From an uncultured Alphaproteobacteria bacterium (GTDB lineage: Bacteria; Pseudomonadota; Alphaproteobacteria; Rhizobiales; Hyphomicrobiaceae), in contig CAWHZB010000001.1 of NCBI GenBank assembly GCA_963833715.1, positions 1,185-65,184 of the forward strand: 64,000 nucleotides of DNA, in the 5' to 3' direction. Every line of letters starts with the position of its first letter. Position 1 is the stretch's first letter. This document shows positions 1-64,000 of this stretch, piece by piece. The position numbers were made by a program, and so were the translations under genes. Under the pieces are notes generated by a model that was not told where the DNA came from, did not search any database, and worked only from the letters and a program-made list of their open reading frames with translations.

Positions 1-371
1 GCAGTGACGAACTGCTGTCAGACGTGCCCGTGGCCGTGTTCGTTGCCGACGGCGAACCATCGCCTGTAAGAAAGCACGCGCTTTTGATTTGAACCGGCGC
101 TCACCTTGTTTTTTCCTCGCGTAGGTCTGGTGGCCCCGATGTCACCCGACGCCAAGCGGTCGGGTCGCTAAACGCCGTCCCTTTCAACGAAGGTCGCCGC
201 CAGAGGCAAAACGGCACTTGGAGCGCTCGTAAAGTCGAACAGCCCAAAAAACCGAACGTGTTGCTGAGATCACAGGTCACTTGAAGCTGCTCGGTTCGTC
301 GGGCGCGTCAATCTCTATGACAAAGATGTCCTTAAATCTGAGTTCACTTCTCATGGTCCAGGGAGTCTCCG

Positions 372-2809
372 ATGAGTATAAAACTGGCAGCTGGGCTACT
401 TACCATGACGCTAAGCGCCGGCTTTGCGGTTCCGGCCGCCGCCCAGGAGATTTTGCCCTTTCCGCCTAAACCTTCGGGCAGCACAGCCGGGCGGACCATG
501 CAGGAGTCGAATTTACAATCCGCTCCCTTCTGCGAGCTATCTGCCGAAGGATGCGCCGAACATTCTCATCGTACTTATCGACGATGTCGGGCCTGCGCAA
601 ACCGACAGTTACGGCGGTGATATCCATACCCCGACGCTGACAAAGATCGCCAACGAGGGGATCTCCTACAACCGGTTTCATACCACCGCGATGTGTTCGC
701 CCACTCGCGCGGCTTTGCTGACCGGACGTAATCCCCATCGTGTCGGCAACGGTCAGATCGGGGAGCTGGCGAACGATTGGGAGGGATACTCGGGCGCCAT
801 CCCCAAGAGCAGCGCCACGGTCGCCGAGGTACTCAAAGACTACGGCTACAGCACCGCTGCTTGGGGGAAGTGGCACAACACGCCTGCCGAAGAAACCACT
901 ACCGCCGGTCCATTCGATAGGTGGCCGGCCGGCTACGGCTTTCAGTATTTCTACGGCTTTCTGGGCGGGGAAGCATCGCAGTGGGAACCGCAACTCGTCC
1001 GGAATACAGCCTACGTCGAACATCCTCGCACGTCCGGCGGCCACAACTATTATCATCTGAGCGAAGACATTGCCGACGACGCGATCGGCTGGTTGCGTGA
1101 GCACAAAGCGTTTGCGGCCGGACAAGCCGTTCTTCATGTATTGGGCATCCGGGGCCTCTCATGGCCCGCATCACGTACCGAAAGAATGGATAGACAAGTA
1201 CAAGGGCAAGTTCGACGATGGTTGGGATAAATACCGCGAGCGTGCCTTTCAGCGCGCCAAGCAGATGGGCTGGATACCGCCGGATGCGCAACTGACCCCG
1301 AGGCCCGCCACCCTGGCTTCCTGGGATTCGATCCCCGACGACGAGAAGCCTTTCCAGCGCCGTCTCATGGAGGCCTTCGCCGGCTTTACCGAGCACGTCG
1401 ACGTACAGGTCGGTCGTGTCGTCGACGAAATTGATCGACTTGGCTACGGCGAGAACACCCTGATCCTTTACATCTGGGGTGACAACGGCGCTTCGGCTGA
1501 AGGGCAAGACGGCACGATCAGCGAGCTTCTTGCGCAGAATGGTATTCCCACCACTACCAAACAGCAGATCGCGGCGCTCAACACGCTTGGCGGCCTCGAC
1601 GTGCTCGGCTCGCCGAAAACCGACAACATGTATCACGCCGGCTGGGCATGGGCGGGCAGTACGCCTTATCAGGCGACCAAGCTCATCGCCTCGCATTTCG
1701 GCGGCACGCGCAATCCGCTGGCCATCCGCTGGCCTGCAAAGATCAAGCCGGATGCCACACCTCGCGGGCAATTCCTGCACGTCAATGACGTCGTCGCGAC
1801 CATCTATGACCTTTTAGTCATCACACCGCCGCGCGTGGTCAACGGCGTTCCGCAAGATCAGTTTGACGGCGTCAGCTTTGCGAGCACCTTCAACGATGCG
1901 AGGGCCGCGGAGCCGAAACATACGCAGTATTTTGAAGTCATGGGGAGCCGGGCCATTTATCACGACGGGTGGATGGCGTCAGCGTTTGGTCCACGCATAC
2001 CATGGGTCACGGGCTTGCCCCCAGGCGTCAAGGAATGGACGCCGGACAAGGACAAATGGGAACTCTACGACCTAAACAAAGATTGGACGCAGGCCGACGA
2101 CCTCGCCGGCAATATGGCCGCCAAGCTCACCGACTTGAAGGAGCTGTTTCTAATTGAGTTCACCAAGAACAAAGGCTTGCCGGTCGGCGGCGGCCTGTGG
2201 ATCCCGGTGCTCCATCCTGAACTCCGCCTGGTACCCCCATACACATCATGGACGTTCCCGGGCCCAATCACGAGGATGCCTGAAGTCGTCGCGCCCGCGC
2301 TCGGTAACAAGGAGAACCTGGTCAGCATGGATGTCGACGTGCCGGTCATTGCCAACGGCGTGCTCTATGCGCTCGGCGGCTTTTCCGGTGGGCTCGCGTT
2401 GTACATCAAGGATGGCGTGCTGTCGTATGAATATAACCTGTTCGAGATTCAACGCACCGGCATTAAGGCCAAGGGCAAGCTACCAACCGGCAAGGTGAAT
2501 ATCGAAGTCCAGACGACTTATGTCGAGCGCAGGCCGGCCGGTCCTCTCAATGTGGTATTAAAAGTAAATGGCAACGAAGTCGCGTCCGGCATCGTGCCGG
2601 TCAGCGCCCCGCTGATTTTTACCGCCAACGATTGCCTCGACTTCGGCATTGATCTCGGCTCTCCCGTCGGCATTGAGTACTACGATCAGGCCCCCTTCAA
2701 ATTCAATGGCAAGATTGACGGGGCGCGCGTGGAATACCTGAGCAGTGCGCCCGCTCAGCTGCAACAGGAGAAGTTGCAAACACACGGAGAGATTCCGTCA
2801 CAGGACTAA
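372..2809 (+). pseudogene. Arylsulfatase (sulfatase family) split over three frames by two frameshifts (~508 and ~1115)
   Basis: Signal peptide and LPFPPKPS in ORF 372-620. NILIVLIDDVG and the CSPTRAALLTGR sulfatase motif plus GKWH in ORF 424-1230. PDKPFFMYW...HGPHHVP, GDNG and the C-terminal domain in ORF 1070-2809. The pieces join into one typical ~800 aa sulfatase. True pseudogene versus assembly error cannot be resolved here. Confidence 0.9.
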
Positions 2810-2828
2810 ACCGGCTGCCTTTTTCTTT

Positions 2829-2860
2829 TCAGGCGGGTCGAGGCTCAGGCGGGTCGAGGC
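2829..2860. repeat. Perfect 16-bp tandem duplication (tcaggcgggtcgaggc x2)
   Basis: Directly visible at 2829-2844 and 2845-2860. Confidence 0.95.
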
Positions 2861-3197
2861 ACGCAAGTGCAACTCGCCACGCGCTCAAATGACGAGCGAC
2901 TGAGAACTTGTGCACGATCTCTTGGTCGCGCGCGGTTTATGCAATTAGGAGCACGCGGGCTGGCATTTCCAAACGCGCGGGTAAGCCGCGCAGTTCCCCC
3001 ACCACAACCCATCAGCCTTTTCTTGCTTTTTTGCAGTCGCTGCTGGTTGGCGCCGCGTTTTGGTTCGGGCATGCTCGTTTTTGGGAAGGCTAGTGTCGTC
3101 CTTGCCGGAATCAGGCTTGAGGCCTTTAGACGGGACGGGCACATCCTGTCCGAGCGCTCGGTCGAAGTCGCTGGCCTTCCGCCCTTCACCCGTGGTG

Positions 3198-3421
3198 CTA
3201 ACTTTTCTTCAACAAGTCGGACAATTTTGCGATGTTCGAGGCGACCCTCCACGCTTCATCGATCGTCAGCCGGTTCACGAGGCCACGACGCACGGGCTCG
3301 TCTTCGAAATACACGTAAGCCAGCGGCCGACCGTTTGCATCTTCGACAACGAAGCTTTCGCCGTGCTCAACAAAACACACCAGGGCGCGGGAAGCCGACG
3401 GGGTTCGGCAGGCTCAGTCAC
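3198..3421 (-). pseudogene. Small conserved alphaproteobacterial hypothetical protein (RRxPxPW...[12 protein letters not shown] type), frameshifted near 3373
   Basis: GTG at 3421 gives [13 protein letters not shown]. After a frame change it continues [29 protein letters not shown]...IAKLSDLL, matching a small-protein family I recall from rhizobia. Confidence 0.65.
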
Positions 3422-3520
3422 CAGTCCACCTTATTTGGGCCGGATCTTTTCTGATCGTCGGCTATTCAGCGGTGCGTCACGCCCGACTAATGCGGGTTGT
3501 CCCCTTGCGGGAGATTTGAA

Positions 3521-3745
3521 TTACTTTCGCAAAATCCACGGATCAGCCACGACAGCAGCAACCAAACCGATACCCAATGCGCTGACTATTCCGAGCGGAA
3601 TGAGAAAGGGCGCCGCGCCGTAAATAGTTGCAAGAAAGATAGTGAGGCCGACGCCCATGGCAGACACTGCACCCACCGCGACGAGCACCGCGAGAGCGAT
3701 CCGGTTGATCCCGTTATCGGCTTCGGTCTGGGTCCTGCCGCTGCC
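3521..3745 (-). CDS. Possible small two-helix membrane protein or remnant (not in ORF track)
   Basis: Open frame RIALAVLVAVGAVSAMGVGLTIFLATIYGAAPFLIPLGIVSALGIGLVAAVVADPWILRK*, stop at 3521-3523. First ATG at 3658; no clear start or RBS further upstream. Confidence 0.3.
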   Translation of the reverse strand, partial: GSGRTQTEADNGINRIALAVLVAVGAVSAMGVGLTIFLATIYGAAPFLIPLGIVSALGIGLVAAVVADPWILRK

Positions 3746-4007
3746 TAGAGCTGTCTCTCAGAACCTTTGAGACAGAGTCCCATCGCTTCGGCCCTTGGTC
3801 AGCGCATCGCCTCCAAGGTCGGCGCCCAATGTCATTAGCGGGGATGCCCCGTCGAGTTAGGTCGTGGCGCCTTTCTCTAGAAGAGAAGGTCCCTGCAAGA
3901 CTTCTATCCCGACTGGAACACAAAACTCCTGCAGCCGAACTGAGGGATGGTTGGCAGGAGGCGGCCATTCCCATCTCTCGACCCGACCGCAACATTGATT
4001 AGGGCGG

Positions 4008-4376
4008 ATGATAGGGCGGTCTAAATGGCTGCCCCCGAATGGGTTCACATGCAAGGTCCATCACATGGAGGCGAAGGTGGGCGGCACATTCAAGATGTCG
4101 TTCGCCAACTTCACCACCGGCAGGGGTCATTCGTTTGGTGGCGAATACCTCGAGCTCACGCCGCACGAGCGGATTTGCTATACGGACAAGTTCGATGATC
4201 CGGGCCTGCCGGGTGAGATGCGCGTGACCGTGACCTTGAAAAAAGTTTCGGTCGGCACCGAGCTCCCTATCGAGCAAGCGGGCATTCCGCCAGCCATTCC
4301 CTTGGAGGCCTGTTATCTGGGATGGCAGCAATCACTTGCGCAGCTCGCGGTGCTGGTCGAACCGGAGATATTGTAG
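4008..4376 (+). pseudogene. SRPBCC/AHA1-like domain protein, 5'-truncated
   Basis: KWLPPNGFTCKVHHMEAKVGGTFKMSF...SFGGEYLEL...YTDKFDDP...CYLGWQQSL is typical. The usual N-terminal ~28 aa (beta strand plus RVYRAFLD helix) is absent in all frames upstream of ~4023. Confidence 0.75.
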
Positions 4377-4405
4377 CAAGCTTGATGAAAGCGAGGTAGT
4401 TGACT

Positions 4406-4574
4406 GTCCTTCAACGCTCCAGCAAAGCCGAAGCCATGCAGAAGCCCGAAGGCGAAGGCGACCACCCACGGATAACTCTCAGTCAACCGCCGTTTGCCGG
4501 GCTCGGCCTTCGCGAGCGCTTGCCACGAATGCGATGCTGAGCGCGATTGTCGCTTCCACGGGTTTCTGCGGCAG
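4406..4574 (-). pseudogene. Internal fragment of a HupE/UreJ-family membrane protein
   Basis: Minus strand reads LPQKPVEATIALSIAFVAS, then after a frame change (~4518) LAKAEPGKRRLTESYPWVVAFAFGLLHGFGFAGALKD. The FGLLHGFGFA motif is characteristic. Both ends of the gene are missing. Confidence 0.7.
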
Positions 4575-4822
4575 GCTCGCAGTCATCGATCATCCGCTCG
4601 ATCTTTCGCGTAGTCGATGCGCCACTGTTGAACCGTTCATTCTTCTGATTTCTCGTGGACAGCGGTGCTTCTGAAATCGGCAAGGCCGTGCACTTTACCT
4701 TGCAGCCGAATAACCGTAACGATCCGTCCATGTTTGGCACTGGAGTATGGGCCCCTGTATGGGCCGGTTCCACTAGGATCTGAGTAATAGCATATAGATC
4801 AAGGTGTTAATTGTGCAGTATC

Positions 4823-4909
4823 GCGGACGTGGTGGAACCGGTAGACACACAGGACTTAAAATCCTGAGAGGGTGACCTCGTGAGGGTTCGAGTCCCTCCG
4901 TCCGCACCA
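4823..4909 (+). tRNA. tRNA-Leu(TAA)
   Basis: Acceptor stem GCGGACG/CGTCCGC, D-loop GGTAGAC, anticodon stem CAGGA/TCCTG with loop CTTAAAA, long variable arm, GGTTCGAGTCC T-arm and encoded CCA. Confidence 0.97.
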
Positions 4910-4957
4910 GTAATTCCAGAACAGCTTCCAAGCATGCCGCGGATGCTTCGCGCAGGT

Positions 4958-4992
4958 AAAAAAAGACCGGCGGCCTTGTGGGTCACCGGTCT
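4958..4992 (-). terminator. Rho-independent terminator (minus strand)
   Basis: AGACCGG...CCGGTCT stem followed on the minus strand by T7. Confidence 0.7.
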
Positions 4993-5224
4993 CAAGTTGC
5001 CTGCTCGCCGGTCGGACGAGCAGGTCCAGGGAGTAGGTGGGCGGTGTGCAATCAGAATTCGGAAGACGGACCGATCGGAGCCCGAAAGAAGCGTGACCCC
5101 GATTCGAGCGTCTGAACATCGGACTCGCCCGGCTGCGACCGGGGAGGCGGAGCACCCTGTGTTGGCTTCGAATTCGAAAGCTTCTGCCGAGGCTTTAGCC
5201 GGACGAAGTCCCTATAAACTCGTG

Positions 5225-5452
5225 TCATAGCCGCGCCTCCGAGGGACCATTCTGCGTGCGACGGCGATTTTTGCGGCTCGCCGCGTGGGCGATGGCAGCC
5301 CGCTCCGCCAGAAGGGCGTTCGCAAAACGACGGCCCTCGAGTGCATTGTATTCATCAAGCGCTGCATGAAAGCGATAGTCGCGCTCGCCGTCTTCGCGGA
5401 TGATCACGCCGGCCTGGTCGTCGCCGACTTCAATGACGTAGGATTTGGACAT
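5225..5452 (-). CDS. Conserved small hypothetical protein (75 aa)
   Basis: YVIEVGDDQAGVIIRE...YRFHAA...ALEGRRF...AERAA resembles a small-protein family I recall from rhizobia. ATG start. Confidence 0.75.
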   Translation of the reverse strand: MSKSYVIEVGDDQAGVIIREDGERDYRFHAALDEYNALEGRRFANALLAERAAIAHAASRKNRRRTQNGPSEARL

Positions 5453-5541
5453 GGTTTTTCGTTTTGCCGGTCGAAACCGGCATCCTCTCGTGAATGAATT
5501 GTGCTTTGGTTGTTGTGCGGCTCATGCCGCTCGGCTGCGCC

Positions 5542-5634
5542 TCAACGACAACAGGCGAACAGCATCCGGGTTCCCGGAAGCATGCCGGGCATCAATTCTT
5601 TTTCAGGATAGGGAAAAGCTTTAACTTTGCTCAT
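5542..5634 (-). CDS. 30-aa small ORF / putative leader peptide MSKVKAFPYPEKELMPGMLPGTRMLFACCR
   Basis: AAGGAGA Shine-Dalgarno 5 nt before the ATG at 5634; TGA at 5542-5544. Lies ~90 nt upstream of the 75-aa gene on the same strand. Below the ORF-track length cutoff. Confidence 0.6.
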   Translation of the reverse strand: MSKVKAFPYPEKELMPGMLPGTRMLFACCR

Positions 5635-5908
5635 AGCGGTCTCCTTGAACCGGAGCCCACGCTTGACGTGGACCTTAGCGTTTTTTGACGCGGCGCAAGA
5701 CATCTCAAAATCACCGCGGTCGGCGCGGTCACGCGACGACGCCCCGATAGTCCGTTACGTAGGAGGTCCTGGTCAAATAACAAGTTCGGCAAAGCATTGC
5801 TGAATTCCAGATAAAACGGCCGCACGCGCGGTTGGCAGTTTGGCGATTTTCTGTTTAGAAGCAGTTCTCATCACATGGCTGGGTCAAGCCCGGGGACTTT
5901 TTGCAAAC

Positions 5909-6757
5909 ATGAAACTTGTTCGGTTCGGCGCGGCCGGCGCTGAAAAGCCCGGTATCATTGATCGGGACGGCACGATCCGTGATCTCTCTTCGCTCATCGC
6001 GGACTTGGAAGGCGAGCACCTCGCGCCGCACGCACTTGCGAAACTCCGCGACGTCGACGTTACAGTTCTGCCGAAAGTGCCTGAGGCGACGCGCCTTGGC
6101 CCGCCGGTCGCAGGAACGCGGAATTTCATCGCGATCGGACTGAATTACGCCGATCATGCCAAGGAAACGGGTCAGGAAATCCCGTCCGAGCCAATTTTGT
6201 TCAACAAGGCACCGACCGCGATCTCGGGTCCGCACGATGATGTGATTTACCCGAAAAATTCAAATCGCATGGATTGGGAATGCGAGATCGCGTTTGTGGT
6301 TGGCGCGCGGGCACGCTACGTCGAAGCCAAGGACTGGGCGAAATACATCGCAGGCTACTGCATCTGCAATGATGTCTCAGAGCGGCGCTTTCAAAGCAAA
6401 CGCGGCGGACAGTGGGTGAAAGGCAAGTCAGCGGAAACGTTCGGTCCCCTGGGCCCCTGGCTCGTCACGCCCGATGAGATCCCCGACCCGCACAACTTGG
6501 CAATGTCGCTCGACGTCAACGGCGTCCGCAAGCAGACCGGCACGACCGCGACGATGATTTTCAAGATCCCCAACCTGCTCGCCTATGTCACCGAGTTCAT
6601 GGTTCTCGAGCCCGGCGACATCGTAACGACGGGCACGCCGCCGGGCGTCGGCTGCGCGATGAAGCCGCCCGAGTACTTGAAGGTGGGTGACGTGATGGAG
6701 CTGACGGTCGAGGGCCTAGGCATGCAGCGCCAGAAGGTCCTTGCATTCACCGCATAA
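5909..6757 (+). CDS. Fumarylacetoacetate hydrolase family protein
   Basis: MKLVRFG...EKPG, IGLNYADH, DWECE, NDVSER, KGKS..TFGPLGP and TGTPPGVG motifs. Confidence 0.93.
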   Translation: MKLVRFGAAGAEKPGIIDRDGTIRDLSSLIADLEGEHLAPHALAKLRDVDVTVLPKVPEATRLGPPVAGTRNFIAIGLNYADHAKETGQEIPSEPILFNKAPTAISGPHDDVIYPKNSNRMDWECEIAFVVGARARYVEAKDWAKYIAGYCICNDVSERRFQSKRGGQWVKGKSAETFGPLGPWLVTPDEIPDPHNLAMSLDVNGVRKQTGTTATMIFKIPNLLAYVTEFMVLEPGDIVTTGTPPGVGCAMKPPEYLKVGDVMELTVEGLGMQRQKVLAFTA

Positions 6758-6784
6758 GTTGCCCTAACGGCGCCCTCTCGCGAA

Positions 6785-9700
6785 TTAGACGTCGCTGTCA
6801 TCCGGAAAATCGTCACTGCGCGGCGGGTGCTTATTTAGAAAATTAGGCATTTCCTTGCCGGGCCGAATTGCGAGCCTTTCGCGGATCTCATTCCAAGACC
6901 GCGGGCTCGACAGGTTGAGTTCGCCGAGCCCCTGGCGCACGTATTTAAGCTGATCTTTCAACGCCTGCTCGCTGTGCTGCAGGCCGTCGTCGAACTGCGC
7001 CGCGTTTTCGAGTTCTTCGATCAAATAATCGATAAGACGAATTTCCGGAAACAGCATGTAGAGAATGAGATCGTCGCGTACCCTGCTGTCGACGCCGACC
7101 AGTAGCGAGCGCTTCCGCTCGTCTCCGTCAATTTCGCCGAGCAGGCGCGAGAATACTTCGCTGAGATCGCGATCCTGCGTATTCTGAAATTCGCGAAGCA
7201 GCGAGTTCGAGCAAATGGTTTTTCTTGCTGTGCGCGCCGAGTGCTCTCCAGGCCTCTCGCATTCCTTCGCGTGACTCGGCAGATTTTAGTCGCTGGTCGA
7301 CGAGTTCCGAAGTCAGGCCGACGGCCGAGAGCAAAGCTTCGCGGTAATGGGCAATGAGGCGTGTGCGCTCATCTTCCGAAAGCGGCTGCAGGTGAGGCAG
7401 AGCCGGCGGCCGCGGTTTTTCGATTTCTGGTGCGCGCCGTTCCTTAGGAAGCTCGGTGCGCGCGGTTCTAAGTGCTCCGCCATCGAGCGCCGGGCGGGCC
7501 TGGACACCTTCGAACCGGGCGCGATCGTACCCGTACCCCGCTAACTCGGGCGCCGTAGCACGGATCATTAGGAGCGTTTCATATAGCGCAGGGCGAATGT
7601 AATAGCGGTCTTCGATCTTGACGTCCGGCGCCACGGCCTTGACGGCCGCACCCGCGTTCATCACGCGGCGTACAACTCGCGAAGTCATAATCGTTGTCGA
7701 TTTCGTTCAGCGTCACCATTGATGTGAAGCCTTCCGTCTCGCGGATCGGCTCCAGCGTGTGCAGCACGATTTCGGCGTGCTCGCGCGGATGCGGAGCCAG
7801 CGCGGCAGAAACGAGTTGGTCGAGGCGCGCCCGTTCTTTTGCTGTCGTGTCGGTCTTGAACTGCTTGTCGCAGACGCTCGAGAGATATTCGCGAAGTTCA
7901 CTCCGAACCTTGTAGCACTCGGGCTCGTGGCTCACGTTCTCGACGGCACCGATGTCGGCGCCGGCCGTCAAGACCATGCGCACCCGATCCGCCTGCGAGC
8001 GCTCCATGCCGCTTAAATTCGCGAGCGCAGAAAATCCATCCTGATTGGTGATTGGTCTTAGCGACGTCAGCGTCAGCCAAGCATTCTCGTAAGGATGGGC
8101 TCCAAGCGCGGCGTTGATCGTCGCCTCGAGTTGGGCGCCTGACCGTGATTTGAAGCTCGGAATGTCGGAGAGCGGCGAACGCACGGCGTTGGCGCCGAAC
8201 AGACCCGACATGAAGATCAGCCCATCCAACCCGATCGCGATGGCGAGCGCCAGGTAGGCGAGTCGGTTGCCGTCCTGGAACGCGTTCAGCGTCACGACGA
8301 AGCGATGCGCCTTGTCATCGCGCGAAAGCTCGATGCGATTAATTTTCGTGCGCAGCGCGTCGGTGTCGTTGCTCGGCAGCGCGCTGTCGGAAAGGCACTT
8401 GCGCGCGAAGCCGAAGAGAGCGTCTGTCGACTTATTGGCATTGAGCTTGTCGCCGCCGGTGCACGTCTCGTTAAAGACCTTTGTGCCGGCCTGGAGCGCG
8501 AAAAGACCGGATGCTGCATCGGCCGTCGTCTTCGGATCGCAGTCGATACCGGAGAGCAGCGGCTTCGTCTCAGGCGTTGCGGCAAGTGCGCCATAAATGT
8601 CGTTGCAGGTTTGATGCACGCTGGCGAGGTGTTCGGCGGTCGGCTCAGTGCGGAACTCCGCTTTGAGGCGCTCAAACATCGGCAGAATTCGCGATGGATC
8701 GATCGCCGGACCGGCGCCATCTTTCGCCGTGTCTTCGGTCAGCTTGATCCGCTGTTGGGCCGTATCCGCCTCGCCTTTGTATCTTGCAAGGTCGCCATCG
8801 ACATTTGCCAGTTCTGTGTCGATCGCGGTGAGGCGGGATTCTACGGCGCCCAGGCGCTTTTGCGCGTCTTTCATGCGCTCCTGAGCGATCTGCGCGGCGC
8901 TTTGGAGCAGCGCAAGTTCGCTCATGCGCTGGCGGTACATGGGCCCGCGACCGACCTTGCCCGAGCCCTCTACGCCTTTGTCTTCGGCGAGGGCTTCGAC
9001 GCGCTTGGCGTCGACCTCTCTCAGTTTGGCGTCGTAGTCCGACTTTTTCGTTGCGAATTCCGCGGCGAGTTCAGGCCGCTGACCCGCGAGCCGGGTTTTT
9101 TCATCTGTCAGAGAGGTCTTGCGGCCGGCAAGACCGGCCTGGCCAGCCTGCGCCGAAGACATACGCTCTTGCTGTTCCTTGACGGCTCGGCGGCGGTTTT
9201 CGAGCAGCTCGTTGACATAGCGTTCGATAGCCCCTTCCGACTGGGCCGAAACCTTGCTGATGTTGTTGAGCTGTTGCTCGTAGTCCTTCCAGGCCTGCGT
9301 CGCGAATAGGTCTTCGGCGAGATTGGCGCGGCGGCTTTCAATCGAATGTTCGATGTCCGAAATAATACCGGAGACTTGATTTTGGGCACGGAGCTCGGAG
9401 GCGCGAACGCGCTCCGACTGCGGGAAGATCGCCGTGAAGAAGCTGTCGAACGAGAAGAAGACGCTGGTCGCCATGCAGGCCAGAAACATGACCCACAGCA
9501 TCGAATTGCGGATGATGACGCGAACGACCTGCACGTAGGGCTGAACGAGGTCGCTGGCGGCGTAGAGCGCGAACAGCGCCACAAGCAGCACGCCCGCACC
9601 GAACATCACATACTTATTGCCGGCCCGAGACCAGTTTAAATCCTCGACACTGGCGTGATTGACGTCCGCCTGTCCGGTCCACTGCAGAAACATGACGAAG

Positions 9701-10128
9701 CCGGCGATGAACAGCAAAAGGCCAATTACGCTACCGAGCCATGGCTGTGCAGCCGCGCTGACAAACCCCGAGCGCCCCGAGCGCTTTTGCGCGTTCATTC
9801 CCGTCGCAAAGCTTTCGCCGATCAACCACGCGACGATCAGCATGATGCCCTGGATGCCGAACGTCACCATCCCGGAGAGCAACGGCTCGCCGGTGAAATT
9901 GTACATGCCTTCCCAGGTTCGCCAACCTGCCGCCAACGAAAGCACGATGCCGGTCGTACCGAGCAGTGCCAGGCGCCAGTTTGAAAATACCGTATCTTCG
10001 ATTGTTGCGATCAAACGCCGGGCGACGCGCGTCCTGAGCAATAGGATGAAGATGCAGGCGAAAAAAATTGTGATACCGATCGGCCTGGCGTTCTCAGCCA
10101 GCTTGTCGATCAAGAGCTTGACGTCCAT
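6785..10128 (-). pseudogene. Large (~1100 aa) multi-TM coiled-coil membrane protein of unknown function, two frameshifts (~7683, ~7205)
   Basis: ORF 7579-10128 has 6 TM helices, a long coiled coil and a 7th TM. It continues in ORF 7128-7688 and then in a frame that runs LLREFQNTQDRDL... into ORF 6785-7057. An internal repeat spans the first junction and supports the join. Confidence 0.75.
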
Positions 10129-10436
10129 CCCGATTTCATTCCCGGTTGACGCTATTGGTCAAAGTCAAGGCAAGCAACTGTCGACACTGAGCAGACGAAC
10201 TGACCGATTCACGGCGAGATTAAAGACGAAATGCGCTCGCGAGATGAAATTCTTTTCAGAATCTCAGTAAAGCTGCATGTGGTTGCCGGCTGCCCAAGAT
10301 CAAGCTGCAGTGCACAAAAAACAGGATTCAACCTTTTAGACAATAGCTGCCCATGCCGAGATGTTATACCGTCCGACTTGCCGCGGAAGCCGTGATGCCT
10401 CAAGCACCTGGCGCGCGGACCACTTAAAGGACCGTC

Positions 10437-10928
10437 ATGGTAGCGAACGCAGGCGAAGACCAGCGCAACAAAGAACGGGTCAAAATCTCACTCGACCGCG
10501 CCACGGCGATCTTCGCGGAAAGGAATATCCGGTTCACGGACCTGCGTCGCAAGGTGTTCGAGGAAATCGCCTCGACTCAAGCCAGCGTCGGGGCGTACGA
10601 GGTCCTGGATCGCCTTGCCAAGAAGGGCACGCGGCTGGCTCCCATTTCCGTATACCGGGCTCTTGATGCCCTTCTCGACGCTGGTGTAGTGCATCGCCTC
10701 GAGAGTAAAAACGCCTACTTCGCCTGCCGTCGCCTGCATCAGGCCCCCACCGGCCGGCGGCCTATATTTCTCAGTTGCGAGAAATGCGGGACGGTCCAGG
10801 AAATCGACGGGGACCACATTTTTCAGGCGATCGACGAGGCTGTTCATGGCGCTAAGTTCGAGCCTCGCGTGCGGTCTGTCGAAGTGTCGGGCACATGCCA
10901 GGAATGCGCGGCTCTGCATAAGATGTAG
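10437..10928 (+). CDS. zur: Fur-family transcriptional regulator, Zur-like
   Basis: T..RRKV...AYEVL...PISVYRALD.L...VHRLES, with CxxC (CEKC) and C-terminal CxxC (CQEC). The Zur subfamily call is by resemblance. Confidence 0.8.
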   Translation: MVANAGEDQRNKERVKISLDRATAIFAERNIRFTDLRRKVFEEIASTQASVGAYEVLDRLAKKGTRLAPISVYRALDALLDAGVVHRLESKNAYFACRRLHQAPTGRRPIFLSCEKCGTVQEIDGDHIFQAIDEAVHGAKFEPRVRSVEVSGTCQECAALHKM

Positions 10929-11050
10929 ACGGCTTGGGCATAACAAGCACACCAGCATTCGCTCAGTGCATCGCGTCGATATCGCTGCTGGCGGGAAGCT
11001 GCAGAGAACGCTAGAACGTCGCCGTCCAGCTACGAAGAGACCTTTGATCG

Positions 11051-12316
11051 ATGGCGCTTGGCGACAGTATCGCAATGAAAACCCGTCATCAAACCGTCGC
11101 GGTGAAGGTTGGCGGCGTCACGGTCGGTGGCGGGGCACCGGTCGTTGTCCAGTCGATGACCAACACCGACACTGCCGACATTCAATCGACGGTCAATCAG
11201 GTTGCTGATCTCGCACGTGCCGGATCGGAGCTGGTGCGCATTACGGTCGATCGCGACGAGGCCGCAAAAGCTGTGCCTTTTATCCGTGACGAGCTGCGCA
11301 AGCGCGGCGTAGGAGTGCCGCTGATCGGCGATTTCCATTACATCGGGCACAAGCTTTTGGGCGACAACCCGGCCTGCGCTGAAGCGCTCGACAAGTATCG
11401 TATCAACCCCGGCAACGTCGGGTTCAAAGACAAGAAAGACCGCCAGTTCGGCGCCATCATCGAAACGGCGCTGCGCCATGGCAAGCCCGTCCGGATCGGC
11501 GTCAATTGGGGTTCGCTCGATAGCGAGCTGTTGACCTATCTGATGGATGAGAATGCCAAGTCGGCTGCCCCCAAGCCGGCACGCAGCGTCATGCACGAAG
11601 CGATGGTGCAGTCGGCGCTTCTTTCCGCCGGGCGTGCTGAAGAGATGGGGCTCGGCGCCGACCGGATCATTGTCTCCGGCAAGGTGTCGTCCGTGCAGGA
11701 TCTGATCGCCGTCTATGCGATGATCGCCGAGCGCAGCCGCTACGCGTTGCATCTCGGGCTGACTGAGGCGGGGATGGGTTCCAAGGGCATCGTCGCGTCG
11801 TCGGCGGCCATCGGCATTCTGCTGCAGCAGGGCATCGGCGACACAATCCGCTTTTCACTGACGCCGGAGCCCGGCGGCGACCGCACCCAGGAAGTGCGCA
11901 CCGCGCAGGAACTCTTGCAGACGATGGGGCTCAGATCGTTCGTGCCCGTCGTCGCGGCGTGCCCCGGATGCGGTCGAACGACCTCGACCGTCTTCCAGGA
12001 GCTAGCGCGCGACATCCAGGACATGATCCGCGACCGGATGCCGGACTGGAAGACACGCTATCCGGGCGTCGAAACGCTAAACTTCGCGGTCATGGGGTGC
12101 ATCGTGAATGGCCCGGGAGAAAGCAAGCACGCCGACGTCGGCATTTCTTTGCCGGGAACTGGCGAGCAGCCGGCAGCCCCGGTCTTCATCGATGGCAAAA
12201 AGGCGATGACGCTACGCGGCCCGAATATCGCGGCAGATTTTAAGGTGATCGTCGAAGATTATATTGCGCGGCGCTTTGCCGTTTCGACAATGGCGGACAG
12301 CAGCGCCGCCGAATAA
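11051..12316 (+). CDS. ispG: (E)-4-hydroxy-3-methylbut-2-enyl-diphosphate synthase
   Basis: [45 protein letters not shown] and [11 protein letters not shown] motifs. Confidence 0.97.
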
Positions 12317-12532
12317 AGCGCCGGCATCGGCATTGCAGAATTTGCTTTTCACCCGAAATGGTTAATTGGCCACTACGGCACGGTTGCCGCGACTTTGCGA
12401 CGATCCGTAGCTCGCACGCTTTCGCCCAATAATGTATCGAAGTGGCCGATTACCACGTGGCAAAGTTTTGGGCACTCTTTGCCGTGAGCTTGTTAGACGC
12501 TGAAAAGGTCCAATAGCGAAGGAAGCTCATTG

Positions 12533-13852
12533 ATGAGCGACAGAGCCCGCCACAATCGCCATCTGATCATCGGCGGAGGGCCCATTGGGCTCGCGACTGC
12601 AGCGGCCCTCAAACGGCGCGGTATTTCCTTTGAAATCGTCGATGCCGCGGCAGGGGTCGGTGGCAACTGGCTGCATGGCGTCTATCGGACGGCACATATC
12701 GTGTCGTCGAAGAAGGCGACCGAATATGCAGACTATCCAATGCCGGCTGATTACCCTGATTTTCCGTCGGCCGATCAGATGCTCGCTTATCTCCAGAATT
12801 TTGCGCAGGACCGTGACCTTCTCAGGCATTGCGAATTCAACAAAGAAGTTAAGCTCGCGGCGCCCGACGATTCCGGCCGCTGGGTTGTAAAGTTCGCCGA
12901 TGGCGGAGAGCGAATTTACAAAGGTGTCATCGTTTGCAACGGCCATCACTGGGACAAACGCTATCCAGACTTCCGCGGCACGTTCACCGGTGAAATGCTG
13001 CACTCGAAGGACTACCGCGAACCGGCCCAGCTCGAGGGCAAGCGCGTCCTCGTCATCGGCGGCGGGAATTCAGGCGTTGACATGGCGTGCGACGCGGGCC
13101 GCTTCGGCCGGTCCTGCGATATCAGTCTGAAGACCGGCTATTGGTACATGCCGAAAACTTTCCTCGGCCGTCCGCTGACCGATATCCCGCTCTGGGGCCT
13201 GCCGATCTTCGTGCAGCGCGCCATACTCAAATCGATAATCCGATTGAGCATCGGCGATTATCGCCGCTACGGACTGCAGTGGCCGAACCATAAAATGTTC
13301 GAGCGCCATCCCGCCTTCGGCACGGATCTGTTGAACTCTATTCGCCTCGGTCGCGTGAAAGCGCGGCCCGCAATCGAGAAGGCCGACGGAAAGACCGTGA
13401 CCTTTGTAGATGGTTCGACGGCAACCTACGACCTAATCGTCGCGGCGACGGGATTTCATACTTCCTTCCCGTTTTTGCCGGATGGTCTGGTCAGAATCGA
13501 AGATGGAATTGTCCAGGTTTACGGCGGCGCCTTTCCGCCCGGCGTTCGCGGTCTCTACATCGTCGGATGGGCGCAAGCTCGCAACGGCTTCGGCCGCCTG
13601 ATCACGCCGCTCGCCGATCTATACGCGCGGATGATCGCGCTGCAGGACGAACTCGAATTTCCGCTCGGGTCGGTGATGGAGCAATGTTTCACTCCGCGCT
13701 TGCCGACGACACACCTTGTGGACCCCGAGAAGACACGCAGAGCAATCCGCATGGCCCACTGGATTCTCCCGGTGCTCAAAGCTCGCGACCGTCGCATGGC
13801 GCGAAAACAAAAACTCGAGGCGGAGAAAAGTCGCGAGCCGATCCGCGCCTAG
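12533..13852 (+). CDS. Flavin-containing monooxygenase (class B)
   Basis: GGGPIG FAD motif, FTGEMLHSKDYR fingerprint, GGGNSG NADPH motif and ATGF. Confidence 0.9.
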   Translation: MSDRARHNRHLIIGGGPIGLATAAALKRRGISFEIVDAAAGVGGNWLHGVYRTAHIVSSKKATEYADYPMPADYPDFPSADQMLAYLQNFAQDRDLLRHCEFNKEVKLAAPDDSGRWVVKFADGGERIYKGVIVCNGHHWDKRYPDFRGTFTGEMLHSKDYREPAQLEGKRVLVIGGGNSGVDMACDAGRFGRSCDISLKTGYWYMPKTFLGRPLTDIPLWGLPIFVQRAILKSIIRLSIGDYRRYGLQWPNHKMFERHPAFGTDLLNSIRLGRVKARPAIEKADGKTVTFVDGSTATYDLIVAATGFHTSFPFLPDGLVRIEDGIVQVYGGAFPPGVRGLYIVGWAQARNGFGRLITPLADLYARMIALQDELEFPLGSVMEQCFTPRLPTTHLVDPEKTRRAIRMAHWILPVLKARDRRMARKQKLEAEKSREPIRA

Positions 13853-14016
13853 ATCCCGCAATCACCTGCAATTCCAAAAATGCTCGTTGAATAGCAATTT
13901 CGCAGATGCATGGCAGCTGGTCGGGAAGCGCCACTCTGCTGCCGAAAAGGGAACCGAAATTCGCATTATACGTTGTCGCCGTCAGGGCCAATGGCCGAAA
14001 CGACGGGGTTTTCAAA

Positions 14017-14628
14017 ATGAAATTTCAGCGAGCTAAAACCGTTACGTTTGGCGGCATCCTGCTCTGTGTGACTGCAACTATGAGCGCGTGGGCCGCCGAT
14101 CTCGGCCCTTATCGGCCCTATACTCCGCCGCCGCCAGCACCAATTCAGTCCTACGCCGTGATTAGGCTAAGCCGGCTGGAAGATTTCGAGCGGCGGTCAG
14201 TTGGATATAATTGGCAGCGCGATCGCTTTGTCTTCGGCGTTGAGGGCGATCTTCAGGCGTCGGATATCAATGCAAGTAAAGACGTCGCCTTCGGCAATGC
14301 CACGACTGACATCGATTGGTTTTCTACGGTTCGCGGGCGCGTCGGTATCGCGGCCGGACCGTGGCTGCTCTATGGCACGGGCGGCGTTGCGTTTGCTGAC
14401 ATTTCAAATCGCGTAGATATTGGACTAGATACGCTGCGGAATTCGGAGACTCAAGTCGGATATGCAGTTGGCGGTGGTCTTGAATGGGCCTTCGCGAGAA
14501 ACTGGAGCGCCAGGGCCGAGTATCTTTACCTCGGTTTTGGAGACACCACCCTTTCCGGCGGCGGCAACGAAGTTAAGGTCAACAACGACGTTCAAACCGT
14601 TCGCCTCGGTGCGAACTACAAGTTCTAG
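14017..14628 (+). CDS. Omp25/RopB-like outer-membrane beta-barrel protein, apparently internally deleted
   Basis: Signal peptide plus AADL, GYNWQ...VFGVEGD, TVRGRVG, LLYGTGG, GGGLEWAF, W.ARAEYLY and terminal NYKF. The expected WTGFY-G..GY segment is replaced by VIRLSRLEDFERRS. Confidence 0.8.
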   Translation: MKFQRAKTVTFGGILLCVTATMSAWAADLGPYRPYTPPPPAPIQSYAVIRLSRLEDFERRSVGYNWQRDRFVFGVEGDLQASDINASKDVAFGNATTDIDWFSTVRGRVGIAAGPWLLYGTGGVAFADISNRVDIGLDTLRNSETQVGYAVGGGLEWAFARNWSARAEYLYLGFGDTTLSGGGNEVKVNNDVQTVRLGANYKF

Positions 14629-14667
14629 CGATGCGCGGTTCTTGAGTGAGCGTTCGCGAGCCCTTTG

Positions 14668-15573
14668 CTAGCTGCCGCGTTGGCCCATCAGCCGCGCGGC
14701 GTCGGCAAGGGGCTCGGCTTTTGTGCCGAACGCACTGAGTGCCGTAATTGCAGCCGTTATCGAACGGTCGAGATGATCTCGCGCCGCGTCGATGCCGAGC
14801 AAACCGACGAACGTTGCCTTGCCCGCCGCAGCGTCTTTCCCCGTTGCCTTGCCGACACTGGTGGTCGTGCCTTCGACGTCGAGCAGGTCATCGCTAATCT
14901 GGAAAGCCATGCCGAGGTGCTCGCCGTACGTGCGGACCGCTGCGCGTTCGCCCTGCGTGGCCTTGCCGAGAATTGCTCCCATCTCGCAGGCAGCCGTGAT
15001 GAGGCGCCCCGTCTTCATCGACTGAAGTCTCGTGACATCGGCAATCGTCGGTACCGCGCTTGACGGCAGCTTGCCCGCCTCGAGATCGAGTACCTGGCCG
15101 CCGACCATCCCCGCCGCTCCGGAAGCCTTCGCGAGCGTTTCGACAAGCGCCGCACGCACTTCAGGGTGCTCGTGGCATTGCGGCCCACTGATGAGTTCAA
15201 AGGCGATAGCCTGTAACGCATCGCCGGCTAGAATCGCCGTCCACTCGTCATATGCCTTCCACACCGTCGGCTGGCCGCGCCGCAATTCATCGTTGTCCAT
15301 CGAGGGCAGATCGTCGTGCACCAGCGAGTAGCAGTGGATGCATTCGACGGCGCCGGCGGCCGGCAGCGCCGCATCGCGTTCGACCCCGAAAAGTGCGGCA
15401 CAGTTGAAAACGAGATAGGGACGGAAGCGCTTACCCCCGGCAAGAACCGCATGGCGCAAGGCCTTAGCCAGCCTCCGAGGCGTGCCTGCGGCTTCCTGCT
15501 TCGTCAGAATGTCTGAGAGATAAGCCTCGACAGTTGTTGCGGCAATGCCAAGCTGCACAAGAAACTGTGACAC
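14668..15573 (-). CDS. ispA: Polyprenyl synthetase (farnesyl-diphosphate synthase)
   Basis: GGKRFRP, DDLPSMD..LRRG, GQVLD, KTG and FQISDDLLD motifs. Confidence 0.95.
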   Translation of the reverse strand: MSQFLVQLGIAATTVEAYLSDILTKQEAAGTPRRLAKALRHAVLAGGKRFRPYLVFNCAALFGVERDAALPAAGAVECIHCYSLVHDDLPSMDNDELRRGQPTVWKAYDEWTAILAGDALQAIAFELISGPQCHEHPEVRAALVETLAKASGAAGMVGGQVLDLEAGKLPSSAVPTIADVTRLQSMKTGRLITAACEMGAILGKATQGERAAVRTYGEHLGMAFQISDDLLDVEGTTTSVGKATGKDAAAGKATFVGLLGIDAARDHLDRSITAAITALSAFGTKAEPLADAARLMGQRGS

Positions 15574-15675
15574 TACCTAAACCCCTCCGTCTCATGGCTG
15601 AGCGGGCACGTAACATGGCCATCGTTCGGTGTTACCGCCGACGCGGTATCACATGGCAATCGACGTAAGCAAAGC

Positions 15676-17034
15676 ATGGATCGGGCGGACGACACATCAG
15701 AACCAACGACCGCGCCGAATACGGCATCGCGGGCCCACGTTCGCGCCGTCATTACGCAGCTGGGCGGCTTCGCTGCCGGTCCGGTCGCGCCGTCCCTGGC
15801 GGCATCAGAACAATGTGTCGCACCTGATTCGGCAATTGCCGAAGCTGTCGATCAGAGGCCAGGCCTTTTCAATGTGCCGTGGCCTTTACCGCCGCGGGCA
15901 TTTTCACAATCGCGAGTAGAAGCGCCGTCGCCCGAGTTGATCGTTCCTCTTCCATTGCATGCTGCGGCTTATGTGAGCGATGTCGGGTTGACCACTGCCG
16001 CGCCGTCAAGGTCCTATTTGCCGGCGTCAGTCGGCGCCACGCTCCAGGGTGCGGAGGGCTCCGCAAATCGGCCGCTGAGCGTCGATGCTGCCCTGTCGGA
16101 GATCGAGGCCGAGGTCTGTGCCCGCACGACGACCGTCGAAGCCGCAATCGCTCAAGTACGTCTCGATCGTCAGACCGAGCGGCTGCAGGGCACGGCACGC
16201 GCGCAGACCGCCACGCCGCGCATAATGTCGGCCGTTTCCGCGCTCCGGCCGCAGTTACCGCTTGGACCGCTGGTCGCCGATCCGGCTTCGCGGCCTGCCA
16301 TGCCGGGATACGAAATCTGGGCCCCCGGGCGCCGAGACTATCGGGGCATCGCCAAGCGCGCCCTTACGATCGCAGGCGCCATTGCTGCCGGTTGGTTGGC
16401 GCTCGTGCTGCTGCTGATCATTGTCTACCGATTTATCAATCCGCCGATTTCGGCCTTGATGCTGCAGCGCTGGGTTTCTGGCCAGGGGAGTCTCCACGAG
16501 TGGGTAAACTTTGAGGACATGTCGCCGAACGTGATTCGTGCCGTGCTGGTGAGCGAAGACGCCCGCTTCTGCGAACACAATGGCATCGACTACGAGGCCA
16601 TCGAGGATGCGGTCGAGGACGCTGGAAGCGGCAGACTGCGAGGCGCCAGTACGATCTCGATGCAGGTCGTCAAAAACCTGTTCCTCTGGCCGTCGAAGAG
16701 TTATCTGCGCAAGGCAATCGAGCTGCCGTTGACGTACATGTTGGAGTTGATCTGGCCGAAGCGGCGGATCATGGAGGTTTACCTCAACATCGCCGAATGG
16801 GGTCCAGGCATTTTCGGGGTCGGGACCGCGTCGAAATTTTACTTAAGTAAGCCCGCAAAGAGCTTGAGCGCGCGGGAGGCGGCACGATTGGCCGTTGCGC
16901 TGCCTAATCCGCTGACCCGGAATGCCGGAAAGCCGGGGCCCGGAACGCGGCGGTTGGCCGGTGCGGTTCAGGTGCGCATGCGGTTTATCCCTTCGAGCCA
17001 GATGGCTTGCCTATGGCCGAAACGACGCATGTAA
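15676..17034 (+). CDS. mtgA: Monofunctional peptidoglycan transglycosylase with long N-terminal extension
   Basis: SEDARFCEHNGID, GASTISMQVVKNLFLW, RKAIE, EVYLNIAEWG and LAVALPNP motifs. The start is uncertain (15676 or ATG 16300). Confidence 0.9.
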   Translation: MDRADDTSEPTTAPNTASRAHVRAVITQLGGFAAGPVAPSLAASEQCVAPDSAIAEAVDQRPGLFNVPWPLPPRAFSQSRVEAPSPELIVPLPLHAAAYVSDVGLTTAAPSRSYLPASVGATLQGAEGSANRPLSVDAALSEIEAEVCARTTTVEAAIAQVRLDRQTERLQGTARAQTATPRIMSAVSALRPQLPLGPLVADPASRPAMPGYEIWAPGRRDYRGIAKRALTIAGAIAAGWLALVLLLIIVYRFINPPISALMLQRWVSGQGSLHEWVNFEDMSPNVIRAVLVSEDARFCEHNGIDYEAIEDAVEDAGSGRLRGASTISMQVVKNLFLWPSKSYLRKAIELPLTYMLELIWPKRRIMEVYLNIAEWGPGIFGVGTASKFYLSKPAKSLSAREAARLAVALPNPLTRNAGKPGPGTRRLAGAVQVRMRFIPSSQMACLWPKRRM

Positions 17035-17237
17035 GACTGGGTTTTGCGGGACGAGCAGCCCGCGCAGGGACTGGCGTTCCTTTTCTAGTTTGCGTATAAG
17101 CCCGGCCGAGGCTCGCAAGCCGCGCCAAAAAGGCGACGCTGCCGGGTCGATTTAAGCAATAAGACGTTCGGCGTCCTCGCCGCATGTTCTGCGGCGCCTC
17201 GCCCTTTGGCGGTTGGCGCGAACTTTGGAGCAAGACT

Positions 17238-17420
17238 ATGGCAGTACCGCGCAAAAAGACGTCACCGATGAAGCGTAACCAGCGCCGTTCCCACGATGCG
17301 CTGAAGGCACCGGCCTACGTCGAGGATAAGGATAGCGGCGAGCGCCGCCGCCCGCATCACATCGATTTGAAATCCGGCAAATACCGCGGCCGGCAGATCC
17401 TGACCCCCAAGGCCGACTAG
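17238..17420 (+). CDS. rpmF: 50S ribosomal protein L32 (Zn-free type)
   Basis: [22 protein letters not shown]...[19 protein letters not shown]; GGAG SD upstream. Confidence 0.97.
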
Positions 17421-17559
17421 CAGCTGCGTCAGGCTCGACTGGCGCCATTGGCGACGTCAGGCCTTGGCTTTCGCCGCTGTCTGTTGCTTGGCAAATCGGG
17501 TATGGCGTGTAAAAAAGTCCGGCGCGCCCGGCCGCTGTCGAAATGTCAGGAGAAGCCTC

Positions 17560-17964
17560 ATGTCTATTAGAGCCCTTCCGCTCTTGGTCTTCGCCTTTGT
17601 TCTCTACAACGCGATTGTCCTGTTGGTGGGAGAAGATGCTCTGGGGCGCGAAATTTTCGAGCTCAGGCTCTTGAGCGGCGGTCTTTGGAAGTTCACTTGG
17701 GGCGATCTCGTTCTGCTCGTGACGCTCGTTCTGCTCTTTGTCGAAATCGTCAAGTCGACTACGACGACGACATCGACATTGATAGATCATGGGCTTTCGA
17801 TGGTCGTGTTCATGGCTGTCGGTGCAGAATTCCTGATCGTTCCACAAGCGGCAACGTCGGTATTTTTTCTGATCCTCGTCGCAACGCTGATCGACGTGAT
17901 CGGCGGTTACACGATCGGCATTCGCGTCGCGCGCCGCGATCTCAACATCGGCGCGGACCAATAA
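17560..17964 (+). CDS. Conserved small 4-TM membrane protein
   Basis: Hydrophobic segments with LLFVEIVKST...IDHGLS...IDVIGG..IGIR.ARRD; AGGAG SD upstream. Confidence 0.85.
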   Translation: MSIRALPLLVFAFVLYNAIVLLVGEDALGREIFELRLLSGGLWKFTWGDLVLLVTLVLLFVEIVKSTTTTTSTLIDHGLSMVVFMAVGAEFLIVPQAATSVFFLILVATLIDVIGGYTIGIRVARRDLNIGADQ

Positions 17965-18143
17965 AGCGGCGTCCGCGCAATTTCATGCTAGTTAATGCCA
18001 AACGACGCGCATTCAATTCTATTGCAGGCCTAATCTTTAACCGTTGTTAGCATTTTCGCATTAAAGTCGTGCTCGACATTCAGATACAACGTCCCCGTTC
18101 CATTTTACATGGGGCGTGTGCGGGGCCATCTCGAGGTTAAACC

Positions 18144-19952
18144 TTGTTTCCGCCGGCGAGCTTCCAGGGACCAGATACTGAATCTGATGGCGATGCGCCG
18201 GCAGAGAGCGCCCCGGCGCGTGACATCGATCCTCTGACGGAAACAGAGGGTCTTGACCTCGTTGGCATTCTCTCGTCGGTCGACGCCACAGCCTACGTAT
18301 GGGACATCAAGACCGGTCGTATCGACTGGGAGCGCAATGCTTGCGCTATTCTAAACATTCCCGAACCCGATCAAATTGCGACTGGCGCGGGCTATCACGC
18401 GCTGATCGCTGCAGAACATCTCAATCGGCGGCTCGAAGCTTTCTCTCGGAGCGTCGGTAGCGACCGTGTGCGCGGCGTTCCATACCGCGTACAATATCGT
18501 CTACTCACTGGCGGCCGCAGCGGCAACGCCATGCGGGTCGAAGATCAGGGTCGCTGGTGGCCAGGTTCCGATGGTCATCCGGAACGCGCCCGCGGCGTCA
18601 TTCGAATTCTGCATGAGCAGTATCTCGAGGAGCAACGGCTCCTCGTGCGCAACGATCTCGACGAGCTGACGGGGCAACTCAACCGCATTCGCTTAACCGA
18701 GGCGTTGAGCACTGTTCTGTCGCGCACCGAACGCGATCGCCAGTCGTGCGCTTTTCTGATGGTCGCGGTTAACAACCTTGCCGTTATCAATGACACGTTC
18801 GGCTTCGAGGTCGGCGACGAAACGATCGCAGAAGTCGCGCGGCGCATTCGCGAAAAGCAGCGCGGCGGCGATATCATCGGCCGATATTCCTCAAACAAGT
18901 TCGGCATCGTCTTGATGGACTGTGGCTCAGGTGCTGCGCGCATCGCCGCAGAACGCTTCATGAAGGCCGTCCGGGAGACGACGATCAAGACGTCGGCCTG
19001 CCAGCTGTCGGCGACCATTTCGCTTGGTGGGGTGATTATGCCTGATCAAGCCATCGCAGTTCAGGACACTTTGAATTTTGCCCTGCGCGCTGTCGATCTC
19101 GCCAAGTCGAAGCGCTCCGATTGCTTCGTACTCTACGAGCCGACCGCTGCGAGCGATAACACCCGCGCGCGCAGCAAGAAGATCGCCGACAACGTCATCA
19201 GTGCGATCGAGGAGCGTCGTATGCGGCTGGCGCTGCAACCGATGGTCAGCGCGAAGACGGGAAAGCCTGAGATTTACGAGTGCCTGCTGCGCATGGAGCG
19301 GCCCGACGGCAGTCTCGTATCGGCCGGCGAGTTCGTTCCGGTCGCGGAGCAGTTGGGTCTTTCGCGCCTCATCGACCGGCGCACGCTCGAGCTTACCGTC
19401 GATCTGCTGGTGCGGCATCCGGATATCGTGCTTTCGCTCAACGTGTCCGGCTTGACGTGCTCGGATAACGAGTGGCTTGCAACGCTAAGACGGCTGACTG
19501 GCGGGCGCAAAGAGCTGCTGAAACGCATTGTCGTCGAAATTACCGAGACGGTCGCGATCGATGATCTCGATCAGTCCATCAACTTTGTCGACACGCTGAA
19601 AGAACTCGGCTGCCGCGTCGCCATTGACGATTTTGGAGCCGGGTACACCTCGTTTAAGAATTTGAAGCTGTTGAACGTCGACATCGTCAAAATCGACGGC
19701 GCATTCGTCAAAAATCTTGCCCACGACACAAGCGATCAGATTTTCATCAAGACAATGATCGAACTCGCGCAGACCTTCGGCATGGAGACGGTCGCCGAAT
19801 GGGTGGGCGATGAGCCCACAGTGAAGCATCTGGTCGATGCAGGCATCACGTATATGCAGGGGTTTTATTACGGCATGCCGTTTGATGCCGCCGATTTCGG
19901 TACGGCTGCGATCGCAATTGTTGTCGCTTCCGATCGTCCGAAGGACGCATGA
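18144..19952 (+). CDS. PAS-like/GGDEF(degenerate)/EAL c-di-GMP phosphodiesterase
   Basis: DELTGQLNR, GGDEF position reads YSSNKF, EAL reads YECLLR, plus EITE, DDFGAGYTS, KIDG and QGF. The start codon is uncertain. Confidence 0.9.
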   Translation: MFPPASFQGPDTESDGDAPAESAPARDIDPLTETEGLDLVGILSSVDATAYVWDIKTGRIDWERNACAILNIPEPDQIATGAGYHALIAAEHLNRRLEAFSRSVGSDRVRGVPYRVQYRLLTGGRSGNAMRVEDQGRWWPGSDGHPERARGVIRILHEQYLEEQRLLVRNDLDELTGQLNRIRLTEALSTVLSRTERDRQSCAFLMVAVNNLAVINDTFGFEVGDETIAEVARRIREKQRGGDIIGRYSSNKFGIVLMDCGSGAARIAAERFMKAVRETTIKTSACQLSATISLGGVIMPDQAIAVQDTLNFALRAVDLAKSKRSDCFVLYEPTAASDNTRARSKKIADNVISAIEERRMRLALQPMVSAKTGKPEIYECLLRMERPDGSLVSAGEFVPVAEQLGLSRLIDRRTLELTVDLLVRHPDIVLSLNVSGLTCSDNEWLATLRRLTGGRKELLKRIVVEITETVAIDDLDQSINFVDTLKELGCRVAIDDFGAGYTSFKNLKLLNVDIVKIDGAFVKNLAHDTSDQIFIKTMIELAQTFGMETVAEWVGDEPTVKHLVDAGITYMQGFYYGMPFDAADFGTAAIAIVVASDRPKDA

Positions 19953-19999
19953 CGGCAGTCATGCGCGCAGCTCCGGCAAAACGTTCAGCCATCGACGCC

Positions 20000-20647
20000 C
20001 TACGGCCGCGACTGTGACAGCTTCTCGATCTTCTGCTGCATCGCTGAAAGCTGCGACTTGAGCTCGCTCAATTCGTCGCGCTCCGTAGCCGCTGGTGTTG
20101 TGGTCCCCGGCGTTGCTGCAGGCTGACCTTCGGCTCCCTTCGCGGGGCGCGGCCCGCTGGCGGCGGCACCGAACGAAGCCCACATCGACATCGCTTGCTC
20201 GAACATTGCCATGTTCTGGCGCGCCTGCTGCTGGTAAAAGTCAAACGCGGCGGCGGGATTGGCGAACGCCGAAGCGAACTGCTCGCGAAAACGAACCTGC
20301 TCCTTCGCCAAATGCTCGAGGCTGAATTGCAGATAGCTTGGCACCATGCGCGCAATGCTATCATCATAGAAACGGATGAGCTGGCGTAGGAACGGAATAG
20401 GCAGCAATGCCTGTCCGCCTTCGCGGCTTTCCTGCTCGACAATGATTTGCGTCAATACGGCGTGCGTGAGATCGTCGCCATTCTTTGCGTCATAAACAAC
20501 GAAGTCACGATCGCCACGCACCATCTTCGCCAAGTCATCGAGCGTTACGTAAGTACTCGTCTCGGTGTTATAGAGACGCCGGTTCGCGTATTTTTTGACG
20601 ACCACCGTTTCGCGTTTCGGGGCCTGAGTTTCGGCGTTGTTCAACAT
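20000..20647 (-). CDS. phaR: Polyhydroxyalkanoate synthesis repressor
   Basis: KKYANRRLYNTETSTYVTLDDL...DLTHAVLTQIIVEQE; divergent from phaAB. The start could extend to 20695. Confidence 0.95.
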   Translation of the reverse strand: MLNNAETQAPKRETVVVKKYANRRLYNTETSTYVTLDDLAKMVRGDRDFVVYDAKNGDDLTHAVLTQIIVEQESREGGQALLPIPFLRQLIRFYDDSIARMVPSYLQFSLEHLAKEQVRFREQFASAFANPAAAFDFYQQQARQNMAMFEQAMSMWASFGAAASGPRPAKGAEGQPAATPGTTTPAATERDELSELKSQLSAMQQKIEKLSQSRP

Positions 20648-20887
20648 CGCTTTCGCGTTCTCGCTAAACGGCTGCCCTGGAATTTTATGTTGCACTGCGG
20701 CAGCGTATCACACCGTTAGGGTAGGCCGCCAGACGTTTCTGGAGGTCTTTTAACCCGAAATAGCCAAGAGGTCGCAATTGCTGAAAATCACCGCGCGCTG
20801 CAAAGTAGCTCAGCATTAAAAATGGCGCCGCAGCGGCGCACTCTATAAACCCTCAGACAGGATAGTGCCCAGGGAGGGGCGCCCCAA

Positions 20888-22078
20888 ATGAGCCAAGATG
20901 CTTCGACGATTGTCATCGCGAGTGCTGCACGTACACCGGTCGGCTCATTCAACGGCTCGTTGGCGTCGTTACCCGCTTCAAAACTTGGTGAAATTGCAAT
21001 CAAGGCAGCGCTTGAGCGCGCCAAAGTCCAGCCTAGTGAGGTCTCGGAGGTCATCCTCGGCCAGGTTCTGACAGCCGCCCAGGGGCAAGGACCGGCGCGG
21101 CAGGCGTCGGTTGGAGCCGGAATACCCGTCGATGCTCCGGCATGGGGCATCAATCAAATTTGCGGCTCGGGGTTGCGCGCCGTCGCAATCGGCATGCAGC
21201 AGATCCAGACCGGGGCGGCCTCGATCGTCGTCGCCGGCGGACAGGAAAGCATGAGCCGCGCTGTGCACGGCGCGCACATGCGCGACGGAACCAAGATGGG
21301 CGACGTCAAGTTCGTCGATACAATGGTCAAGGACGGTCTCTGGGACGCGTTCAACGACTATCACATGGGCGCGACGGCAGAAAATGTGGCGCGCCAGTGG
21401 CAGATCACGCGCGAGGAACAGGACAAGTTTGCCGTCGCCTCGCAGAACAAAGCCGAAGCGGCCAAGAAGGCCGGCAAGTTCAAGGACGAGATCACGCCGG
21501 TCACCATCAAAGGCAAGAAGGGCGATACCGTCGTCGATCAGGACGAGTTCATCAAGGATGGCGTGACGCTCGACAGTATCGCCAAGCTTCGTCCGGCATT
21601 CGATCCGAAAGAAGGTACCGTCACGGCCGCTAATGCCTCCGGCATCAACGACGGCGCCGCCGTGGTTGTGCTGATGACGGCAGCCGAGGCCGCAAAGCGT
21701 GGGATCGAACCGCTCGCCCGTATCGTTTCGTGGGCAACGACCGGCGTCGATCCGTCGATCATGGGCACTGGACCCATTTCAGCTTCGAAGAAAGCGCTTG
21801 AGAAAGCCGGTTGGTCGATCAACGACCTGGATTTGATTGAGGCTAATGAAGCCTTCGCTTCGCAGGCGATCGCTGTGAACAAAGGCCTCGGCTGGGACAC
21901 CGATAAGGTCAACGTCAACGGCGGCGCTATCGCCATCGGGCACCCGATCGGAGCATCGGGCGCTCGCATCCTTAATACGCTTCTGCACGAAATGAAGCGT
22001 CGCGATGCCAAGAAGGGCCTTGCCACGCTGTGCATCGGCGGCGGCATGGGCGTGGCTATGTGCATCGCCCGCGACTAA
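20888..22078 (+). CDS. phaA: Acetyl-CoA acetyltransferase (beta-ketothiolase)
   Basis: [21 protein letters not shown] and CIGGGMG motifs. Confidence 0.97.
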
Positions 22079-22174
22079 GCTGAACGACACTTCACGCAGC
22101 CGTTTGCGAAACGGACGGCTGCGCGCCTCGTCAAACTTCGCAAGTTTACACAAAAAATCCAGGGAGAAAGTACT

Positions 22175-22903
22175 ATGGCACGGGTTGCCCTCGTCACCGG
22201 AGGCACGCGCGGCATTGGCCACGCGATTTCGACTGCACTCAAGAACAGCGGCTATCGCGTCGCGGCGAGTTACGCCGGAAACGATGCGGCCGCTCAAGCC
22301 TTCCAGGTCGAAACGGGCATTCCGGTCTACAAGTTTGACGTTTCAAGTTACGAGGCGACTGAAAAGGCGGTTCAGCAAATCGCCAAGGACCTCGGCCCTA
22401 TCGACGTGCTCGTGAATAATGCCGGCATCACGCGCGACGGCATGTTTCACAAGATGACGAAGCAGCAGTGGGACGAAGTCATCGGCACGAACCTCAACGG
22501 CCTTTTCAATGTCACGCGTCAGGTCTGGGAAGGTATGCGGGCCCGCAAGTTCGGCCGCGTCATCAATATTTCCTCGATCAACGGCCAGAAGGGCCAGATG
22601 GGCCAAGTCAACTATTCTGCATCGAAGGCCGGCGACCTCGGCTTCACGAAAGCCCTGGCGCAGGAAGGTGCGCGTGCCGGTATCACCGTCAACGCCATCT
22701 GCCCGGGATACATCGCAACCGAGATGGTCAAGGCCGTGCCGAAGGACGTACTTGAGAAGAGCATTCTTCCGCAGATCCCGGTCGGTCGCCTTGGTGAACC
22801 AAGCGAAATCGCGCGCTGTGTCGTTTTCCTCGCCTCTGACGATGCCGGCTTCGTCACTGGCGCGACGCTGACCGCAAACGGCGGCCAATACCTCGCAAGT
22901 TGA
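22175..22903 (+). CDS. phaB: Acetoacetyl-CoA reductase
   Basis: TGGTRGIG, NNAGITRD, NGQKGQMGQVNYSASKAG; directly follows phaA. Confidence 0.97.
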   Translation: MARVALVTGGTRGIGHAISTALKNSGYRVAASYAGNDAAAQAFQVETGIPVYKFDVSSYEATEKAVQQIAKDLGPIDVLVNNAGITRDGMFHKMTKQQWDEVIGTNLNGLFNVTRQVWEGMRARKFGRVINISSINGQKGQMGQVNYSASKAGDLGFTKALAQEGARAGITVNAICPGYIATEMVKAVPKDVLEKSILPQIPVGRLGEPSEIARCVVFLASDDAGFVTGATLTANGGQYLAS

Positions 22904-22941
22904 CGATTGACCTCGAATGCCGGCGGCGAGGCTGCAACTAG

Positions 22942-22974
22942 AAACGCGACCACCTTTGAGTTGGTCGCGTTTTT
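22942..22974 (+). terminator. Rho-independent terminator after phaB
   Basis: AAACGCGACC...GGTCGCGTTT stem followed by a T run. Confidence 0.8.
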
Positions 22975-23234
22975 GCTGTAGTCATCACTGGCGATCTCCA
23001 TCTCGTTGACTGCAATCCGTCCGCTCGAACTCTTCGCGATGAGCGTTGACGTTGGCGTCCGTTGCTGGCTTAGCGTGGGCGGCGGCGACGGGCGAACGTC
23101 GCCACGTCTATTGGCCGCGGCCGTGCTGGTGACTCTCCGCGGGGCAGAGCTTCGGCGGCAGCAATCAGCGGAACAAGCACAGCCCCGCTGACATCGAGCA
23201 CGCTCCAATCGGTGATCGCATCCGCGGGCGCTTG

Positions 23235-25168
23235 CTAGCCGCGGAACCTCGACCTGACGATGCGCGGAAACTCGTCTTCGCTCTCGTTTTGGTTCTGACG
23301 GTAAGCGCTGGCGCTGCGCTGCTCGGCCTCGCGCTGCTCGACAATATGTTGCCGCCCCTCTTCGAGGCTCCACCACTGCTCACCCTTCGGCGCCGCGGCG
23401 GCCGCGGTCATGGTGGGGGATTGCGCAGCAGGCAGAGACGGACTGCCGCGGCCTTGCTGCGGTTGGCGCGAGGCCTGTTGCGGAGCTGAGAACCAAGCTT
23501 CGATCAGGTCGAGTTCGTCAACCGAAAGGCTGAGGCCTTGGCTGCGGCAGCGCGCGACCACGAAATTGCGGAAACGGCTGGCGAACAAACCAGCCGACGT
23601 TCCCTGCTCGAACCAGGGGTCGGATTCGCTGATGACGTCATAGATGAACCGTAGGTCGTCGCGCTTGATGTCGAGCCCGAATTCGCGTGCGCGCTGGGTA
23701 ATGTTGGTGAGCGTTTGCGCACCGTGCAGTCCGTTTGCCTTGATCTCCTTCGCCACAGCATCGAACAGGACGCGGTATTCGGCAGGAGCCAGGGCGGGAG
23801 CCTGACAGGCTTCGTGAATGCGCGCGATCGACTGCTGAATCTGTGTCGCCTGATCGGCACTGCGTGGCTGAGCCGTCATCGGCGGCGGCGGCGTCTGCTG
23901 TGCCTGCGTTCTTGGTAGGTCGCGACGCGGATCAGCTGGGTAGCCAGGCTGTTGCGGGGGAGGGGCAATCGGGCTGCGGCGCAGCGAGAGTTCGAAGGCT
24001 GTGCCGGTGCGTTGCTGGTAATGCGTGATGCGGTGATTGGCGGCGCCGGCACAGCGACGGCGTTTGGCGTCTCGCTGTAACGCTGCTGGTTCGAAGGCTG
24101 GAAAGTGTTCTGAAACGGCTGCTGCGGCCCCGTCGGCGGTACCTGCATTTGCATGCGCGGTAGCGTCGGCCGCGATTCGGGCTGCGGTTGCGCGTTGGGC
24201 GCTTCCATCAGGGCCTCGCGCCGCCGAGGTTCTGCCGCAGGAGGCGCCAGTTGTGGCGCAATCAATCCGGTGGCCGAAATATGCCGGTTGCCGTCGAAAA
24301 CCGTATAGGGCGCCGTATCGCTGAGATGGATATCCTCCGGAAGATCGGCGAGCAGCAGCTCGCGAAACGACCCGTAACCTCCCCAATTTGTGCCGACCGT
24401 CTTTTCGCGACCGACGATGCGCACCGCGCGGTCCGCCAGCGTTTCGAGCGGCACAGCCTGCGGCGCGTTACGGACGAAATCGATGACTTCTGACAGGACG
24501 GCTTTGCGGGCCGCCTCGACGTCAATCGCAGGGACAGCGGGCTGCGTGGTGATCTCGCGTGTCGTCGCCCCGGAAAGGGTTCTGCTGCTGGTCAACAAAG
24601 CGATGAGATTCGACTCGCGTATCTCGCCGTCACTCAGCGCTGTGTAGGGCTGCACCGTATGATCATTCGCGAACACGACGGTACGTCGAGCATGAGCCCT
24701 GAGCCGGTGTAGCACCGGCGTGAAATCCGCATCGCCGGACAAAATGATGAACTCGTCGAAATATGTGTCATGTGTGAGGATGTCACAGATATCTATCACG
24801 ATGCGGATGTCGGCGGAGTTCTTCAGCTGCGCGGTCAGCGGCGGGCAATCGATGACTTCAAAGCCCGCGCGCAGGAAATGATGTCGGATGAAGGGAAACG
24901 AATTCATGTCGGTGGAATTGTCGTGCGCGTTCCGCCGCGGCACGGGATTGCCATAGCAGCGGTTCATCGCGACACGTCGCTCGGCCGTCGCCACGTAAGG
25001 CGATGTCGGTGTAATAAGTTCGCCGGACACGATGCCTTGCAACCACACACCGCTGTCCTTAGCGAAGCGCTTCGCGGCGTCCTCGTTCTTGCGCTTCAGC
25101 GATAGGTAGATGTTGTCGTAATCGACAAACACCGTGGATAGGACGGGTCCTGAGGACTCGCGTTTCAT
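23235..25168 (-). pseudogene. NYN-domain protein with long Pro/Gln linker and C-terminal helical domain, frameshifted (~23960-24010)
   Basis: VFVDYDNIY, KNSADIRIVID and SGDADFTPVL NYN motifs in ORF 23876-25237. The C-terminal globular part (IHEACQAP...RFRNFV...WF) is in ORF 23235-24386. Confidence 0.8.
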
Positions 25169-25376
25169 AGACGGCAACCCCCGTGAATCGCACTCTTGAT
25201 TCGCAGCCACTGTTGACGAGTCGGATGCCGCCAGCAAGAAGCGCGGCCACGCCTATGAACCAAAGCGGCAATTATCCCGTGGATTGAATGCCATTGCGCC
25301 ACGTGCGCAAAAATTGAGTATGGGGACGACCGGTGGATAGCGTTCGAAAGACGTTGCGCTGTTGCTTCTCCGCCGC

Positions 25377-25847
25377 TCAACCCCTCCGCGACGGCAGATC
25401 AGGAGAGAAATCCGGAGCGGCGAGCGTGAAGCCATCGAATGTGAAACCGGGCGCGACCGTGCAGCCGACGAGCGTCCATGCGCCAAGGCTTCGGGCTCGC
25501 TGCCAATGCCCCTTTGGAACGATAGCCTGTGGCCTCTCTCCGTGATCGAGACGAGGCCCTAAGCGAAGGGTTTCGATTGGACCGCCCGGCGGCGAGGTCT
25601 CGAGCAGCAGCGCATCGCCGGCGTAGAAATGCCAGGCTTCTGCGGCATCGACTACGTGCCAGTGCGACTGCTCGCCGGCTTCGAGCAGAAAATAGATGGC
25701 GCTGGAAGCGGCGCGCTGATCGGCTTCGGCAGTGTCGCGAAAGGTTTCCCGAAAATGACCGCCTTCGGGATGCGGCGCGAGATCGAGAATATGGATTACG
25801 TCGTCCGCGGTGAGGCCCTTGTTGCCGTGCGGGCCATCGTTGCTCAC
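25377..25847 (-). CDS. Cupin-superfamily protein (Cupin_5/DUF985)
   Basis: L.PHPEGGHFRETFRD, IYFLL, SHWH, E.WHFYAG and GCTVAPGF.F.GF motifs. Confidence 0.92.
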   Translation of the reverse strand: MSNDGPHGNKGLTADDVIHILDLAPHPEGGHFRETFRDTAEADQRAASSAIYFLLEAGEQSHWHVVDAAEAWHFYAGDALLLETSPPGGPIETLRLGPRLDHGERPQAIVPKGHWQRARSLGAWTLVGCTVAPGFTFDGFTLAAPDFSPDLPSRRG

Positions 25848-25852
25848 GAACG

Positions 25853-26623
25853 TTACGCCTTGTTTTTCAGTTGCCGCAGGCGCGCGAAGATTTGCCAGTC
25901 GAGCGCGCCCTCGAGCCCGAGCCGTGCGCGAATGGCGTGCGAGTGCGGTCTGAGAAACGGATTCGTGGCCCGCTCCCTTTCGACGGTGGTCGGTAGCGTC
26001 GGTTTTCCGGCGGCCCGCAGCGCTTCGACCTCCGCAACACGGGCTTTTAGCGCATCGTTTTCGGGCTCGATCGTCATCGCGAACCGGGCGTTGTTGAGCG
26101 TGTACTCATGCCCGCAATAGATGTTCGTATGACCGGGCAGCGCAGCGATTTTCGAAACCGAGTTCCACATCATCTGCGGATCGCCTTCGAAGACACGCCC
26201 GCAACCGAGCGAAAACAACGTGTCGCCGGTAAATGCGATGGTGTCGTCGGGGAAGAAGTATGTAACATGGCCCAGGGTATGGCCCGGAGTTTCGATCACG
26301 TTTATCGGGTGCCCGGCGAAAGCGAGGTTTGTCGACGCCGTGACGCCTCGCGTCAGCCCCGGTATGCGGTCGGCCTCGACCTCGGGCCCTGTGACAGTGG
26401 CGACGTAGTAAGCCCTAAGATCGGCAACACCGGCAGTGTGATCGGTATGATGGTGCGTGATGAAAATGTGGTTTAGCCGCCAGCCGCGCTCGGTCAGGGC
26501 AGCCTTGATGCGGGGCGCGTGAGACGCGTCGATAACAGCAGTTTCGCCGCTGTCCGGCTCATGTAGCAGGACGCAGTAGTTGTCCGTCAGGCACGGAACA
26601 AGAACGATATCGAGGGCTCCCAT
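25853..26623 (-). CDS. gloB: Hydroxyacylglutathione hydrolase (glyoxalase II)
   Basis: THHHTDH, TPGHTLGH, GDTLF..GCGR and CGHEYT motifs. Confidence 0.95.
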   Translation of the reverse strand: MGALDIVLVPCLTDNYCVLLHEPDSGETAVIDASHAPRIKAALTERGWRLNHIFITHHHTDHTAGVADLRAYYVATVTGPEVEADRIPGLTRGVTASTNLAFAGHPINVIETPGHTLGHVTYFFPDDTIAFTGDTLFSLGCGRVFEGDPQMMWNSVSKIAALPGHTNIYCGHEYTLNNARFAMTIEPENDALKARVAEVEALRAAGKPTLPTTVERERATNPFLRPHSHAIRARLGLEGALDWQIFARLRQLKNKA

Positions 26624-26776
26624 GGGCGAAGTCTGATCAAGCTCTCATGGACTGTCAAACGTAACGAAACGCCGCAGCAGATAACTGGTTCCTGTGTGGC
26701 TGCTGTCTCTGGCGGTCCGGATCGTTTACAGAGATGCGGGCAAGTCCTACCGCCGCCCAGGTTTGCAAGTGCCGCC

Positions 26777-27553
26777 ATGTCGCTCGACGTTAAAAATCTT
26801 AGAGATTTCTACCGAACGCCATTGGGCCGGATGGTGCGGCGGCAGCTTGCTCCGGTCATCCGCAAACGATGGAACAGCCTCTCCGGCTTGACAGTTGCCG
26901 GGGCTGGGTTCGCAGCACCGTTTCTCGGCCCGTTCCGTGCCGAAGCCACTAGTCTTGCTTGCCTCATGCCGGCGCGCCAAGGGGCTCTGGTCTGGCCGCA
27001 CACAGGCCATTGCCATACCGTCCTCGTCGGGGAAAACCATTGGCCGCTGCCCGATAATTCCGTTGATCGGCTGCTTGCCGTCCACTGCCTCGAGCAAGCC
27101 GAGCGCGTCGGGCCACTGCTTCGTGAGATGTGGCGTGTCCTGAAGCCGGACGGGCTCATATTGATCATAGTGCCGAACCGCCGTGGGCTCTGGTCGCGGA
27201 TGGACAAGACTCCGTTCGGCCACGGACTACCGTTCAGTCGCGGCCAGCTCGAGGCGCAATTGACGGACGCGCTGTTCACACCTGTCGATTGGGGTGAGGC
27301 ACTCCACTTCCCGCCGTCCAACAGGAGGCTGCTGTTGCGCATGGTTCCGGCGATCGAACGTTTCGGCGCCGGCATGCCGATCGGCGTTGCGGGCGTCATT
27401 TTGGTCGAGGCACGCAAAGAGGTAATGGCGGCCGTCGGCGGAGGCTTGAAAGTCGCACAGCCTGCGATTTTCAAACCAGCTGATGTGAGCAAGCCCGCCG
27501 GCGCGCGCCGCCGCGAGAGCATTTTCAGGCGAAGTGACACCGGTTCGCCGTAG
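26777..27553 (+). CDS. Class I SAM-dependent methyltransferase (divergent from gloB)
   Basis: DFYRTPLG, G.GFAAPFL, WPLPDNSVD, E.WRVL.PDG and TPFGHG.PFS motifs. Confidence 0.88.
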   Translation: MSLDVKNLRDFYRTPLGRMVRRQLAPVIRKRWNSLSGLTVAGAGFAAPFLGPFRAEATSLACLMPARQGALVWPHTGHCHTVLVGENHWPLPDNSVDRLLAVHCLEQAERVGPLLREMWRVLKPDGLILIIVPNRRGLWSRMDKTPFGHGLPFSRGQLEAQLTDALFTPVDWGEALHFPPSNRRLLLRMVPAIERFGAGMPIGVAGVILVEARKEVMAAVGGGLKVAQPAIFKPADVSKPAGARRRESIFRRSDTGSP

Positions 27554-27575
27554 AAACTGCGACCAATAAAAAACT

Positions 27576-28235
27576 CTAGCCGGCTTTGCGTGCCGAGCTG
27601 CGCAGAAGAAAGACGGCCTTCTCACCGAACAGGTTCTGCATCGACAGCGACCACTTGATCGGCAGACGTCTGCCATGGGCATTGAATGCGACGGCCTGCT
27701 CGACCTCGGCGTTGGCGCGTGCGCAAAGATCGGCAAAATCACGGATCGTGCACAGGTGCGCGTTCGGTGTCAGGTACCACAGGTCCGGCAAGTTGGTGGT
27801 TATCGGCATGCGCCCGCCCAAGAGCAGCCCGGTGCGTACCTGCCAGTGACCGAAATTCGGAAACGAGACGATGACCCGGCGGCCAATCCGCAAAAGGTTC
27901 TCGAGCACGGTCTTCGGCTGCCGCGTCGCCTGAACAGTGAGCGAAAGGATGGCATAGTCGAAGGCCTGGTCGGGGTAATTGTCGAGATCGTGGTCGGCGT
28001 CGCCCTGAATGACTGAGAGCCCGTGAGCCACGCAGGCATTGACTTTGTCGCGCTGAATCTCGACCCCGCGGCCGTCGACGCCTTTGCGTTCGGCCAAGAG
28101 ATGCAGCAACTCTCCGTCGCCGCAACCGACGTCAAGCACGCGGGCGCCGGCTTCGACCATCTCGGTGATCAGCACGTGGTCGACGCGCGGCGGTTTTCCG
28201 CCGCCGATCAATTGCAGTTCTTCGGACGCGCTCAT
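27576..28235 (-). CDS. metW: Methionine biosynthesis protein MetW
   Basis: [26 protein letters not shown] and TPNAHLCTI motifs; overlaps the metX stop. Confidence 0.95.
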
Positions 28236-29452
28236 CCCGCGGCCTCGTCGCGGGCACCGAGGCCGCGCTTCACTGCCGCGGCATTGAGAAAGCCGCGTAT
28301 AGTCGCGAAGAACGTCGGCTCTTCGAGCAGGAAGGCATCGTGGCCCTTGTCAGTCTCGATCTCGACGAACGATACATTCGCGGCGACGGCATTTAGTGCC
28401 TGAACGATTAGCCGGCTGCCGCGCGTCGGATAGAGCCAGTCCGACGTAAACGAGACGACACAAAAGCGAGTCCGCGTTCCGCGAAAGGCGTTAGCGAGAA
28501 CATTGCCGTTCCCCTCGCGCAAATCGAAGTAATCCATAGCGCGGGTGATGTAGAGATAGCTGTTGGCATCAAAGCGATCGACGAACGTCGAGCCTTGATA
28601 ACGCAAATAGCTTTCGACCTGGAAATCGGCATTGAACGAGAACGTCAGAGCCGACAGATCTTGCAGACTGCGACCGAACTTCTGATGCAGTGCCTCTTCC
28701 GAGAGATAGGTGATGTGGGCCGCCATGCGTGCAACGGCGAGGCCGTTTCGCGGCACCTTGCTGGTAGCGTAGTAATTGCCGCCCGCCCAATCCGGATCGG
28801 CCATCACAGCCTGTCGTCCGACCTCATGAAAGGCGATGTTTTGCGATGAGTGCCAGGCGGTCGCCGCGATCGGCACAGCCGCGAACACGCGATCCTTGAA
28901 GCGCGATGCCCATTCGAGCACCTGCATGCCGCCCATCGAACCACCGATGACCGCAAACAGCTGGTCGATGCCGAGGTGATCCATCAGGTGCGCTTGCGCT
29001 TCGACCATGTCGCCGATGGTGATGACGGGAAAATCGAGACCGTAAGGCGCTCCTGTTTTCGGATTGATCGACGCAGGTCCGGTTGAGCCCATGCAGCCGC
29101 CTAGAACGTTTGTGCAAATGACGTAGAACCGGTCCGTATCGACGGGCTTGCCCGGGCCGACGAGCGCATTCCACCAACCGGGCTTCCCCGTAATGGGATG
29201 CGTGCTTGCGACATACTGGTCGCCGGTCAGCGCATGGCAAACGAGGATGGCGTTGGACTTCGCGGCATTGAGCTCACCATAGGTCTGGTAGGCTACGGAG
29301 AACGGCGCCAGATCCTGCTGGCAGGCGAGTCGCAAAGGGGCCGCGGCGTCGAAATGCACGACGGGGCTCGAAGGCTTGTACACCTCGGAATGTCGCCGCG
29401 CGGCCGAGGCTTTGAGATCAGGCGTTGCGACGGTCATCGGCTTAGTCGGCAT
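28232..29452 (-). CDS. metX: Homoserine O-acetyltransferase
   Basis: [31 protein letters not shown] and GHDAFL motifs. Confidence 0.96.
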
Positions 29453-29586
29453 CCGGGAGGTTAAGGGCTTGGCGGGTTGCTAGTCCCGTCGTCGATAAAG
29501 TCAACTTTAATCTTTGATTTCAACTGGTGAAGCACCTATCAATGCGCCCGCACACGATAAATTCGATCAACAGTTCGAGACACGAC

Positions 29587-30690
29587 ATGGCGGCACCGGG
29601 ACCAATCGCGCGTCCAGGCATCCTCGATATCGAGGCCTATGTGCCAGGCGAAAGCAAGGCGCCGGGCGGCATGAAGCCTGCGAAGCTGTCGTCCAATGAA
29701 ACGCCGCTGGGCCCGAGCCCTCGGGCGGTCGAGGCGTTCCAGGCGGCAGCTACCGAACTCGAACGTTACCCTGACGGGCAGGCCACGCTGCTGCGTAATG
29801 CTATCGCGCGGCAATATGGTCTGGACCCTCACCGGATCGTCTGCGGCTCGGGTTCCGATGAATTACTGGGCCTGCTCGCGCGCGGCTATCTCGGCCCCGG
29901 CGACGAGGCGATCTACACGACGCACGGCTTCCTCGTCTACCGGATCGCCATTTTAACGAATGGGGCGACCCCCGTCGTTGCGCCTGAGCGCGACCTCAGA
30001 ACCGACGTCGATGCAATCCTTGCCCGAGTCACGCCACGGACGCGCGTCGTGTTCATCGCCAATCCGAACAATCCGACCGGGACCTACATTCCGATCGATG
30101 ACGTCCACCGTCTGCGCGCTGGGCTAAGAGACGACATTCTGCTCGTGCTCGACGCGGCTTATGCCGAATACGTCAGCAACAACGACTATGAAGCCGGTAT
30201 CGAACTCGTTGCGACGACGGCCAACACGGTGATGACGCGGACGTTCTCGAAGATTTATGGTCTCGCGGGGTTGCGGGTCGGTTGGGCCTATTGCCCCGAG
30301 GCCGTGGCCGATGTGCTCAATCGCATTCGCGGACCCTTCAATCTGTCGTCTCCCGCGATCGCCAGCGCAGCCGCCGCGATCGAGGACACCGCGCACATGG
30401 AGCGCGCCAAGCTTCACAATGACGAATGGTTGCCGTGGGTTACAGGCGAATTGCAGAAGCTTGGACTGACTGTAACGCCGAGCGTCGCGAATTTCGTTCT
30501 TTTCCATTTCAAGAACGACGGCGGCAAGACAGCAGCCGATGTCGACACCTATCTCAAATCGCAGGGCATCATCCTGCGCAAGGTCGGCGCCTATGGCTTT
30601 CCGAGCGCGCTGCGCATGACGATCGGGTCGGAGAACGACAACAGGCGGACAATCGCGGCGCTCGCCAAATATCTCAAAGGCGCTGCCTGA
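29587..30690 (+). CDS. hisC: Histidinol-phosphate aminotransferase
   Basis: KLSSNE, RYPD, NPNNPTG, D.AYAEY and [16 protein letters not shown] motifs. Confidence 0.95.
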
Positions 30691-31655
30691 TGGGTGAGAA
30701 TTCAGGAACCGTCACATCGGGCGAACGCATGTTCAAGCGAATGGCGCTGATCGGCGTCGGCCTTATCGGGTCGTCGATCAGCCATTCGGCGCGCCGCGCA
30801 GGCCTCGTCGGCGAAATCGTCGGCTGCTCGTCGACCGCGGAGACGCGAGACAAGGCCGAAGCGCTTGGGCTCGTGACGACAGCCTACGCTGATCCCGCCG
30901 AGGCCGTTCGCGGCGCCGACCTGGTCATTCTGTGCACGCCCGTTGGCGCTTACGGCAAAATCGCGGAGGCCATCGGACCGCATCTCGAAAAAGGTGCGAT
31001 CGTGTCGGACGTCGGCTCGGTCAAAGCCGCTGCCGTGCGCGACATCGCTCCGCATATTCCCGATGGCGTGCACTTCATCGCCGGACATCCGGTCGCCGGC
31101 ACCGAGCAGTCAGGCCCTGAAGCGGGCTTCGCCGAACTCTTTGACGGTCGATGGTGCATCCTGACGCCGGAGGCGGAAGCGGACAGCGCGGCACTCGCCA
31201 AGCTCGAGACGTTTTGGCATCGGCTTGGGTCGCACGTCGAGATCATGACACCAGAACATCATGACCTCGTGCTCGCGATCACGAGCCATATCCCGCATCT
31301 CATCGCCTACAACATCGTCAATACGGCAGCCCACCTCGGGCGCGTGACGGACAGCGAAGTGATCAAGTTTTCGGCCGGCGGATTTCGCGATTTCACGCGC
31401 ATTGCCGCGTCCGACCCTGTGATGTGGCGCGACGTATTCCTGAACAACAAGGAGGCGGTGCTTGAGATGCTCGGCCGATTTTCCGAGGATCTCGTGTCGT
31501 TGCAGCGCGCCATCCGCTTCTCCGACGCCGCAACGCTGGAGAAACTATTTGCGGAGGCGCGCGCAATACGGCGCGGCATCATTCAGGCCGGCCAAGATAC
31601 GCCACAGCCGGACTTCGGCCGCCGGACGGAGCGCGTGACGCCGTCCGAGTCCTGA
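30690..31655 (+). CDS. tyrA: Prephenate/arogenate (cyclohexadienyl) dehydrogenase
   Basis: IGVGLIGSS, DVGSVK, GHPVAGTE, HD..LA.TSH.PH and GFRDFTRIA motifs; ATG overlaps the hisC TGA. Confidence 0.93.
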   Translation: MGENSGTVTSGERMFKRMALIGVGLIGSSISHSARRAGLVGEIVGCSSTAETRDKAEALGLVTTAYADPAEAVRGADLVILCTPVGAYGKIAEAIGPHLEKGAIVSDVGSVKAAAVRDIAPHIPDGVHFIAGHPVAGTEQSGPEAGFAELFDGRWCILTPEAEADSAALAKLETFWHRLGSHVEIMTPEHHDLVLAITSHIPHLIAYNIVNTAAHLGRVTDSEVIKFSAGGFRDFTRIAASDPVMWRDVFLNNKEAVLEMLGRFSEDLVSLQRAIRFSDAATLEKLFAEARAIRRGIIQAGQDTPQPDFGRRTERVTPSES

Positions 31656-31670
31656 CCCTCGTTTTAAGGA

Positions 31671-32090
31671 CTAGGCCGACTGCGGTCCGCTCGTGAATTG
31701 AGCGGTGATAAGATCAGCTTCAACGGCCTGCGCTTCCTGCGATGACGCAGCGAGAAGATGCACGTGGACCTCGTCGGCTCCGAGAGCCGAAGCGTGATGG
31801 CGGATCTCGGCAAGGTTGAGCATAGCGCACTGGTTGAACAGGCGGCCAATCGCAAGCACGGTCCGCGTCGTACTGTCGGCGCGGCGCACCAAAATGTAGT
31901 TCGCGTCCTCGATCGGCGGGCAATCGAACAAGCTGTAGACTGTATGGACGTAACGCTTTCCCGACGCGCCGCTCCAGAAGTGGAAGCGAGGCGGTGTTTC
32001 TGACGCGCTGGCCGGCGCGACAGCAAACGGCGGTACAGCTTTGCCGCGGCGCATACGAACGTCGGCAAGCCGGATGATCTCGGCACTCAT
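31671..32090 (-). CDS. Conserved hypothetical protein
   Basis: RFHFWSGASGKRYVHTVYSL...GADEVHVHLLA...EADL looks like a conserved rhizobial hypothetical; function unknown. Confidence 0.75.
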   Translation of the reverse strand: MSAEIIRLADVRMRRGKAVPPFAVAPASASETPPRFHFWSGASGKRYVHTVYSLFDCPPIEDANYILVRRADSTTRTVLAIGRLFNQCAMLNLAEIRHHASALGADEVHVHLLAASSQEAQAVEADLITAQFTSGPQSA

Positions 32091-32316
32091 AACGCAAACC
32101 CCTGATCGGCGAACTTCGCCGTACACTGCTTTTGAGACCGTCATATCCCGCTAGCGTGTGAGGAATCGTGAACTTTTGATCGAAAATTTGACCGGCTCGT
32201 TGAGGCTATGCCGCCGTGGTCAAAGAACTGTTGAGAACACCCTGAAATAAGAACACTCCGCCTGAGTAGAGGCGCGAGTTTCGGTTGCAAATCTCAACGC
32301 GCACTAACGATTGGCA

Positions 32317-34752
32317 TTAACCGCAGCGGGAATAGGTGCAGGTCGCGCACGTCCAACAGCCCTCGATGCGGCGAAGAGCGCGCTCGCCGCAACGCGGACA
32401 AATTCGCGCTCCGGCGATCGGTGTGGAACGCGACAAAGGCTCTTCGGCTGTGGCCTCTGCAACTTGAGGATCGTTTCGCCCGAGCGCGGCGCGTTGCACT
32501 ATCGTAACCGGCTCACGATCGGCGCTGTCCAAGTCGGTTTGGCCGGACTCTCCCGGTGTCAAGAAACCGGTTCGAAGCATGTGCTGCTCGATGACGTCGC
32601 CGATCGCCGCCAGCAGGCTCGGAACATACCGCCCGTCCATCCAGCGGCCGCCTTCCGGGTCGAAGACAGCCTTTAACTCCTCGGCAACGAATGCAACGTC
32701 GCCGCCGCGGCGGAAGACGGCACTGATCATGCGCGTCAGGGCGACCGTCCAGGCGTAGTGCTCGAGATTCTTCGTATTGATGAAGATCTCGAAGGGCCGC
32801 CGCCGCCCGTCGCGAACGATGTCGTTGATCGTGACGTAGAGCGCGTGTGCGCTCGCCGGCCACTTGATTTTATACGTAATGCCTTCGAGTGCCGCGTCGC
32901 GCTCGAGGGGTTTCGTCATGTAGACGATGCCACCCGACCTGGCAGCTTCCTCCGGCACGGATTTAGGCGCTGGCGTCTTTTGCGGCGTTAAAACTCCGGC
33001 CTTGGCTGACGGCTCTGCGTCTTCGACGGCCGGCGTCTCGCGCGACAGCACGGCTCCCGTGACGGGGTTTGGCCGGTACGTCGTGCAGCCTTTGAGCCCG
33101 CGTTCGTAAGCCTCAACATAGATGTCACGAAAACTCTCGAAGCTGATGCCTTCCGGGCAATTGATCGTCTTTGAAATGGCGCTGTCGACGAACGGCTGCA
33201 TCGCCGCCTGCATCGCGACATGCTGAGACGGCGTCAGGGCCTCGGCCGTTACGAAGGCGTCCGGCAACGGCGCGTCTGCCCCGAACCTCTCGCGGAAATT
33301 CCGATAGGCGAAATCTTCGACCGTTTGTTCTTCCGCCGCCTGATCGTCGCCGAGAACGCGCCGGCGGTAGACGAAATCGAACACCGGCTCGATGCCGCTC
33401 GATACGTTCGCCGCGAGTAGCGAAATCGTGCCCGTCGGTGCGATCGACGTCAGGCAGCCGTTGCGGATGCCATTGGCCGCGATTGCATCGCGGACATCTG
33501 CGTCGAGCCGCGCGACGTTCGGCCGAGCCAAAAACGCCTTGGCATCGTAGAGCGGAAATGCGCCTTTCTCGGCAGCAAGGGCGGCGCTGGCCCGGTAGGC
33601 GGCGTTCTGGATGATCGCCATCCAGCTTGCAGCCTTTTCGCGCGACGCGGCGCTGCCATAAGAAGCCCCGAGAAAAATCAGCGCATCGGCGAGGCCGGTG
33701 ACGCCAAGTCCGATACGCCGCTTGCCGCGGGCTTCGCGCGCTTGCGCGGCAAGAGGGTAGCGCGAAATGTCGATGACGTTGTCGAGGAACCGGACAGCGG
33801 TCGCAACGTGCGCCTCGAGTTTGGCCGTGTCGATCCGCGCCCTCGGTGTGAACGGCTCTTCGACGAGATGCGCGAGATTGATCGATCCCAAGAGGCAGGC
33901 GCCATACGGCGGCAACGGCTGCTCACCGCAAGGGTTCGTCGCCGAGATCGTCTCGCAATAGGAGAGATTGTTGGCGGCGTTGATGCGATCGATGAAGATG
34001 ACTCCCGGCTCGGCGTAATCATACGTCGCGCGCATGATGCGGTCCCACAGTGCCCGCGCTTCGACTGTTTTATAGACCTTGCCGTCGAACACGAGGTCCC
34101 AAGGGGCATTCCGGCGCACGGCATCCATGAAGGCATTGGTCACCAGAACCGACAGATTGAAATTCCTGAGCCGCAGCGAATCCGCCTTCGCCGCAATGAA
34201 GGCCTCGATATCTGGGTGATCGCATCTAAGCGTAGCCATCATGGCGCCGCGCCGCTGCCCGGCCGACATGATCGTCCGGCACATTGCGTCCCACACGTCC
34301 ATGAAGCTCACAGGGCCGGACGCGTCGGCGCCGATGCTTTTGACAGGCGCACCGCGAGGCCGAAGGGTTGAAAAATCATGGCCGATGCCGCCGCCGGCCT
34401 GCATCGTCAGTGCCGCTTCTTTGACGCTATCGAAAATGCCTGAAAGGTCGTCGGCGATCTCGCCCAGCACAAAGCAGTTGAACAGCGTGACGTTACGGTC
34501 GGTGCCGGCCCCGGCCAGAATCCGGCCGGCAGGTTGAAAACCGAAATCGGCCATCGCGTTGTAAAACGCGTTTTCCCACTTCTGCTGCTGGCGTTTGCCA
34601 CCTTTTTCAACCGAAGCCGCCGCCCGGGCTACGCGGCGGAAAGTGTCCTCCAGAGTGTGATCGGCGGGTGCACTGACGGAGCCGGAAAACAGGTATTTCC
34701 GCCGCCAAATGGCATCGGAAATTGGTGGCAGAGTTGGTGATTTCGAGGTCAT
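32317..34752 (-). CDS. nrdJ: Adenosylcobalamin-dependent (class II) ribonucleotide reductase with C-terminal TSCPD-like domain and zinc ribbon
   Basis: PAGRILAGAG, NCFV, GGGIG, NFNLSV, TNPCGEQ, APTGTIS, KGCTTYR and terminal CPRC...CATCTYSRCG. Confidence 0.95.
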   Translation of the reverse strand: MTSKSPTLPPISDAIWRRKYLFSGSVSAPADHTLEDTFRRVARAAASVEKGGKRQQQKWENAFYNAMADFGFQPAGRILAGAGTDRNVTLFNCFVLGEIADDLSGIFDSVKEAALTMQAGGGIGHDFSTLRPRGAPVKSIGADASGPVSFMDVWDAMCRTIMSAGQRRGAMMATLRCDHPDIEAFIAAKADSLRLRNFNLSVLVTNAFMDAVRRNAPWDLVFDGKVYKTVEARALWDRIMRATYDYAEPGVIFIDRINAANNLSYCETISATNPCGEQPLPPYGACLLGSINLAHLVEEPFTPRARIDTAKLEAHVATAVRFLDNVIDISRYPLAAQAREARGKRRIGLGVTGLADALIFLGASYGSAASREKAASWMAIIQNAAYRASAALAAEKGAFPLYDAKAFLARPNVARLDADVRDAIAANGIRNGCLTSIAPTGTISLLAANVSSGIEPVFDFVYRRRVLGDDQAAEEQTVEDFAYRNFRERFGADAPLPDAFVTAEALTPSQHVAMQAAMQPFVDSAISKTINCPEGISFESFRDIYVEAYERGLKGCTTYRPNPVTGAVLSRETPAVEDAEPSAKAGVLTPQKTPAPKSVPEEAARSGGIVYMTKPLERDAALEGITYKIKWPASAHALYVTINDIVRDGRRRPFEIFINTKNLEHYAWTVALTRMISAVFRRGGDVAFVAEELKAVFDPEGGRWMDGRYVPSLLAAIGDVIEQHMLRTGFLTPGESGQTDLDSADREPVTIVQRAALGRNDPQVAEATAEEPLSRSTPIAGARICPRCGERALRRIEGCWTCATCTYSRCG

Positions 34753-34787
34753 CCGAGGCGACAGTCCCGTAGGAAAATTATCGAATG

Positions 34788-34816
34788 AATATAAGCCGCC
34801 AACGTTCCCGCGTCAA
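34788..34816 (-). promoter_or_regulatory. Sigma70-type promoter of nrdJ
   Basis: Minus strand TTGACG-N17-TATATT, about 35 nt upstream of the ATG at 34752. Confidence 0.8.
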
Positions 34817-34821
34817 TAAAT

Positions 34822-34836
34822 GTTCCCATTATGTTC
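34822..34836. promoter_or_regulatory. Alphaproteobacterial LexA (SOS) box
   Basis: GTTC-CCATTAT-GTTC, an exact GTTC-N7-GTTC match 5 nt from the -35 element of the nrdJ promoter. Confidence 0.8.
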
Positions 34837-34846
34837 TAATTTCGTT

Positions 34847-35647
34847 TTAGCTCAGGTCCTGCCTGTCGCCGGTCCTAGCGAGCGGCGGCGGATCGGCTGA
34901 CGCGGCAGCTTCCGCGATCAGCCCTGAGCTTGCGTCTTCGATCGCTGCCTCGATGCGCGCCCGGAATTCGGCGCGCGGCAGGCCGGGGGGCAGCGGCGGA
35001 AGGAACTCGACGACGATCGTTCCGGGGTATCGCCACGGGCTCCGCCGCGGCCAGAAGAGGCCGGAGTTCAAGGCCAGCGGCACCGTCGCAACGCCGAGGG
35101 CCTCATAGAGTGCCACATAGCCGGATTTGTAGTCCGGCGGCGCGCCCGGAACGGTGCGCGTCCCTTCCGGAAAGATAACAACCTCGCGACTGATGCTGAT
35201 GCGCTGCTTTGCGTCGCGGATCATCGTCTTCAATGCTGCGGAGGCTTTTTCGCGCTTGACCAGGATGTGCTCGAACTTGACGCAGAACCAGCCGTAGAAG
35301 GGGATCCATTTGAGCTCGTCCTTCAGCACGATTGCCGGATCGCGGAAGAGCGGAACGAGGCCGAAGGAATCCCAAGCCGACTGGTGCTTCGAGACGACGA
35401 GGCAACCGGTTTTCGGAAGATTTTCACGTCCGCGCACCTCGAGCTTCGTTCCGCAGATGATGCGAAGCAGAGCGACACAGGTGCGGCCGTGCAGCTCAAG
35501 GCCTTTCATCGCCCAGCGGCGCGGCCCGAAAAGCAGCCACGATCCAAGGACCAGATAAAGCGCGGTGACGATGTAGAAGGTCGCGAAGTAAACGAGTGAC
35601 CGAATGATGACCAAGGGACCCGGTCTCGGCTTCGACGCATCAGCCAT
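34847..35647 (-). CDS. plsC: 1-acyl-sn-glycerol-3-phosphate acyltransferase
   Basis: KHQSAWD, LKDEL..IPFYGW, IFPEGTR and PLALNSG motifs. Confidence 0.92.
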   Translation of the reverse strand: MADASKPRPGPLVIIRSLVYFATFYIVTALYLVLGSWLLFGPRRWAMKGLELHGRTCVALLRIICGTKLEVRGRENLPKTGCLVVSKHQSAWDSFGLVPLFRDPAIVLKDELKWIPFYGWFCVKFEHILVKREKASAALKTMIRDAKQRISISREVVIFPEGTRTVPGAPPDYKSGYVALYEALGVATVPLALNSGLFWPRRSPWRYPGTIVVEFLPPLPPGLPRAEFRARIEAAIEDASSGLIAEAAASADPPPLARTGDRQDLS

Positions 35648-36284
35648 CGACACGCTTCGGGGATGCGACGGCGACCCACGGCCCGTCTCGCCAATTGATA
35701 ACGCGCTGTGCCGTCAGGCGGCCAATGGCCGGCAGGAACTTCAGATATTCCGAGAGCAGAACCCGCGTCGTTGCCGTATGCAACCACCAGGCTTCCTCAG
35801 GAAAACGCCTCGGCGTCACGGCGAACGGGAGCAGTTGAACGCCTGGCATCGCAAGCGCCAGTTCTGCCAGGCTGCGCGGCATGTGGTAACGGGACGTTAC
35901 GACGATGAGCTTCGTGTAGCCATTGCTGTTGGCCCACGTTCGCGTTTCATCGGCATTGCCGACGGTATCGAGAGCCTCATATCCGAGATCGACACAGCAG
36001 TTGAACGTCTGCGCATCGAGGCCGAGCAAGCGTTGCATTTCCTCGCGCCGGACCTTGCGGTTCACACCGGAAATCAACATTCGTTTGGCGCGATGCTCGC
36101 TCAGAAGTTTGGCGCCGGCCTCGAGGCGGTTGTCGCCACCGGTCAGCACGACGATGCCGTCGGCTTTGTCCCAGCCGCTCACCTCATCGCGCGTGACGTT
36201 TGCTGCGAAAAGCACGAAGCCGAACACCAGCGCCCCGGCGCCGAGGGCTAGCAAGACGACGATCGCACGCGAGATCTTTTTCAT
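35640..36284 (-). CDS. YdcF/DUF218 family protein
   Basis: N-terminal TM, GIVVLTGG..R, LISGV, A.DT.GNA and VTS.YHMPRS motifs. Confidence 0.9.
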   Translation of the reverse strand: MKKISRAIVVLLALGAGALVFGFVLFAANVTRDEVSGWDKADGIVVLTGGDNRLEAGAKLLSEHRAKRMLISGVNRKVRREEMQRLLGLDAQTFNCCVDLGYEALDTVGNADETRTWANSNGYTKLIVVTSRYHMPRSLAELALAMPGVQLLPFAVTPRRFPEEAWWLHTATTRVLLSEYLKFLPAIGRLTAQRVINWRDGPWVAVASPKRVDG

Positions 36285-36451
36285 GACGGGTCGCGTCTCA
36301 AGGGACGCATCAAATTCGAGCCGATGCTTCGCTAAGGTTTAGCCGATTCCACCGGCTCGGCCACTCTTCCCAACGACGCTCAAATATCTGCATATTTCGC
36401 TCCGAGGTTGCGGCTGAGGCTTAGCTCGCGCCCATTTACCTTTCATTCCGT

Positions 36452-37555
36452 TTAATGCCGGCCATGAAGAATGCGGTAAACGCCGACCCGCGACGTGACC
36501 ATGCAAAGCCCTGCAATGATGACGACGACGAGGCCGAGAATAATATAGCCCAACGCGTCGAGCGCCCCAGTGCCGATCAGCCGTTGCATCTCGACGGCGC
36601 TGACGGCTCCTCCGCCCAGAAGCTCCATGATGGCCGGCATGCTCATGAAGACCAGCATGGCAAGTGTAGCGCCGACAATGCCTGCCTTGATGCCGAGTCG
36701 TAGAAAGTGTTTCTCGAATTCGCGTGAGATGAACTTGTCGGTCGCGCCGACGAAATGCAGGACCTCGACGATCTCCCGGTTCGATGCCATTGCACTGCGC
36801 GTCGCCGAGACGATGATAGCAGTCGTGGCGGCAGCGACCAGTGCCAGTATTGCAATTCCGCCCAAGGCAAAGGACCGCGTCACGGCACGAATTTGATTTT
36901 GCCAGCGGCGATGATCGTCGAGCGAGACGCCTTTGAAATCCCGGCCGAGCGCCGTTCCGATTTCGGTTAGGTCGGGCGGGTCATTGCGATTGACTTCAAC
37001 GGCAATCAATCGCGGAACCGGAAGCGATTTGAGGGCATCGGCGGTGCCAAGCCAAGGCTCTAGTAGGCTGGCGGATTCATCAAGGCTCAGCGCTTTCGCG
37101 TTGGCGATGCCGCGCTGCTTTTCGAGGTAGCTCACGACGTCCGCAATCGACTTTTCGATGTCGCTGTTTTCCTGCGGGGTGATCTGAACGGTGACCTCGC
37201 TGGCGATGTCCCTCGTCCAAGCGTCGGACGATTCTTTGATCATCCAGACGGCACCGGCCGTCAGGCAAGCGAGAAAACACATGATTGCGATGACCAGGGT
37301 CAGCGATCGTCCGGTCACGGATGCCGGCGGCACGACCGGAGCGGTGACCTTCATTTTGCGTCCACGATCGCTGCTGCGCGCCGGCGCACGTAATTCGCGG
37401 GTTGGCTCAATCGTGTGGGTGGCGTCCGTATAGACCGGCGCATGGGTCGCTGGTCCCGTCGGTCTCCCGGTGACAGGTTCGTCGAATTGATCATAGGCCG
37501 AAGCCGGCATCGCGGGCTCGTGGTGCCCTGGGAAGCGGCTAGATGATGCGGACAT
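36452..37555 (-). CDS. ftsX: Cell-division ABC transporter permease FtsX-like
   Basis: TM1, periplasmic loop (A..LLEPWLG, P.PRLI), then three TMs with VLHFVGA.D.FI; downstream of ftsE. The start may be 37510. Confidence 0.88.
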   Translation of the reverse strand: MSASSSRFPGHHEPAMPASAYDQFDEPVTGRPTGPATHAPVYTDATHTIEPTRELRAPARSSDRGRKMKVTAPVVPPASVTGRSLTLVIAIMCFLACLTAGAVWMIKESSDAWTRDIASEVTVQITPQENSDIEKSIADVVSYLEKQRGIANAKALSLDESASLLEPWLGTADALKSLPVPRLIAVEVNRNDPPDLTEIGTALGRDFKGVSLDDHRRWQNQIRAVTRSFALGGIAILALVAAATTAIIVSATRSAMASNREIVEVLHFVGATDKFISREFEKHFLRLGIKAGIVGATLAMLVFMSMPAIMELLGGGAVSAVEMQRLIGTGALDALGYIILGLVVVIIAGLCMVTSRVGVYRILHGRH

Positions 37556-38195
37556 GGCCCCTATGCACCTCGATGCGCGGCGCCTTGAATTGCCGCATCA
37601 GCTGATGGTCGTGTGTCGCGATCACGACGGAGGTTCCGAGCCGGTTCAGCTCGACGAACAAGCGTAGAAGGCGACGTGCCATCTGCGGATCAACGTTGCC
37701 GGTCGGCTCGTCCGCAAGCAGCACCTCGGGCTTGCCGATGACGGCGCGCGCGATGGCTGCCCGCTGCTTTTCCCCACCCGACAGCACCGAAGGATTAACA
37801 TACATTCGATCGCCAAGACCAACCCACTGCAGAAGGTCTGTAACGTCCTCGCGGTAATCGCCGGGCTTTTTGCCGATGACCTGAAGTGGCAGGGCGACGT
37901 TTTCCCAAACGGTCAGGTGATCCAAAAGGCGGAAATCCTGGAACACGATGCCGATGCGCCGGCGCATCTGGGCTCGTTTCTGTGGGGTGACCTTTGTGAT
38001 GTCATCGCTGAACATCTGGATTTGCCCGTGGGTCGGCTGCAGCGACATGAACATCAGGCGCAGCAGCGACGTTTTACCCGCACCGGATTCTCCGTGCAGA
38101 AAATGGAATGACCCCGGGCGAAGGTGAAAAGTCACATCGGACAGCACCTCGGGGCCCCTGTCGTACTTCAGTCCGACATTCGTCAAGCGAATCAC
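37539..38195 (-). CDS. ftsE: Cell-division ATP-binding protein FtsE
   Basis: GESGAGKT, RRRIGIVFQDFRLL, LSGGEKQR, LADEPTGNVD and ATHD motifs. Confidence 0.95.
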   Translation of the reverse strand: MIRLTNVGLKYDRGPEVLSDVTFHLRPGSFHFLHGESGAGKTSLLRLMFMSLQPTHGQIQMFSDDITKVTPQKRAQMRRRIGIVFQDFRLLDHLTVWENVALPLQVIGKKPGDYREDVTDLLQWVGLGDRMYVNPSVLSGGEKQRAAIARAVIGKPEVLLADEPTGNVDPQMARRLLRLFVELNRLGTSVVIATHDHQLMRQFKAPRIEVHRGHVRII

Positions 38196-38368
38196 GAGGG
38201 TTTACCTTGACCTACACAGTTCGGGACTCGTTTTGCGGCTCAAGCGCGTATAGACACGTCAATGCCGGGTGATCAATCGATTACGATTGTGGCGCAGTCG
38301 TGTACACAAGAACCTTGAAAAGTTTAACCGTGAGTAATGGCTTTGCCGCGGGTTCACAGGGACATTGC

Positions 38369-38911
38369 ATGGCCGATTTGAGTGCCGGACAACGCATTGA
38401 GACGATCTTCTCCGCGGACGAAATTCATGACCGCCTACAGTCGCTTGCAGCCGAGATCGCCGCACGGGCGCCCAAAAATCTGCTCATCGTACCGGTCCTG
38501 AAGGGCAGCTTCGTGTTTGCCGCCGACCTGATGCGTGCGCTCTACGCCGCAGGTCTTGCGCCCGAGGTCGATTTTCTGACGCTGTCGAGCTACAGAAAAA
38601 GCCGCTCGTCAACGGGGCAGGTTTCGATATTGCGCGATCTCGACCTCGACGTGCTGCACCGCCACGTCATCCTGATCGACGATGTTCTCGATTCCGGCCG
38701 CACGCTCGTGTTCGCCAAGGATCTGATTGCAGCGCGCGGCGCGGCGCGCATCGAAACGTGCGTTCTGTTGGACAAGAAGGCACCGCGCGCGGTGTCGATC
38801 GAAGCCGACTATTGTGCGTTCGCATGTCCGAACGTCTATGTGGTGGGCTACGGTATGGACGTCGCGCATCGCTACAGGGAGTTGCCCTTCGTCGGGCGTC
38901 TCGTCGATTAG
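38369..38911 (+). CDS. hpt: Hypoxanthine phosphoribosyltransferase
   Basis: VLKGSFVFAADL, LSSY, LIDDVLDSGRTL, LLDK and VVGYGMD motifs. Confidence 0.93.
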   Translation: MADLSAGQRIETIFSADEIHDRLQSLAAEIAARAPKNLLIVPVLKGSFVFAADLMRALYAAGLAPEVDFLTLSSYRKSRSSTGQVSILRDLDLDVLHRHVILIDDVLDSGRTLVFAKDLIAARGAARIETCVLLDKKAPRAVSIEADYCAFACPNVYVVGYGMDVAHRYRELPFVGRLVD

Positions 38912-38943
38912 ACTAGGAGTGCGGATGAGGGAGGTGCGGTGAC

Positions 38944-39306
38944 ATGGCGACGATCCTGCTCGCAGACGATGATGCCGCCGTGCGCGACCTCGTCCGGCGG
39001 GCTCTGAGCACGGAGGGCCACACGGTGCACGTGACGCAGGACGGCCTGGAGGCGCTCGACTGCCTCGGCACCAACCTGGCGTCGATTGACGTGCTGGTAA
39101 CCGATGTTGACATGCCCCAACTCGACGGTATTTCTCTCGCCGAAAAAGCTCTTCATATGAAGCCGGCGATTGCAGTCGTTCTGATGTCCGGCTTTTCCGA
39201 TCAGCTCGATCGCGCCGGCCGCCTCAGAGTGCGCAAGCTGTTGTCGGTTTCAAAACCGTTCACGCTCGAACAGATAAAACAGGTCGTGAGAACGGTGCTG
39301 GCGTGA
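38944..39306 (+). CDS. Single-domain response regulator (CheY/CpdR-like)
   Basis: LADDD, TDVDMPQLDG, MSGF and SKPF receiver motifs; no output domain. Confidence 0.9.
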   Translation: MATILLADDDAAVRDLVRRALSTEGHTVHVTQDGLEALDCLGTNLASIDVLVTDVDMPQLDGISLAEKALHMKPAIAVVLMSGFSDQLDRAGRLRVRKLLSVSKPFTLEQIKQVVRTVLA

Positions 39307-39360
39307 CGCGCCGAGCATGAATTAGCCTCCTCCCGTTTGCCGGAAGTACGCCTTACCACT

Positions 39361-39555
39361 CCATGGCCGGGCTTGACCCGGCCATCAGAATCCCGCTGAG
39401 GTCAAAGAAGTTGCCCTGGATGGCCGCTCCTCGGAGGGCGGCCATGACGTGGTGAGTGTGCTTCATCCTCTACCCTCCATGGCCGGGCTTGACCCGACCA
39501 TCCAGGGCCACACGGAGCATGGTGACATGTGGCTTTGGAGGCGGCCATCACGTGA
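39361..39555. repeat. Cluster of CGTC-type REP-like palindromes
   Basis: ATGGCCGGGCTTGACCCGGCCAT at 39363-39385, a near copy at 39479-39501, an inverted related unit ending GGCCATGACG at 39418-39449 and a degenerate unit near 39540-39553. A partial copy lies at ~5875-5893. Confidence 0.8.
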
Positions 39556-39584
39556 TCGGGTGAATCCTATGGAGCCGAAAAACG

Positions 39585-40610
39585 TTAACCGCCGGTAACG
39601 CTCATATGGCGCGTGACTGCCGGCCTCTTCGTGCGCCGGTCGATGACGAAGTCGTGGCCCTTGGGCTTTCTTGCGATGGCTTCGACGATCGCGGCGTCGA
39701 GTGCCGCGTCGTCCGGGGAAGAGCGGAGTGGCGCTCGCAAATCCGCGGCATCTTCTTGGCCGAGACACATGTAAAGCGTGCCGGTGCACGTCACGCGCAC
39801 GCGGTTGCAGCTTTCGCAGAAGTTGTGCGTCAGCGGCGTGATGAAGCCGAGGCGGCCGCCGGTTTCCTTGACCCTCACATAGCGTGCCGGGCCACCCGTG
39901 CGGTGCGGGCTCTCTTCGAGCGTAAAGCGATCGAGCAGCCGGGCACGGACGAGCGACAGCGGCAGATACTGGCTGGTGCGGTCACCTTCGATGTCGCCGA
40001 GCGGCATTGTCTCGATGAGGGTCATGTCAGCACCGCGGCCGTGCGCGAACCGCAGCAGCGCTTCGATCTCGTCCTCGTTGACGCCCTTTAGCGCCACGGT
40101 ATTGATCTTAACGCTGAGCCCGGCTTTTTCAGCCGCATCGATCCCGCGAAGAACGGTTTCGATGTTGCCCCACCGCGTGATCGCCTTGAATTTTGCTGGG
40201 TCGAGCGTGTCGAGCGAGACGTTTATCCGCTTGACGCCTGCCGCCTTGAGATCGGCCGCGAACTTGTCGAGCTGGCTGCCGTTCGTCGTCAGCGTCAGTT
40301 CTTCGAGCGCACCCGTCTCAAGATGCCGGCCGAGGCTCCGAAAAAGCCACATGATGTTCTTGCGTACGAGCGGCTCGCCGCCCGTCACCCGCAATTTCTT
40401 GACGCCGCGGCGAACGAAGGCGGTGCACAGTCGGTCAAGCTCTTCGAGCGACAGGAGATCGCGCTTCGGCAGAAACGTCATATGCTCCGACATGCAGTAG
40501 ACGCAGCGGAAATCGCAACGATCCGTCACGGACACGCGCAAATACTCGATGCCTCGACCAAAGGGATCGACCAAATGCGACGCTGTCGGTTGGGCGGTTT
40601 TGCCCGGCAT
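39585..40610 (-). CDS. moaA: GTP 3',8-cyclase (molybdenum cofactor biosynthesis)
   Basis: [39 protein letters not shown] and terminal MSVTGG. Confidence 0.97.
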
Positions 40611-40708
40611 GCATGCTTCTCCTGAGCCCTCCTGCTGTCGTTTCATATCGGAGGGCAGGCGGTCAAGGGCAAGGCCGGCTTTGCCAAGGTTTGCGGGTCA
40701 TTTGAGCG

Positions 40709-41263
40709 TCAGGCACGCTGCCGCAGCCTGGTAAAAGGACCACAAGTTTCCTCGATGATGGAAGCGATGCCGTCTATATCGTCGAGGTTAAAGACTGGCT
40801 TGCCGTGGGCATCGACTTCGTAGTCGGCCGCGATGGCGAGAACGAGCGGATCGCTCGCGGCCAAGAGCTTCTCGCTTGCGACCGCGGCGCGCCGTACCTC
40901 GATTTTCGGAATGGCGGCGGCCTTATAGCCCTCGACCAGGATAACGTCGGCCGGATTGAGCCGCGCCGCCACGCTCTCGAGCGCCGGTTCTCCCGCCGCC
41001 TCGATTTCTTCGACGACGGCAACGCGAGAGCCCGACACGATCGCTGTCTCGGCGGCGCCGGCCGCACGATGGCGCGCGGTATCGCTTCCCGGCGCGTCGA
41101 TATCGAACTTGTGGTGCGTATGTTTGATCGTCGCGACGCGAAGCCCGCGCTCCGCGAAATGGCGCGTCAGCTTTTCGATCAGAGTCGTCTTGCCGGCGTT
41201 CGACCACCCGGCAATTCCGAATAGCGGCATCGAAATCGCGCGGGGTTGAACGTTTCCGGGCAT
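40709..41263 (-). CDS. mobB: Molybdopterin-guanine dinucleotide biosynthesis protein B
   Basis: GWSNAGKTT, IKH.HH.FDID.PG.DT.RH..AGA and D.ILVEGYK motifs. Confidence 0.93.
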   Translation of the reverse strand: MPGNVQPRAISMPLFGIAGWSNAGKTTLIEKLTRHFAERGLRVATIKHTHHKFDIDAPGSDTARHRAAGAAETAIVSGSRVAVVEEIEAAGEPALESVAARLNPADVILVEGYKAAAIPKIEVRRAAVASEKLLAASDPLVLAIAADYEVDAHGKPVFNLDDIDGIASIIEETCGPFTRLRQRA

Positions 41264-41276
41264 GTTTTTTTCCTTC

Positions 41277-41900
41277 TCAGGATTTGGGGAGCAACGTGCG
41301 TGCCCTCACGAGATCTTCGGGCCTGTTGACGTTGAAGAATGGGTCTATCACCACGCCTTCAATCTCGCGCATCGCGAACGGTACCGCAACAGCCTTGAGG
41401 CTGGCCGCGAGGGCATTGACGCTCAGCGCGCCGCTCTGAAGGGCATCGGCGACCGCTTCGCGCGACGTCAACGGCCATATCGCGATAGTCGGATGCCGCC
41501 GGCCGGCTGACGTCGCGATCGCGACTCCGCCTCCACGCTCCGCTTCGAGGCGCTGGATCAAGTCCGGTGCAAGAAATGGAACATCGGTTGAGACCGTCGC
41601 GACTGCAGTACAATCCGGAGCATGACGTTTCGCCCAGTCCAGCGCCGCTAGAATACCGCTGAGCGGGCCGAGCCCCGGAGTTTGCTCATCAGGCACTATT
41701 TCTAGCCCGAAGCTCGCGAAGCGGCTAAGATCGCCATTCGCGTTCAGGATGAGCCGGCCGACCTGCGGGCGAAAGCGCTCGATGACGTGGGACAACACCG
41801 GCCGGCCATCGAGTTCGGAGAAGCCCTTGTCGCCGCCACCGAAGCGGCGCGATTGGCCACCGGCAAGGATGACTCCAAGGATGTGGTTGGGAGACGCCAT
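41277..41900 (-). CDS. mobA: Molybdenum cofactor guanylyltransferase
   Basis: LAGGQSRRFGGGDK, GPLSGI, D.PF, HPT.A.W and FFNVN.PEDL motifs. Confidence 0.95.
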   Translation of the reverse strand: MASPNHILGVILAGGQSRRFGGGDKGFSELDGRPVLSHVIERFRPQVGRLILNANGDLSRFASFGLEIVPDEQTPGLGPLSGILAALDWAKRHAPDCTAVATVSTDVPFLAPDLIQRLEAERGGGVAIATSAGRRHPTIAIWPLTSREAVADALQSGALSVNALAASLKAVAVPFAMREIEGVVIDPFFNVNRPEDLVRARTLLPKS

Positions 41901-42074
41901 GCGTCACGCTTAAGCGGCCTCTCGCAGCGCCGCAAGCCGCTGGCACAGTTGTCAGCCAACGAGTGTCCTTAAGCTACGCAGCCTTCTGGCGCATTGGCCG
42001 CGCTTCGATGGCTTCCAACCGGCCAAGCCGAGATTTATATCCATCGCAACAGCTGGCGGCTGACCGTCGCGACG

Positions 42075-43628
42075 ATGAGCCAGGAGACCTTCAAAGAGAT
42101 GCCAGTTGAAAAATCAGAGGTGCTCACGTCGTTGCGCCGGGTTAAGGGCCCCGATCTCGAAAGCAACATTGTCGATCTCGGTCTCGTCTCCGAAATCTTC
42201 ATCAAGGATGATCGCGTCTACTTCTCGATCACGATACCGGCGTCGCGCGCAGAAGAGCTCGAGCAACTTCGAAAGGCTGCCGAGAAAGTCGTTTCCGAAA
42301 TCAAGGGTGTTGCCGGTGTGAGCGCAGTGTTGACAGCGGAGGCGAGCTCCGGCGCACCGCGGGCTTCAGCCTCGCGAGCCACCATTCCTGAGCATCCACG
42401 TGTGCAGGCAGCACGGGCCAAAGGCGCGACGGGCGACGCCGCAGGGCCGCGTCAGGCCGCAGCGGCCGGAGCGCATGGCGGCACGAGAATGCAGGGCATA
42501 CCGGGCGTCAAGCATGTGATTGCCGTTGCCTCCGGCAAAGGCGGCGTAGGCAAATCGACCGTAGCCGCCAACCTGGCGCTGGGGCTGCAGTCAATCGGAT
42601 TGAAAGTCGGCGTCGTCGATGCCGACATCTACGGACCGTCGCAACCGCGTCTCCTCGGCATTACAGGCAAACCACGCGTGGCGAACGGCAAGGTCATCCA
42701 GCCGCTCGAAGGCTGGGGCCTCAAAGTCATGTCGATGGGTTTTCTTGTCGATGAAGAAACGCCCGTCGTCTGGCGCGGACCGATGGTCGTCTCGGCTCTT
42801 GGTCAGATGCTGCGCGAAACCGATTGGGCGGGCAGCACGGGCGATCTCGACGTCCTCGTGATCGACATGCCGCCAGGTACGGGTGATGTTCAGCTCAGCA
42901 TTTCGCAAAGCGTGCCGCTTTCGGGCGCCGTGATCGTCTCCACGCCACAGGATCTCGCGTTGATCGATGCGCGCAAGGGCATCGCGATGTTCAAGCGCGT
43001 CGAGGTCCCGATCCTCGGCATCGTCGAGAACATGAGCTACTTCCTCTGCCCTAAGTGTGGCGAGCGGTCCGATGTCTTCGGCCACGGCGGCGCGCGTGAA
43101 GAGGCGAGGAAGCTCGGCGTCCCGTTCCTTGGCGAAGTGCCGCTTCACATGGACATCCGCGAAACGTCCGATAGCGGTAAGCCGGTCACCGTCGCGGCGT
43201 CCGATGGCGCCCATGCCGGGATTTTCCGTGAGCTCGCAGCCCGCGCCTGGACTGAAGTTGAGCGCGCCAAGGGGACGCTGACGCCGCCGCCGGTTCTCGA
43301 CCTCACGGACGGGGGCAAGGTTTTGAAGGCCGCCTTTCCAGACGGCCGCACATTCGAGTTGCCAGCCGAATTCCTGCGCGTCGTGAGCCCGTCGGCTGAA
43401 GTCCAGGGCCACTCGGCCTCGCAACGCATCACCGTACCGCGCAAGAAGCACGTCAAGATCACGGGGATGACGCCGGTCGGAAATTACGCGACGCGGCTCG
43501 CCTTCGACGACGGTCACAACACCGGTCTCTATACGTGGGGCTATCTGCATCTCCTCGGTCGCGAGAAGGACAGCCGCTGGGGCAAATATCTCGAGGAGCT
43601 GGCCGCCAAAGGTCTCACGCGGGAATAG
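42075..43628 (+). CDS. mrp: Mrp/ApbC/NBP35 Fe-S carrier ATPase with N-terminal DUF59-like and C-terminal DUF971 domains
   Basis: N-terminal GPDL..NIVDLGLV, SGKGGVGKST, DADIYGPS, D.PPGTGD and ENMSYFLCPKC. The C-terminus (AEFLRV.SPSAEVQGH...PVGNYA.RL.FDDGH.TG.YTW.YL) is DUF971. The start may be 42099. Confidence 0.92.
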   Translation: MSQETFKEMPVEKSEVLTSLRRVKGPDLESNIVDLGLVSEIFIKDDRVYFSITIPASRAEELEQLRKAAEKVVSEIKGVAGVSAVLTAEASSGAPRASASRATIPEHPRVQAARAKGATGDAAGPRQAAAAGAHGGTRMQGIPGVKHVIAVASGKGGVGKSTVAANLALGLQSIGLKVGVVDADIYGPSQPRLLGITGKPRVANGKVIQPLEGWGLKVMSMGFLVDEETPVVWRGPMVVSALGQMLRETDWAGSTGDLDVLVIDMPPGTGDVQLSISQSVPLSGAVIVSTPQDLALIDARKGIAMFKRVEVPILGIVENMSYFLCPKCGERSDVFGHGGAREEARKLGVPFLGEVPLHMDIRETSDSGKPVTVAASDGAHAGIFRELAARAWTEVERAKGTLTPPPVLDLTDGGKVLKAAFPDGRTFELPAEFLRVVSPSAEVQGHSASQRITVPRKKHVKITGMTPVGNYATRLAFDDGHNTGLYTWGYLHLLGREKDSRWGKYLEELAAKGLTRE

Positions 43629-43681
43629 CAATCAATCGCTGGCGCGCGACGCAAAGTCGGGCATGAGCGAATATTGCGTCC

Positions 43682-43710
43682 TTGACAGGCAACCAAAAGG
43701 TTGCATATTA
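43682..43710 (+). promoter_or_regulatory. Promoter with palindromic operator for the ArsR-SRPBCC pair
   Basis: TTGACA-N17-ATATTA; the spacer contains the perfect inverted repeat GCAACC-AAAA-GGTTGC (43689-43704). Confidence 0.75.
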
Positions 43711-43716
43711 GTTTTC

Positions 43717-44043
43717 ATGAGCACCGATGCGGTTTTCAAGGCACTCGCCGATCCGGTGCGCCGGCAGCTCCTCGACAGGCTGCACGCTCGCAGCGGACAG
43801 ACATTGAGCGAGCTTTGCAAAGGGCAAGACATGACTCGTCAGGCGGTGACGAAGCATCTCGGTATTCTGGAAGAGGCAAACCTCGTCGCCACACGGAAGG
43901 AAGGCCGGGAAAAGCTGCATTTCCTCAATCCCGTGCCAATTTTCGAGATCGCCGATCGATGGATCGAGAAATTCGAACGATCGCGGTTGCGTGCGTTGGA
44001 TGAGCTTAAGAAAAATCTGGAAGGGAAGCGTGATGGCAAATGA
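43717..44043 (+). CDS. ArsR/SmtB-family transcriptional regulator
   Basis: VFKALADPVRRQLLDRL, MTRQAVTKHL.ILEEANLV, GREKLH.LNP motifs. Confidence 0.93.
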   Translation: MSTDAVFKALADPVRRQLLDRLHARSGQTLSELCKGQDMTRQAVTKHLGILEEANLVATRKEGREKLHFLNPVPIFEIADRWIEKFERSRLRALDELKKNLEGKRDGK

Positions 44044-44429
44044 TGGTTTCGTATACGTCACCTATATCCGCACAACTCCGGAGAAACTCTGGGACGCGCT
44101 GCTGAAGTCGGAATTCACGCGCCTCTACTGGTTTGGTGTGACGCAAGAGAGCGAGTGGAAGAAGGGCGCATCGTGGAAAATTGTTCTCTCCGATGGCCGG
44201 GTCGCCGACGCCGGTGAGATCCTCGAGATCGATAAGCCGCGGCGCCTTGGGATCAAGTGGAGAAACGAATTCCGGCCGGACCTTAAGGCGGAAGGCTATT
44301 CTCAGTGCACGATTGAGATTGAGCCGCATCGAGGCGGTTTCCGGCGGCTGGCCGAAAATCCTATCGAGCTTAAAGAGCATGCTGGAAACTGGCAGGGCGC
44401 TTGAAGAAGTTGCGGCGGCAGGGTCATAA
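44033..44429 (+). pseudogene. SRPBCC/AHA1-like protein with internal deletion and frameshift (~44325)
   Basis: FVYVTYIRTTPEKLWDAL...CTIEIEP, then the C-terminal IEAVSGGWPKILSSLKSMLETG appears in another frame. The intervening VKLT.TH strand is absent. Confidence 0.8.
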
Positions 44430-44459
44430 GGTCCGAGTTATCAAGCCCTGCCGTCAAGC

Positions 44460-45473
44460 TCAGTTCCGCTCTTCCGGCACGAGCGTGAACTCGAGCTTCT
44501 CGCCGCCGCGCAGAACGTGAGCCGTTACCTTCTGGTTGATGCGCTTGGCGTCGAGAATCCGCGACACGTCGTCGACACCCGCAACAGGCGCCCCGTCAAG
44601 CGATATGAGGATATCGGCCGCAATCATGCCAGCGGTCTCCGCGGGTCCCTTCTGCTGAACGCTGCGCACGCCGATAGCCCCGGGCTGGGTCAGTCCGAAC
44701 TTGTGCCTCAGACTCTGCGGCAGCACCACATGCTCGGCAACGATGCCGATCACGCCGCGGCGAACGCGGCCGTGCCCCAGGATTTGCGTCAGCACGTACT
44801 CAGCCGTGTTCGAGGCGACCGCGAAGCACAGACCCTGCGCACCCATGATGGTTGCCGTGTTGATGCCGATCACATGGCCGCCGGAATTCACGAGCGGGCC
44901 GCCCGAGTTGCCGGGATTGAGAGCGGCGTCGGTTTGGATGACATCGTCGATCAGACGGCCATTCTCGGCTCTGAGCGATCGGCCGACGGCGCTGATGATG
45001 CCCGCCGTGACAGACGACTGGAAGCCGAGCGGATTGCCGATCGCGATAGCGATCTGCCCGGGTCGCAGCTTCTTCGAGTTGGCGAGATGCGCATAGTTCA
45101 AGCGCTCCGAGGTTTCGGCGCGCAGCACCGCAAGATCGGTATCTGGGTCTTTGCCGACGAGGCGCGCACCAAAGCGCTGGCCATCGCCCTGCGAAAGGCT
45201 GATCGACTGCGAGCCGTCAATGACGTGGTTGTTGGTGAGCACGAGCCCGTCGGGCGATACGATGACGCCGCTACCCGATCCTTGTCCGATTCGGCCGCCG
45301 CGTGCACTCCGCACCTGGACGTGCACGACCGCCGGTGAAACCGCCTCGACGACGTCGACGACGGCCCGGCTGTAGGCATCCATCAGGCGCGAGTCATCGC
45401 GCGCATCCGGGTTCGGCACGGCGCCGGCGGTTGCACGGACGCTCTCGCCTTGAAGTAGGGCAATGTTGATCAT
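44460..45473 (-). CDS. S1C (HtrA/DegS-like) serine protease, trypsin plus one PDZ
   Basis: GSGSG, TNNHV (His), DLAVL (Asp), QTDAALNPGNSGGPL (Ser) and a PDZ domain; no signal peptide or TM evident. Confidence 0.92.
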   Translation of the reverse strand: MINIALLQGESVRATAGAVPNPDARDDSRLMDAYSRAVVDVVEAVSPAVVHVQVRSARGGRIGQGSGSGVIVSPDGLVLTNNHVIDGSQSISLSQGDGQRFGARLVGKDPDTDLAVLRAETSERLNYAHLANSKKLRPGQIAIAIGNPLGFQSSVTAGIISAVGRSLRAENGRLIDDVIQTDAALNPGNSGGPLVNSGGHVIGINTATIMGAQGLCFAVASNTAEYVLTQILGHGRVRRGVIGIVAEHVVLPQSLRHKFGLTQPGAIGVRSVQQKGPAETAGMIAADILISLDGAPVAGVDDVSRILDAKRINQKVTAHVLRGGEKLEFTLVPEERN

Positions 45474-45692
45474 GGGAAACGCTCAAAAAATACGTTCTAT
45501 GTTGATGCTAAATGGCAATAGCCGCAAGGCATCAAGTCTTGCCGGGAGCCCGGACGCGCGGCGCTACCGCATAGCAGACCGGCATTTCGCCCAAGCATCG
45601 CGGCCAGCTTTTGGCAGCGTACCGCGCCCGTCGCGCCGCGACGGTCCTAACGGAAACGCGAATTGGAAATGCGCGGGCCGAGTATTGGCCGC

Positions 45693-47636
45693 CTATTCGG
45701 CGGCCTGTTGCTCGATGATCGCGTGCGCTTCCTCGGGCCGCTCATAAATATGTGGCTTCAGACCGCGCTTCTTCAATGCTTCCTGCATTTTCTTCCGCAT
45801 GAACGTGCTCGTCGTATAGCGTGTCGTCGTCGCGTAGTAATGCTTGGTCAAGTACTCGATCAGGCGGGCATACTCGTCGTAGAGATCGTCTGCGAGCCGG
45901 AAGCCGTCGTGATTGACGACAGAATTCACGCGCCTGCCGGCTTTGGTGCAGACGTCGACGAGCACATTCTGCAGATCTGTAATGTCGCTCTTCTTGCGTA
46001 CGCTCCAGCCTTCGAGGTTCAAGAACAGGATGTTGCGCTGCGCGTCGTAGCTGACGCGCTCAGAGAGCTTGAGGTTCAGCAGATCGGAAAGCAGCTCCAT
46101 CGGCTCGTCGATGAAGATGCGCCGGTCCATTGGCACCGGCTTGTTGATGATCGGTTTGAAATCCATGTGCGCAAGAATATCGCGCGCGATATCGATGCCA
46201 GGTGCCACTTCGATGAGTTCGAGGCCGCCGGGTGTCAGTTGGAACACGCAGCGCTCCGTCACATAAATGACGGGCTGATTGCGGCTCTGCGCATAGTGAC
46301 CGCTGAACGTCACCTGCTCGACTTTCTTGACGAACTTGCGCGACCGGCCTTCGCGGACGATCTTCAATTCACCGTTCTCTACAGCGACTTCGAGACCACC
46401 GACGGTGAATGTACCGGCGTAGACGACGGCGCGGGCGTTCTGGCTAATGTTGATGAAACCGCCGCAGCCATTGAGACGTCCGCCGAAGCGGCTCGTGTTG
46501 ACATTGCCTTCCTCGTCGCATTCGGCCATGCCGAGGCACGTCATGTCGAGGCCGCCGCCGTCGTAGAAATCGAACATCTGGTTTTGATCGATGACCGAGT
46601 GGGCATTGGCCGACGAGCCGAAGCTCGAACCGCCGGCGAGCACACCGCCAACGGCGCCGGCTTCCGTCGTCATCGTGATGTAAGGCGTGACCTTCTCTTC
46701 GTTCGCCACGGCCGCAACTCCGTCGGGAGCCCCAACGCCGAGGTTGATGACGCCGTTCGGCGGAAGTTCGAAGGCAGCGCGGCGCGCAATGATCTTGCGC
46801 GCATCGAGCGCCATTTTCGGCATATTCTCGACCGGAATGCGAACCTCGCCGGCTAATGCCGGGTCGTACATCACGCCGTAGTTCATGCGGTGATGCTCGG
46901 GCTCGCTAGCCACCACGACGCAATCGACGAGGACGCCCGGAATTTTCACGTCCTTTGGTGGAATGGATCCCTCGGCTACGATGCGCTCGACCTGCGCAAT
47001 AACGATGCCGCCGTTGTTGTGGGCGGCCATCGCCTGCGCCAGGTTATCGAGCAGCAGGGATTCACGCTCCATGCTGACGTTGCCGAACGGGTCGGCGCTC
47101 GTGCCGCGGATGAACGCGACGTTGATCGGCGTCGCCTTGTAGAACAGCCACTCCTCGCCTTCGACTTCGACGAGCTTGACGATGTCGTCCGTCGTGACGT
47201 CGTTGACCTTGCCGCCGCCAAATCGCGGATCGACGTACGTGTGGAGGCCGACCTTGGAAAAGAGGCCGGGCTGACCTGATGCACAGGCGCGATAGAGCTG
47301 GGAAATGACCCCTTGGGGCAGATTGTAGCCGAGGATCTTGTTGGCTTGCGCCGCCGCGGCGACTTTCGGCATGCGTCCGAAGTTGGCGGCGATGACGCGG
47401 TTCAAGAGCCCTTCATGATGCAGGCGGCCGGTGCCAAGACCTTTGCTGTCTCCGGCGCCGGCGCACATGATGAGCGTCAGGTTGCGCGGCGCGCCTGTTT
47501 CGACGTAGCGCTTCTCCAGCGCGGCGTGCAGAGCTTCCGGAATACAACTCTGGACAAACCCGGTCGTCGTGACGACATCACCTTCACCGATGAGCGCGAT
47601 CGCTTCGTCGGCTGAAATGACCTTGTTCGTGAGCAT
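45693..47636 (-). CDS. Acyl-CoA:acetate/3-ketoacid CoA-transferase (Pct/YdiF-like fused family I) with extra C-terminal domain
   Basis: PQGVISQL.R, GL.T.VDPR, NLGVG.P, catalytic TEAG and FYDGGGLD...G.GGFINISQ motifs; ~130 aa C-terminal extension. Confidence 0.9.
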   Translation of the reverse strand: MLTNKVISADEAIALIGEGDVVTTTGFVQSCIPEALHAALEKRYVETGAPRNLTLIMCAGAGDSKGLGTGRLHHEGLLNRVIAANFGRMPKVAAAAQANKILGYNLPQGVISQLYRACASGQPGLFSKVGLHTYVDPRFGGGKVNDVTTDDIVKLVEVEGEEWLFYKATPINVAFIRGTSADPFGNVSMERESLLLDNLAQAMAAHNNGGIVIAQVERIVAEGSIPPKDVKIPGVLVDCVVVASEPEHHRMNYGVMYDPALAGEVRIPVENMPKMALDARKIIARRAAFELPPNGVINLGVGAPDGVAAVANEEKVTPYITMTTEAGAVGGVLAGGSSFGSSANAHSVIDQNQMFDFYDGGGLDMTCLGMAECDEEGNVNTSRFGGRLNGCGGFINISQNARAVVYAGTFTVGGLEVAVENGELKIVREGRSRKFVKKVEQVTFSGHYAQSRNQPVIYVTERCVFQLTPGGLELIEVAPGIDIARDILAHMDFKPIINKPVPMDRRIFIDEPMELLSDLLNLKLSERVSYDAQRNILFLNLEGWSVRKKSDITDLQNVLVDVCTKAGRRVNSVVNHDGFRLADDLYDEYARLIEYLTKHYYATTTRYTTSTFMRKKMQEALKKRGLKPHIYERPEEAHAIIEQQAAE

Positions 47637-47896
47637 CTTTGGCGTCCCCGAGTAGCCCGCTCTCAACTTCGCCGGACCCGGCAGAATTCGGACGGTTCTT
47701 GTTTTGTGATGTCGGAGATCAGGTTGCCGGTCAGCCGACCTCAGGGCAATAGCTTAGCACGGGTGTCATTGCCCCACTCGATTGGGTAAATGCATCCTAT
47801 CCGATGCCGTAACTTTTGCCGCACCCCAGTTCTTCGGAAAGCGCACGCCGGAACGCTGGGGTTTGCGAGCCCTATACGTGCTAGACACCCCCGGAA

Positions 47897-49342
47897 ATGA
47901 ACGAACTGCTGCGCCGCAACCTCATCCCGCTGATCGTCGCCACGGCTCTCTTCATGGAGAACCTCGACGCGACGGTGCTTGCCACGTCTTTGCCGGCGAT
48001 CGCTAAGGATATTGGCGCCAACCCGATTAACCTAAAGCTCGCGCTGACCACTTATCTTCTGGCGCTTGCTATTTTCATCCCGGCGTCTGGCTGGATGGCC
48101 GACCGGTTCGGCGCCAAGAACATATTTCGCGCTGCGATGGTCGTCTTTGCGGCGGGCTCGATTGCCTGCGCGCTGTCGACAGGCCTCGGATCGCTGGTCG
48201 CTGCCCGCGTCCTGCAGGGCATGGGCGGAGCAATGATGACGCCGGTCGGCCGGCTGATCGTGCTCCGCACCGTACCGAGAACCGAAATCATCGGCGCAAT
48301 TGCCTGGCTGTCGATACCGGCGCTGGTCGGGCCAGTGCTCGGGCCGCCGCTCGGCGGCTTCATCACCACCTACTTCAATTGGCGCTGGATCTTCTGGATC
48401 AACATTCCGGTTGCCCTCGCAGGTATCGCGCTCATCACGCGCTACATCCCGGACGTGCGTGAGGAAGCGCCGAAAGGCTTCGATCTCAGAGGCTTTTTGA
48501 TGATCGGTCCGGGACTGTCGATGTTCCTTACCGGCGTCACGCTGTTGGGGCTGGGTTTGGTGACGCAGGAGACGGTCGTTGCCGTAATATTTGCGGGCGC
48601 TGCCTTGCTCGCAGCCTACGTCTGGCATGCGCTGCGCACTCCTGAGCCCATCATCGATCTGAAGCTGCTCGCGATTCCGACGTTCCGCGCCGGTGTCGTC
48701 GGCGGCTTCCTGTTCCGCACCGGACTCGGAGCCGGGCCCTTTCTGCTTCCGCTACTATTTCAGGCGGGGTTCGGCATGACGGCGTTTCAATCAGGCATGC
48801 TGACGTTTGCAACGGGTGTCGGTTCGCTGTTCATGAAAACGCAGGTTTCGACGATCCTGCGCAGTTATGGATTCCGCCGGGTTTTGGTCTTCAACGCGCT
48901 CATCGCGGCGCTGTTCGCCGTGGCACCGGCACTGTTTACCGCGGCAACGTCGCCGCTGCTGATTATTGGTTTGTTTCTGGCCGGTGGTTTGTCGCGCTCG
49001 CTGCAGTTCACCAGCATCAATACGCTGGCTTATGCCGACGTGCCGATGGAACGGCTGAGCCGCGCGACGAGCTTTGCGGCAGTCGGTCAGAACTTGGCGG
49101 GCTCGGTCGGCGTCACGATCGCGGCGCTCGGCCTCGAGGCCGCCGAAAGGACAATGGGCGGCGGAAGTCTTGCACTCACGCATTTTCCGCCGGTGTTCAT
49201 TCTTGTCGCGGCTATCTCGGCATCATCGGTATTGCTGTTCATGCAACTTCCAAACTCGGCCGGCGCCTCGCTTCTGCCGACGGACGCGATAAAGCCTGAG
49301 CCTGCCAAAGACGTGGCGCGCGTCGGCGAAGGTGAACTCTAG
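47897..49342 (+). CDS. DHA2-family MFS efflux transporter (14 TM)
   Basis: FMENLDATVLATSLP, GWMADRFG, RVLQGMGGAMMTPVGR, GP.LGPPLGG and WRWIFWINIP motifs. Confidence 0.93.
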   Translation: MNELLRRNLIPLIVATALFMENLDATVLATSLPAIAKDIGANPINLKLALTTYLLALAIFIPASGWMADRFGAKNIFRAAMVVFAAGSIACALSTGLGSLVAARVLQGMGGAMMTPVGRLIVLRTVPRTEIIGAIAWLSIPALVGPVLGPPLGGFITTYFNWRWIFWINIPVALAGIALITRYIPDVREEAPKGFDLRGFLMIGPGLSMFLTGVTLLGLGLVTQETVVAVIFAGAALLAAYVWHALRTPEPIIDLKLLAIPTFRAGVVGGFLFRTGLGAGPFLLPLLFQAGFGMTAFQSGMLTFATGVGSLFMKTQVSTILRSYGFRRVLVFNALIAALFAVAPALFTAATSPLLIIGLFLAGGLSRSLQFTSINTLAYADVPMERLSRATSFAAVGQNLAGSVGVTIAALGLEAAERTMGGGSLALTHFPPVFILVAAISASSVLLFMQLPNSAGASLLPTDAIKPEPAKDVARVGEGEL

Positions 49343-49427
49343 GGCATCCAGGCATGCGAAAAGCCGCGGCCGGGGAAATCCCGATCGCGGCATCTGTTCC
49401 TGGCCGTAAAAAAGTGCAAGCAGCCGT

Positions 49428-49979
49428 TTAGGCCGCTTTCGCCTGTGCCTTCTGGCGCTGAGCCTTTCGCGGTGCTCTTGGCACCACGCGTAGGGCCGGC
49501 ACGGTTAGGTCGGAGACCGTGCGTTTGCGCCGAATAATGGCCTCGCGCGCCTCGAAGGCGTTGGCGAGAGCCATCAGCGCCACCTCGGGCTTCAGCCCTG
49601 CACATCCGCGCGCGTCGACGGCCGCGAAGCCGGTACGCGAGCATGCTTGCAACGACAAGTGCCCTGAGCCCAGAACCGCGACGCCCGACACGCCGCCACC
49701 GGCGACGCGATCGAGGTGGAGACTCTTGAGCTTCAAGCCGAGGGTTTCGACGGCGCGTCTCGTCGCGCGCTCGGCCGACTTGACGTCGTCGAGGTGCTTG
49801 GCGCCGTGGAGATCAATAAAGATCGTAGTCCCTGCAGTACTTGTACTTTGCTCGACCGGACTCGTTACCGGGTCCTGAACTTCCGCGCTGAACTCAGCAC
49901 GCGAGTGATCTTCCTTTTGGGCGGTGCTTGAACGAGTTAAGTCCATCCCCAATTGGAAGAGGGTGTCATTAAAGGCCAT
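49428..49979 (-). CDS. S-adenosylmethionine decarboxylase (SpeD/SpeH-type) homologue lacking the self-cleavage Ser
   Basis: Fold-level pattern G..I.IDL.G...LDD, GGVSGVAVL, H.S, G.AA.D..C. The conserved E-S-H reads S-G-H. The ORF is intact, with a GGGGAGG SD. Confidence 0.75.
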   Translation of the reverse strand: MAFNDTLFQLGMDLTRSSTAQKEDHSRAEFSAEVQDPVTSPVEQSTSTAGTTIFIDLHGAKHLDDVKSAERATRRAVETLGLKLKSLHLDRVAGGGVSGVAVLGSGHLSLQACSRTGFAAVDARGCAGLKPEVALMALANAFEAREAIIRRKRTVSDLTVPALRVVPRAPRKAQRQKAQAKAA

Positions 49980-50264
49980 ATGACCCTCCCCAACCAGCAG
50001 ATAGGTTTGACTCGCCCGCTCCTTACCTCATTGGTTCTGGAAAACCTCGACCATGTTGGCAGGTGGACAGACGAGAAAGGTGCATATGAGGCCAAGGCCC
50101 TTCTCGCGCAAGATTTTTTTTTGCCCTCAGCGCCATTTTTTTTCGTCGCGACTTTACCGCGACTTAATGGAACTATTTTTGCTGCGTGACGAGCGCGTCA
50201 TGCGCGGCGAGCCGGAGGGCGTTTGAAGGCGCGCAGAACGCCGTAGGCGATTACGAAACCGCCG

Positions 50265-52617
50265 TCAGTTTGCTTCCTGCTCTTTGCCGAGAAACTTGTT
50301 GAGCAGCTCCTTGGCCTTCTCTTTGGTTTTCGCATTCGAGCCGTCGTCGTCCTTCTTTCCGAAAAGCTGATCGACGATCTGGCTGGCATTCTTGCCTTTG
50401 AACTTCTTGCCGATTTCCTTGAACGTTTCGACCGTCTTGTGCGGGTCCGCAAGCACGCCTTTGAGGTCCGCCTGGTACTTCGGCTTATCCCAGGAACCGC
50501 TGATCCGCACCGGCACCTCGATGCCCGAGAGCTTGTCGTCGCCCTGCTGTCCTTCAGGCGAGGCAACGAGCTTCGGCTTCACCGTATAGTCGACCGTGCG
50601 CTCCGGCATATGAGCCGTGCCGGTCCCCGTCACCCGCAGCATTGGGCTGACGAGCTGAAGATCATGGTTCTGGGCGACGCCATTGGCGATCTCGAATGTC
50701 GCAGAAAGCTCGCTGAAGTCGGTCTTTTCCGATGGAGCTTTCCTGAGGCCCGAGAGGTCGCCGTTGGCGATGCCGCGTATGGCGCCGGGCAAATTGAAGC
50801 CGACGATGGTCCCATTCGCAAATCGGAAGTTGGCCTTGCCGTTGAGCGTTTTGACGAGCTGGAGTTGGCTCGCTCCGTTGGCGGTGAGTTGCAGGCCGAC
50901 CGTCGTTTTGCCTGCGATCCACTCGAATTTCGCGGCATCCTTCAGGAACGGCAGCGCGGAAACGCTGTCGAGATCAAAGTTTGCGCCGATATTGGCGGTG
51001 CTTGCGGACCCGTCGACGGACAGAACGCCTTTGCCGTGTCCCTGATAAAGCTGAACGTCATGGAAAGTCGCCGTCATCGCTTTGTTCTGCACCGCCACAG
51101 AGACGGACGATTGGCCGATCGAAATGTCGTTGAAGCGAAGCTTGCCGACGTGAAGCTGGGCATTCCCGTCGGCGATGCCCAGCAGCGTGAGGTTCAGCCG
51201 CTCGCTCGACCATCCGGCGCGTTGGATGGCACCGTAGACTTTGGAGCCGGGCGAATTCAGGAGCTTCTCGATTTCATCGGGCGCTGATTGCGTGCCGTCT
51301 CCGGTGCCGGGTTTCAGGGCCGGCGCGGCGTTGCCGTCTTGCGGCTCGCCCTCGGGGGCGAGATTGCCCGTTACCGCGCTCGTCAGATATTTGTTGAGAT
51401 CGAGTTCGGCGATATCGAGGCTCGCCTCGACGCGGGGCCGCACCCCGCCGGTCGTCACCTTGACTGAACCCTTCGCGGTGGCGCCATCGAGGCCAAACTC
51501 GGCATTCGAAAAATCCGTGACGTTGCCGCTCGTTTTGAGCATCCCCTGGATGGACAGCGGACCGAACCCTGAGACCGGAGGCAGCGTTGTTCCGAACCAG
51601 TTGGCAAGAGCACGCGCCGACTCGGATTTCGCCGTGACCTGGCCTTCGAGATAGGCCTGGTCAGTTAAGAGTATGCCGCCATCATAAGAGGCGACGATCA
51701 GCGGATTCCGAGCGTTGAACGCGAGCTGACCCGGCTTATGGTTGAAGATGCTTTGAACGTCCGACAGCTTGCCGTCGAAGTCGATGCGCTGATCGCGCCA
51801 GATGAGATTGCCGCTACCGGTGAGCGGGCTCTGCAACGAATCGAGACCGAGCTTGACGTTGACGGCGGACACTTGCTGCACCTTGCCGTTGCGCTCGTCA
51901 GTGAAGCGCAGCGTTCCGTCTTCGACCCTCACGTCATCAAGCTGCAAATCGCTTAAGCCGCGCAATCTTGACGGCGCCGGACTCGAGGACTCTGGGACTT
52001 GTCGATGCGGGGTCGCCATCGGCGGCGGCAACGTCGACCGGTTCGGTGTCGCGCTTCGATCCTGCGAGATGCACCTCGGCGAACCGTACCGGCACATCGC
52101 GCGCCGCAAAATCCCAGTTGTTGTGACCGCTCTTGTCGACGCGGAACTCGAATATCGGCCTCCTCAGAACAATCGAATTGATTTCGACTTGGCGCGAGAG
52201 AAGCGTCATCGCCTCCACGCTGACATCGAGCGCCTGTATGTCAACGAGCTTGCCGTCCTTGCCGGGTGGGCCCGACAGCGAGACGTCTTTGAACGAAACA
52301 CCGAGAACCGGAAAAAACGTGAAATTGGCGGGACCGGCGACGATGAGATCTCGACCGGTCCTGGCCTTGACCTGCTCGCTGATTTTCTGACGGATCAGAG
52401 CGCTCGGCGGATTGACGAGAAGATACGCAACGCCTCCGCCGGCGACGAGAATGACGAAGAGAAAGAAATAGACGACGCCAAGCAGCAGACCGCCGCGACG
52501 ACGAGGCGGTCGAGGACGCGGACCCTTTCGCGGCCCCGAACCGAGCGGTGCGCGTTCAAAGCTTGGCCGGTAAGTCGAGAGCGGAGGCGGCGGTGGCACG
52601 GGATTCTGCGGAGCCAT
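50265..52617 (-). pseudogene. AsmA-family (bridge-like lipid transfer) protein, frameshift near 51995
   Basis: N-terminal TM plus EQVKARTGRDL...F.FFP.LGVSF.DV...NW.F in ORF 51937-52653. AsmA body and C-terminus (T.FSELSA.F.I.NGVA.N.DL...P..RV.G.G...P.RI.G.W..P) in ORF 50265-52109. Confidence 0.85.
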
Positions 52618-52793
52618 TAGATCCCTCGTCAGCGCGGCGACTCGGCCGCGCATGGAATGTCAGGCATCATATCATGCGCGGATTGTGTCACTTCGGCGTT
52701 CACAGTAGCCGCATGATGCAAAGGGCCCAAGCGCCTTGGACATGGCGGGTATCCGTGTTCAATTGCGGCGCTGGCAAAGAGGCGAACATCGCT

Positions 52794-53579
52794 GTGATAA
52801 AAGTCTGCACACGCCTGATTTCCTGTGGATTTGCGCTCGGTTTAGCGCTTTCCGCGTCCGCGTCTGATGCGGCCGATATGACCGCTCGGCAAGTAACAAA
52901 ACTTTTGTTTGCTACGGCGGCGAATAGCCCTCCAGACCTCTCGAACAAAGATCTCTCGGGTCTCGATCTCAGCGGTCTCGACTTCAAGAAGGCCAGACTC
53001 GACGGCGTGAACTTCTATAGCGCGGATTTGTCGGGCGCCAATCTATCAGGCGCGAGCTTGAAGTCGGCGCGGCTGGATCGCGCGACGCTGATCGGCGCGA
53101 ATTTCTCAAGCGCGGATCTATCCGGCGCCAGCCTGCTGCGGCCGAATGTGTTTGCCGACATGGCAGCCCCGGAGAGGCGATCGGGCCTGACCTTTGCCGG
53201 CGCGCGACTTGTCGGAGCCAATTTCAACGGCAGATTTGATGGTGTCGATTTCGAGCGCGCCGATTTGACGGACGCATTCTTCGGGCCGCGCGATCCGCGC
53301 GAGGAAGTCTTGATTACGCCGATGATGAGTTTGGCGGGCGCGGATTTTACCGGCGCGATTCTCGCGGGCGCCGATTTCAGTGGCGATACTCTCGAAAATG
53401 CGAAGTTCGTCGGCGCCGATCTCACGGGTGCAAATCTACGGGATGCACGTCTCGGCGGAGCCGACTTCTCAAATGCCAACCTCGCCGGCGCCGATCTGAC
53501 AGGTGCCGACATGCGCGGCGCCTTCCTGAAAGACGCACTCGGCGTCAGCACAGCGATCGGCCTCGCCGCCGCTCCTTAA
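52794..53579 (+). CDS. Secreted pentapeptide-repeat protein
   Basis: Signal-peptide-like N-terminus (GTG 52794, AGAGG SD), DLSGLDLSGLDF and many A(D/N)LxX repeats. Confidence 0.88.
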   Translation: MIKVCTRLISCGFALGLALSASASDAADMTARQVTKLLFATAANSPPDLSNKDLSGLDLSGLDFKKARLDGVNFYSADLSGANLSGASLKSARLDRATLIGANFSSADLSGASLLRPNVFADMAAPERRSGLTFAGARLVGANFNGRFDGVDFERADLTDAFFGPRDPREEVLITPMMSLAGADFTGAILAGADFSGDTLENAKFVGADLTGANLRDARLGGADFSNANLAGADLTGADMRGAFLKDALGVSTAIGLAAAP

Positions 53580-53721
53580 GAACCTAGTCCGCATCTCCGC
53601 GGTTCGTTTGATCGGACAAGCCGTCAGCTTGCGCGAGTTGCAGTTGCACAACTAGGTTGCGCATTCATGACACGACCCCGCCTAGGTTGTGACACACGAC
53701 TCAGTGACGGCTTCTGTAGCC

Positions 53722-54450
53722 ATGAAAGTCACGACCTTCCTATTCGACAAACTTGGGCGCACCGGTCTGACAGCTGGTGCGTTTCTTTTCCGCAATCCTT
53801 TTGCCGCCGGTGGCCATTGCACGTACAACTCCCGAGTCCGGCGAACCAGCCGTGATCGCCGGACTTGGACATGTAATTGATGGTGACACGCTCGAGGTTG
53901 GGCAAACGCGGATCAGGCTCGAAGGTATCGACGCGCCGGAGATGGCTCAGACATGCAAACCGCGACCGGCGAAAGCTGGGATTGCGGGCGTAAGGCTGCA
54001 GCTCTCCTCAGAACGCTCGCCGGGCAGAGGGATCTCGCCTGCGATCGCACCGGCATCGACAAATACGGGCGGACCCTGGCCGTCTGCTACGAGGACGGCG
54101 TCAACGTCAACGAGGCGATGGTGCGCGCCGGGTTAGCCTGGGCTTTCGTGAAATATTCAACGGAATTCGTCGCGGTAGAGGCCGAGGCGAAAAGCCGGAA
54201 GATCGGCGTCTGGCAAGGTGCGGCCGAGGCGCCTTGGGACTTCAGGCACGGCGAATTGCGGGTCGCCGAAAAGGCGGCGCCGAAAGACTGCGCGATCAAA
54301 GGAAATATCTCGTCCAGGGGGCACATCTATCATCTGCCGTGGAGCCCCTGGTACGACAGAGTAAACATCGACGAAGCGCGCGGCGAGCGCTGGTTCTGCT
54401 CTGAAGCCGAGGCGCAGGCCGCCGGCTGGCGTCCAGCGTCATCGAATTAA
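53722..54450 (+). pseudogene. Thermonuclease (SNase-like, ExoI-type) family protein, frameshifts ~53790 and ~53958
   Basis: VIDGDTL, RIRLEGIDAPE..QTC, DKYGRTLA.C, A.V..G.AWAF and C-terminal CAIKGNIS...IYH.P...RWFCSEAEA..AGWR spread over three frames. Confidence 0.85.
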
Positions 54451-54533
54451 ACCGCCCTTGTCTTGACGGGGTGCGCCTGCGCACGGGATAAGTTTCAGCA
54501 ACGTCCGGTAGACGCGCGGACCTGGGGCTTCCG

Positions 54534-55323
54534 ATGAGGCAAGACATGAGATCAGCGGTCAGGCTGGTGGCCCCGTTTGTCACGGCCGCATCTCTTTTCT
54601 TCTCACATTCAGCCGCTGATGCGAGCGCTTGGGACGAAATTCGCGGCAGTGTCTATGGCACCAAAACCATAGCCGACGGTCGCGGCATCGTTAAGCTGAG
54701 GGTGTGCCGATTGGGATCACCGCCGCATTCAAGGACGGCCGTACCGTAAAAACCATTACATTCCTGATCGATGAGAATCCGACCTCGGTCGTTGCCGTGT
54801 TCCACACGCTGGCCGTGACAGCGTGGCGATCACGTCGAACTTCCGCGTCGATCGCCAATCGGACGTGCGCGTCGTCGTGGAGGCGAGCGATGGCCAGCTC
54901 TACATGGTCAGCCAGCTTGTGAAATTTGCGGGCGGACAAGCTTCGTGTTCGGCGCCGCCGCAGGGCGACCCCGCCGAAATAGTCGCCAACATGGGCAAGA
55001 TGCAAATGGCGCAGCTTCCGGCGGATGGCGTCGCCTCACCTATGCTCGGACATGCCAAGCTCGACCTTAGCCACCCGAACCATACCGGCATGGTTATGGT
55101 TCAGCAGACGCTGCTCTACACGCCGATAAAAATGGTGTCGGAGATCACCGTAAAGCACGGCGGCGATCTGGTGTTTCGCACCGAAGGCTCGATCGCGCTG
55201 TCGCAGGACCCCTCGATCGTTTTCGATTTCCAACGCCGCAACGTCCAGGATCTCACCGTCACGATAAAAGATACCGGCGGCGGTCGCTGGGTTCGCACCT
55301 TCCCCATTGGCCCGCAGAGCTGA
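54534..55323 (+). pseudogene. Quinoprotein-dehydrogenase-associated fused SoxYZ-like carrier protein, several frameshifts/deletions
   Basis: Signal peptide, W..IR..VYG, VPI, IDENP.SVVAVF, RVD..SDVRVV.E..DG.LY, VK..GG..CSAPP and SHPNHTGM are distributed over ORFs 54534, 54704 and 54823. Confidence 0.8.
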
Positions 55324-55349
55324 CCGGCGCGCATCAGACGCGTGCCGCC

Positions 55350-56596
55350 TCAGCGCATTGCCTCGCCCGCCCACACGACCGGTCCATCGCCGTCGTGGAA
55401 TGCCGCGATTGCGCTGGGGAGAGCGCGATAGCCCTCGACGCCGCACGCGCACTCAAACAGGCTGCAGTCGTCAGCCTCGATCGCGGCGCGCGTAATTTTG
55501 AGCGCAGGCGCCGGCATTTCGGCTTCGATGGCTTGGAGCGGCAGCCGGGCGATGCCTGCGCCAGGCTCAACGTCGCCGCGGATCAGCGCGCGTGTCAAAG
55601 CCACCGCCGGAAGCACCGGCACGTTCGGGCCTTCGCCGCGCTCGGCGATCAGACACCAGCGCGACCAGATGTGGCGGCCCTCCGCATCCAGCCCTGTGCA
55701 ATCGACCGTCATGGCACCGCGATCGGAGGCAAAGAGCCCCGTAAGGCGGCGCCTGGCTTCAAGCACCGGTGCCAGTCGGCTGCGAGGTTCTTAACAAAAC
55801 CGTGCTGCCTCAGTTTGGCGAGGAGCAGCAGACCGAATTGCTCGACACGCGACTCGAGCCCAGCGTAAAATGCAACTCGCGATGTGACGGCGAAGCGCTC
55901 CGGCAGCAGCACGGCGTCGGCGGTCGCAACCGGCGAGAGATAGCGCACGCCAAGTCCCGGCACGCACATGCGCCGTACGCTGCCCCATCCCGTGACATCG
56001 GCTCGTGCACCCTCTCGGTACGTTTCGATCGTTGTTCCGGCGTAGGAAAGAATGGCGCGGATGACGGCGATGCCGACGCGTCCGGCACCGCCCGGCATGA
56101 CGGCGATATCGACGCTGTCGAGGCGCTGCCATCGTCGCGTCAGGTCTTCGACCACCGCCGTCGACAGGGCGGGCGTCGAACTGGCACCGGCGCGCGCCAC
56201 GAGACCTTTACGGCGTGCGAGTCGGATCGAGCGTCGCTTCAAAGCCCATCAGGTAATCGCGCGCGTCGGCGAGGTCGATCCAGTGCGCGCCGAGTTCCAA
56301 GTGTGGCTCGTGCCAGATCGTAGCTGGCGGATTGAAACGGACCAGACGCGTCAATGACAAGCCACGGCGACAAGCAACTGCAACCGCTCGATGTCCGCAG
56401 GCCGGTCTCGATCAAAGGCAATGGCGCTGATCCTCGCGTTCGGATGCGAATCGACGAGCTCGCGCGCAATCGCGTTCGCACGCTGTTGGCTGCGCGACGT
56501 GGCGATAAGCTCGACGCCTCCGATGGCCGCTAGCCGTTCCGCGAGACGGCGGCCGAAAAACCCTGTCGCGCCGATCAGGACTATTCGCCGGAGCAC
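55350..56596 (-). pseudogene. Saccharopine-dehydrogenase-like NAD(P)-binding oxidoreductase, multiply frameshifted and C-terminally truncated
   Basis: LIGATGFFG.RL, VIDASGPFQ, H.IDLADAR, GASSTPALS and G.GP.VP motifs in changing frames; ends at VVWAGEA where a DUF4166 domain would normally continue. Confidence 0.8.
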
Positions 56597-57272
56597 GCTT
56601 GCACCTCCGTGTAGAGAGCTTCCTGATGGATGAGCGTTCCGAGCCACGGGTGGGCAAGATCGAGCGTAAAGAGAAACTCGTCCCCAGCCGTTTCGCGGTG
56701 CGTGACGACCGTCTGACCCGGCGCTAGCCAGCGCGGCATGCGGAAGCGGAGCCGGCCCAAGTCGATGAAATATCCGGCGCTCGTGAATACGAGCGTGCCG
56801 TTTTCGACGCTCAGCGCCAGCGCCATTCGGATGCCGTGGCCGATGTATTCCTCGAGCCCCGTCGGACCCGAAAATCGCTTTGTCGAGTGGATGACCTGCG
56901 GGAAGCCGCTCTTGCGCGCATAAACGCGCGTCCAGTTCTGGCCGCCTGAGACATCTCTCCCGTGACGGTCACGATCGTCGGTAGTCCGGTCTGACGCGCC
57001 AGCGGCAACGGCGCTCCGATGATGCGAAGCGCTTGCGCAAGCAGCCACCCGGCGCGGCTCATGGCGCAGATCGTGACATGGCCGGTGTAGATGGTCGTTG
57101 TTCCGCCGGCGAGCCGCTTCGAGAAGCGATGACGTACGGCCGGCGGCAGTGCCGCCCAGTCCGCAGGCGAAAGAAGGCCGCGAAAGCGAAAATCCTGGAT
57201 CTGCTCTGCAACGGCTGCATCAGCGTCGAGCGTCTTTGGCCGAACTTCGCGAAGAACCGCCGGGGCGGACAT
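56581..57272 (-). pseudogene. DUF4166-domain protein, frameshift ~56950
   Basis: FR.LL...W..LP.AVR.RFSKR, LLAQ..R.IGAPLP, then GQNWTRVY...FPQVIHS.KRF.GPTGLEEY.G...HPW.G.L..Q in the next frame. Confidence 0.8.
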
Positions 57273-57284
57273 GACATGCCTCGC

Positions 57285-57843
57285 TCACCGCTTCGCCGAC
57301 GGCAGGATCTTTGCGACCTTGGCGCCGAGCTTCATCAGCGTTTTGAGTTTTCCGCGCGGCAAGCTCAGCATTTGCTGAAACCAGCGATCCGCCGCGCTGG
57401 TGAACTCCAACATTTCGGACAGCCGCTTTTTGGCTAAGACGTCGACGCGAGGGTCGCTTTGTGCCTCGCTCGAGACAGGCGCGCAGGGTTTCCACAACGG
57501 GATCGATCTCGCGCGCCTTGCGCCCGATTGCGATGCGCGTCACCAGTTCCCAGATGTCGCCTTCGGCTTCGAAGTGATCGCGCCGGTCGCCGCGAATGGG
57601 AACGCGGCGGATAAGACCCCACCCCATGAGCTCCTTCAGCGAATTCGAAACATTGGATCGCGCGATGCCGAGCGAGTCAGCGATGTCTTCCGCGGTGAGC
57701 GGGCGGCCTGCCAGATAAAGCAGGGCGTGAATTTGCGAGACCGAGCGGTTGACGCCCCAGGCGCTGCCCATGTCTCCCCATTTGAGAACGAAGCGTTCGA
57801 CTGCGAAAGGGAGGCGATCAGAATTTTTAGTAATTTCTGTCAT
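57285..57843 (-). pseudogene. GbsR/MarR-family regulator, frameshift ~57470
   Basis: ERFVLKWGDMGSAWGVNRSV.QIHALLY...ARSNVSNSLKEL..W...GDRRDHF; the C-terminal RL.EMLEF helix is in another frame. Confidence 0.85.
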
Positions 57844-57905
57844 TACAGAAATATAGGACAAGCGGTAGTCGCGAGCAAGGGGGCGAGCAATCACATTGCC
57901 CAAAT

Positions 57906-57937
57906 AAAAAAGGCGCGCCTGCCATAGGCGCGCCTTT
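57906..57937 (-). terminator. Rho-independent terminator after the OmpA-family gene
   Basis: AAAGGCGCGCCT-GCCAT-AGGCGCGCCTTT stem with a minus-strand T run. Confidence 0.8.
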
Positions 57938-57960
57938 GAATTGTCTGTTACGGCAAGACG

Positions 57961-59949
57961 TCAGTCCGGGTTGGTGCCGTTGTAAGGCCTGTATTCATAA
58001 CCGCGGCCGTCGCCTTGATCGCTAGGCCCCTGGTCATCCTGTGGGCCGTCGGCGTTGTCCGGACCATCCCCTCGGTCATCGTAACCACCGTCGCGACTGT
58101 CGCTACGGGCGCTGGGCGGCGGCGGGCCGTCGCCACGCGCCAGCAGCGGCGTGATGCGTCTGACGGCAACACGACGATTGAGCCGCTCAGGCCCATTCGT
58201 CGGCACCTTCAGATAATCCTCGCCATAGCCTTGCGTGGTCAGGTTCTCGAACGGGACTTGGAACTGTTGGCTCAACACCTCGGCGACGGACTCGGCGCGC
58301 CGGTCGGAAAGCGACAGGTTGTCCTCGTTCGAGCCGACCGCGTCCGTATAGCCTTCAATCAGGAACACCTCGTTGGGGTTGCGACGGACCACGCGCATCA
58401 TGGCGCGCGCGATGCGTTCGAGCTTGTGATATTCGCTGGGATCGACGTCCCACGAGCCGAATTCGAAGTTGATGTCGTCGAGATCGACGCGGCGCATGCG
58501 GTCGCGCAACCGCGCTGTCGCACGGATCTCGTCGAGTGTGTAACGATCTCTGAAATCTTCGATCGGCGGGGCACTCAGCGCGTCATACACATCGTCCTCG
58601 CTCGCGTTGTCGTACTCGACGATGTACTTCTCGCGAGGAATTCTGACGCGAGGTTCCGGGACATCGACGAAGGAGTTTAAGATCGCAGCCCCGGCAACAA
58701 CGCCGAGACCTATTCCGGCCCCGATTGCGATATCCCTGCCGACGCCGTGTCCGCGCCTCCGGCGATTATCGATAATGATCACATCGCGTCCGTCCGGTCC
58801 GCGGCGATAGCGCCTCAGAAGCTGGCCGTTGGCATCCGTCTCGGAATAGATCTTTACGTTTCCGGGCCGGTCGATGATCGAAACGGTTGTGCCGCCGGCG
58901 CCCTTCTGGAAATGCGCATTCGGCGCGACTTTTCGCAGACGTTCGGTCTCGTCATGCTGAATGACCAGCCGATTATTCTGCTTGAACATGCGCCGGCCTG
59001 GCTCCTCGATGACGACGCTGCCGCCGGCCTCGACCTTCTCCTTCCTGGCGCTGCGAAGATTTTCGAATCGCTTGCGGGCATCGCCGGCGGAGAGAGCCTT
59101 CGGGGGTGTCGTCGCTAAGCCTGGCGTAGCCGGGTTGGTCGATGGCGCCGGGTTGACGACGACGGGCTTGTCCGTCGGTCCCTGATTTTTGTCCTTGTCT
59201 CCGAAATGCTTTTGAGAGTCGGGCTGGTTTTTGTCTTCCGCTTTGAATTTGTCGTCAGGAGGCGGCGTCTTAGAGAAAGTGGTGGCAGGCGGCTTCTTCG
59301 CATTATCGTCTTTGTCTCTGTCCCCATAGTGCTTGCGGAAGCCCGGCTTGTTTTGGTCTTCAGCCTTGGACTTGCCATCGGGTCCTTGCGTCTTCGGGAG
59401 ATCGCCTGGCGGCGTCTGCGTGGTCTCGTTCACGACCGGTGGCTTCCTCGTATTATCGTCTCTGTCTCCATAGTGCTTACGCAAGCCGGGCTTGTTTTGG
59501 TCTTCGGCCTTGAACTTGCCATCGGGACCTTGCGTCTTCGGGAAATTGCCGGGCGGCGTCTGCGTGGACTCGTTCACGACCGGCGGTTTTGGCGGCATCG
59601 TGTTGACGGCCGGTCTGCGCTTGTCCCAGGAATTCGGTCCGCCGTTCGGCGGCTGGTTGCCGAATTTCTTCGGTTCGATCTCGGGTGTTTGCCTATCGTC
59701 GGACTTGAACCCTGAGGGCTTTTCACCCTTCGAGTTCTGTCCGGCGTGTGGCTGGCGCTTCTCTCCACGCTGCTCGTCAGAACGGCCTTTCAACTCGTGA
59801 CGCTTCTTGTCTTTGTCCTTATCCTTATCGGTGTCTTGTACCGAATTATTTGCTGGCGCCTTATCTTCTGCCCGGACGACGGAAGGCATTGCGGCGATGG
59901 CCGTAAAGATCGAGGCGGCTGCAACAACCACCTGTCGAGAAGGAATCAT
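57961..59949 (-). CDS. OmpA-like peptidoglycan-binding domain protein with long repetitive N-terminal region
   Basis: Signal peptide; C-terminal INFEFGS, LIEGYTDAVG...NL.LS.RRAESV, GYGE and NRRV motifs. Confidence 0.9.
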   Translation of the reverse strand: MIPSRQVVVAAASIFTAIAAMPSVVRAEDKAPANNSVQDTDKDKDKDKKRHELKGRSDEQRGEKRQPHAGQNSKGEKPSGFKSDDRQTPEIEPKKFGNQPPNGGPNSWDKRRPAVNTMPPKPPVVNESTQTPPGNFPKTQGPDGKFKAEDQNKPGLRKHYGDRDDNTRKPPVVNETTQTPPGDLPKTQGPDGKSKAEDQNKPGFRKHYGDRDKDDNAKKPPATTFSKTPPPDDKFKAEDKNQPDSQKHFGDKDKNQGPTDKPVVVNPAPSTNPATPGLATTPPKALSAGDARKRFENLRSARKEKVEAGGSVVIEEPGRRMFKQNNRLVIQHDETERLRKVAPNAHFQKGAGGTTVSIIDRPGNVKIYSETDANGQLLRRYRRGPDGRDVIIIDNRRRRGHGVGRDIAIGAGIGLGVVAGAAILNSFVDVPEPRVRIPREKYIVEYDNASEDDVYDALSAPPIEDFRDRYTLDEIRATARLRDRMRRVDLDDINFEFGSWDVDPSEYHKLERIARAMMRVVRRNPNEVFLIEGYTDAVGSNEDNLSLSDRRAESVAEVLSQQFQVPFENLTTQGYGEDYLKVPTNGPERLNRRVAVRRITPLLARGDGPPPPSARSDSRDGGYDDRGDGPDNADGPQDDQGPSDQGDGRGYEYRPYNGTNPD
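59190..59589 (-). repeat. Intragenic tandem repeat: 144-bp and 150-bp units plus a partial third
   Basis: Units start at 59589, 59445 and 59295 (KPPVVNE.TQTPPG..PKTQGPDGK.KAEDQNKPG.RKHYGDRD). Confidence 0.9.
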
Positions 59950-60281
59950 GAGAGGTCCTCGTTCTTGTTGGCTCCAAAGCCATGCCGCTGTTCAAACCGA
60001 TGGCGGCGTCAGTCTCGTAGCAGAAGAGGGGTGCTTACTGGCATTTGTGCGGCAGGCCCCCAAAACTTCGGAAGCACGCATGGCATATCTTCGCGCCGAT
60101 GAAGCGCGGATGAATGAGCAACCGCTGCAAAGCGTGTGCGACGAACGCTGGCCGCTCTGTCATTGCAATGCGTTTTGGCAATTTGCGGACATCATTGTCT
60201 GAAGCTTAAAACCGCCCTTCGAAGGCAGAATTGCAGGTTCGGCGTAGCTTTTATCAGTTGGCGTTCAATTCGCGTGTGGAG

Positions 60282-60365
60282 CTAGTTGCTCAGCCGGGCA
60301 TTTTGGATGTTGTCGCAATACCGGGCATACGTCTTCCTGAGGCCTTCCTTCAGGCCGTACTTTGG
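60282..60365 (-). pseudogene. Possible C-terminal remnant of an NAD-dependent epimerase/dehydratase
   Basis: PKYGLKEGLRKTYARYCDNI...* resembles the P...L.EGL..T..WY tail of extended SDR epimerases; very short. Confidence 0.4.
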
Positions 60366-60367
60366 GG

Positions 60368-60555
60368 GACGACGGAAATCGCGCTGTTGGCACGATTCTC
60401 GATCCCAAAGGCAAGGCCATTGAATCTATAAGAAGAACCAAGCTTTCTATGGAGACGTGGATATTCTCGGAAAGCCATATAGCGGTGGATACGAGCCGAT
60501 CCGCGACGCCGGGCAGAACGTGATCGGCAGCTATTTTGTTGGCTACCCAAAGTAG
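60368..60555 (+). pseudogene. C-terminal remnant of a Cache 3/Cache 2 fusion sensor-domain protein
   Basis: DDGNRAVGTILDPKGKAIESIR, then after a frame change AFYGDVDILGKPYSGGYEPIRDAGQNVIGSYFVGYPK*. Confidence 0.7.
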
Positions 60556-60590
60556 GTCGGCAATTGAAACAAGAAAAGGTTCGCAAGGGC

Positions 60591-61283
60591 TCAGGATTGG
60601 GCCTTTCGTTGTGCATCCGGGATGAGGTGCTGCCGGAACCACTCGCGGGCCAGACGCGCCACTTCGTCAAGCGCACCTGGCTCTTCGAAGAGGTGCGACG
60701 CGCCTGGGATGATCACGAGTTGCTTTTCACATCGCAGTAGCGCGAGTGCTGCCCGATTGAGCTCAATGACTTGGACATCGTCGCCACCGACGATGAGCAG
60801 TGTGGGCGCGCGGACGCGAGGCAATGCCGCGCCGGCCAGGTCAGGACGTCCGCCGCGCGAGACGACCGCGTGTACCACCTCAGGACGCTCGGCCGCCGCT
60901 ACCAATGCCGCAGCGGCGCCGGTGCTCGCGCCGAAATAGCCGATCGAAAGGTGCCTCGTATCGACGTTCTGTGTGAGCCAGTCTGTTGCGGAGACGAGAC
61001 GTCCGGCGAGCAGACGGATATCGAAGCGCAGGTGCGCGGTACGCTGATCGATGGCCTCTTCTTCTGACGTTAGCAAATCGATCAACAGCGTCGCCAGCTT
61101 TGCTTCGTTCAGCACGCGCGCCACATAGCGATTGCGGGAACTGAAACGACTACTTCCGCTGCCGTGAGCAAACAGCACAACTGCGCGGGCGCCTTCCGGC
61201 AGATTCAAATTGCCCTCGATCGTTGCCGAGCCAGCCTTCACACGGACCAGGCGCTCTTCAACCGATTGTTCCGTTGCACTCAT
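60591..61283 (-). CDS. Dienelactone-hydrolase-like alpha/beta hydrolase
   Basis: VLFAHGSGSSRFS.RN, GYFGASTGAAAAL, VSRGGRPDLAG, TLLIVGGDD and PGASHLFEEPG motifs. Confidence 0.9.
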   Translation of the reverse strand: MSATEQSVEERLVRVKAGSATIEGNLNLPEGARAVVLFAHGSGSSRFSSRNRYVARVLNEAKLATLLIDLLTSEEEAIDQRTAHLRFDIRLLAGRLVSATDWLTQNVDTRHLSIGYFGASTGAAAALVAAAERPEVVHAVVSRGGRPDLAGAALPRVRAPTLLIVGGDDVQVIELNRAALALLRCEKQLVIIPGASHLFEEPGALDEVARLAREWFRQHLIPDAQRKAQS

Positions 61284-61385
61284 TTGTGAGCTCCCCTGTT
61301 GAAGGGATCGCGAGCGAGGGTGACCTTCAGCCATAATGCGAGCTGGCTCCGGGCTCGCCGCGTCATCCGCTGTTGATGCTTCCTC

Positions 61386-63410
61386 CTATACCGCGAACGG
61401 GAACGTCTCAGGCACTTCGCCTGCTTCCCATTCCGCCGTGGTCTCGAGCGGTTCGACCGCCCGCGTCTCATCGAAATGGAGCACGGCGTCGAACTGATCC
61501 GATAGTCGCGCGTAGAAGTAGTGGCTCTGCCGCTCGGTTTCAGGTCGATAGATCACGCCGATCGCCCGCTCGAGCCGAGGGTTGCACAATTGCTCCGCCA
61601 CCGTATCGCTCTCATTCAGGATCAGCAGGAATCGAGCACGCCCTGTGGCATGGAATAGTGCTTCATAGCTACCGGCCAATGCAGGACGGACGCGCTTGCG
61701 CTCGGCCGGATCGCCCCAAATCAGAGGCGGCCGTAACGGTGCCGTGGTGCGTGGTAAAGCCAATCAGAATTGCCTCCTGGCCGTATTTCTCGCGCACCAG
61801 CTGGCCGACATTCAGCTCGCCACGCCGCCCCATGTCCGTCGCGCGCGCGTCGCCGAGATGAGAATTGTGCTCCCAGACGGCCACCTTCGCGTTGTGGCCT
61901 GTCCGACTGAGATGCGAAACCAGCGCATCAAGCGTTTCCGCCATATGGCGGTCGCGAAGGTTCCACGACGACACCTCTTCGAGAAACATGGAGCGGTAGT
62001 ACGCCTCCGCATTCTTCACCAAGCGGGCATTCTGCTCCGCATAGAACAGTTCATCTTCCGCCAAACGACCGTCGCGCCGCACGTAATCGGCCGCCCGGCG
62101 CTGCAGTTCGACCAGTTGGCTAATGACCTCGTCTTCACACGATTTGGAGAGGTTCAGTCGTGTCATGAGGCCGTAGGCCTGGGTGTCCTCGCCAACGTGA
62201 TCGAAGCAGGAATAACGCTCGCGCGCCCGCTTGGCCGCCTCGGAGTCGACCTTCTCTAGAAAACGCAACAAGACTTTTATCGACGCGTGCAGGCTGTACA
62301 GGTCAAGGCCGTAAAACCCCACCTTTTCAGCATTCGGCGGAAGCGCCTCGTTGTGTGCCCGCAGCCACGCGATGAACTCGAGCACCACCGTGCTGCGCCA
62401 CATCCAAGTCGGAAAGCGACGAAAATCGGAGAGCGCTTCCTCAGCATCGATGTCATCGCTCACTCCGCGAACATAACGGTTGACCCGATAGGCGTCGGGC
62501 CAATCTGCCTTCACCGCCACGGCCGTGAAGTTTTCTTCGATTATGAGCCGCTTCGTAATCTCGGCCCGCTCGCTGTAGAACTCGTGCGTCCCGTGGGAGG
62601 CTTCACCTAAAAGCGCAAAACGTGCGTCGCCGATCGAGCCTATGAGCGGATCGTAGTCTCTGGCGGATCCAGCCAACGGGTAGGCATTCGGGCGCACCAT
62701 TTCGATGAGCCCGATGTCTCTCGAGCTTTGCACTGCCTCGCTCTACTCGGGTGCGTTGCGCTGCGCGAGCAGATCGCGAACCTCCTGGTCCGTCGTCTGC
62801 GAGAAGTCCTGATACCACAGCCCGACGGCCTGGAATGGCTCGGGCGTAATGGCGCAAATGACGTCGTCAACCTCCGCTTTCATCTCCTCGCAGACTTCGG
62901 GAGACGCGGTCGGAACAGCGACGACAATGCGCGCGGGCTGTCGTAGCGCCTCGATCGCGGCGTGCATGGTGGCTCCAGTTGCCAGACCATCGTCCACCAA
63001 AATCACAGTACGACCGCGAACGTCGGGGGGCGGGCGACCATCCCAGTAGAGGCGTTCGCGCCGCGCTAGCTCCTGCTGCTCACGTGCCGCAAACGCATCG
63101 ATCAGACGCTCGGGGATGCCGAGGCGATTTACAGCTGATCGTTCAGCACGCGCACGCCGCCCGTCGCGACTGCACCCATCGCCAGCTCCTCGTATCCGGG
63201 GACGCCCAACTTGCGCACGACGAACACGTCCAGAGGTGCCCCTAGAGCGCGTGCCACTCCATACGCGACGGGCACACCGCCACGCGGTAATGCCAGTACA
63301 ATGACGTCCGGCCGACCAGCGTATTTCGCGAGCTTTGCTGCGAGTTGCCGGCCAGCTTCGCGACGATCGCGAAAGAGCCCCGGCCTAAGGAGTTCTGGGC
63401 TCGTGCTCAT
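61386..63410 (-). pseudogene. Phosphoribosyltransferase / erythromycin-esterase-like fusion gene, broken by frameshifts (~63130, ~61720) and an in-frame TAG (62743-62745)
   Basis: [23 protein letters not shown] and LVDDGLATGATM (PRT). Then LLGEASHGTHEFY, RFPTWMW, FYGLDLYSL, SWNLRD.HM, VWEHNSHLGDARAT and ERAIGVIYRPETERQSHYF (Ere-like). Confidence 0.85.
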
Positions 63411-63452
63411 GTCCTAATCTCCCAATGCGGCGGCCATTGAGCAGATTTCTCA

Positions 63453-64000
63453 TTACAGTTTGCCGAGCGATCCGTTGGCCAATGACCTTTGCACCGCGCC
63501 AGCGATCAAAGGCGCGATGGAAATCACGCTCAATTGCGGCCAGTCCTTTTCTGTCTGGCTGACCGTCTCGGTCACAATCACCTCACGCACTGCGGGGTGA
63601 CTTAGTTTTTTACGTGCGTCGAGAACAAATAGGCCGTGCGTGGCCGCCACGATGATCTCGGGCCCCGCGCCCGCGGCGAGGACCGCCCTGATGCTCTCGG
63701 CTATGGTACCTCCGGTCGAAATCATGTCGTCGACGATCAGGCATGCTCGTCCTGCCACATCTCCGACGACATGCGTCACCTTGGTTTCTGAACCGCTCAC
63801 GCGCCGCTTGTGGAGCACGACGAGGGAGGCACCTAGGCACTGCTCCGCGTAACGTGTTGCCATCCCCATGCGCCCGACGTCCGGCGACACGACGACGAGA
63901 TTATCGGGGCGATCGAGCACAGCGCGGCAGAGAGTTGGCACGGCAGTTAAGTTGTCCACGGGAGCATGAAAGAAGCCCTCGATCTGTGGCGAGTGCAAAT
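63453..64000 (-). CDS. prs: Ribose-phosphate pyrophosphokinase, 3' part (runs off window end)
   Basis: QIEGFF..PVDNL, VVSPDVG, VGDV.GR.CLIVDDMISTGGT and ATHGLF motifs. Divergent; probably an accessory paralogue. Confidence 0.88.
   Translation of the reverse strand, partial: LHSPQIEGFFHAPVDNLTAVPTLCRAVLDRPDNLVVVSPDVGRMGMATRYAEQCLGASLVVLHKRRVSGSETKVTHVVGDVAGRACLIVDDMISTGGTIAESIRAVLAAGAGPEIIVAATHGLFVLDARKKLSHPAVREVIVTETVSQTEKDWPQLSVISIAPLIAGAVQRSLANGSLGKL

Follow-up and report, generated by a model that had tools for sequence, protein, structure and literature searches.

The question raised by this locus is why a 30-codon sORF whose only cysteine codons lie beside its stop codon precedes the gene of an uncharacterised 75-aa protein, and what such an arrangement may control. 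The window, the whole stretch of 64,000 nt of DNA from an uncultured alphaproteobacterium of the family Hyphomicrobiaceae, had been given an initial annotation from its letters, in which the sORF was proposed to be part of an attenuator linking the small protein to sulfur status or, failing that, one member of a bicistronic pair of microproteins. The sORF itself is present as described: on the minus strand the SD AAGGAGA (5646-5640) is separated by 5 nt (ccgct) from an ATG (5634-5632) that opens 30 codons (5634-5542) with the product MSKVKAFPYPEKELMPGMLPGTRMLFACCR, and the 3' end reads TGT (5553-5551), TGT (5550-5548), CGT (5547-5545) and TGA (5544-5542). The two TGT codons are the only cysteine codons, and internal methionine codons are found at residues 15, 18, and 24. 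Having two cysteine codons, the window sORF is a weak example of its kind. It is followed by an 89-nt spacer (5541-5453, minus strand) that is rich in C and A and poor in G. The annotated elements of this spacer were recovered at their positions, namely hairpin 1, a local structure (GCGGC-ATGA-GCCGC, 5530-5517), the hexamer ACAACA (5516-5511), and a gene-proximal GC hairpin (TGCCGG-TTTCGA-CCGGCA, 5482-5465) that is conserved in the genus; the spacer also contains a purine box, AGAGGA (5488-5483). Equally in agreement with the annotation, the 75-aa ORF (5452-5225, minus strand) has no SD near its ATG, where only an A-rich stretch is seen, and a terminator scan found neither a U-run nor an intrinsic terminator between the two ORFs.

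The 75-aa protein carries the N-terminal sequence YVIEVGD, the motifs LEGRxF and AERAA, and a basic tail. It has no Pfam or NCBIfam match, and the sources call the family 'hypothetical', which comprises 803 cluster representatives at 50% identity. The AlphaFold2 model (pLDDT 86.5) is a confident small fold combining three strands with one short and one long helix, the latter bearing the basic tail. No significant match in the PDB was obtained by sequence profile or by fold with Foldseek, for which the best fold match was YkuJ (TM 0.5, E 2.7). The regulated protein is without a known sulfur function, which counts against the two-input reading developed below. A third small ORF of 58 aa (5228-5052, minus strand), absent from the initial annotation, is coupled to the 75-aa gene, its ATG overlapping the stop codon of the latter (ATGA). 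This offset of -4 recurs in about two-thirds of the examined Hyphomicrobium loci, where the third ORF is 56-65 aa long and ends in the conserved C-terminus (L)AP(V/I)GPSx(D/E)F. Downstream lies a conserved 3' UTR (5040-4958, minus strand), in which a hairpin formed by CCUGCUCG and CGAGCAGG is followed by an intrinsic terminator found by the terminator scan (GACCGG...CCGGUC with U7, 4991-4958); this region is nearly identical to that of the relative L019 and gives a weak Rfam match to anti-hemB (24 bits). About 50 nt upstream of the P1 stem described below stands a conserved box, CTTGTTATTTGACC (5784-5771, minus strand), which occurs as TTCTTGTTATTTGAC at the same distance in most Hyphomicrobium loci; a scan with the sigma-70 consensus gave nothing at this position, and the box is therefore described only as a probable -35 region or regulator site. 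Conserved gene neighbours were set aside as a functional clue in the window, where the locus is flanked by no more than an FAA-hydrolase gene, which is divergent, and a tRNA-Leu(UAA) gene (4823-4909), which converges on it.

Whether the sORF is maintained, and in what respect, was examined in its own genus. Orthologues of the 75-aa protein were present in 13 of the 24 sampled Hyphomicrobium genomes, and 35 loci were taken for comparison. Of the 34 loci that extend far enough upstream of the gene, 31 contain an aptamer-like motif with hardly any variation, and in 30 of the 31 Hyphomicrobium loci scanned the motif is followed by an SD-led sORF (GGAGAC-N5-AUG, 19-38 codons), so that the conservation upstream of homologues by which the initial annotation proposed to judge the sORF and its terminal cysteines was found in the genus and, as described below, beyond it. 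The peptides of different sub-clades cannot be aligned with one another, yet their cysteines are clustered at the end, as in ...MMMGRMCMPGCC, ...MSCCCGC, ...RMRSCCCCC, and ...MSCCCCCC, each given up to the stop codon. Among 30 distinct sORFs, which are related sequences and not phylogenetically independent, cysteine accounts for 16.7% of the codons compared with 1.0% in the long ORFs of the window (about 17-fold), methionine for 7.7% compared with a background of 2.2% (3.5-fold), and the rare codon TGT for 56% of the cysteine codons compared with 19% in the background (Fisher p = 1e-8). The last eight codons hold 83% of all cysteine codons. In 41 of 43 distinct sORFs the longest TGY run (at least two codons) shares the frame of the SD-proximal start, compared with an expectation of one third, indicating that the cysteine tract is selected as codons and not only as RNA. 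The remainder of the peptide behaves differently. In close pairs the nucleotide identity of the sORF equals that of the non-coding spacer, and its amino acid identity is 0.38-0.83 where the nucleotide identity is 0.55-0.90 (for example 0.48 and 0.74, respectively), whereas the 75-aa gene shows the reverse, with amino acid identity above nucleotide identity. The low amino acid identity indicates that the sORF peptide drifts neutrally apart from its content of cysteine and methionine, and its length ranges from 19 to 38 aa within the genus and from 7 to 52 aa across the order. Some lineages retain a single cysteine, and in the L047 clade the cysteine tail has been lost and the aptamer kept, two members of the clade being without the aptamer as well. 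In distant lineages the motif UGU-CGA(C)-GC-UGA recurs at the ends of the sORFs and encodes cysteine followed by the rare arginine codon CGA; this ending fits slow decoding, and the motif may also have a role at the RNA level. SD-led sORFs ending in two cysteines are not confined to this locus in the source genome (33 of 4801), and a crude scan of these 33 as further cysteine-leader candidates yielded none that was convincing.

The spacer is conserved in length and composition more than in structure. Of the 31 sORF-bearing loci, 30 have a spacer of 64-99 nt, and in 30 spacers the C/G ratio is 1.91 with no terminator between the ORFs; a C-rich, G-poor spacer after the leader stop codon that lacks an intrinsic terminator is a feature of Rho-type (tna-like) control. 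The only spacer structure conserved throughout the genus according to RNAalifold is the GC hairpin, GCyGGC-N4-6-GCCGGC, which ends about 12 nt before the start codon and is preceded on its 5' side by the purine box AGAGGA in most loci. Of the two hairpins to which the initial annotation had drawn attention, the gene-proximal one is thus retained genus-wide and hairpin 1 is kept in the nearest relative only. The proposed pairing of ACAACA with the UGUUGU of the cysteine codons fared worse. The hexamer is already altered in the nearest relative (L019), the duplex between cysteine tract and spacer hardly exceeds what base composition would lead one to expect (z -0.48), and the genus spacer alignment contains no conserved alternative structure joining the cysteine codons to a downstream RBS or terminator. 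The hexamer pairing and hairpin 1 were consequently discarded as conserved parts of an attenuator. A stretch of 60 nt with the stop codon at its centre is somewhat more stably folded than its shuffled versions, the mean z being -0.80 for sequences that are not independent. What endures of the cysteine-codon attenuator first proposed is its coding part, with conserved terminal cysteine codons, preference for TGT, and a neutral peptide.

The region upstream of the sORF, which the initial annotation had left without comment, contains a SAM-II-like element placed so that it could gate the sORF SD. A search against all Rfam families gave a single relevant match, to SAM_alpha (SAM-II, RF00521) at 5727-5657 on the minus strand, which ends 22 nt before the sORF start and is sub-threshold at 22.5 bits compared with a gathering score of 36. 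A covariance model (R1) that we built for the variant aptamer gives 68.7 bits at 5721-5671. The element is comprised of a P1 stem of about 6 bp with a U.G closing pair, in which CGCGGU (5718-5713) pairs with GCCGCG (5694-5689), followed by the L1 sequence GAUUUU (5712-5707), the CUUGC strand (5699-5695), an A-rich L3 (5688-5681), the tail CGCUAAG (5680-5674) with the unpaired U5677, and a P3 hairpin, CCACG/CGUGG (5671-5657), all on the minus strand. In the SAM-II pocket the ligand is inserted between U and G of the CUU|GC strand and forms a pair with the unpaired U of GC-U-AA, which is U44 in the structure PDB 2QWY as summarised in PMC3303485, and the L1 uridines build a triplex (PMC3303485). 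Among 45 aligned copies of the variant there is no change in the nucleotides that contact SAM in SAM-II (L1 GAUUU, CUU|GC, and the unpaired U of GCUAA), and P1 is formed as in SAM-II, with 98.8% of cells paired. The U.G pair of P1 is replaced by G-C in L017 and the outer C-G pair of P2b is swapped to G-C in L104, a compensatory change; P1 and P2b are otherwise invariant across the aligned copies, and because their pairs never vary these two helices are beyond proof by covariation. The P3 hairpin does covary, with double changes at three pairs.

Membership of the element in the SAM-II class is therefore qualified. A P2a helix was rejected, as native loop-tail duplexes (-5.04 kcal/mol) are no more stable than mismatched ones (-4.83 kcal/mol, p = 0.87), whereas the same duplex test on canonical SAM-II copies gives about -12 compared with -6.6 kcal/mol. 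Several complementarities found by hand for P2a failed this native-versus-mismatched comparison. In relatives the variant copies score 21-30 bits with RF00521, below the gathering score at every locus tested. The source genome has one canonical SAM-II of 79 bits, located before a metZ-like gene, where it is accompanied by an intrinsic terminator but not by an sORF, and model R1 does not detect this copy. The association with methionine and SAM genes that is typical of the SAM-II class is seen in several families, and the target in the window is the unannotated small protein. With the SAM-II binding core present but both P2a and the Rfam score failing, the element was filed as a variant of the class and not as a plain member, and judged from its sequence 5727-5657 is most likely a variant SAM-II-class aptamer that is predicted to bind SAM.

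The segment between the aptamer and the sORF suggests how ligand binding might be conveyed. Directly after P3 an anti-SD GCUCC (5656-5652), a loop, and the SD AAGGAGA (5646-5640) form a predicted expression platform (5656-5640, minus strand), and the CUCC...GGAG hairpin at this place is conserved as helix 4, with 96% of cells paired. The nucleotides after the AAG of the tail can instead lengthen P3 into the anti-SD, and in the clade of L038 and L040 the anti-SD, the SD side, and the tail side are altered together. The bound state was imitated in a simple thermodynamic model by excluding the aptamer and tail from pairing. In the window, the unpaired fraction of the SD in this model is 0.61 with the aptamer free and 0.04 with it blocked; the corresponding means over loci are 0.18 and 0.03. 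The direction of this modelled change fits an OFF switch. On average the SD is mostly paired in both modelled states and the change in opening is modest, and the notion of a clean thermodynamic SD switch was dropped on this ground, the shift going the expected way but being modest. An SD placed directly in the tail, as in classical SAM-II, is found in a few lineages only (L058 and L060).

The aptamer, sORF, and small-protein gene form a cassette that extends well beyond the genus. Of 401 genomes from 149 genera of the order, 60 genomes and 24 genera have a match to R1. Among the 30 best-scoring R1 loci, 29 encode a homologue of the 75-aa protein a short way downstream and the remaining one lies at a contig end; for 52 of the 66 R1 matches a member gene of the 75-aa family follows at a distance of 93-463 nt, and in the whole sample 52 of the 110 genes of this family have an R1 aptamer. 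The sORF is also present in most R1 loci outside the genus, for example MIVVSGMDIEKPDGKMCCGCCCC, MASVVNSTIALAPQSCRPMSSSCCMCC, and MTDAIPSKPALMLQHRGCCRL. Cysteine-ending sORFs (such as ...AATGACC and ...TGACCCC, both up to the stop codon) precede genes of the 75-aa family even where no aptamer is detectable. Two families provide four loci in which a metN-metI-metQ operon begins with the 75-aa gene, and in two genera of the family to which the window belongs this gene stands ahead of sbp, a sulfate-binding-protein gene, being in one of these genera also beside a divergent regulator gene of the cysB family. In two families the aptamer and a tiny sORF (MTTSLKRPPCRR, MTCIEHC, or VTSPTCMRD) stand directly before metN- or metQ-like genes in loci that lack the small-protein gene, and these tiny sORFs are just 7-12 aa long. 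Cassettes of the latter kind argue against the bicistronic pair of microproteins that the initial annotation had offered as its second explanation.

On these observations we think it rather probable that positions 5727-5453 (minus strand) constitute a composite cis-regulatory leader, in which two sensors arranged in series control an operon of the 75-aa gene and the coupled 58-aa ORF, with one mRNA leader probably reading both SAM and the supply of cysteine and methionine. When SAM is bound, the 3' tail CGCUAAG would be held in the pseudoknot and the adjacent anti-SD GCUCC would then be able to pair with the sORF SD, leaving the sORF untranslated. A silent sORF would either present a naked C-rich leader that is open to Rho or deliver no ribosomes downstream, and in both cases the operon would be off. 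At low SAM the sORF would be translated. A ribosome provided with charged Cys- and Met-tRNA would terminate and leave, whereas with poorly charged Met- or Cys-tRNA it would stall at the methionine codons and the rare terminal cysteine codons near the stop, and by covering the stop codon and the first spacer nucleotides it would allow downstream expression. By sitting on the beginning of the C-rich, G-poor spacer or refolding it, the stalled ribosome would most probably keep Rho from loading; alternatively, stalling may open ribosome access to the distant start codon by translational coupling. The operon would thus be ON only when SAM is low and cysteine or methionine is limiting at the same time. 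Sequence and comparative data underlie the first two layers of this proposal; stalling, the sign of the response, and the part assigned to Rho are proposed by analogy with mycobacterial poly-Cys sORFs (10.1101/834739) and tna-type control, and the composition of the spacer is what suggests dependence on Rho. The wider generalisation, that an unrecognised SAM-II sub-class without P2a gates a Cys/Met leader ORF across Hyphomicrobiales and that this two-input gate defines a new sulfur/methionine-starvation regulon with the family of about 70 aa (>800 clusters) as its main member, is put forward more tentatively, as a possibility to which we give slightly less than an even chance.

Other explanations have to be weighed against the composite leader. 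The sORF could encode a functional Cys/Met-rich micropeptide, binding metals or thiols or acting as a partner of the 75-aa protein, that is co-expressed under the riboswitch and has its cysteine run for the sake of chemistry. The strong SD of the sORF, the invariably C-terminal position of the cysteine cluster, and the continued linkage of the sORF to the 75-aa family where the aptamer is missing would all be in keeping with such a peptide. It is difficult to reconcile, however, with a sequence and length that drift freely (19-38 aa in the genus, 7-52 aa in the order) and with the favoured use of the rare TGT codon, and the cassette with sORFs of 7-12 aa precedes metN/metQ in the absence of the 75-aa gene. 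A sulfur-rich peptide made only at low SAM would moreover make little physiological sense, and we consider a functional micropeptide unlikely.

It could also be argued that the riboswitch is the only sensor, that the sORF serves as a ribosome loader or Rho shield, and that its richness in cysteine and methionine is a by-product of constraints on nucleotides such as UGUCGAC and UGUUG. The recurrence of UGUCGA(C)GCUGA at the sORF ends of unrelated lineages would be explained in this way, as would the complementary base composition of the sORF tail and the spacer, and in Sinorhizobium (S. meliloti) the SD of the metA SAM-II drives translation 74 nt downstream (PMC9373788). Constraints on nucleotides would not place the TGY runs in frame in 41 of 43 sORFs, though, and methionine codons are enriched as well, cysteine-ending sORFs are found without any riboswitch, and the tail-spacer pairing (z -0.48) is barely above composition, making a single sensor less probable still than a micropeptide. 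It is hardly credible that an ordinary 5' UTR would have acquired both the sORF and the weak SAM-II match by chance. The Rfam match is indeed sub-threshold and SD-led sORFs ending in CC are not rare in the genome (33/4801), but the arrangement of aptamer, sORF, and gene is conserved across the order, and these comparative data already contradict an origin by chance. The composite leader remains the reading that we prefer. If it is correct, the locus represents a compact case of two RNA-level sensors in series, a metabolite-binding pseudoknot and a stalling mini-ORF. The SAM-II class would be extended to a variant that current models miss, methionine uptake (metNIQ) would be added to the riboswitch-controlled genes of Hyphomicrobiales, and a widespread, unannotated small-protein family would receive its first functional handle in the form of a predicted induction on sulfur amino-acid starvation.

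A literature search yielded no case in which a SAM riboswitch had been described to gate a Cys-codon leader, and the parts of the proposed leader are best compared with known systems one at a time. In the trp, his, and tna operons of E. coli a translated leader has its regulatory codons at a fixed position relative to a downstream RNA signal, and in the tna operon the ribosome stalled at the leader stop codon masks the adjacent Rho loading site. The leader described here differs in having no terminator/antiterminator pair and in carrying, in series, an additional RNA that is predicted to be of the metabolite-binding type. The polycysteine sORF attenuators of mycobacteria likewise consist of a short ORF with a cysteine run ahead of the regulated genes; their peptide sequence does not matter, and ribosome pausing at cysteine scarcity is the proposed means of sensing (Canestrari et al., bioRxiv 10.1101/834739). 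In contrast to these leaderless sORFs from a different phylum, the sORFs described here are SD-led, stand at least about 80 nt behind an aptamer by which they are predicted to be gated, and are enriched in methionine codons too. No conserved duplex between the cysteine tract and the downstream RBS was found here, and the gene regulated in the window is not a known gene of cysteine metabolism.

With SAM-II (RF00521 SAM_alpha; Corbino et al. 2005, PMC1273637; PMC3303485) the window element has in common the layout of an H-type pseudoknot with a U.G-closed P1, and the elements of the SAM-binding triplex (L1 GAUUU, CUUGC, and CGCUAA(A)G) are identical. Both occur in Alphaproteobacteria and are linked to methionine genes, and an OFF switch acting through the SD is predicted for the element here. 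In contrast to SAM-II, L3 is 2 nt shorter and one nucleotide is missing between CUUGC and P1, no P2a is detectable, and a separate P3 hairpin follows the tail; the SD lies about 30 nt further downstream in an anti-SD hairpin of its own, and the target is a leader sORF instead of a biosynthetic gene. The published SAM_alpha regulon of Rhizobiales consists of metY, metA, metX(W), hom, and metC and includes neither the small protein nor metNIQ (PMC4239095). The closest parallel to the distance between the controlled SD and the final start codon is provided within the same order by the metA SAM-II of S. meliloti, for which 'translation at a distance' from an SD located 74 nt from the start codon has been described (Scheuer et al. 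2022, PMC9373788). In both cases an SD controlled by the aptamer, predicted to be so here, lies far from the final start, at 74 nt in S. meliloti and about 180 nt in the window. In S. meliloti this distance is part of one reading frame with two AUGs and an intrinsic terminator, whereas in the window it is occupied by a separate, terminated, cysteine-rich sORF and a terminator-free spacer.

The Cys-ending leader ORF also occurs apart from the aptamer. At two loci of family f41 (L132 and L137), genes of the 75-aa family lack the aptamer, yet the Cys-ending sORF is retained (...AATGACC and ...TGACCCC, each directly before the stop), and a promoter-like box common to both loci, CCATTTCATTGAC, lies 5' of these sORFs. 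This arrangement looks like a version of the leader that is free of the riboswitch. In one Hyphomicrobium clade (L047, L050, and L051) the Cys tail is gone from the sORF, which ends in MKIRCSQRSPNHSGRRQSF before the stop, and the aptamer has decayed in two of the members. These three loci are a natural loss series, with potential use for testing leader function. The motif YUGUCGA(C)GCUGA recurs at the 3' ends of sORFs from several families that are unrelated apart from the motif (L062-L064, L075, L103, L040, and L067); it is decoded as Cys (UGU), a rare Arg codon (CGA), and the stop, and the GUCGAC within it is palindromic.

Upstream of the aptamer, the box CTTGTTATTTGACC (5771-5784, minus strand) is kept at constant spacing in most Hyphomicrobium loci, with a CTTTGA-like hexamer 17 nt downstream of the box in several relatives. 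The box is either a regulator site or a promoter deviating from the sigma-70 consensus. Downstream, another short reading frame, the third (58 aa; 5052-5228, minus strand), has a start that overlaps the stop of the 75-aa gene as ATGA. Roughly two-thirds of the examined Hyphomicrobium loci retain this ORF. The conserved part of its product in these loci is only the C-terminal (L)AP(V/I)GPSx(D/E)F, and the product resembles a disordered protein that carries a short linear motif. The 3' UTR (4957-5040, minus strand) contains a hairpin, CCUGCUCG...CGAGCAGG, and then a terminator. Its sequence is almost the same in the nearest relative, it gives a weak Rfam match to anti-hemB (24 bits), and it may be the source of a 3' UTR-derived sRNA. 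An Rfam match to the mmgR/suhB sRNA family adjoins the cassette in another genus (L059, 1852-1926) and scores above threshold (46 versus 41 bits).

Besides the variant SAM-II-like element of the window, the same genome carries a canonical SAM-II riboswitch (79 bits; G000:C19:184320-184398, L001) 5' of a metZ-like gene, where an intrinsic terminator is present and an sORF is absent. The genome therefore holds two differing SAM-II designs.

What the first reader, a model, noticed from the sequence alone, without database searches (positions are those of the whole stretch)
49428..49979. Intact AdoMet-decarboxylase homologue that cannot form its pyruvoyl cofactor: candidate bacterial pseudoenzyme
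Seen: the 183-codon ORF is uninterrupted and has a strong SD and a plausible promoter. It aligns by eye to SpeD/SpeH-type AdoMetDC, but the site reads VAVLG-S-G-H-LSL where the family has VAVL(A/S)-E-S-H-ISI. HTWPE becomes QACSR, while the His and the downstream Cys (ARGCAG) remain. Known: these proenzymes self-cleave at Glu-Ser to make the catalytic pyruvoyl group, so Gly at that position should abolish activity. Trypanosomatid prozyme is a dead AdoMetDC paralogue that activates the real enzyme. Inference: this may be a regulatory or scaffold paralogue, or a polyamine/SAM-binding protein. The N-terminal MAFNDTLFQLGMDLTRSSTAQKEDH looks like the start of active orthologues as I recall them (unverified), and there is a basic RKAQRQKAQAKAA tail. 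No spermidine synthase gene is adjacent.
Basis: partly seen in the sequence, partly recalled or inferred. Interest (0 to 1): 0.7.

Follow-up and report, generated by a model that had tools for sequence, protein, structure and literature searches.

The report
Dead SAM decarboxylase kept under selection
This Hyphomicrobium gene encodes a SAM-decarboxylase look-alike that cannot make its catalytic cofactor yet has been conserved across the genus, still attached to the structured RNA leader that fronts real spermidine-synthesis genes in related bacteria.

Summary
ORF 49428-49979 (-) is a 183-aa SpeH-type AdoMetDC homologue. Profile, pairwise and structure alignments all put Gly106 at the pyruvoyl-forming Ser, and Glu->Ser and the HxWPE motif->QACSR are also changed.

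It is not private decay. Gly is invariant in every full-length relative down to 49% identity. The gene is in 53 of 61 genomes of the genus, and dN/dS of the domain is 0.15-0.23.

It is not a prozyme-like partner. This genome has no second AdoMetDC homologue and no spermidine synthase; it has nspC plus a carboxynorspermidine synthase homologue instead.

Synteny shows an in-situ orthologue of an active speH (asmA-speH-speE in related Hyphomicrobiaceae) that outlived the loss of speE. The protein turned basic (pI 9.4 against 5.6).

The invariant N-terminal 24 residues are an RNA constraint. dS there is about 0.01, against 0.4-0.7 in the rest of the gene. They lie in an uncatalogued leader with two alternative folds, one hiding the ribosome-binding site. 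The same leader precedes active speH-speE and nspC operons across Alphaproteobacteria.

Best reading: a conserved non-catalytic pseudoenzyme with a regulatory or binding role, still under polyamine-pathway translational control. What it binds is unknown.

The parts
49428..49979 (-). CDS of the 183-aa dead SpeH-type AdoMetDC homologue (stop codon included)
   Evidence: TIGR03330 scores 46 bits, below the 75.65 cut-off; active relatives score 123-135 bits.
49530..49829 (-). AdoMetDC-fold domain, residues 51-150
   Evidence: AF2 pLDDT is about 90 over this stretch. The Foldseek top hits are T. maritima AdoMetDC 1tmi/1tlu, target TM 0.73, rmsd 2.1 A. dN/dS 0.15-0.23.
49659..49667 (-). Degenerate self-cleavage site Ser105-Gly106-His107, in place of Glu-Ser-His
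   Evidence: Gly is invariant while the residue before it varies (S, T, A, I, C, D, E, R, N, K, G).
49647..49649 (-). Gln111 at the position of the His of the HxWPE motif
   Evidence: That His is 100% conserved in the 70 active relatives.
49602..49604 (-). Retained Cys126, at the position of the conserved Cys of the FMCG motif of active relatives (T. maritima Cys83 by my recollection of the numbering)
   Evidence: It is 100% conserved in the window's clade, but lost in other Ser-less lineages.
49431..49529 (-). Disordered basic C-terminal tail (net charge about +8) ending in ...AKAA
   Evidence: A C-terminal Ala-Ala is found in 35/35 Ser-less forms and 35/70 active forms.
49908..50074 (-). Ultraconserved nucleotide block covering the 5' leader and codons 1-24
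   Evidence: dS of codons 1-24 is 0.008-0.013, against 0.37-0.71 in the domain (codons 51-150) and up to 1.15 elsewhere in the CDS. The covariance model R1 matches 49893..50024 at 111.6 bits; the window is in the model's seed.
49909..49960 (-). Hairpin inside the coding region. P1 is UCUUCC/GGAAGA, P2 is UUGGG/CCCAA, P3 is CUUAA...UCAAG. It would leave the SD free.
   Evidence: -16.4 kcal/mol. Compensatory changes in P3, and in P1, P2 and P3 in an unbiased class-wide sample.
49943..50004 (-). Alternative helix pairing AUCUGCUGGUUGGGGAGGGU (which includes the SD) with ACCCUCUUCCAAUUGGGGAU. It would hide the SD and the AUG.
   Evidence: -24.2 kcal/mol, z = -2.76. 83% of cells are paired across 30 diverse genomes, with weak covariation.
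49984..49991 (-). Shine-Dalgarno GGGGAGGG
49408..49438 (-). Terminator-like hairpin plus T-run overlapping the stop codon
   Evidence: consensus scan only

Best explanation
The gene encodes a conserved pseudoenzyme.

What it is:
- It is a class-1a (SpeH-type) S-adenosylmethionine decarboxylase fold that has lost the serine from which the pyruvoyl cofactor is made (Ser->Gly106). The preceding Glu and the HxWPE motif are also gone. It therefore cannot self-cleave or decarboxylate SAM. This step is inferred from the established pyruvoyl mechanism of the family and from the depositors' description of the T. maritima S63A mutant as non-processing.
- It is the in-situ orthologue of the active speH of related Hyphomicrobiaceae, where the locus reads asmA-speH-speE.
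- The Hyphomicrobium lineage lost speE. It carries nspC and a carboxynorspermidine synthase homologue, the alternative route to spermidine/norspermidine.

What happened to it:
- The speH remnant was kept under purifying selection.
- Its pocket residues were replaced and its net charge turned from acidic to strongly basic.

How it is probably controlled (inferred):
- Translation is still governed by the ancestral structured mRNA leader.
- That leader has two mutually exclusive folds. One sequesters the ribosome-binding site and start codon; the other lies within codons 7-24.
- The same leader precedes genuine speH-speE and nspC-carboxynorspermidine-synthase operons across Alphaproteobacteria.

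Most likely role (inferred): a non-catalytic binding or regulatory protein made in response to the same polyamine-pathway signal, binding an anionic partner such as nucleic acid or an acidic protein. The partner is unknown.
For: Dead site
- the alignments place Gly at the Ser position.
- TIGR03330 scores 46 bits, below the 75.65 cut-off; active relatives score 123-135 bits.

Fold kept
-.

Conserved clade
- Gly is invariant in about 108 homologues down to 49% identity.
- present in 53 of 61 genomes of the genus.
- at least 34 clusters at 50% identity have Gly at the site.

Selection
- dN/dS 0.15-0.23; active clades 0.05-0.13.
- of 43 positions that are at least 90% conserved in the active clade, 16 are kept, 15 relaxed and 12 switched. 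27 positions are newly conserved.

In-situ orthologue, speE lost
- synteny.
- speE absent in 58 of 61 genomes.
- nspC scores 428 bits, above its 409 cut-off. The adjacent carboxynorspermidine synthase homologue scores 402 bits, a best hit but below its 800 cut-off.

Charge shift
- domain +3.1 against -5.7; pI 9.4 against 5.6.

Leader
- nucleotide-level conservation.
- covariation.
- energies of the two folds.
- the leader sits on active speH-speE and on nspC operons.
- no Rfam match.
- one copy per genome in 31 of 401 alphaproteobacterial genomes.
Against: - No direct evidence that the protein is made.
- No ligand or partner is identified.
- In at least five genomes the leader ORF and the body are in different frames. 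One high-quality genome of the genus lacks the locus (G013). The fusion, and perhaps the protein, is therefore dispensable in some lineages.
- Branches are long and dN/dS is 2-3 times that of active enzymes.
- His107, Ser109, Asp122 and Cys126 are still conserved in the window's clade, so a residual or altered chemistry is not excluded.
- The ligand of the leader is unknown, and P1/P2 are nearly invariant, so most covariation rests on few sequences.
Confidence: 0.7

Rival explanations
1. Slowly decaying relic. Only the RNA leader, or translation of its first codons, is functional. The AdoMetDC-like body is a passenger that has not yet been destroyed.
For: - The leader is far more conserved than the body.
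- Leader and body are frame-uncoupled in L025, L026, L109, L121 and L145.
- Branches are long after the Ser loss.
- Catalytic-loop sequences are extremely diverse among the Ser-less clusters.
Against: - Domain dN/dS is 0.15-0.23, with dS 0.4-0.7.
- 27 positions are newly conserved, and the charge shift is directional.
- The body ORF is intact in more than 50 species, and stays intact even where its frame is shifted relative to the leader.
- Gly106 is invariant although its neighbours vary.
Confidence: 0.12
2. Prozyme-like subunit. The dead copy heterodimerises with, and activates or regulates, an active AdoMetDC paralogue, as in trypanosomatids.
For: - Precedent in T. brucei (PMC5201418, found).
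- About 11 of 61 genomes of the genus carry a second, distant PF02675 protein with a Thr-Ser-His site.
Against: - The window's genome has a single PF02675 locus, as do most genomes of the genus.
- No spermidine synthase is present to use decarboxylated SAM.
- The gene is an orthologue at the ancestral speH locus, not a duplicate.
Confidence: 0.03
3. Still an enzyme, with a different pyruvoyl-independent chemistry or another substrate, using the retained His107, Ser109, Asp122 and Cys126.
For: - These residues are at least 82-100% conserved in the window's clade.
- The AdoMetDC fold has been re-purposed before, into ornithine and arginine decarboxylases (PMC10407285).
Against: - All known neofunctionalised members keep the Ser and the pyruvoyl group (abstract of PMC10407285).
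- Cys126 and His107 are not conserved across the other Ser-less lineages: FMGG, LMAG, VRRG, and G(Q/R/T/L) in place of GH.
- The pocket residues H, W, P, E, Y, F and M are replaced.
Confidence: 0.1

Closest known systems
Class 1a (SpeH-type) pyruvoyl S-adenosylmethionine decarboxylase, e.g. T. maritima TM0655 (PDB 1tlu; S63A non-processing mutant 1tmi); PF02675 / TIGR03330
   Same: Same fold (target TM 0.73). 41-42% identity to active alphaproteobacterial orthologues. Same genomic locus, same mRNA leader, N-terminus and C-terminal Ala-Ala as those orthologues. The Cys is retained.
   Different: No Ser for the pyruvoyl group (Gly106), no Glu before it, and the HxWPE motif is lost. It scores below the equivalog cut-off. 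There is no speE partner. pI is 9.4 rather than 5.6.
Trypanosomatid AdoMetDC prozyme (catalytically dead paralogue, PDB 5tvm; PMC5201418)
   Same: A dead member of the AdoMetDC superfamily kept by selection.
   Different: Prozyme is a eukaryotic class-2 paralogue that works only with an active partner. Here there is no active partner in the genome, and the protein is an orthologue, not a duplicate.
N-terminal AdoMetDC-like domain of human spermine synthase (PDB 3c6k)
   Same: An AdoMetDC-like fold. It appears among the fold hits (E = 6.6e-4). That it is non-catalytic there and serves dimerisation is my own knowledge, not tested here.
   Different: It is a domain fused to an active aminopropyltransferase. 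Here the protein stands alone and no aminopropyltransferase exists in the genome.
SD-sequestering translational riboswitches and leaders of Alphaproteobacteria (e.g. SAM-II RF00521), and polyamine-pathway leaders (speF motif RF00518; the speFL arrest peptide)
   Same: A cis-acting leader of a metabolic operon with two alternative pairings, one of which covers the SD and AUG.
   Different: No Rfam family matches. The element extends 72 nt into the coding region. It occurs on two non-homologous spermidine-synthesis operons and on this dead enzyme. The ligand or trigger is unknown.

Membership tests
AdoMetDC class 1a (SpeH; PF02675 / TIGR03330) | Sequence homology to the AdoMet_dc domain | tested here: met
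   PF02675 scores 44.7 bits against a cut-off of 25.
AdoMetDC class 1a (SpeH; PF02675 / TIGR03330) | Score above the functional-equivalog cut-off | tested here: not met
   TIGR03330 scores 46.2 bits against a cut-off of 75.65. Active relatives score 123-135 bits.
AdoMetDC class 1a (SpeH; PF02675 / TIGR03330) | Glu-Ser self-cleavage site that provides the pyruvoyl group | tested here: not met
   Ser105-Gly106 aligns with Glu62-Ser63 of 1tlu and with ES of 70 active relatives.
AdoMetDC class 1a (SpeH; PF02675 / TIGR03330) | His of the HxWPE motif | tested here: not met
   Gln111 and the sequence QACSR stand in place of H(S/T)WPE.
AdoMetDC class 1a (SpeH; PF02675 / TIGR03330) | Conserved Cys of the FMCG motif | tested here: met
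   Cys126 is kept. It is lost in other Ser-less lineages.
AdoMetDC class 1a (SpeH; PF02675 / TIGR03330) | Alpha/beta sandwich fold | tested here: met
   AF2 pLDDT is about 90 for residues 51-150. Foldseek matches 1tmi/1tlu at E = 6e-8.
AdoMetDC class 1a (SpeH; PF02675 / TIGR03330) | Pathway partner: an aminopropyltransferase (speE) in the genome | tested here: not met
   PF01564 is absent from G000 and from 58 of 61 genomes of the genus.
AdoMetDC class 1a (SpeH; PF02675 / TIGR03330) | Self-processing and decarboxylase activity | not testable with these tools
   Needs protein expression, mass spectrometry and an enzyme assay.
Prozyme-like pseudoenzyme (dead subunit of an active AdoMetDC) | Catalytic residues lost while the gene stays under selection | tested here: met
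Prozyme-like pseudoenzyme (dead subunit of an active AdoMetDC) | An active paralogue in the same genome | tested here: not met
   G000 has a single PF02675 locus. Most genomes of the genus also have one.
Prozyme-like pseudoenzyme (dead subunit of an active AdoMetDC) | Heterodimerisation with, and activation of, the active enzyme | not testable with these tools
   Biochemical.
CUCUUCCAAYUGGGGAU ... CCCAANNGGAAGA, with the P1-P3 hairpin | tested here: met
   The window matches R1 at 111.6 bits, but it is in the seed, so this is met by construction. Genomes outside the seed match at 35-101 bits.
   In A4, 8 of 16 pairs have changes on both sides, against 2.7 +/- 1.3 in shuffles (0 of 500 shuffles reach it). 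In A3, all 5 pairs of P3 have such changes. Both alignments are fitted to the model.
   Needs in-line probing and reporter fusions.

The most novel reading that the evidence does not exclude
The dead SpeH is a bacterial counterpart of antizyme/prozyme logic. It would be a basic, non-catalytic protein whose synthesis is gated by a polyamine-pathway riboswitch-like leader. It would then act back on polyamine homeostasis by binding nucleic acid (possibly its own or the nspC mRNA) or the carboxynorspermidine enzymes. The leader itself would be a new polyamine- or dcSAM-sensing RNA class shared by two non-homologous spermidine pathways.
Probability: 0.15. Interest if true: 0.85.

Novelty: new variant of a known kind. 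Interest (0 to 1): 0.6.

Why it matters
- Public sources name these proteins 'S-adenosylmethionine decarboxylase'. For a large clade, at least 34 clusters at 50% identity, that annotation is very likely wrong. Metabolic reconstructions would then infer a spermidine route that these genomes lack.
- My literature searches found no description of a stand-alone bacterial AdoMetDC pseudoenzyme. This would be a natural case of an enzyme surviving the loss of its pathway by taking on a non-catalytic role.
- The dead enzyme keeps the ancestral mRNA leader. The same leader sits on speH-speE and on nspC operons. That makes the leader a strong candidate for a polyamine-pathway sensor, and makes this gene a handle for finding what that sensor controls.

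Tried and rejected
- Prozyme model: rejected. There is no second PF02675 locus in the genome and no speE.
- 'The N-terminal peptide is a protein motif shared with other proteins of the genome': tblastn of residues 1-45 and 151-183 against the whole genome found nothing else. AF2 predicts both ends disordered. Synonymous sites there are frozen, so the constraint is on the RNA.
- 'Ser105 is the real cleavage Ser with a one-residue shift': rejected. A 91%-identical relative reads DAGH, and other members have T, A, I, C, D, E, R, N, K or G at that position.
- Known RNA family: Rfam gave no match at E <= 10 on the window and none on the leader in four other loci.
- Sigma-70 promoter: none found.
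- Literature: seven of eight full-text searches found no description of a Ser-less bacterial AdoMetDC clade, of the LFQLG N-terminus, or of a leader on speH or nspC. The eighth only gave the trypanosomatid prozyme precedent.
- Apparent absence of the gene in G079 is a contig-end artefact.
- MAFFT plus RNAalifold alone recovered only the invariant P1/P2 pairs. P3 needed a structure-aware alignment.

Full report
**1. The observation**

- The ORF at 49428..49979 on the minus strand is 183 codons and uninterrupted. A GGGGAGGG Shine-Dalgarno lies 5-12 nt upstream of the ATG.
- Pfam assigns residues 53-149 to AdoMet_dc (PF02675, 44.7 bits, cut-off 25).
- The NCBIfam equivalog for the Bacillus-type enzyme (TIGR03330) scores only 46 bits against a cut-off of 75.65. 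Active relatives found later score 123-135 bits.
- phmmer against the PDB aligns the query LGSGHLSLQACSR...DARGCA with T. maritima ISESHLTIHTWPE...DLFTCG. The pyruvoyl-forming Ser is Gly106, the Glu before it is Ser105, the His of HTWPE is Gln111, and the Cys is retained (Cys126).
- BLASTP to the closest active relatives (41-42% identity over about 155 residues) gives the same register with no gap near the site.
- The PDB entry 1tmi is described by its depositors as the 'S63A non-processing mutant'. A residue without a side-chain hydroxyl at this position should therefore prevent processing; this step is inferred.
- The one point I could not confirm is the promoter. The sigma-70 scan finds none.

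**2. Not a private lesion**

- A search of the 5.8-billion-protein collection gave 1091 hits. The top 120 are Hyphomicrobium-like proteins, where a source names them.
- In about 108 full-length homologues down to 49% identity, the Gly is invariant while the residue before it varies freely.
- The gene is found in 35 of 61 related genomes by tblastn, almost all within the genus. By PF02675 it is in 53 of 61 genomes of the genus.
- One apparent absence, G079, is a contig end. Only one high-quality genome, G013, really lacks it.
- An exhaustive phmmer search of 1.84 billion cluster representatives finds 387 relatives at E <= 0.001.
- Among the best 150, at least 34 clusters at 50% identity have Gly at the Ser position. 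The surrounding loops are very diverse: DGH, EGH, GGR, KGH, RGH, NGH, AGT. Nearly all carry the same N-terminus and a C-terminal (K/R)AA.

**3. Selection**

- Nei-Gojobori estimates on 19 intact genes of the genus give dN/dS = 0.23 for codons 51-150. For the 11 closest sequences the value is 0.15.
- Active clades give 0.05-0.13. Constraint is therefore relaxed about 2-3-fold but is clearly purifying.
- There are 43 domain positions at least 90% conserved in 70 active relatives. Of these, 16 are kept, 15 relaxed and 12 switched to a different conserved residue. A further 27 positions are newly conserved.
- The domain's mean net charge moved from -5.7 to +3.1. With the +8 tail, the whole protein has pI 9.4 against 5.6 for active relatives.
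- AlphaFold2 models residues 51-150 with pLDDT about 90 and leaves residues 1-50 and 151-183 disordered. Foldseek's best PDB matches are T. maritima and A. aeolicus AdoMetDC (target TM 0.72-0.73).

**4. Genomic and pathway context**

- In the genus the order is asmA-family gene -> this gene -> convergent MFS transporter.
- In related Hyphomicrobiaceae with an ES-H enzyme (L080, L090, L136, L149) the order is asmA -> speH -> speE. In a more distant genome, speH is directly followed by speE. The window's gene is therefore the in-situ orthologue of an active speH whose partner speE was deleted.
- Spermidine synthase (PF01564) is absent from this genome and from 58 of 61 genomes of the genus.
- The genome has a single PF02675 locus. 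About 11 genomes of the genus, not this one, have a second and very different 125-aa paralogue with a Thr-Ser-His site. This removes the prozyme model for this genome.
- The genome carries an adjacent pair of alternative-route genes. One is nspC (TIGR01047, 428 bits, above the 409 cut-off). The other is a carboxynorspermidine synthase homologue (402 bits, a best hit but below the 800 cut-off).
- A maximum-likelihood tree places the Ser-less forms as long-branched groups next to the Hyphomicrobiaceae ES-H enzymes. At least four changes of state are needed, but the long branches make that count unsafe.

**5. The N-terminus is an RNA element**

- Across about 24 genomes of the genus, the region from about -95 to +72 relative to the ATG is nearly identical at the nucleotide level, synonymous sites included. 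The rest of the gene falls to 40-50% amino-acid identity.
- dS of codons 1-24 is 0.008-0.013, against 0.37-0.71 in the domain (codons 51-150) and up to 1.15 elsewhere in the CDS.
- A 17-mer from this block (CTCTTCCAAYTGGGGAT) was searched in one genome per species.
- Most of these loci are ES-H speH genes followed by speE. In Chelatococcus, Aquamicrobium, a Hyphomicrobiales MAG and a Devosia-labelled MAG, the same leader opens a 67-86-codon upstream ORF in front of nspC; where the held sequence reaches far enough (L074, L077), carboxynorspermidine synthase follows.
- No Rfam family matches.
- The sequence supports two mutually exclusive folds:
  - a helix pairing AUCURCUGG-UUGGGGAGG (with the SD) to CCUCUUCCAAUUGGGGAU, at -24.2 kcal/mol and z = -2.8;
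  - a hairpin inside codons 7-24, at -16.4 kcal/mol, made of P1 UCUUCC/GGAAGA, P2 UUGGG/CCCAA and a variable P3.
- A covariance model of the hairpin separates the true loci from the chance 17-mer hits. It finds exactly one copy in 31 of 401 evenly sampled alphaproteobacterial genomes.
- All five P3 pairs show compensatory changes.
- In the unbiased class-wide sample, 8 of 16 pairs change on both sides, against 2.7 +/- 1.3 in shuffles, with changes in P1, P2 and P3. The SD helix is 83% paired with weaker covariation. These alignments are fitted to the model, so the counts lean towards the structure.
- An earlier finding of this scan in another genome (e1-5132343) reached the same reading of this leader. 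I treat it as agreement, not as independent support.

**6. Leader and body can be uncoupled**

- In L109, L121 and L145 a single extra A (GACTTGAACTCG) shifts the frame inside P3 and turns P3 into a 6-bp stem with a tetraloop. The downstream body stays open in the other frame.
- L145's body is an ES-H, active-type enzyme.
- L025 and L026 shift frame just after the leader, again with intact bodies.
- So the leader behaves as a module that can be fused to the body or can overlap it as an upstream ORF, as it does in front of nspC. The body is maintained for its own sake.

**7. Interpretation**

- Shown:
  - the homologue is Ser-less, correctly folded in the model, and under purifying selection;
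  - it occupies the ancestral speH locus in a lineage without speE and without an active AdoMetDC;
  - its 5' end lies inside a conserved structured leader shared with genuine spermidine-synthesis operons.
- Inferred:
  - it cannot form pyruvoyl and is non-catalytic;
  - its synthesis is still gated by a polyamine-pathway signal acting on SD accessibility;
  - its basic surface and tail point to an anionic partner.
- The C-terminal Ala-Ala occurs in 35/35 Ser-less forms and 35/70 active forms. It resembles ClpXP-type C-terminal degrons. That comparison rests on my own knowledge and is untested.
- What the protein binds, and what the leader senses, remain unknown.

**8. Novelty**

- Full-text searches found the trypanosomatid prozyme and the pyruvoyl-dependent neofunctionalised bacterial homologues. 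They found no description of a Ser-less bacterial clade, of this N-terminus, or of this leader. The searched library does not cover subscription journals.
- I classify the finding as a new variant of a known kind: a pseudoenzyme of a well-known family, with an unusual retained regulatory leader.

Noticed in passing
window 49893-50074 (-); also L030-L149 and L163-L192: An uncatalogued structured mRNA leader covers the SD and the first 24 codons and has two alternative folds. It occurs once per genome in about 8% of sampled alphaproteobacterial genomes. There is no Rfam match.
   Followed up: yes
L064, L074, L077, L085, L130: In L064, L074, L077 and L130 the same leader opens a 67-86-codon upstream ORF in front of nspC (in L074 and L077 followed by carboxynorspermidine synthase). 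L085 has the upstream ORF, but its locus ends before the next gene. L064, L074 and L085 also share a ...NSAKAL... motif near the end of that ORF, unexplained.
   Followed up: partly
L145, L109 (=G009), L121, L026 (G035), L025 (G007): Leader ORF and enzyme body lie in different frames, and both are intact. The recurrent +A insertion lengthens the P3 stem. L145's body is an active-type ES-H enzyme. Possible explanations are an internal start, translational coupling, +1 frameshifting or assembly error.
   Followed up: partly
L150-L153, L157, L158 (G012, G018, G036, G020, G064, G009): About 11 genomes of the genus carry a second, distant 125-aa PF02675 paralogue (...IIETSHVAVHIWDE...DFYTCG) with a Thr-Ser-His site and no leader. 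It is absent from the window's genome. Its function is unknown.
   Followed up: partly
L055, L103: Two Methyloceanibacter-like MAGs read AELH (Ser->Leu) in a speH that is otherwise typical and still followed by speE. This may be a recent inactivation or a sequencing error.
   Followed up: no
L089 (Verticiella alkaliphila, Betaproteobacteria): The leader model matches at 99 bits outside the Alphaproteobacteria, which suggests horizontal transfer of the leader-gene module.
   Followed up: no
G000:C10:152758-155063 (L196): The window's genome encodes an adjacent carboxynorspermidine synthase homologue and nspC (TIGR01047 above cut-off). This is the alternative route to spermidine/norspermidine. 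No copy of the leader lies in front of it.
   Followed up: partly
window 49431-49436 (-) and the C-termini of the family: The C-terminus ends in Ala-Ala in all 35 Ser-less forms and in half of the active relatives. It may be a protease-recognition tag (not tested).
   Followed up: partly
L082, L094: MAGs labelled Devosia carry Ser-less forms (RGH, GGH) at an asmA-linked locus of the Hyphomicrobium type. This may be mis-binning or transfer.
   Followed up: no
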